This document shows, one piece after another, positions 1 through 4,936 of a DNA stretch of 4,936 nt. Under the pieces are notes generated by a model that was given only the letters and a program-made list of their open reading frames with translations, had not been told where the DNA came from and made no database searches. How positions within the stretch are numbered: the first letter of the stretch is position 1; every line of letters starts with the position of its first letter. The DNA lies in the IMG/VR virus record IMGVR_UViG_3300014893_000019; one strand, written 5' to 3'. A program made the translations under genes and the position numbers. Source of the stretch: a virus. Lineage: Duplodnaviria > Heunggongvirae > Uroviricota > Caudoviricetes.

Positions 1-184
1 ATTTCCATTCAGGGTCTGATGGAAATACTTCAGCCTGTTCCAAAGCACGGCGTAAAGAGAACACACCCCCAGCCATAATCTGATGTTTCCCATTGGTCCA
101 GCTATCGCCGCTCTGATCTACAGGGGCGGCTATGTCGTATGACCAAACGACTTCACAGTTATTGTTTAAAATCTGGACTTTCAT
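1..184 (-). CDS. Hypothetical protein, N-terminal part only (runs off the window start); likely first gene of the leftward early operon
   Basis: Reverse-complement translation from ATG at 184..182 gives MKVQILNNNCEVVWSYDIAAPVDQSGDSWTNGKHQIMAGGVFSLRRALEQAEVFPSDPEWK with no stop before position 1. AGGTG lies 6 nt upstream of the ATG on the minus strand (plus 191..195). In-frame alternative starts exist at 205 and 226 but lack an SD. No arginine-rich N-like motif. Absent from the ORF track, presumably because it is truncated at the window edge. Confidence 0.4.
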   Translation of the reverse strand, partial: MKVQILNNNCEVVWSYDIAAPVDQSGDSWTNGKHQIMAGGVFSLRRALEQAEVFPSDPEWK

Positions 185-299
185 TTCATACACCTGCTTT
201 AACATGAGTGCCTGGTGGCACAACATGACTCAACGAATCATCCTGGACGTCATATGCCCCAGGCGGCTACTTCGTGGGCGTCCTGCCTGTTCGTTATCT

Positions 300-390
300 T
301 TGATATAAAATCTAACTTAACTTAGTTATTATGGCAAGAGAAAACACCAAACTTTTCTTAGTTCGGTGCCTTAGTTAGAGAAGAGAGGTC
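300..390 (-). promoter_or_regulatory. Putative OL/PL-like operator-promoter region downstream of the repressor gene, driving leftward transcription
   Basis: Three copies of the 7-mer CTTAGTT (321..327, 357..363, 370..376), the same motif found twice in the cI-cro intergenic region. The copy at 318..328 sits in a 5-1-5 inverted repeat TAACT-T-AGTTA. A minus-strand sigma70-like promoter is readable: -35 TTGCCA (plus 332..337), 17-bp spacer containing that palindrome, -10 TAGATT (plus 309..314). Function inferred by analogy with lambda OL/PL. Confidence 0.45.
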
Positions 391-1017
391 TTAGAGTTCG
401 TATTGAACTCCTTTGACTACACCAATGATAAGGCAATTACCATTGATAGGGATGTTGGGATACCGAGGATTTAATGGCACTAAAAACTTTTGAGGGCCAT
501 CGATGACTAATTTTTTTACTGTAGCTTCGTTTGTTCCATCAAGTCGAGCGATGACTATTTTTCCATGACGAGGTTCTGCATCTGGATCTACAATCACTGT
601 TGCGCCTTCTGGTATTGTTGGGAGGCCATTAGGGTTAGTCATGGAGTCACCTTTAACCTCTAATGCAAATGAGTTATCACCAATCTTTAATGATGTATCT
701 ACCCACTTGTCCACTTCACTAAACACTTCTGCTGCCCTGCACTCAGTAAACTGCCCAGCCTGAACCCACGATATTACAGGAACTCTGCGCATGTTTGTGA
801 CGAGTTTGCCTTCAAACTCAGCACCATAAAGAATGTAATCTATTGACGTATTGAAGAACTTCGCTAATTTCGAAAGTGCCTCCCCACCAGGGGTATTGAT
901 GTCTTTCTCCCAGTACCCCACAGCAACGTCGCTTACTCCACAAAATTTACCCAATTCTTTCTGGGACGTTCCGGTAACTCTTCTCAGAGCTTTTATACGC
1001 TGACCAACCGTTTCCAT
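391..1017 (-). CDS. Phage CI-type repressor: N-terminal XRE-like HTH plus C-terminal S24 (LexA/UmuD-like) autopeptidase domain
   Basis: 208-aa ORF. N-terminus QRIKALRRVTGTSQKELGKFCGVSDVAVGYWE is a typical HTH. C-terminal domain has the S24 serine motif GDSM (Ser125, plus 643..645) and a downstream lysine (VKKL, ~168/169). An Ala-Gly candidate cleavage site lies in the linker (VQAGQ, residues 87-88). It is divergent from a cro-like gene across an AT-rich operator region. Confidence 0.9.
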   Translation of the reverse strand: METVGQRIKALRRVTGTSQKELGKFCGVSDVAVGYWEKDINTPGGEALSKLAKFFNTSIDYILYGAEFEGKLVTNMRRVPVISWVQAGQFTECRAAEVFSEVDKWVDTSLKIGDNSFALEVKGDSMTNPNGLPTIPEGATVIVDPDAEPRHGKIVIARLDGTNEATVKKLVIDGPQKFLVPLNPRYPNIPINGNCLIIGVVKGVQYEL

Positions 1018-1114
1018 AGGAGCACCATTTCTTGAATTGCTAAGTAATCTTAGTTTTTATTGACCAAAGATAGATTTGTAATTAGCATCTAATAAAACTT
1101 AGTTTGGAGGGCGT
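1018..1114. promoter_or_regulatory. Divergent operator/promoter region (OR-like) between the repressor and cro-like genes
   Basis: 97-bp AT-rich intergenic region. CTTAGTT occurs at 1049..1055 and 1098..1104, the latter inside a 5-1-5 inverted repeat AAACT-T-AGTTT (1095..1105). An inverted CTAAG/CTTAG pair spans 1040..1053. Rightward candidate promoter: -35 TTGACC (1060..1065) with a weak -10 TAGCAT (1083..1088). Leftward candidate: -35 TTACAA (plus 1076..1081) with -10 TAAAAA (plus 1054..1059). GGAGG at 1106..1110 is the cro SD. Exact promoter hexamers are uncertain. Confidence 0.6.
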
Positions 1115-1315
1115 ATGACAACTGACGATATCGAAAGCTACTTCGGCAGTATTGAGAAAGTTGCTGCTTTTTTCGGCATAACAACTGAAGCCGTTTATCA
1201 GTGGCGAAACCGTCCGGGCCAGTTAATTCCAAAAGGACGTGCAGCAGAAGCTGCATATAGAACTTGCGGACGGTTGCCATTTAAACCTGAGCTTTATGAA
1301 AAATCTAATGGATAA
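1115..1315 (+). CDS. Cro-like small HTH regulator (YdaS/Cro family)
   Basis: 66-aa ORF with ATG at 1115 and GGAGG 4 nt upstream. Divergent from the CI-type repressor. Sequence FFGITTEAVYQWRNRPGQLIPKGRAAEA matches the small Cro/YdaS-type HTH pattern. Its stop overlaps the start of the next gene. Confidence 0.8.
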   Translation: MTTDDIESYFGSIEKVAAFFGITTEAVYQWRNRPGQLIPKGRAAEAAYRTCGRLPFKPELYEKSNG

Positions 1316-1904
1316 ATCGATTAACAGAAACCACAGAACGATGAGGCTAACCGTGGGTAAGCATCACTGGAAAGTAGAAAAACAGCCTGAGTGGTACGTG
1401 AAAGCTGTCAGAAAAACTATCGCAGCGTTGCCGGGTGGTTACGCTGAAGCAGCTGACTGGCTGGATGTAACAGAGAACGCATTATTTAACCGCCTTCGTG
1501 CCGATGGCGATCAGATTTTCCCGCTGGGATGGGCAATGGTTTTACAGCGCGCGGCTGGCACTCACTACATTGCGGATGCTGTCGCACAGTCTGCTGGTGG
1601 GGTGTTCGTATCGCTTCCTGAAATTGAGGAAGTAGAGAACGCCGATATAAACCAGCGCCTGCTGGAAGTCATCGAACAGATCGGGAATTACTCAAAGCAG
1701 ATTCGTTCGGCAATCGAAGATGGGGTCGTGGAGCCACACGAGCAGACAGCAATTAATGATGAGTTGTATCTGTCAATTTCGAAGCTCCAAGAGCATGCAG
1801 CACTGGTCTACAAAATCTTTTGCGCTCCAGAAAAGAGTGACGCCCGCGAGTGTGCAGCTCCGGGCGTCGTGGCGTTTTGTGTCTGTGGAGAAACTAACGC
1901 ATGA
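1308..1904 (+). CDS. CII-like / YdaT-family phage regulatory protein (function inferred from position and recalled family resemblance)
   Basis: Open frame 1239..1904. The GTG at 1239 has AGGA only 1 nt upstream and would overlap cro by 77 nt, so it is unlikely to be the start. In-frame ATGs at 1296, 1308 and 1341; I chose 1308 (ATGGATAA overlap with the cro stop), but none has a strong SD. Sits immediately downstream of a YdaS/Cro-like gene. C-terminus has a Cys cluster (ECAAPGVVAFCVCGE). Confidence 0.65.
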   Translation: MDKSINRNHRTMRLTVGKHHWKVEKQPEWYVKAVRKTIAALPGGYAEAADWLDVTENALFNRLRADGDQIFPLGWAMVLQRAAGTHYIADAVAQSAGGVFVSLPEIEEVENADINQRLLEVIEQIGNYSKQIRSAIEDGVVEPHEQTAINDELYLSISKLQEHAALVYKIFCAPEKSDARECAAPGVVAFCVCGETNA

Positions 1905-2737
1905 ACAGTTTAACGGCAAATAACCGTTTGTCGCAACAGCTGGTGGTCAGTGTCGCTGAACACCTGTTGTTACGGCATGAATGCAGATTACCAAATCACC
2001 TGGCTGTAAGTAACCACAGAGAACTTTACCTGACTGTGGGGGGCGAGTTGTGCGGGAACTTAACCGCTGGTTTCGTGACGGAAGAGGGCTTTATGTCCAT
2101 GTTATTCGTTGGGAACCAGAAACACAGCGCGTTATCTATCTTCGCAAAGACTACCCGCATGAGTGCTTTAGTCCTTTGTGGAAATTCAGGCGTGATTTTG
2201 TTGAGTGTGAAGGACCACCAGCACATTGATTCTGCCATTCCGGGACGTTACACTGTTCAGGCACCTTATAAAGCGGGTGACGGGATTGGCGTCCTGGAAA
2301 TGTTATCGGCGATATATGACGCGCCAGCGTCTTTTTTATCGTCTGCGTCTGTGCACACCCAAATTATGGTGGGCTGGACGGGGGCACCGAAAGGTGCGCC
2401 GGTTTCCGATAACGCCGGTTACGCCAACCCCGTTCAGTTCACCACCAGCGAAATTGGCGTTTCCGGTGGTGAAGGTAATTCACTGTTATCGGAGGCTGCC
2501 ATCATGGCTACTGTCCCAGCCCTCACTCGTCTGAATGATGAAGACTTACATAAACTCAGTTATGTAACAACTGCACTACGTGCTCTGCGCAAGGTAACTC
2601 TTTCGGATCCGCAGGCGCATCAGGTTTTGGTAGAAACCCTTCTTAACTTGCAGGCTGAACGTATTCGTCTGGCGGATAAGGCTAATTTTCATATTCACCG
2701 TCTCCTGAATATCAGCGGAGGGCATCGTCATGCTTAA
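1901..2737 (+). CDS. Hypothetical protein (278 aa), no domain recognised
   Basis: Uninterrupted 278-codon frame. ATG at 1901 overlaps the upstream stop (ATGA) and GGAG lies 10 nt upstream. The C-terminal half (from about 2230) looks like ordinary protein with predicted helical segments; the N-terminal third is compositionally odd (rich in L/S/H/N, poor in K/D). Stop overlaps the next gene's start. Confidence 0.55.
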   Translation: MNSLTANNRLSQQLVVSVAEHLLLRHECRLPNHLAVSNHRELYLTVGGELCGNLTAGFVTEEGFMSMLFVGNQKHSALSIFAKTTRMSALVLCGNSGVILLSVKDHQHIDSAIPGRYTVQAPYKAGDGIGVLEMLSAIYDAPASFLSSASVHTQIMVGWTGAPKGAPVSDNAGYANPVQFTTSEIGVSGGEGNSLLSEAAIMATVPALTRLNDEDLHKLSYVTTALRALRKVTLSDPQAHQVLVETLLNLQAERIRLADKANFHIHRLLNISGGHRHA

Positions 2738-2966
2738 TCCGTTGATCCTCAATATTTGCCGTTTGCTTCAGCGTAAAAAAACATCAATTCCTACAGTTGG
2801 GCAGTGGTACACCACGCCTGCAGGGCATGTTCTACGTGTTAGCCTGGTTGACCGTGAATGTCAGAAGGTGATTTGTGAACCGCTGGGCCGTAATTACCGC
2901 ATCAGTATGCCGCTTATAGCCTTTTGCTCCGGAAAAAACATGAAGCATCTCGGAGGTGCAGCATGA
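2730..2966 (+). CDS. Hypothetical small protein (78 aa), basic, four cysteines
   Basis: ATG at 2730 with GGAGG (2717..2721) 8 nt upstream. Overlaps the upstream stop (ATGCTTAA) and its own stop overlaps the rep start (ATGA at 2963..2966). Cysteines at positions 10, 44, 49 and 66. No family recognised. Confidence 0.5.
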   Translation: MLNPLILNICRLLQRKKTSIPTVGQWYTTPAGHVLRVSLVDRECQKVICEPLGRNYRISMPLIAFCSGKNMKHLGGAA

Positions 2967-3793
2967 GTATGGAGCTGATGGTTAAAGCGATGAAAATTCG
3001 AGTGGGTAATCCATTGCGAAAACTGGTTCTGATCAAGCTGGCTGATAATGCCAGCGATCAGGGTGAGTGCTGGCCCAGCTACCAGCATATTGCTGACCAG
3101 TGCGAGATTAGCAAACGTTCTGTGATGAATCATATTGCGGCCCTTTGTGATTCCGGGCTGGTAAAAAAAGTCACCCGGAAAGGTGAAAAAGGTAACTCAA
3201 GTAATATCTATCTCCTTCATCTTGATGGTGCAGGAGATTCACTAGGGGGTAGTGCAAATAATTCACTATCTGGTGCAGCAAATTCACCAGGTAGTGCAGG
3301 AGTTGCACCAGGGGGTGGTGCAGGAGATTCACCCAGAACCAGTCACTCTTTTGAACCAGTCAAAGAACCAGTCAAAGAACCAGTCAATGAACCAATAGCT
3401 GTTGGTGCATCTGCTGATGAGTCTGTGCGAGTTCGTTCAAACCGACCGGAATACTCTCCGGAGTTTGAGCAGGCATGGCTGGCATACCCCAAACGTGCTG
3501 GTGGCAATTCAAAATCTGCAGCCTTCAAAGCCTGGAAAGCCCGTTTGAATGAGGGGGTAAAACCCGAAACCATGCTGGAAGGTGTGAAACGCTACGCGGG
3601 CTGGGTATCTGCGATGGGTAACAGCGGCACACAATTTGTGAAACAGGCTGTCACGTTCTTTGGTCCGGATCGTCATTTCGAAGAATCCTGGGAAGTTCCT
3701 GCGGTATCTGCAGCCAGACGCGAGGACCCGTACTTCAAAGCCAGTTACGACAACGTGGACTACAGCCAGATCCCGGCAGGATTCAGGGGGTAA
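2963..3793 (+). CDS. Phage replication initiator (lambda O-like organisation): N-terminal winged-helix HTH_36-type domain, Gly/Ser/Ala- and Pro-rich linker, C-terminal domain
   Basis: ATG at 2963 with GGAGGT (2952..2957) 5 nt upstream; the track's longer 2924 version starts at TTG without an SD. N-terminus LRKLVLIKLADNASDQGECWPSYQHIADQCEISKRSVMNHIAALCDSGLV...SSNIYLL matches the recalled HTH_36 (PF13730) replication-protein pattern. The central low-complexity linker is encoded by DNA repeats. Conserved-looking C-terminus (EQAWLAYPKRAGG...AAFKAWKARL). Confidence 0.85.
   Translation: MSMELMVKAMKIRVGNPLRKLVLIKLADNASDQGECWPSYQHIADQCEISKRSVMNHIAALCDSGLVKKVTRKGEKGNSSNIYLLHLDGAGDSLGGSANNSLSGAANSPGSAGVAPGGGAGDSPRTSHSFEPVKEPVKEPVNEPIAVGASADESVRVRSNRPEYSPEFEQAWLAYPKRAGGNSKSAAFKAWKARLNEGVKPETMLEGVKRYAGWVSAMGNSGTQFVKQAVTFFGPDRHFEESWEVPAVSAARREDPYFKASYDNVDYSQIPAGFRG
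3226..3396 (+). repeat. Iteron-like direct repeats inside the replication initiator gene; candidate origin of replication
   Basis: Identical 17-mer TGGTGCAGGAGATTCAC at 3226..3242 and 3316..3332. Between them are about five imperfect ~21-23-bp units sharing GGTGCAG/GTAGTGCA and ATTCAC cores (unit starts near 3227, 3248, 3272, 3290, 3317). Followed by three tandem 12-bp units GAACCAGTCAAA/T (3353..3388), with partial copies at 3337..3347 and 3389..3396. The repeats are directly visible; the origin function is inferred. Confidence 0.6.
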
Positions 3794-3795
3794 TC

Positions 3796-4275
3796 ATGAG
3801 TCTTTTGAATGAAGTTCAGAAATTCATTGAAGCCCATCCGGGGTGTACTTCCGGAGACATTGCGGATGCTTTTGCAGGTTACTCACGGCAGCGCGTTCTG
3901 CAGTCAGCAAGCAAGTTACGTCAGAGTGGGCGTGTGGCTNNNNNNNNNNNNNNNNNNNNNNNNNNNNNNNNNNNNNNNNNNNNNNNNNNNNNNNNNNNNN
4001 NNNNNNNNNNNNNNNNNNNNCCTGTGCGCAATTTCTATGTCGGCACTAACGATCCCCGGGTGATTTTGTGCCTGACCCGCCAGGCTGAAGAACTGGAGTC
4101 CAGGGGCTTATACCGTCGTGCTGCAACCGTGTGGATGGCGGCATTCCGTGAAAGCCACTCCCAGCCAGAACGAAACAATTTTCTGGCACGTCGTGAGCGG
4201 TGCTTACGGAAAAGCAGCAAGCGCGCTGTATCGGGTGATGAGTGGTATCTGTCAGGGAATTACGTGGGGGCTTAA
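3796..4275 (+). CDS. ORF interrupted by an N run; the C-terminal part resembles a PerC-family transcriptional regulator, the N-terminal part looks like a small winged-helix/HTH protein. May be one gene or two.
   Basis: ATG at 3796 with GGGGG (3786..3790) 5 nt upstream, 2 nt after the rep stop. The frame is continuous across the 81-nt N run only if that is the true length. The C-terminal segment QAEELESRGLYRRAATVWMAAF...RRERCLRK recalls the PerC/Pch signature. Stop overlaps the Dam start (TAATG). Confidence 0.45.
   Translation: MSLLNEVQKFIEAHPGCTSGDIADAFAGYSRQRVLQSASKLRQSGRVAXXXXXXXXXXXXXXXXXXXXXXXXXXXPVRNFYVGTNDPRVILCLTRQAEELESRGLYRRAATVWMAAFRESHSQPERNNFLARRERCLRKSSKRAVSGDEWYLSGNYVGA
3940..4020. 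other. Run of 81 ambiguous bases (assembly gap or masked sequence)
   Basis: Literal n characters at 3940..4020. True length and content are unknown, so any coding call across it is provisional. Confidence 1.
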
Positions 4276-4928
4276 TGAGTAATAAATATTGCCAGGAGCT
4301 GGTGGAGCTGCGGAACAAACCAGCCCATGAACTGAAGGAAGTGGGCGATCAGTGGCGCACGCCGGATAACATTTTCTGGGGAATTAACACCCTGTTTGGC
4401 CCGTTTGTCCTGGATCTGTTTACTGACGGTGATAACGCCAAATGTACCGCGTATTACACGGCGGAAGACAACGCGCTGGCGCATGACTGGTCAGAACGTC
4501 TTGCGGAGCTTAAAGGTGCTGCCTTTGGTAATCCCCCATACAGCCGCGCCAGTCAGCATGAGGGGCAATACATCACCGGCATGCGTTACATCATGAAACA
4601 TGCCAGTGCCATGCGTGATAAAGGCGGGCGCTATGTTTTCCTGATCAAAGCTGCCACCAGCGAAGTGTGGTGGCCGGAAGATGCAGATCATATTGCTTTT
4701 ATTCGCGGGCGTATTGGTTTTGAACTGCCTGCCTGGTTTATCCCGAAAGATGAGAAGCAGGTGCCGACAGGCGCTTTCTTCGCTGGTGCTATTGCTGTTT
4801 TCGACAAGACCTGGAAGGGACCGGCAATCAGCTACATCGGGCGCGATGAACTTGAGGCATGTGGTGAGGCGTTTCTGGCGCAGGTTCGCCAGCAGGCGGA
4901 AAAACTGGTCAGGGAGATGGCGGCATGA
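4275..4928 (+). CDS. Phage-type DNA N6-adenine methyltransferase (Dam family, PF05869-like)
   Basis: 217 aa from ATG 4275 with GGGGG 4 nt upstream; the track's 4242 start is a GTG without an SD. Contains the catalytic-type motif NPPY (GNPPYS, nt 4530..4541) and an N-terminal WRTPDNIFWGINTLFGPFVLDLFTDGDNAKCTAYYT region typical of small phage Dam methylases as I recall them. Start overlaps the previous stop. Confidence 0.85.
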   Translation: MSNKYCQELVELRNKPAHELKEVGDQWRTPDNIFWGINTLFGPFVLDLFTDGDNAKCTAYYTAEDNALAHDWSERLAELKGAAFGNPPYSRASQHEGQYITGMRYIMKHASAMRDKGGRYVFLIKAATSEVWWPEDADHIAFIRGRIGFELPAWFIPKDEKQVPTGAFFAGAIAVFDKTWKGPAISYIGRDELEACGEAFLAQVRQQAEKLVREMAA

Positions 4929-4936
4929 CGACTTTA
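4925..4936 (+). CDS. Start of a further coupled gene (first 4 codons only, MTTL...)
   Basis: ATG at 4925 overlaps the Dam stop (ATGA), the same junction style as the rest of the operon. Too short to assess further. Confidence 0.25.

What the first reader, a model, noticed from the sequence alone, without database searches (positions are those of the whole stretch)
300..1114. Shared operator motif CTTAGTT flanks the repressor gene on both sides
The 7-mer CTTAGTT occurs five times in the same orientation (321, 357, 370, 1049, 1098), all in the two non-coding regions flanking the repressor gene and, as far as I could see by eye, nowhere else in the window. Two copies lie in 5-1-5 inverted repeats (TAACT-T-AGTTA at 318..328, AAACT-T-AGTTT at 1095..1105). 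This is the OL/OR layout of a lambdoid immunity region and gives a testable operator consensus (nnCT-T-AGTTn).
Basis: seen in the sequence. Interest (0 to 1): 0.45.

Follow-up and report, generated by a model that had tools for sequence, protein, structure and literature searches.

The report
Repressor operators of a P22/21-type prophage switch
The repeated CTTAGTT is the well-conserved half of 18-bp binding sites for a prophage's CI-like repressor (and probably its Cro), laid out almost base-for-base as in phages P22 and 21 but with a different recognition sequence; this is an ordinary, uncharacterised immunity type carried by about one in ten complete E. coli genomes.

Summary
CTTAGTT occurs five times, all on the + strand, only in the two non-coding flanks of the repressor gene (expected 0.56; 0 of 200 shuffles reach 5).

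The OL/OR reading is right in outline but wrong in detail. The unit is not a 7-mer or a 5-1-5 palindrome. It is an 18-bp pseudo-palindrome, A-N-CTAAG-W4-CTTAG-N-T, and CTTAGTT is its right half.
- Four of the five copies belong to such sites: OL1 310-327, OL2 346-363, OR3 1038-1055, OR1 1087-1104.
- A weak OR2 (1063-1080) carries no 7-mer.
- The copy at 370 is an orphan half-site and is not conserved.

The supporting evidence:
- The sites sit at fixed offsets in 22 orthologous loci from about ten enterobacterial genera.
- They are 41-fold denser in the flanks than in the rest of those loci, and occur nowhere else in a 43.5-kb phage record.
- They are absent from phage SfV, which shares both flanks but carries a different repressor/cro cassette.
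- The DNA-binding domain is closest to the P22 c2 domain (PDB 2R1J).
- The site-to-promoter geometry matches the annotated phage 21 operators to within 1 bp.
- The half-site sequence changes with the recognition helix across relatives.

Verdict: a new member of a known kind. Binding itself has not been tested.

The parts
310..327 (.). OL1, 18-bp operator ATCTAACTTAACTTAGTT (14-bp core 312-325). It occupies spacer positions 5-17 plus 5 nt of the -10 of the predicted leftward promoter PL.
   Evidence: Core matches the pattern with 0 mismatches. Invariant in mEp460 and LLS while the flanks diverge. Conserved at -76 to -90 from the cI stop in orthologues. Same position relative to PL as the annotated phage 21 OL1.
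346..363 (.). OL2, 18-bp operator ACCAAACTTTTCTTAGTT (core 348-361). It contains the copy at 357. It lies 8 nt upstream of the PL -35 and 36 bp centre-to-centre from OL1. It is embedded in the cI terminator hairpin.
   Evidence: One mismatch to the core pattern. Half-sites are kept while the spacer changes (TTTT to TAAA) in LLS and Enterobacter. In Yersinia and Providencia the equivalent site is a plain CTAAT/CTAAA-N4-CTTAG with no hairpin. In phage 21, OL2 is 35 bp from OL1.
370..376 (+). Probably not an operator.
   Evidence: The left half would be GTTCG (1 of 5). It overlaps the 18-bp footprint of OL2. It is replaced by TTTGGTT in mEp460_4F5 and is variable in orthologues.
338..372 (-). Intrinsic-terminator-like hairpin plus U-run after the repressor stop codon (RNA sense is the - strand). 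It overlaps OL2.
   Evidence: RNA fold -15.1 kcal/mol, z = -2.46. An 11-pair consensus stem in 11 orthologues, with one compensatory C-G to U-A pair and several G-U-compatible changes. The simple terminator scan did not list it.
309..337 (-). Predicted PL: -35 TTGCCA (337..332), 17-nt spacer, -10 TAGATT (314..309).
   Evidence: Consensus scan. The -35 is TTGACC in most orthologues and the -10 is conserved.
391..1017 (-). CI-type repressor, 208 aa: N-terminal HTH and C-terminal S24 autopeptidase. Ala87-Gly88, Ser125 and Lys168 have the same spacing as lambda CI Ala111-Gly112/Ser149/Lys192.
   Evidence: Pfam HTH_3 1.1e-10 and Peptidase_S24 9.2e-28. The N-terminal domain is closest to the P22 c2 domain, E = 1.9e-10. 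48.8% identical to phage 21 cI. The lambda residue numbering is from my own knowledge.
1038..1055 (.). OR3, 18-bp operator TGCTAAGTAATCTTAGTT (perfect 5-4-5 core 1040-1053). It contains the copy at 1049. It ends 4 nt upstream of the PR -35 and 23 bp from the cI ATG.
   Evidence: Zero mismatches on both strands. Invariant block. Found 22-26 bp from the cI start in 20 of 22 orthologues. Same offset from the -35 as the cI-proximal operator of phage 21.
1063..1080 (.). OR2 (weak), ACCAAAGATAGATTTGTA. It has no CTTAGTT. It starts at the 4th base of the PR -35 and fills the spacer. Its centre is 25 bp from OR3 and 24 bp from OR1.
   Evidence: Scores 7 of 10 here and 8 of 10 in Rahnella (CTAAT-aaag-ATTAG). 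In mEp460 the left half is a perfect CTAAG. Same position as the middle operator of phage 21. Photorhabdus and Xenorhabdus relatives show the same 25/24-bp spacing.
1060..1088 (+). Predicted PR: -35 TTGACC (1060-1065), 17-nt spacer, -10 TAGCAT (1083-1088).
   Evidence: Consensus scan. The -35 is invariant and the -10 is TAATAT/TAACAT in relatives.
1087..1104 (.). OR1, 18-bp operator ATCTAATAAAACTTAGTT (core 1089-1102). It contains the copy at 1098. It overlaps the last 2 nt of the PR -10 and the predicted start site, and ends just before the cro Shine-Dalgarno GGAGG.
   Evidence: Lies exactly 49 bp from OR3 in orthologues. Same offset as the cro-proximal operator of phage 21, within 1 bp.
1115..1315 (+). 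Cro-like protein, 66 aa, transcribed divergently from the repressor gene.
   Evidence: Pfam P22_Cro 4.4e-11.
296..1328 (.). The exchangeable immunity cassette: operators, cI and cro.
   Evidence: Window 1-295 and 1329-1500 are about 97% identical to phage SfV, while 296-1328 has no similarity to it.

Best explanation
The CTTAGTT copies are the right halves of 18-bp pseudo-palindromic operators with consensus A-N-C-T-A-A-G-(A/T)4-C-T-T-A-G-N-T. A dimer of the adjacent CI-type repressor is inferred to bind them, and the divergently encoded P22-type Cro probably binds them too.

Three sites lie at OR. OR1 covers the end of the PR -10 and the start site. A weak OR2 lies in the PR spacer. OR3 lies just upstream of the PR -35, towards cI. 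Two sites lie at OL. OL1 sits in the spacer and -10 of PL, and OL2 sits upstream of the PL -35.

Repressor bound at OR1/OR2 and at OL1 would block RNA polymerase at PR and PL and so maintain lysogeny. OR3 would allow autoregulation of cI. RecA-stimulated self-cleavage at Ala87-Gly88 would lift repression, after which Cro binding the same sites would commit the phage to lytic growth.

What is shown: the motif statistics, the conservation, the geometry, the homology and the co-segregation of motif with cassette. What is inferred: the binding itself, the order of affinities, cooperativity and the position of PRM.
For: 1. Enrichment. CTTAGTT occurs 5 times against 0.56 expected. The 14-mer CTAAN-N4-CTTAG with up to 1 mismatch hits 4 sites against 0.76 strand-matches expected, with 0 of 200 shuffles as high.
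2. Whole phage record, 43.5 kb. The 14-mer occurs only at the four immunity sites.
3. Phylogenetic footprint. In 22 orthologous loci (repressors 63-95% identical; Escherichia phages, Enterobacter, Kosakonia, Kluyvera, Serratia, Rahnella, Yersinia, Rouxiella, Providencia, Proteus), sites scoring at least 8 of 10 sit at fixed offsets from the gene. They are 41-fold denser in the flanks than in the rest of the loci. In a frequency matrix of 53 distinct sites, positions 1-4 and 10-14 are nearly invariant, the spacer is A/T, and there is a symmetric A at -1 (46/53) and T at 16 (49/53).
4. Among 67 near-identical viral loci, all but one of the variants fall outside the core positions.
5. Natural swap. 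SfV has the same flanks but a different cI/cro cassette. It has no CTTAGTT and no 14-mer there, and carries its own GGGTACA repeats on both sides of its cI.
6. Homology. The protein has HTH plus S24 domains. Its N-terminal domain aligns without gaps to the P22 c2 N-terminal domain, 2R1J/3JXB. It is 48.8% identical to phage 21 cI.
7. P22 repressor binds 18-bp symmetric sites as a dimer and does not contact the central 4 bp, where A/T-rich sequence is favoured (PMC4267663). The annotated phage 21 operators are (A/T)TTAAG-N4-CTTAA(A/T). The offsets of OR3, OR2, OR1, OL1 and OL2 from the -35/-10 hexamers match phage 21 to within 1 bp.
8. Specificity covaries with the recognition helix. VSHVAISQWE goes with TTAAG-N4-CTTAA. 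VNRVTVTGWE goes with GTA(A/G)G-N4-C(C/T)TAC. VSDVAVGYWE (this window) goes with CTAAG-N4-CTTAG. All three have the same 25/24-bp OR spacing.
Against: No binding data exist for this repressor, and I found no paper that quotes these sequences. The consensus scan found no PRM. OR2 is weak (7 of 10) and was called partly from its position. OL2 overlaps a conserved terminator hairpin, so part of its conservation could serve the RNA rather than the operator. There is no OL3, unlike phage 21 and P22. OL and OR are related by descent (81% identity between 312-332 and 1040-1060), so similarity within one genome is not independent evidence on its own.
Confidence: 0.86

Rival explanations
1. One reading: the recognition unit is the 7-mer or a short 5-1-5 palindrome (nnCT-T-AGTTn), and all five copies are equivalent operators read in one orientation.
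For: Five exact copies, all on one strand. Two copies lie in 11-bp palindromes.
Against: The outer pairs of the 5-1-5 repeat are not conserved (about 1.5 of 3), whereas the 5-4-5 pairs are (OR3 4.7 of 5, OR1 4.15 of 5). In many orthologues the 7-mer reads CTTAGCT, CTTAGAT or CTTAGGT while the left half CTAA is kept. The copy at 370 is lost in mEp460. An 11-bp palindrome places the half-site centres about 6 bp apart. The P22-type HTH dimer to which this domain aligns spans 18 bp.
Confidence: 0.04
2. The motif is conserved for reasons other than repressor binding. It could be part of the promoter or terminator signals, or a passive remnant of an OL/OR duplication.
For: OL1 overlaps the PL -10, OR1 abuts the PR -10, and OL2 lies in a terminator hairpin. 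OL and OR share extended similarity.
Against: The conserved bases (CTAA/CTTAG) are not the promoter hexamers. The CTTAG half of OL2 lies largely in the apical part of the hairpin, where termination would need no particular sequence. SfV keeps the same flanking DNA and promoter layout but has a different motif matched to its own repressor. The half-site sequence tracks the recognition helix across relatives.
Confidence: 0.05
3. The sites are bound mainly by another factor of the element or host, and not by the CI-like repressor. Candidates are Cro alone, the CP76-type CII, or the Ash-family protein.
For: The cassette that co-segregates with the motif also carries cro. CII-like and Ash-family genes lie just downstream.
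Against: In the homologous, experimentally studied P22 system, the repressor binds six sites of exactly this form (PMC4267663). The motif co-segregates with 296-1328, which excludes the CII and Ash genes. Cro sharing the sites is part of the main model and not an alternative to it.
Confidence: 0.05

Closest known systems
Phage 21 immunity region (cI, cro, OR1-3, OL1-3)
   Same: The repressor is 48.8% identical and cro belongs to the P22_Cro family. The operators are 18 bp, built as 7-4-7 with an xTAAG-N4-CTTAx core. OR3 ends 4 nt before the PR -35, OR2 starts at the 4th base of the -35, and OR1 starts in the -10. OL1 covers spacer positions 5-17 plus 5 nt of the PL -10, and OL2 lies 7-8 nt upstream of the -35.
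   Different: The half-site is CTAAG/CTTAG(nT) here and TTAAG/CTTAA(AT) in phage 21. The recognition helix is VSDVAVGYWEKD here and VSNVAISQWERS there. This window has no OL3; a terminator hairpin overlaps OL2 instead, whereas in phage 21 the terminator lies separately before OL3. The cI ATG is 23 bp from OR3 here and immediately adjacent in phage 21. No N/nut features are evident, and the neighbouring genes are of the SfV/e14 type.
Phage P22 c2 repressor and its operators (structures 2R1J, 3JXB-D, 1ADR)
   Same: It is the best solved-structure match of the N-terminal domain, gapless over 63 residues. The P22 repressor binds an 18-bp rotationally symmetric site as a dimer, the central 4 bp are not contacted, and A/T-rich centres are favoured. 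The spacers here are TTAA, TTTT, TAAT, ATAG and AAAA.
   Different: The helix residues differ (P22 numbering, then this protein): N32 to D30, I35 to V33, S36 to G34, Q37 to Y35. P22 Asn46 aligns with a Gly here. The outer half-site bases differ. Full-length identity is only about 38% to the related phage L c2.
Lambda cI/cro OR-OL switch
   Same: A divergent cI/cro pair. Three operators at OR about 24 bp apart that overlap PR. Operators at OL that overlap PL. An S24 autocleavage module whose Ala-Gly/Ser/Lys spacing equals lambda's (111-112/149/192; my own knowledge).
   Different: The lambda repressor is only 34.6% identical. Lambda operators are 17 bp with an odd central base and an unrelated sequence. 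Lambda has rexAB between cI and OL, and three OL sites.
Phage SfV immunity cassette
   Same: It occupies the same genomic slot. The flanks, 1-295 and 1329-1500, are 97% identical.
   Different: The cI and cro are unrelated in DNA sequence, and the repeated motif is different (GGGTACA) on both sides of its cI. It is a heteroimmune allele of the same slot.

Membership tests
Lambdoid CI/Cro immunity switch (OL/OR) | Repressor with an N-terminal HTH and a C-terminal LexA-like S24 autopeptidase | tested here: met
   Pfam HTH_3 (residues 8-62) and Peptidase_S24 (residues 80-201). Ala87-Gly88, Ser125 and Lys168 are present in the translated sequence.
Lambdoid CI/Cro immunity switch (OL/OR) | Divergently transcribed cro gene separated from cI by a roughly 100-bp control region | tested here: met
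   A P22_Cro-family ORF at 1115..1315 (+), 97 bp from the cI start.
Lambdoid CI/Cro immunity switch (OL/OR) | Several related pseudo-palindromic sites at OR that overlap PR (and PRM), and at OL that overlap PL | tested here: met
   OR3, OR2 and OR1 overlap the predicted PR. OL1 overlaps the predicted PL. No PRM could be identified by consensus.
Lambdoid CI/Cro immunity switch (OL/OR) | The operator sequence is specific to the immunity cassette, and heteroimmune alleles carry other motifs | tested here: met
   The SfV swap. Relatives with other recognition helices have other half-sites.
Lambdoid CI/Cro immunity switch (OL/OR) | Repressor and Cro physically bind the sites and repress PR and PL | not testable with these tools
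   This needs EMSA or footprinting and reporter assays. No published data were found.
P22 c2 / phage 21 cI repressor-operator family | DNA-binding domain homologous to the P22 c2 N-terminal domain | tested here: met
   phmmer against PDB gives 2R1J, 3JXB and 1ADR at E = 1.9e-10. tblastn gives 48.8% identity to phage 21 cI.
P22 c2 / phage 21 cI repressor-operator family | 18-bp operator built as 7-4-7, with conserved outer halves and a non-conserved A/T-rich central 4 bp | tested here: met
   Frequency matrix of 53 orthologous sites. Compare the phage 21 annotated operators and the P22 description.
P22 c2 / phage 21 cI repressor-operator family | Same immunity specificity as P22/21 (TTAAG half-sites; homoimmune) | tested here: not met
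   The half-site here is CTAAG/CTTAG, and the helix differs at four positions. It is therefore a heteroimmune relative and not the same immunity.
P22 c2 / phage 21 cI repressor-operator family | Three operators at OL | tested here: not met
   Only OL1 and OL2 are found. The place of OL3 is taken by the terminator hairpin and an orphan half-site.

The most novel reading that the evidence does not exclude
OL2 may be a dual-use element. Its DNA would be an operator. Its transcript forms the stem and loop of the cI terminator. The orphan CTTAGTT 13 bp away would offer an alternative binding register. Repressor occupancy would then tune read-through from cI into the leftward operon, or tune termination efficiency. 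That would replace the missing OL3 and give a coupling between operator and terminator that has not been described for P22, 21 or lambda. Separately, the three natural helix/half-site pairs (T-, C- and G-TAAG) could serve as a readable specificity code for this scaffold.
Probability: 0.1. Interest if true: 0.45.

Novelty: new member of a known kind. Interest (0 to 1): 0.27.

Why it matters
This immunity type is common. It is present in 517 of 5426 complete E. coli genomes and in more than 590 viral contigs, yet it is annotated only as 'LexA family' or 'Cro/CI family'. A defined operator consensus makes three things possible: predicting homo- versus heteroimmunity among SfV/e14-like prophages, building reporters for induction, and designing specificity-swap experiments on the structurally well-understood P22 c2 scaffold (for example CTTAG to CTTAA paired with D30N/G34S/Y35Q). 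It does not change the current understanding of how such switches work.

Tried and rejected
- The 5-1-5 palindrome as the unit: rejected, because its outer pairs are not conserved.
- The copy at 370 as OL3: rejected. It has no left half, it overlaps the OL2 footprint, and it is absent in mEp460.
- A site midway between OL1 and OL2, or 29 bp beyond OL2 as in phage 21: none is visible in the sequence.
- PRM by consensus scan: not found. Hand-picked hexamers were unconvincing and are not reported as parts.
- Viral contigs relatives: the best 80 were all 100% identical proteins, so they were useful only for fine-scale SNP mapping.
- Literature: the papers mentioning mEp460 are genome surveys, and no paper in the library contains the operator strings. 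The original P22/21 operator paper (Poteete et al. 1980, recalled from memory) is not in the library, so I used the annotated phage 21 record and PMC4267663 instead.
- Rfam on 1-1400: no match.
- The single extra CTTAGTT in the whole phage record (L166 22338): it has no CTAA partner and is taken as chance.
- The PL-leader RNA as an HK022 put element: the covariance model found nothing in HK022 24000-32000.
Full report
OBSERVATION

CTTAGTT occurs five times in the 4936-bp window, at 321, 357, 370, 1049 and 1098. All five are on the + strand, and there is no copy elsewhere on either strand. Dinucleotide-preserving shuffles give a mean of 0.56, and none of 200 reaches five. All five lie in the non-coding DNA on either side of a 208-aa ORF on the - strand (391..1017).

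GENES

- The ORF has an HTH_3 domain (residues 8-62) and a Peptidase_S24 domain (residues 80-201).
- Ala87-Gly88, Ser125 and Lys168 have the same spacing as the cleavage site and catalytic dyad of lambda CI (lambda numbering from my own knowledge).
- A 66-aa P22_Cro-family ORF (1115..1315) is transcribed divergently from it.
- Downstream come a CP76-type CII, an Ash-family protein, an HTH_36/DnaD-like replication protein and a Dam methylase.
- A leftward ORF starts at 184 and runs off the window.
- The consensus scan finds PR (TTGACC 1060-1065, 17 nt, TAGCAT 1083-1088, + strand) and PL (TTGCCA 337..332, 17 nt, TAGATT 314..309, - strand). It finds no PRM.

WHAT THE UNIT REALLY IS

Four of the five copies have, nine bases to their left, a partner resembling the reverse complement of CTTAG:
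- CTAAC-TTAA-CTTAG (312-325)
- CAAAC-TTTT-CTTAG (348-361)
- CTAAG-TAAT-CTTAG (1040-1053)
- CTAAT-AAAA-CTTAG (1089-1102)

The pattern CTAAN-N4-CTTAG with at most one mismatch hits only these four places. Expected strand-matches are 0.76 and seven are observed, with 0 of 200 shuffles as high. The copy at 370 has no such partner.

Between the two OR sites lies a degenerate site, CAAAG-ATAG-ATTTG (1065-1078). Its centre is 25 bp from one OR site and 24 bp from the other.

COMPARATIVE EVIDENCE

Prevalence. The same immunity region is 99-100% identical in Escherichia phages vB_EcoM-689R6 and vB_EcoS-569R4, 94.7% in mEp460_4F5 and 77% in phage LLS. It is present in 517 of 5426 complete E. coli genomes and in more than 590 viral contigs.

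Three-way alignments. The 14-mers are invariant or change only in the spacer, while the surrounding non-coding DNA diverges. The copy at 370 is lost in mEp460.

Orthologues. A scan of one genome per species returned 20 orthologous repressors, 63-90% identical, from Enterobacter, Kosakonia, Kluyvera, Serratia, Rahnella, Yersinia, Rouxiella, Providencia and Proteus. All have the recognition helix CGVSDV(A/S/T)VGYWEKD or a near variant. Sites matching at least 8 of 10 core positions sit at these offsets:
- 22-26 bp upstream of the cI start
- exactly 49 bp further on
- 76-90 bp and 40-54 bp beyond the cI stop, in most loci

Their density in the flanks is 41 times that in the rest of the loci.

Frequency matrix. 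Across 53 distinct sites, positions 1-4 (CTAA) and 10-14 (CTTAG) are nearly invariant. Position 5 is free and the four central bases are A/T. There is a symmetric pair of A at -1 (46/53) and T at 16 (49/53). The operator is therefore 18 bp: A-N-CTAAG-W4-CTTAG-N-T.

About 1.5 of its 3 outer pairs hold, against 4.2-4.7 of 5 for the 5-4-5 pairs at OR1 and OR3.

Fine-scale variation. Among 67 near-identical viral loci, all but one of the variants fall outside the core positions.

WHOLE-ELEMENT COUNT AND NATURAL SWAP

In the complete 43.5-kb record of vB_EcoM-689R6, the 14-mer occurs only at the four immunity sites. CTTAGTT occurs six times, five of them there. The sixth has no partner half-site.

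Phage SfV shares window 1-295 and 1329-1500 at about 97% identity, but it carries an unrelated cI/cro cassette in between. That cassette has no CTTAGTT and no 14-mer, and instead has its own GGGTACA repeats on both sides of its cI. The motif therefore travels with the 296-1328 cassette.

COMPARISON WITH KNOWN SYSTEMS

- The N-terminal 70 residues align without gaps to the P22 c2 N-terminal domain (2R1J, 3JXB, 1ADR; E = 1.9e-10).
- The whole protein is 48.8% identical to phage 21 cI and about 38% to phage L c2.
- P22 repressor binds six rotationally symmetric 18-bp sites as a dimer and contacts the outer bases only. It reads the central four bases indirectly and favours A/T-rich centres (PMC4267663).
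- The annotated phage 21 record lists three OR and three OL operators of the form (A/T)TTAAG-N4-CTTAA(A/T).

Placed side by side, the geometry matches within 1 bp. In both phages:
- OR3 ends 4 nt before the PR -35.
- OR2 begins at the fourth base of the -35.
- OR1 begins inside the -10.
- OL1 occupies spacer positions 5-17 plus five bases of the PL -10.
- OL2 lies 7-8 nt upstream of the PL -35.

More distant relatives keep the same 25/24-bp OR spacing, and their half-sites change with the recognition helix. VSHVAISQWE (Photorhabdus, Xenorhabdus) goes with TTAAG-N4-CTTAA. VNRVTVTGWE (Morganella, Proteus) goes with GTA(A/G)G-N4-C(C/T)TAC. VSDVAVGYWE (this window) goes with CTAAG-N4-CTTAG.

MECHANISM (inferred)

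Repressor dimers at OR1/OR2 and at OL1 would occlude PR and PL. OR3 would provide autoregulation. RecA-stimulated autocleavage would induce the prophage. Cro would use the same sites. None of this binding has been measured. I found no paper quoting these sequences, and databases give only generic names.

DIFFERENCES FROM P22 AND PHAGE 21

The half-site differs (C in place of T at the outer core position, and G-n-T in place of A-A-T at the flank). The helix differs at four positions. There are only two OL sites.

In addition, OL2 is embedded in a hairpin on the - strand that looks like the cI terminator: -15.1 kcal/mol, z = -2.46. An 11-pair consensus stem is found in 11 orthologues, with one compensatory pair. 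In Yersinia and Providencia the equivalent OL2 is a plain operator with no hairpin, so the operator reading of OL2 stands. The overlap with the terminator may nonetheless matter, as set out in the novel case.

VERDICT

The OL/OR interpretation is correct in outline. The proposed consensus is wrong, one of the five copies is probably not a site, and one weak site was missed. This is a heteroimmune member of the well-known P22/21 repressor-operator family. It is common in E. coli and uncharacterised, but mechanistically ordinary.

SIDE OBSERVATION

Just outside the cassette, at about +4 to +73 of the predicted PL transcript (298..229, - strand), lies a roughly 64-nt element that is conserved across heteroimmune prophages.
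- It shows strong covariation: 5-6 pairs with compensatory double changes. In mEp237 the outer stem is completely swapped.
- There is one copy per phage.
- It is unannotated in 49 phage records.
- It is absent from Rfam, and the model does not detect it in HK022.

It deserves its own follow-up.

Noticed in passing
window 229-298, - strand (RNA sense); also L086 729-798, L166 30903-30972, L168 1491-1560, and L090, L091, L094, L097, L107, L109, L110, L112, L114: A roughly 64-nt structured RNA candidate starts about 4 nt after the predicted PL start, outside the immunity cassette. It is shared by heteroimmune prophages: SfV, SfII, SfIV, ST64B, mEp237, phiNP, and prophages of Yersinia, Photorhabdus and Xenorhabdus. 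It forms a three-helix fold with 5-6 covarying pairs, and in mEp237 the outer stem is fully swapped to CCACC/GGUGG. G-U pairs favour the PL-transcript strand. There is one copy per phage. It has no Rfam match, no annotation in 49 phage records and no paper quoting its sequence. The covariance model did not find it in HK022, phage 21 or phage L. Its function is unknown. A cis-acting leader of the leftward early operon, for example an antitermination or processing element, is a guess.
   Followed up: partly
window 338-372, - strand: An intrinsic-terminator-like hairpin plus U-run directly after the repressor stop codon. It overlaps operator OL2. It is conserved in 11 orthologues with one compensatory pair. 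The simple terminator scan missed it.
   Followed up: partly
window 3353-3394 and 3248-3299 (+), inside the replication-protein ORF 2963..3793: There are 3.5 tandem copies of GAACCAGTCAAA (96% matches), plus about 2.5 looser 21-bp repeats (GGTAGTGCAGAAAATTCACCA) just upstream. These may be origin iterons inside the initiator gene, as in lambda O, but they also encode a repetitive linker (PVKEPVKEPVNEP).
   Followed up: no
window 3940-4020: A run of 81 N (masked sequence or an assembly gap) interrupts the ORF 3796..4275.
   Followed up: no
L086 (SfV) 706-877 and 1553-1642: The heteroimmune SfV cassette carries its own repeated motif, GGGTACA / TGTACC(C), on both sides of its cI. These are candidate SfV operators in the same OL/OR layout.
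   Followed up: no
L099 2258-2351 and L108 2334-2427 (window orientation; Serratia MAG and an uncultured gammaproteobacterium): These loci lack OL sites next to the repressor stop. They have a second pair of perfect CTAAG-N4-CTTAG sites 49 bp apart, about 430-500 bp on the cro side. This may be a relocated or duplicated control region.
   Followed up: no
L113, L115-L117 (Morganella, Proteus), region upstream of the repressor: Relatives with the recognition helix VNRVTVTGWE have TGTAGG/TGTAAG-ATAT-CTTACA/CCTACA palindromes. This is a third specificity class on the same scaffold.
   Followed up: partly

What the first reader, a model, noticed from the sequence alone, without database searches (positions are those of the whole stretch)
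1901..2966. Uncharacterised two-gene cassette between the cII-like gene and the replication initiator
In lambda itself cII is followed directly by O. Here two genes (278 aa and a 78-aa basic protein with four cysteines) sit in between, both with usable SD sequences and both start/stop-coupled into the early-right operon. I recognise no domain or catalytic motif in either. Their position means expression immediately on induction or infection, as expected for superinfection exclusion, anti-defence, host-takeover or replication-accessory functions. This is the best candidate in the window for something undescribed, but the case rests on absence of recognition, not on positive evidence.
Basis: partly seen in the sequence, partly recalled or inferred. 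Interest (0 to 1): 0.55.

Follow-up and report, generated by a model that had tools for sequence, protein, structure and literature searches.

The report
P4-type RNA immunity switch misread as protein
The "278-aa gene" is mostly not a conventional protein gene: it is one long open frame running through a hidden small gene in another frame and two known regulatory RNAs that probably gate the phage's replication genes, and only the 78-aa protein and a 77-aa nested ORF remain truly uncharacterised.

Summary
Both ORFs exist as described: coordinates, SD sequences, ATGA-type start/stop overlaps and four cysteines all check out. The reading "two unknown protein genes" does not hold.

The window is an SfV/2H10/e14-like E. 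coli prophage, 100% identical to many genomes. The 278-aa ORF is a run-through frame made of these parts:
- **ymfM-like N-terminus (1901-2049):** under purifying selection.
- **Unnoticed DUF4222 gene (2050-2229):** 59 aa, in the -1 frame. It is the frame actually selected there (pN/pS 0.07-0.35, against 1.3-7.6 for the 278-aa frame).
- **isrK/seqA-like RNA with terminator (2261-2337) and C4/CI-type antisense RNA (2362-2449):** both score above their Rfam gathering thresholds.
- **Nested 77-aa ORF (2504-2737).**

The Pfam "Ash" domain coincides with the two RNAs. It shows no protein-level constraint (pN/pS about 0.6-2), but the RNA stems covary perfectly. The C4 loop, a box in isrK and a box over the SD of ATG 2504 change together across ten alleles, including P4 itself.

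This is the architecture of the phage P4 eta/kil-seqA-CI-seqC immunity device, also seen in Gifsy-1 isrK-orf45-anrP, placed here upstream of the O-like replication gene. p78 is a real small beta-barrel protein, always linked to the RNA module, of unknown function.

Verdict: a new member of a known kind, of moderate interest.

The parts
1901..2737 (+). 278-aa run-through ORF ('eta-like'). Its start is coupled to the ymfL stop (ATGA). It reads in one frame through every element listed below.
   Evidence: The ORF is open in all Ash-bearing relatives, as 278 aa or as 380-388 aa with a Rha domain. The same frame has no stops across the RNA module in all 10 alleles, including P4.
1901..2049 (+). ymfM-like N-terminal coding segment (about 50 codons).
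   Evidence: BLASTP to e14 YmfM gives E=1e-7. pN/pS is 0.35 in this frame against about 1.2 in the other frames across 19 loci, and 0.40-0.73 within the window's own subfamily. Indels between types are multiples of 3.
2050..2229 (+). DUF4222 gene, 59 aa, GTG start, in the -1 frame relative to the 278-aa ORF.
   Evidence: Pfam PF13973 scores 50.9 bits against a cut-off of 27. PGAP annotates it. Most relatives have an ATG start and a GGAGGG SD. pN/pS is 0.07-0.35 in this frame against 1.3-7.6 in the 278-aa frame. The AF2 model has pLDDT 86.5 and an SH3/Tudor-like barrel.
2226..2254 (+). Candidate internal promoter: TTGATT, 17-nt spacer, TACACT, about 6 nt before the isrK 5' end. This is an inference.
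   Evidence: Read directly from the sequence. The stretch 2225-2285 is nearly invariant at nucleotide level among otherwise divergent alleles. The consensus scan did not call it, because it matches only 8 of 12 positions.
2261..2337 (+). isrK / P4 seqA-like RNA, ending in an intrinsic terminator (stem 2318-2331 plus a T-run). It carries target boxes AUUGGCGU (2285-2292) and UGUUAUCGG (2301-2309).
   Evidence: Rfam RF01394 scores 55.4 bits against 50. It is found in all Ash-bearing loci and at the P4 seqA position. Its terminator is the only one found in 1850-3050. The boxes are complementary to C4.
2362..2449 (+). C4 / P4 CI-type antisense RNA. The specificity loop is 2403-2414 (UUUCCGAUAACG) and the 3' single strand is 2420-2427 (UACGCCAA). 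An invariant ATG at 2366 sits in the 5' stem, at the position of the orf45 start.
   Evidence: Rfam RF01695 scores 82.8 bits against 45, E=7e-16. The MFE fold equals the Rfam consensus, z=-5.1. All 216 of 216 cells are paired, 11 of 27 pairs show compensatory changes, and 0 of 500 shuffles match this.
2453..2498 (+). seqC-like downstream target: AUUGGCGU (2453-2460) and UGUUAUCGGAGGCUG (2484-2498). The second box covers the SD GGAGG at 2491-2495.
   Evidence: A 15-bp complementarity to the C4 loop. The box covaries with the C4 loop and the isrK box across 8-10 alleles, including P4.
2504..2737 (+). Nested 77-aa ORF in the same frame, at the position of P4 kil and of the Rha antirepressor start in sister alleles. 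Function unknown.
   Evidence: The context GGAGGCUGCCAUCAUGGCUAC is conserved in all alleles and in P4. phrog_4908 and phrog_3960 cover it. Only near-identical homologues exist. There is no similarity to P4 Kil.
2730..2966 (+). p78: 78-aa basic protein (phrog_1153) with an N-terminal helix and a five-strand SH3/Tudor-like barrel. Its stop is coupled to the O-like gene start.

Best explanation
The region is a mosaic regulatory segment of the early-right operon. It is not a two-protein cassette.

**1. An overlapping gene pair (1901-2229).** This pair is shared with e14-like prophages. It consists of a ymfM-like leader ORF and, in its -1 frame, a small DUF4222 protein of the RgdR family.

**2. 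A P4-type RNA immunity device (about 2226-2503).** It consists of a probable internal promoter, an isrK/seqA-like RNA with an intrinsic terminator, a C4/CI-type antisense RNA, and a seqC-like target that covers the ribosome-binding site of the next ORF.

**Proposed mechanism, by analogy with P4, P1 c4 and Gifsy-1 IsrK.**
- The C4 RNA is cut out of the transcript.
- Through its loop and its 3' single strand it pairs with the two-part boxes upstream (in isrK) and downstream (over the SD of ATG 2504).
- Transcripts from the internal promoter are then terminated or left untranslated, so the 77-aa ORF, p78 and the O-like replication genes stay off.
- Because the boxes and the loop are allele-specific, this would also act in trans as an RNA-based immunity specificity.
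- After induction, the PR transcript is translated from ATG 1901, which is coupled to ymfL. Because this frame has no stop before 2737, ribosomes run through isrK and C4, as P4 Eta translation does. They would override termination and let the replication genes be expressed.

**What is shown:** the elements, their covariation, the frame-specific selection and the conserved open frame.

**What is inferred:** the promoter, RNA processing, termination versus translational block, the direction of regulation, and any function of the 77-aa ORF and p78.
For: - Rfam hits are above gathering in the window and in every Ash-bearing relative, and they fall on P4's own CI and seqA.
- The C4 stems covary: 100% of cells paired, 11 compensatory pairs, 0 of 500 shuffles reaching this, and slid controls at 32-49%. 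Folding z-score is -5.1.
- There is three-way covariation of the C4 loop, the isrK box and the downstream box in 10 alleles over 91 places, with cognate pairs scoring best.
- The downstream box overlaps the SD of ATG 2504.
- The only terminator in the region is that of isrK.
- The Ash segment has pN/pS of 0.6-2.06 while its flanks are nearly identical.
- The DUF4222 frame is the selected frame in 2050-2229.
- The run-through frame has no stops in all 10 alleles, and its nested ATGs are in frame.
- The long ORF is coupled to three different upstream genes: ymfL here, a Bro-N gene in phiP27 and a Rha gene in Stx2_12E129.
- The published P4 eta/kil/CI logic and its occurrence in Bro-network genes are summarised in PMC10111431. 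The Gifsy-1 isrK-orf45-anrP locus, with orf45 conserved at nucleotide level but variable in amino acids, is described in PMC4825925.
Against: - No expression data exist for this locus.
- The internal promoter matches only 8 of 12 consensus positions and was not called by the scan.
- isrK stem covariation is weak: 2 compensatory pairs.
- In Gifsy-1 the short IsrK activates rather than represses, so the sign of regulation here is uncertain.
- The 278-aa polypeptide may well be made, and a protein role for parts of it cannot be excluded.
- The 77-aa ORF has no divergent homologues, so its coding status cannot be tested.
Confidence: 0.75

Rival explanations
1. The 278-aa ORF encodes a genuine multi-domain protein whose Ash domain works as a protein, for example as an antirepressor, as the PGAP, PHROG and Pfam names suggest. 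On this view the RNA matches are secondary.
For: Pfam Phage_ASH scores 63.5 bits. The ORF is open in all relatives. Many records call it antirepressor or transcriptional regulator. In sister alleles it is fused to a real Rha domain.
Against: pN/pS is about 1-2 in the Ash segment. Its variation is fully explained by RNA stem covariation and by loop/target co-change. Part of the ORF (aa 51-109) is the unconstrained antiframe of DUF4222. P4 epsilon, the true helper-derepression protein, belongs to a different Pfam family (PF25738), whereas Phage_ASH hits the ORF that spans the P4 CI RNA.
Confidence: 0.1
2. The RNA module works as in Gifsy-1 rather than as in P4. [quoted passage not shown]
For: isrK scores above gathering and has its own terminator. 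The architecture isrK, then an ORF starting in the C4 stem, then the effector gene, matches isrK-orf45-anrP. isrK and the downstream region share the same boxes, so isrK could compete with C4 pairing.
Against: Here the orf45-like frame is fused in frame to the next ORF rather than overlapping it in an AUGA stop/start as at Gifsy-1. The position upstream of replication genes and the run-through ORF fit P4 better. The two models are not mutually exclusive.
Confidence: 0.3
3. This is the first reader's view: two early protein genes acting in superinfection exclusion, anti-defence, host takeover or replication assistance.
For: The segment lies in the early-right operon and its ORFs are start/stop-coupled. 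p78 is a real protein under purifying selection, with no known function. The e14 homologue of the N-terminal region is a reported cell-division inhibitor.
Against: There are no PADLOC hits. The 278-aa gene model is not a single protein gene.
Confidence: 0.15
4. The segment is a decaying remnant in a cryptic prophage and has no current function.
For: e14-type relatives are cryptic prophages. The 77-aa ORF is an orphan.
Against: Near-identical segments occur in sequenced phage genomes such as 2H10, SfV, Ayreon and mEp460. Ten alleles keep perfect pairing and cognate targets. DUF4222 and p78 are under purifying selection.
Confidence: 0.05

Closest known systems
Satellite phage P4 left-operon immunity device: eta/kil nested ORFs, seqA, CI RNA and seqC, upstream of epsilon and the alpha replication gene
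   Same: - P4's own CI RNA and seqA are hit by the same Rfam models, C4 and isrK.
- The order is the same: target, antisense RNA, then target over a conserved GGAGGCUGCCAUCAUGGCUAC start.
- The in-frame nested ATGs have the same 138-nt spacing.
- A long stop-free ORF is coupled to the upstream gene.
- Replication genes lie downstream.
- The logic is summarised in PMC10111431.
   Different: - The host element is a lambdoid prophage with a CI/Cro/CII-like switch, and the module sits in the PR operon.
- The leader ORF starts with a ymfM-like segment and overlaps a DUF4222 gene.
- The nested ORF (77 aa) shows no similarity to P4 Kil.
- p78 replaces epsilon/orf151.
- The specificity loop differs.
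Gifsy-1 isrK-orf45-anrP locus (Salmonella)
   Same: - An isrK RNA with a terminator.
- A downstream ORF starting in the C4-like region whose nucleotides, but not its amino acids, are conserved.
- An effector gene that is a Rha-type antirepressor in the sister alleles mEp460, 118970_sal3 and phiP27.
   Different: - The Gifsy-1 locus lies next to antQ, not upstream of a replication gene.
- There the orf45 stop overlaps the anrP start (AUGA), whereas here the frames are fused.
- The window's allele lacks the Rha domain.
P1/P7 immI: c4 antisense RNA, icd, ant
   Same: The RNA family is the same (Rfam C4). A loop sequence masks the RBS of the first downstream ORF, and allelic loops define heteroimmunity (own knowledge and PMC12197685).
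   Different: There is no Icd or Ant homologue in the window, the genomic context is different, and two flanking targets are arranged as in P4.
[quoted passage not shown]
   Same: The position is the same, with ATG overlapping the ymfL stop. The N-terminal segment is homologous, and a DUF4222 ORF is nested in the same way.
   Different: e14 ymfM stops 20 nt before the DUF4222 stop and is followed directly by the replication gene. In the window the stop is lost and the frame runs on. Inhibition of division was not tested here.
RgdR (ECs1581), a DUF4222 prophage regulator of LEE/T3SS and motility in EHEC
   Same: The Pfam domain DUF4222 is shared (PMC10877973). Both are small, prophage-borne and easily missed by annotation (PMC3378721).
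   Different: RgdR is 99 aa and carries an RGD motif important for activity. The window protein is 59 aa and has RDGRG instead. No functional inference is justified.

Membership tests
Rfam C4 antisense RNA (RF01695; P1 c4 / P4 CI type) | Covariance-model score at or above the gathering threshold | tested here: met
   82.8 bits against 45, E=7e-16, full-length match to model positions 1-87.
Rfam C4 antisense RNA (RF01695; P1 c4 / P4 CI type) | Long closing stem with two internal hairpins, supported by covariation | tested here: met
   All 216 of 216 cells are paired, 11 of 27 pairs show changes on both sides, 0 of 500 shuffles reach this, and slid controls give 32-49%. The MFE fold equals the consensus, z=-5.1.
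Rfam C4 antisense RNA (RF01695; P1 c4 / P4 CI type) | Loop sequences complementary to target sites on the same operon, including an RBS | tested here: met
   A 15-bp match to 2484-2498 covers the SD at 2491-2495, and a 9-bp match falls on 2301-2309. These co-change in 10 alleles.
Rfam C4 antisense RNA (RF01695; P1 c4 / P4 CI type) | Processing to a stable small RNA that represses its targets in vivo | not testable with these tools
   Needs Northern blots, RNA-seq and reporter assays.
Rfam isrK (RF01394; P4 seqA homologue) | Covariance-model score at or above gathering, and a Rho-independent terminator | tested here: met
   55.4 bits against 50. The terminator is at 2318-2331 plus a T-run. Stem covariation is only weak.
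Rfam isrK (RF01394; P4 seqA homologue) | Own promoter directly upstream | tested here: inconclusive
   TTGATT, 17 nt, TACACT at 2226-2254 is nucleotide-invariant among alleles, but it falls below the scan threshold.
P4 eta/kil-type nested ORF over an immunity RNA | One stop-free frame through seqA, CI and seqC, with an in-frame nested start after seqC and a start coupled to the upstream gene | tested here: met
   There are 0 stops in that frame in 10 of 10 alleles, including P4, and the nested ATG lies 138 or 141 nt downstream in frame. ATGA coupling is present at 1901 and in phiP27.
P4 eta/kil-type nested ORF over an immunity RNA | Translation of the long ORF suppresses immunity-specific termination | not testable with these tools
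   Known for P4 only (PMC10111431).
Pfam Phage_ASH (PF10554) as a protein domain | HMM score above gathering | tested here: met
   63.5 bits against 26, aa 117-210.
Pfam Phage_ASH (PF10554) as a protein domain | Protein-level purifying selection, as expected of a real domain | tested here: not met
   pN/pS is 2.06, 1.05, 0.95, 0.60 and 0.90 for aa 128-201 against five alleles. The domain coordinates coincide with isrK plus C4.
P4 epsilon helper-derepression protein (Pfam PF25738) | Sequence or HMM similarity | tested here: not met
   P4 epsilon hits PF25738, not PF10554. BLASTP against the window ORF gives E=2.8.
Pfam DUF4222 (RgdR family) | HMM score above gathering, and selection in that frame | tested here: met
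   50.9 bits against 27. pN/pS is 0.07-0.35.
Pfam DUF4222 (RgdR family) | RGD motif required for RgdR activity | tested here: not met
   The window has FRDGRGL and no RGD (PMC3378721).
YmfM/SfiC cell-division inhibitor | Orthologous position and sequence similarity | tested here: inconclusive
   The start context is the same and BLASTP gives E=1e-7 at 32% identity. However, half of the match is the DUF4222 antiframe, and the window ORF lacks the ymfM stop.
YmfM/SfiC cell-division inhibitor | Blocks Z-ring formation when expressed | not testable with these tools
   Experimental (bioRxiv 10.1101/2020.11.19.390815).
Rha antirepressor (Pfam Phage_pRha) | Rha domain after the RNA module | tested here: not met
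   It is absent from the window. It is present in the alleles of mEp460, 118970_sal3, C. braakii and phiP27.

The most novel reading that the evidence does not exclude
SfV-, mEp460- and Stx-type lambdoid phages carry a second, RNA-based immunity layer.
- It is a polymorphic P4-type antisense switch, with at least 10 specificity alleles among the loci seen here.
- It gates the replication initiator, and either an antirepressor or the orphan 77-aa/p78 pair, independently of the CI protein.
- It is overridden on induction by translation of a run-through leader ORF.

If so, two consequences follow.
- The widely used 'Ash family protein' annotation is largely a translated RNA locus.
- p78 and the 77-aa ORF are new effectors under RNA immunity control.

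A linked possibility concerns e14. The filamentation assigned to ymfM might be due, wholly or partly, to the unannotated nested DUF4222 protein.
Probability: 0.4. Interest if true: 0.6.

Novelty: new member of a known kind. Interest (0 to 1): 0.4.

Why it matters
- **Annotation.** The label 'ash family protein' (PGAP) or 'Phage_ASH' (Pfam) is attached to the DNA of a P4-type immunity RNA module in many E. coli, Shigella and Salmonella prophages and Stx phages. Related module DNA was found in 339 phage records. Workers on Stx-phage 'Eru' regulatory regions and on satellite detection treat Ash as a protein domain of unknown function or equate it with P4 epsilon. The RNA reading gives a concrete, testable mechanism for control of replication genes and for heteroimmunity.
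- **Overlapping genes.** Frame-specific selection resolves an overlapping-gene conflict: ymfM in the K-12 reference against DUF4222 in PGAP. This bears on which product is the SfiC division inhibitor.
- **What remains open.** For the finding as submitted, the outcome is mostly deflationary. Only p78 and the 77-aa ORF remain truly uncharacterised.

Tried and rejected
1. **Ash as a P4 epsilon antirepressor homologue.** This was suggested by PMC8628076. It is rejected: P4 epsilon is Pfam PF25738 and unrelated, and Phage_ASH maps to the ORF over the P4 CI RNA.
2. **Programmed -1 frameshift joining the ymfM-like N-terminus to DUF4222.** This is rejected. DUF4222 has its own conserved SD and ATG, several loci have a stop 3-6 nt before the start, and there is no conserved slippery site.
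3. **p78 as a DUF4222 paralogue.**
   - hhalign is not significant, E=0.11.
   - A profile search of 1.84 billion representatives found no bridging sequences.
   - Only the fold class and the order of secondary-structure elements agree. This is kept as a lead.
4. **p78 against P4 ORF151.** hhalign gives E=0.024 at probability 2%. This is kept as a lead only.
5. **The 77-aa ORF against P4 Kil.** No similarity.
6. **Independent Ash start.** GTG 2192 (PGAP) and GTG 2207 (PHROG 3960; aligns with the phiP27 ATG) both lack a usable SD. The question lost importance once the RNA module was found.
7. **Defence-system models.** PADLOC gave no hits.
8. **Solved structures by sequence.** Nothing significant.
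9. **Promoter scan.** It did not call the candidate internal promoter.
10. **Resources that were unavailable.** The afdb50 fold library and Forti et al. 1999, PMC94026. Details of P4 kil/eta beyond PMC10111431 therefore rest on my own recollection.
Full report
**Context**

The window is the immunity and early-right region of an E. coli lambdoid prophage of the SfV / phage 2H10 / e14 type.
- An S24-peptidase CI-like repressor lies at 391-1017 on the minus strand.
- A P22-Cro-like gene lies at 1115-1315.
- A YmfL / 186-CII (CP76) family gene lies at 1308-1904.
- The finding covers 1901-2966.
- An O-like replication initiator lies at 2963-3793.
- A PerC-like gene at 3796-4275 is interrupted by a run of N.
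- A Dam methyltransferase follows.

The segment 1901-2966 is 99.9-100% identical to phage 2H10 and to many E. coli chromosomes, and 95.8% identical to Shigella phage SfV, where it is orf37 ('immunity region') and orf38. It has matches in 1508 of 5426 complete E. coli genomes.

**Observation**

p78 is basic and has four cysteines.

The claim that nothing is recognisable is not correct.
- Pfam Phage_ASH hits aa 117-210 of the 278-aa ORF.
- NCBI's pipeline does not call the 278-aa ORF at all. It annotates a 59-aa DUF4222 gene in another frame (window 2050-2229), an 'ash family protein' from GTG 2192, and the 78-aa ORF.

**The 5' third: two overlapping genes**

The alternative-frame ORF 2050-2229 matches Pfam DUF4222 at 50.9 bits against a cut-off of 27.

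In e14 of K-12 the same place holds ymfM, annotated 'cell division inhibitor', 112 aa. Its 3' half overlaps an unannotated DUF4222 ORF that has a strong AAGGAG SD.

I collected 37 divergent loci from Enterobacteriaceae genomes.
- The usual arrangement is cI, cro, ymfL, then a ymfM-frame ORF of 108-116 aa, with a DUF4222 ORF nested in the -1 frame of its 3' half. The DUF4222 ORF is 59-60 aa, mostly has an ATG start, and has a conserved GGAGGG SD.
- In these loci the replication gene follows directly.
- The distance from the ymfM ATG to the DUF4222 start is always 2 mod 3.

Nei-Gojobori counts on 19 loci show that the selected frame switches at the DUF4222 start.
- Upstream of it, pN/pS is 0.35 in the ymfM frame and about 1.2 in the other two frames.
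- Inside DUF4222, pN/pS is 0.35 in the DUF4222 frame and 1.32 in the ymfM frame.

In the window's own subfamily (window, C. braakii, Salmonella phage 118970_sal3) the contrast is sharper: 0.07-0.17 against 1.3-7.6.

Three conclusions follow.
- The first 50 or so codons of the 278-aa ORF are a real ymfM-like coding segment.
- Codons 51-109 are only the unconstrained antiframe of DUF4222.

A frameshift fusion of the two was considered and rejected.

DUF4222 has one studied member, RgdR of EHEC prophage CP-933C. RgdR is a small regulator of LEE1/T3SS and motility, and it too was first missed by annotation. The window protein lacks the RGD motif of RgdR.

**The 'Ash domain' is an RNA locus**

The segment aa 128-201 is hypervariable between otherwise nearly identical phages, and it shows no protein-level constraint. 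pN/pS is 2.06 against SfV, 1.05 against an Stx2c phage, 0.95 against mEp460, 0.60 against sal3 and 0.90 against C. braakii.

I first followed a published statement that Ash is P4 epsilon, the antirepressor. When tested, this failed.
- P4 epsilon is Pfam PF25738.
- Phage_ASH instead hits the old 'cI ORF' that spans the P4 immunity region.

A scan of the window against Rfam then gave two matches above their gathering scores, both inside the Ash domain:
- isrK at 2261-2337 (55.4 bits against 50), ending in the only intrinsic terminator of the region;
- C4 antisense RNA at 2362-2449 (82.8 bits against 45).

Every Ash-bearing relative has both RNAs. Ash-less loci have neither. In P4 the same two models fall on the CI RNA and on seqA.

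On eight distinct alleles the C4 structure is supported as follows:
- all 216 cells are paired;
- 11 of 27 pairs carry compensatory double changes;
- none of 500 shuffles reaches this;
- slid controls give 32-49% paired.

The window's C4 folds into the Rfam consensus with z=-5.1.

**Targets and specificity**

The C4 hairpin-2 loop (2403-2414, UUUCCGAUAACG) is complementary to two sites.
- One is UGUUAUCGG in isrK (2301-2309).
- The other is UGUUAUCGGAGGCUG (2484-2498), which covers the SD GGAGG 8 nt before ATG 2504.

The 3' single strand of C4 (UACGCCAA) matches AUUGGCGU boxes at 2285-2292 and 2453-2460.

Across alleles the loop and both boxes change together.

| Allele | C4 loop | Box in isrK | Downstream box |
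|---|---|---|---|
| window | CCGAUAACG | UGUUAUCGG | UGUUAUCGGAGG |
| SfV | CCUUGAUCA | UGAUCAAGG | GAUCAAGGAGG |
| mEp460 | CUUUGGUGA | UCACCAAAG | UCACCAAAGAG |
| C. braakii | CAUGUGCGA | UCGCACAUG | UCGCACAUGA |
| phiP27 | CCUUGAGCG | UGCUCGAGG | UGCUCAAGGAGG |
| P4 | CCUGUGAA | UUCACAGG | UUCACAGGA |

Cognate combinations score highest. Ten alleles were found in 91 places.

This is the seqA-CI-seqC logic of P4 and the loop-to-RBS logic of P1/P7 c4 (own knowledge).

**Why one long open frame?**

In all ten alleles, P4 included, the frame that starts at the invariant ATG in the C4 5' stem (window 2366, the position of the Gifsy-1 orf45 start) behaves in a distinctive way.
- It has no stop from isrK to the conserved downstream start.
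- That downstream start is in frame, 138 or 141 nt further on.
- The other two frames carry 0-7 stops over the same stretch.

The long ORF is start-coupled to three unrelated upstream genes: ymfL here, a Bro-N gene in phiP27 and a Rha gene in Stx2_12E129.

This matches what is described for P4 (summarised in PMC10111431).
- eta contains a constitutive internal promoter.
- The transcript from that promoter is terminated through the CI/seqA interactions.
- Kil is the truncated, nested product.
- Full-length Eta is translated only from an upstream promoter, coupled to the alpA homologue, and its translation prevents termination.

In P4 the nested ORF I derived is 65 aa, the size I recall for Kil.

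The window's 278-aa ORF is therefore best read as an eta-like run-through ORF. Its translation probably matters more than its sequence.

The stretch 2225-2285 is invariant at nucleotide level among alleles. It contains TTGATT, 17 nt, TACACT just upstream of the isrK 5' end. This is a plausible internal promoter, but it lies below the scan threshold.

**The remaining protein genes**

*The nested ORF 2504-2737 (77 aa).*
- It replaces the Rha antirepressor found at this place in mEp460, sal3, C. braakii and phiP27.
- It has only near-identical homologues.
- It has no similarity to P4 Kil.

*p78.*
- It is under purifying selection, pN/pS 0.37.
- It belongs to a very small enterobacterial family: 41 clusters, and 25 representatives among 1.84 billion.
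- It is present in 85 of 87 loci with the RNA module and in none of 37 without it.
- It also accompanies the module in phiP27, where ymfM and DUF4222 are absent.
- Its AF2 model (pLDDT 81) has an N-terminal helix followed by a five-strand barrel.
- The DUF4222 model (pLDDT 86.5) has the same order of secondary-structure elements.
- Sequence-profile comparison of p78 with DUF4222 is not significant, E=0.11. Common descent is only a lead.
- No defence-system model matches p78, DUF4222 or the 278-aa ORF.

**Mechanism proposed**

In the lysogen, a transcript from the internal promoter yields isrK and, by read-through, C4. C4 pairs with the two-part boxes in isrK and over the SD of ATG 2504. This keeps the 77-aa ORF, p78 and the O-like replication genes silent, and does so allele-specifically, hence also in trans against a superinfecting relative.

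After CI cleavage, PR transcripts are translated from ATG 1901 through the module. This would override the block.

Steps that are shown:
- the elements themselves;
- RNA covariation;
- target co-variation;
- frame-specific selection;
- the conserved open frame;
- the linkage of p78 to the module.

Steps that are inferred:
- the promoter;
- RNA processing;
- termination as opposed to translational block;
- whether isrK acts as a decoy or activator, as in Gifsy-1;
- any role of the 77-aa ORF, p78, DUF4222 and the ymfM-like segment.

**Verdict**

The interpretation as an undescribed two-protein cassette is only partly supported. The thing is a new member, in a lambdoid early operon, of the known P4 / P1-c4 / IsrK family of RNA immunity switches, joined to a ymfM/DUF4222 overlapping pair. 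Two small orphan ORFs are left unexplained.

Noticed in passing
L004 5823-6181 (E. coli K-12 e14; ymfM 5823-6161, unannotated DUF4222 ORF 6002-6181): The K-12 reference annotates ymfM ('cell division inhibitor') and no DUF4222 gene. PGAP-annotated genomes, including other MG1655 assemblies, annotate only DUF4222 at the same DNA. Selection supports the first 55 or so codons of ymfM and the whole DUF4222 ORF, but not the ymfM C-terminal half. The pBAD-ymfM construct that caused filamentation contains nearly the whole DUF4222 ORF with its own AAGGAG SD and TTG start. Which product is SfiC is therefore open.
   Followed up: partly
L127 (phage P4) 7888-8175 and 8168-8584, minus strand: P4 epsilon, the helper derepression protein, is Pfam PF25738. 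PF10554 (Phage_ASH) instead matches the ORF spanning the CI RNA. A survey of P4-like satellites used PF10554 as the marker for epsilon (PMC8628076). That marker probably detects the immunity-RNA region rather than epsilon.
   Followed up: partly
window 2225-2285: This stretch is almost invariant at nucleotide level, with no synonymous changes, among alleles that differ by 30-45% just downstream. It spans the DUF4222 stop, a TTGATT-17-TACACT promoter-like pair and the 5' hairpin of isrK. It may also serve as a recombination boundary for allele exchange.
   Followed up: partly
window 3228-3394 (inside the O-like replication gene): There are iteron-like direct repeats of the form GTGCA...TTCAC with starts at 3228, 3252 and 3294, and each 39-nt unit appears to hold two such motifs. 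These are followed by three 12-nt-spaced copies of GAACCAGTCAAAGAACCA. This is probably the replication origin lying within the initiator gene, as in lambda.
   Followed up: partly
window 3940-4020: A run of 81 N masks the middle of the PerC-like yfdN homologue. It is a data mask, not biology.
   Followed up: no
window 2730-2966 against L127 7440-7895 (P4 ORF151): There is a weak profile match of p78 residues 18-60 to the N-terminus of P4 ORF151, E=0.024 at probability 2%. Both genes overlap the end of the preceding gene by 8 nt and lie between the RNA-controlled gene and the replication gene. The homology is possible but unproven.
   Followed up: partly
L125 3124-3363 (phage phiP27): A 79-aa p78 homologue sits unannotated in the gap between L16 (an Ash-Rha ORF) and L17 (the replication protein) in the phiP27 record.
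   Followed up: no
window 2038-2043: A run of six G just upstream of the DUF4222 GTG start fits the form of a -1 slippery heptamer (G GGG GGC) in the ymfM frame. It is not conserved: e14-type loci have AAGGAG or GGAGGG there. It was therefore read as the SD for DUF4222.
   Followed up: yes

What the first reader, a model, noticed from the sequence alone, without database searches (positions are those of the whole stretch)
3226..3396. Candidate origin of replication: iteron array inside the replication initiator gene
Tandem, roughly helical-turn-spaced repeats (17-mer TGGTGCAGGAGATTCAC twice, about five related ~22-bp units, then three tandem GAACCAGTCAAA units) lie in the stretch encoding the low-complexity linker GAGDSLGGSANN...EPVKEPVKEPVNEP. 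In lambda the origin lies within the O gene in the linker-coding region and is bound by the O N-terminal domain. Unlike lambda, no clear AT-rich unwinding element follows the repeats here.
Basis: partly seen in the sequence, partly recalled or inferred. Interest (0 to 1): 0.5.

Follow-up and report, generated by a model that had tools for sequence, protein, structure and literature searches.

The report
Phage replication origin inside initiator gene
The repeats are real, and comparison with about 190 related loci shows they are conserved as DNA rather than as protein: five binding sites for the phage's own replication initiator, followed by an invariant 38-bp element. This is very likely a lambda-style origin of replication, in a widespread initiator family with no experimental study that I could find.

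Summary
The window is the early-right region of a lambdoid prophage: cI, cro, a cII-like gene, an Ash-like gene, the replication gene at 2963-3793, a PerC-like gene and dam.

- **Iterons.** Five copies of GTGCA-N5-TKCAC lie at 3228-3332, spaced 24/21/21/24 bp. The full site is a 19-bp imperfect palindrome, TRGTGMA-N5-TKCACYA. Six exact matches occur in the window against 0.04 expected.
- **GAACCAGTCA repeats.** Four copies follow at 3336-3386.
- **Selection acts on DNA.** In homologues from Enterobacterales, Pseudomonas, Vibrio, Shewanella, Marinomonas and others, the same iteron occurs in two reading frames (GAxDS or VVQEIH) and in both orientations within one gene.
- **Covariation.** The iteron sequence changes with the initiator's recognition helix.
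- **Register.** The last iteron always ends 2 nt before an invariant element, CCCAGAAYCAGTCACTCTYYTGAAYCAGTCAWNGAACC.
- **Synonymous sites.** They are frozen in this element: top-codon fraction 0.94 against 0.55 in the N-domain.
- **A separate element.** The GAACCAGTCAAA units are a slippage expansion of this element, not iterons.
- **Protein context.** All of this encodes a predicted disordered linker between a winged-helix domain and a helical C-domain.

The best reading is a lambda-like origin with an unusual, only weakly AT-enriched core. Binding and origin activity are inferred, not shown.

The parts
2963..3793 (+). Replication initiator gene (276 aa). The first ATG giving MSMELMVKAM..., as in all homologues, is taken as the start.
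   Evidence: ORF list. Pfam HTH_36, E=2.9e-11. PHROG 270 'replication initiation protein', E=1.7e-88, and PHROG 8540 'replication initiation O-like'. Annotated as replication protein / replication protein O in phages mEp460, cdtI, PhiR63_1 and Stx2a_1447.
2963..3226 (+). Coding region of the N-terminal winged-helix DNA-binding domain (aa 1-88). The recognition helix is about aa 51-64 (SKRSVMNHIAAL).
   Evidence: AlphaFold2 pLDDT 80-93 with H-H-H-H-E-E topology. Foldseek finds generic winged-helix folds, including DnaD N-domain 2v79; none reaches E<1e-3. Helix residues co-vary with iteron class.
3187..3226 (.). Left flank of the array and the least stable 40-bp duplex in the gene (G+C about 0.33). 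It is a possible alternative unwinding site.
   Evidence: z=+2.4. AT enrichment of +0.08 to +0.11 at -140 to -120 across 77 homologues. It encodes the conserved wing KGNSSNIYLLHLD, so the AT richness may be a by-product of the coding.
3226..3244 (.). Iteron 1: TGGTGCAGGAGATTCACTA (core 3228-3242)
3250..3268 (.). Iteron 2: TAGTGCAAATAATTCACTA (core 3252-3266)
3271..3289 (.). Iteron 3: TGGTGCAGCAAATTCACCA (core 3273-3287)
3292..3310 (.). Iteron 4: TAGTGCAGGAGTTGCACCA (core 3294-3308; both half-sites are GTGCA)
3316..3334 (.). Iteron 5: TGGTGCAGGAGATTCACCC (core 3318-3332). It abuts the invariant element.
   Evidence: The last iteron ends exactly 2 nt (CC) before AGAAYC in 78 of 78 loci.
3332..3369 (+). 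Family-wide invariant 38-bp element, CCCAGAACCAGTCACTCTTTTGAACCAGTCAAAGAACC (encodes PRTSHSFEPVKEP). It is the candidate origin core: an unwinding or helicase-entry site, or a second initiator-binding site.
   Evidence: Per-base conservation of 0.95-1.00 at most positions in 75 distinct sequences. Synonymous sites are frozen. In viral contigs it is found only inside this N-domain family.
3353..3394 (+). Tandem 12-mers, GAACCAGTCAAA x3.5. This is a window-specific slippage expansion of the 3' part of the invariant element (EPVKEPVKEPVNEP).
   Evidence: TRF. The copy number of GAAYCAGTCA varies from 2 to 5 among 87 close relatives; the window has 4 and the common type has 3.
3446..3652 (+). Coding region of the helical C-terminal domain (about aa 162-230). 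It is presumed to be the helicase or loader recruitment module.
   Evidence: AlphaFold2 helices at 166-229, pLDDT 65-77. PHROG hits to 'DnaD-like helicase loader' and 'primosomal protein' families over aa 150-253. No Pfam family matches.

Best explanation
Bases 3226-3394 are the cis-acting replication origin of this lambdoid prophage, embedded in the linker-coding part of its own initiator gene.

Proposed mechanism:
1. Dimers of the initiator's N-terminal winged-helix domain bind the five 19-bp imperfect palindromes (TRGTGMA-N5-TKCACYA). The sites are spaced 21-24 bp apart, about two helical turns, so they lie on roughly one face of the DNA. Together they build an O-some-like nucleoprotein complex.
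2. The complex acts on the adjacent 38-bp element. This element is invariant across the family, always starts one helical turn from the centre of the last iteron, and is locally AT-enriched. It contains GAAYCAGTCA direct repeats.
3. That element is where the duplex is opened, or where the helicase is handed over.
4. The C-terminal domain recruits the replicative helicase. The window and phage mEp460 encode no loader or helicase, so this is probably host DnaB, perhaps with DnaC.

Shown here: the repeats exist, selection acts on the DNA, iteron sequence co-varies with the recognition helix, the register is fixed, the element is invariant, and the linker is predicted to be disordered.

Inferred: physical binding, unwinding at the element, helicase recruitment and origin activity.
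For: 1. **Non-chance repeats.** Six matches against 0.04 expected.
2. **Two reading frames.** In 28 of 48 distinct class-A linkers, one iteron sits in a second reading frame. The peptide then reads VVQEIH instead of GAxDS, and the spacings 23+22 restore the frame.
3. **Both orientations.** GTGCA..TTCAC occurs 75 times and its reverse complement GTGAA..TGCAC 58 times.
4. **Spacing.** 161 of 173 neighbouring pairs are 21-24 bp apart.
5. **Site anatomy.** The flanking positions T(-1) and Y(+16) are conserved while the central 5 bp are not, giving a 19-bp dyad.
6. **Covariation with the recognition helix**:
   - xRSVMNHI goes with GTGMA..TKCAC
   - SKRSVMRHI or DKRTAMRHI goes with GTGAC..GTCAC
   - RSTVKxHIR goes with GGGGCR..
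   - DRSTVRKHIK goes with TGTAGGC..
   - SKSAVKAHI goes with TGTGCC..
7. **Copy-number variation.** Iteron number varies from 4 to 8 among near-identical phages as in-frame indels. This parallels lambda (4 iterons) against Stx phages (6) (PMC7466680).
8. **Frozen synonymous sites in the 38-bp element.** Arg is AGA in 71 of 71 codons, Ser is AGT in 72 of 72, and Ser is TCT in 68 of 68. The mean top-codon fraction is 0.94, against 0.55 at 40 conserved N-domain codons in the same sequences (Mann-Whitney p=3.6e-5). Spacer positions meanwhile tolerate radical amino-acid changes (F/S/L/P and K/N/I/M/T).
9. **Fixed register.** The element follows the last iteron at the same distance in 78 of 78 loci, across all specificity classes.
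10. **Linkage to the N-domain.** The element travels with the N-domain, not the C-domain. It is joined to 8 unrelated C-terminal clusters. It is absent from phiP27, which shares the C-domain but has a different N-domain. It lies inside this N-domain family in 110 of 111 evaluable viral-contig hits.
11. **Local AT enrichment.** The element is a local AT maximum (+0.07 to +0.13) averaged over 77 homologues.
12. **Disordered linker.** Residues 91-161 have pLDDT about 30, so the region can absorb frame and orientation changes.
13. **Gene context.** The gene lies downstream of cro and the cII-like gene. In relatives it is followed by DnaC-like, DnaB-like or primase-helicase genes.
Against: - There is no experimental evidence for binding or origin function for any member of this family. 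I found none in the library I searched.
- There is no classical AT-rich DUE. The element has 40-47% G+C, and its duplex stability is only about 1 sd below the window average.
- The least stable segment is on the other side of the array, at 3187-3226.
- There is no excess of DnaA boxes, no promoter-like site and no unusual single-strand structure.
- The covariation table is not corrected for phylogeny. Many Pseudomonas loci share ancestry.
- The initiator function of the protein itself rests on annotation and gene context.
Confidence: 0.75

Rival explanations
1. The repeats are only a low-complexity, slippage-prone Gly/Ser/Ala/Pro protein linker. The DNA periodicity is a by-product and has no cis-acting role.
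For: The region is predicted to be disordered. Copy number varies among close relatives as expected from slippage. In the window itself every unit is in one frame and the spacings are multiples of 3.
Against: - The same DNA motif is kept in a second reading frame and in reverse orientation, which gives unrelated peptides (GAxDS, VVQEIH, SESPA).
- The conserved positions form a dyad with a free 5-bp centre.
- The motif co-varies with the recognition helix.
- Synonymous sites of the adjacent element are frozen.
Confidence: 0.03
2. The sites are genuine initiator-binding sites but serve control rather than initiation: autoregulation, titration or handcuffing, or exclusion of related phages. The actual origin lies elsewhere in the phage genome.
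For: - Iterons in plasmids and in P1 also act in copy-number control (established knowledge).
- No strong AT-rich DUE adjoins the array.
- Nothing outside this 4.9-kb window could be examined for this particular prophage.
Against: - The array and the invariant element form a fixed cassette that accompanies the N-domain through at least 8 C-domain exchanges and many phage backgrounds. This is expected of an origin specificity module.
- No second cluster of sites occurs within +/-1.5 kb in 48 diverse loci: 1 stray site in 152 kb.
- Where the arrangement has been tested, in lambda, Stx phages and P22 (PMC7466680, and established knowledge), the intragenic iterons are the origin.
Confidence: 0.12
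3. The invariant 38-bp element is not an unwinding or helicase-entry site. It might be kept as a homologous-recombination junction between exchangeable modules (a 'boundary sequence'), as a short linear peptide motif (PRTSHSFEPV) that binds a host protein, or as a host-factor (IHF or Fis-like) site.
For: - It lies exactly at the point where C-terminal domains are exchanged.
- The peptide motif is also conserved and lies in a disordered region, where linear motifs typically occur.
- The element is only modestly AT-rich.
Against: - A peptide motif does not explain codon invariance: one codon is used out of up to six.
- A peptide motif also does not explain the tolerance of F/S/L/P and K/N/I/M/T at the DNA spacer positions.
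- A pure recombination junction would not need a fixed 2-nt register to the last iteron, nor internal GAAYCAGTCA direct repeats.
- No convincing IHF or DnaA consensus is present (and inspection).
Confidence: 0.15

Closest known systems
Bacteriophage lambda O protein and ori-lambda, with the 6-iteron origins of Stx phages 933W and P27
   Same: - The origin lies inside the initiator gene, in the segment between the N-terminal DNA-binding domain and the C-terminal partner-binding domain.
- The iterons are 19 bp long with dyad symmetry and are repeated 4-6 times at roughly two-turn spacing.
- Extra iterons appear as in-frame insertions in the protein (PMC7466680; here).
- The N-domain and iterons form a specificity cassette, and a conserved segment follows the last iteron.
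- The gene lies in the pR operon downstream of cro and cII.
   Different: - The N-domain is Pfam HTH_36, not Phage_rep_O; there is no hit at E<=0.01.
- The iteron sequence is unrelated.
- The position of lambda's roughly 40-bp AT-rich tract is taken by a 38-bp element of 45-50% G+C with GAAYCAGTCA direct repeats.
- The window and mEp460 have no P-like loader gene.
- Iterons occur in two frames and in both orientations within one gene.
Iteron plasmids (RepE/F, pi/R6K, TrfA/RK2, RepA/pPS10)
   Same: - A winged-helix initiator.
- Iterons spaced about 22 bp apart.
- An adjacent element with short direct repeats, analogous to the DUE 13-mers. In RK2 and F the Rep protein binds one strand of that element sequence-specifically (established knowledge; reviewed in PMC4980987 and PMC10797057, which were listed but not read in detail).
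   Different: - Plasmid origins lie outside rep.
- Their iterons are direct repeats bound by monomers.
- They have DnaA boxes and a clearly AT-rich DUE. Here there is no DnaA-box excess and no strong AT tract.
Other phage origins embedded in the initiator or replisome-organiser gene (P22 gene 18, SPP1 G38P/oriL, lactococcal TP901-1 and Tuc2009 rep). Cited from established knowledge, not checked here.
   Same: Repeats bound by the gene's own product lie inside the coding sequence. The N-domain is DnaD_N-like or winged-helix: a weak DnaD_N hit at E=8e-5 and a 2v79 fold match.
   Different: The protein families and repeat sequences differ. I know of no report of a family-wide invariant element with frozen synonymous sites.

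Membership tests
Lambda O initiator family (Pfam Phage_rep_O, PF04492) | Sequence match of the N-terminal domain to the Phage_rep_O profile | tested here: not met
   The Pfam scan at E<=0.01 returns HTH_36, DnaD_N (below its cut-off), B-block_TFIIIC and HTH_20, but no Phage_rep_O.
HTH_36 (PF13730) winged-helix proteins; PHROG 270/8540 'replication initiation (O-like)' | Profile match above the curated threshold | tested here: met
   HTH_36 scores 43.4 bits against a cut-off of 25. PHROG 270 E=1.7e-88 and PHROG 8540 E=3.6e-61. The PHROG names are annotations, not tested functions.
Lambdoid-type intragenic origin | At least 3 repeats of 15-20 bp with internal dyad symmetry, inside the initiator ORF | tested here: met
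   Five 19-bp sites with 5-6 of 7 arm positions complementary.
Lambdoid-type intragenic origin | Repeats located in the linker between the DNA-binding domain and the C-terminal domain | tested here: met
   The iterons encode aa 89-124. The AlphaFold2 model has folded domains at 1-88 and about 162-230, and a disordered region at 91-161.
Lambdoid-type intragenic origin | Repeat sequence matched to the initiator's DNA-binding specificity (cassette covariation among relatives) | tested here: met
   At least six iteron classes each go with a distinct recognition-helix sequence. The test is not corrected for phylogeny.
Lambdoid-type intragenic origin | AT-rich unwinding region next to the last iteron | tested here: inconclusive
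   There is no AT-rich tract in absolute terms: G+C is at least 0.40 and the stability z is about +1. The invariant element is nonetheless a local AT maximum across 77 homologues, +0.07 to +0.13.
Lambdoid-type intragenic origin | Initiator binds the repeats; the fragment supports initiator-dependent replication | not testable with these tools
   Needs EMSA or footprinting and an ori-cloning assay.
Lambdoid-type intragenic origin | Dedicated helicase loader (P-like) encoded downstream | tested here: not met
   The genes downstream are PerC-like and dam. mEp460 has no helicase or loader between cI and Q. Relatives with other C-termini do carry DnaC-like, DnaB-like or primase-helicase genes.
Iteron-plasmid origin | DnaA boxes in the origin | tested here: not met
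   TTWTNCACA with up to 1 mismatch matches 7 times against 9.5 expected, and none lies in 3226-3400.

The most novel reading that the evidence does not exclude
The invariant 38-bp element (CCCAGAAYCAGTCACTCTYYTGAAYCAGTCAWNGAACC) is a previously undescribed, essential origin core. It is shared by a very large family of gammaproteobacterial phage initiators; the protein search returned 5547 relatives at E<=1e-5.

On this reading it is recognised by the invariant part of the winged-helix N-domain, possibly as single-stranded DNA. That recognition would not depend on iteron specificity or on which helicase system the C-domain recruits. The element would replace the AT-rich DUE of lambda and be overprinted on a disordered protein linker.
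Probability: 0.35. Interest if true: 0.65.

Novelty: new variant of a known kind. Interest (0 to 1): 0.5.

Why it matters
- **Medical and ecological reach.** This replication module drives many Stx2c/Stx2a, cdt and serotype-converting phages of E. coli, Shigella and Salmonella. Relatives occur in Pseudomonas, Vibrio, Xenorhabdus and others. Most databases still call the protein just 'helix-turn-helix domain-containing protein'.
- **Annotation.** Defining its origin gives a concrete feature for annotating these prophages.
- **Specificity rules.** The recognition helix paired with the half-site predicts incompatibility and cross-replication among prophages.
- **Dual coding.** Protein-binding DNA sites are written in two frames and both orientations inside a disordered linker. 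This is an unusually clean natural example.
- **Origin opening.** The invariant, non-AT-rich element next to the iterons poses a testable question about how such origins are opened and how the helicase is handed over.

Tried and rejected
- **Mis-spaced pattern.** My first pattern, GTGCAN5TTSCAC, had the wrong spacer and found nothing. It was corrected.
- **Literature search for the 12-mer.** It returned only unrelated primer hits.
- **Five further literature searches.** None found a description of this origin family. The 'P27' of PMC7466680 has a lambda-type O, not this protein. The iterons in the Pf-5 paper belong to an ICE oriV.
- **Other sequence signals.** There is no DnaA-box excess, no sigma-70-like promoter in 2900-3900 and no unusual ssDNA folding of 3220-3400 (z=-0.83).
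- **Isolated iteron-like palindrome at 2469-2483.** It is present only in the 16 of 81 close relatives that carry the same Ash-like gene. It has no counterpart in 48 diverse loci, so I rejected it as part of the origin.
- **Protein searches with no useful result.** The PDB sequence search gave no hit. NCBIfam gave no meaningful hit. The C-domain has no Pfam family. Foldseek found only generic winged-helix matches at E>=0.015.
- **Small ORF upstream of rep (2730-2966).** It is not homologous to the small ORF at the same position in phage ZF40.
- **Frameshift reading of the element.** There is no X XXY YYZ slippery site, and the TTT codon varies among homologues.
Full report
**Context.** The window is the early-right region of a lambdoid prophage of Enterobacteriaceae.
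- Genes, in order:
  - an S24/HTH cI-type repressor (391-1017, minus strand)
  - a P22-Cro-type gene (1115-1315)
  - a CII/CP76-like gene (1302-1904)
  - an Ash-like gene (1901-2737)
  - a small ORF (2730-2966)
  - a 276-aa protein (2963-3793)
  - a PerC-like activator (3796-4275, interrupted by a run of N at 3940-4020)
  - a Dam methylase (4275-4928)
- The 900 bp around the finding are 97-99.6% identical to isolated phages: PhiR63_1, 2H10, mEp460, Ayreon, cdtI, 1720a-02 and many Stx2c/Stx2a phages. There the gene is annotated as 'replication protein', 'replication protein O', 'primosomal protein I' or simply 'helix-turn-helix domain-containing protein'.
- The protein carries an HTH_36 winged helix at aa 17-67. 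It matches PHROG families named 'replication initiation protein' and 'replication initiation O-like'.
- It does not match the lambda O Pfam family. It has no relative among solved structures by sequence.

- GTGCA-N5-TKCAC occurs at 3228, 3252, 3273, 3294 and 3318, spaced 24, 21, 21 and 24 bp.
- The slightly broader pattern GTGMA-N5-TKCAC matches 6 times in the window against 0.04 expected.
- GAACCAGTCA occurs four times at 3336-3386 against 0.34 expected. Tandem Repeats Finder reports 3.5 copies of a 12-mer at 3353-3394.
- No AT-rich tract follows: G+C stays at or above 0.40.

**The repeats are conserved as DNA, not as peptide.**
- *Data set.* I collected the homologous region from phage records, from 80 species-representative bacterial genomes and from 80+120 viral contigs. 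The genomes include Pseudomonas, Xenorhabdus, Photorhabdus, Shewanella, Marinomonas, Aeromonas and Enterobacter.
- *Two reading frames.* In 28 of 48 distinct linkers that carry the same iteron class as the window, one iteron lies in a different reading frame. The identical DNA motif then encodes VVQEIH instead of GAxDS. Neighbouring spacings of 23 and 22 bp replace 21+24 and restore the frame.
- *Both orientations.* The motif occurs as GTGCA..TTCAC 75 times and as GTGAA..TGCAC 58 times. The second form gives yet another peptide, SESPA.
- *Spacing.* 161 of 173 neighbour spacings are 21-24 bp, about two helical turns.
- *Site anatomy.* Aligning 216 sites shows conserved flanks, T at -1 and Y at +16, and a nearly free central 5 bp. 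The unit is therefore a 19-bp imperfect palindrome, TRGTGMA-N5-TKCACYA. That is the anatomy of a site for a dimeric helix-turn-helix protein, and the same length as lambda's iterons.

**Iteron sequence co-varies with the recognition helix**.

| Recognition helix | Iteron |
|---|---|
| (S/T)(K/R/E)RS(V/A)xxH(I/V), as in the window | GTGMA..TKCAC |
| SKRSVMRHI / DKRTAMRHI (Asn56 replaced by Arg) | GTGAC..GTCAC |
| RSTVKxHIR (including the O protein of Stx phage 24B) | GGGGCR..TGCCC/TRACC |
| DRSTVRKHIK | TGTAGGC..GCCTACA/AAGCACA |
| SKSAVKAHI (Pectobacterium phage ZF40) | TGTGCC..GCACA |
| SKTSVRNHIK | TGGCAGGAAATGGCA |

- The rest of the N-domain is almost invariant. This is the classical signature of an initiator/iteron specificity cassette. 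The table is not corrected for shared ancestry.
- Among near-identical E. coli phages, 83 of 87 have five iterons. Phage cdtI has eight through a 66-bp duplication, and a few have four. These differences show up as in-frame indels in the protein.
- The same is documented for lambda (4 iterons) against Stx phages (6 iterons, 13 extra residues in O) (PMC7466680).

**A second, unexpected element.**
- *Sequence and register.* Immediately after the last iteron, every homologue carries CCCAGAAYCAGTCACTCTYYTGAAYCAGTCAWNGAACC (window 3332-3369). The register is fixed: the last iteron ends 2 nt before AGAAYC in 78 of 78 loci, across all iteron classes.
- *Frozen synonymous sites.* In 75 distinct sequences most positions are 95-100% conserved.
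  - Arg is AGA in 71 of 71 codons.
  - Ser is AGT in 72 of 72 and TCT in 68 of 68.
  - His is CAC in 66 of 66.
  - Glu is GAA in 74 of 74, at both Glu positions.
- *Control.* In the same sequences, equally conserved residues of the N-domain use all their synonymous codons. The mean top-codon fraction is 0.55 over 40 N-domain columns, against 0.94 over 9 element columns (Mann-Whitney p=3.6e-5).
- *Tolerated changes.* Positions that vary in the DNA produce radical amino-acid changes (F/S/L/P and K/N/I/M/T). The peptide PRTSHSFEPVKEP therefore looks like a consequence of the DNA constraint, not its cause.
- *Linkage to the N-domain.* The element travels with the N-domain, not with the C-domain.
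  - It is joined to eight unrelated C-terminal clusters.
  - It is absent from phiP27, which shares this C-domain but has a different N-domain and different repeats.
  - All but one of 111 evaluable occurrences in viral contigs lie in-frame inside this N-domain family.
- *AT content.* Averaged over 77 homologues, the element is a local AT maximum, +0.07 to +0.13 over each locus background.
- *The window's 12-mers.* The 'three tandem GAACCAGTCAAA units' are a slippage expansion of the 3' part of this element. The copy number of GAAYCAGTCA ranges from 2 to 5 among close relatives: the common type has 3 and the window has 4. They are not extra iterons.

**Protein architecture.** AlphaFold2 with 29 homologues gives the following:
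- a confident winged-helix domain at 1-88 (pLDDT 80-93)
- a disordered stretch at 91-161 (pLDDT about 30)
- a helical domain at about 162-230 (pLDDT 65-77)
- a disordered tail

The iterons (aa 89-124) and the invariant element (aa 124-136) therefore lie in a linker that can tolerate almost any peptide. That explains how DNA sites can be overprinted there in different frames. Fold search finds only generic winged-helix proteins, including the DnaD N-domain, and none is significant. The C-domain has no Pfam family but matches PHROGs named 'DnaD-like helicase loader' and 'primosomal protein'.

**Mechanism proposed.**
1. Dimers of the N-domain occupy the five iterons on one face of the helix and build an O-some-like complex.
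2. The invariant element starts one helical turn from the centre of the last iteron. It is the site of opening and/or helicase entry, and may be contacted by the invariant part of the N-domain.
3. The C-domain brings in the helicase.

The window, and the plaque-forming phage mEp460 between cI and Q, encode no helicase or loader, so host DnaB, perhaps with DnaC, is the likely partner. Relatives with other C-termini or tails are followed by DnaC-like plus DnaB-like genes (PhiR49_2, phiP27), a DnaB-like helicase (ZF40, Vibrio 381E49-1) or a primase-helicase (24B, Salmonella SF6). That pattern fits a recruitment role for the C-terminus. Binding, opening, recruitment and origin activity are all inferred.

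**Rivals.**
- *Pure protein-linker or slippage.* This is contradicted by the frame and orientation changes, the dyad anatomy, the covariation and the frozen synonymous sites.
- *Binding sites used only for control, with the origin elsewhere.* This cannot be excluded without experiments. It is disfavoured by the fixed iteron-plus-element cassette and by the absence of any second site cluster nearby: 1 stray site in 152 kb of flanks.
- *Other roles for the 38-bp element.* A recombination-junction role, a peptide motif or a host-factor site remain possible. The first two do not explain codon invariance together with the fixed register.
- *Other signals.* No DnaA boxes, promoters or unusual single-strand structures were found.
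- *Caveat.* The least stable duplex in the gene is on the left side of the array, at 3187-3226 (z=+2.4). It encodes the conserved wing, however, and it shows no comparable signature. I did not test it for selection at the DNA level.

**Comparison and novelty.** In function and layout this is a lambda-type origin. By sequence the initiator is not a member of the lambda O family. The element next to the iterons is a sequence-invariant, only mildly AT-enriched motif with direct repeats, not an AT-rich tract. I found no description of this origin in the searchable literature. Older subscription reviews on phage replication modules could not be checked. I therefore rate it a new variant of a known kind. 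The existence of intragenic iterons is unsurprising. The family-wide invariant element and the two-frame, two-orientation overprinting are the points a specialist would find worth testing.

Noticed in passing
window 2469-2483: An isolated perfect palindrome, GTGAAGGTAATTCAC, matches the iteron pattern. It lies about 750 bp upstream of the array, inside the Ash-like gene. It is present only in the 16 of 81 close relatives that carry this gene. No equivalent stray site occurs in 48 diverse loci, so it is probably fortuitous.
   Followed up: yes
window 3940-4020: A run of 81 N interrupts the PerC-like gene (3796-4275). It is masked or unresolved sequence, so that gene's product cannot be read completely.
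   Followed up: no
window 3720-3793; L005 1001-1825; L008 1432-2358: The C-terminal tail appears to track the helicase system. The window type ends ...DNVDYSQIPAGFRG and has no loader or helicase downstream. PhiR49_2 and phiP27 share the same C-domain but end ...LGAMSDKFGKSSNKLTF, and DnaC-like and DnaB-like genes follow them. This suggests the last roughly 30 residues choose the partner.
   Followed up: partly
L052 (Pseudomonas bharatica), and L239: These are frameshifted copies of the initiator gene. The reading frame runs through the iterons and the invariant element in an alternative frame (...VVQELHPEPVTLLNQ*). The DNA motifs are nevertheless intact.
   Followed up: no
plasmid records H93-H95, H98, H100: Several 38-45 kb records deposited as 'plasmids' carry this gene: E. 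coli CP148393, Salmonella CP077666, Klebsiella CP118695, Microbulbifer CP098024 and Shewanella CP080634. They are probably circular phage genomes captured by assembly, which hints that these elements replicate episomally.
   Followed up: no
window 2730-2966: A small ORF (78 aa, PHROG 1153, function unknown) ends overlapping the start of the initiator gene. It accompanies the gene in SfV-like phages (mEp460, cdtI, 2H10). The small ORF at the same position in phage ZF40 is not homologous.
   Followed up: partly
window 3171-3196, minus strand: A terminator-like hairpin with a T-run lies on the minus strand just upstream of the iteron array. The count is as expected by chance.
   Followed up: no
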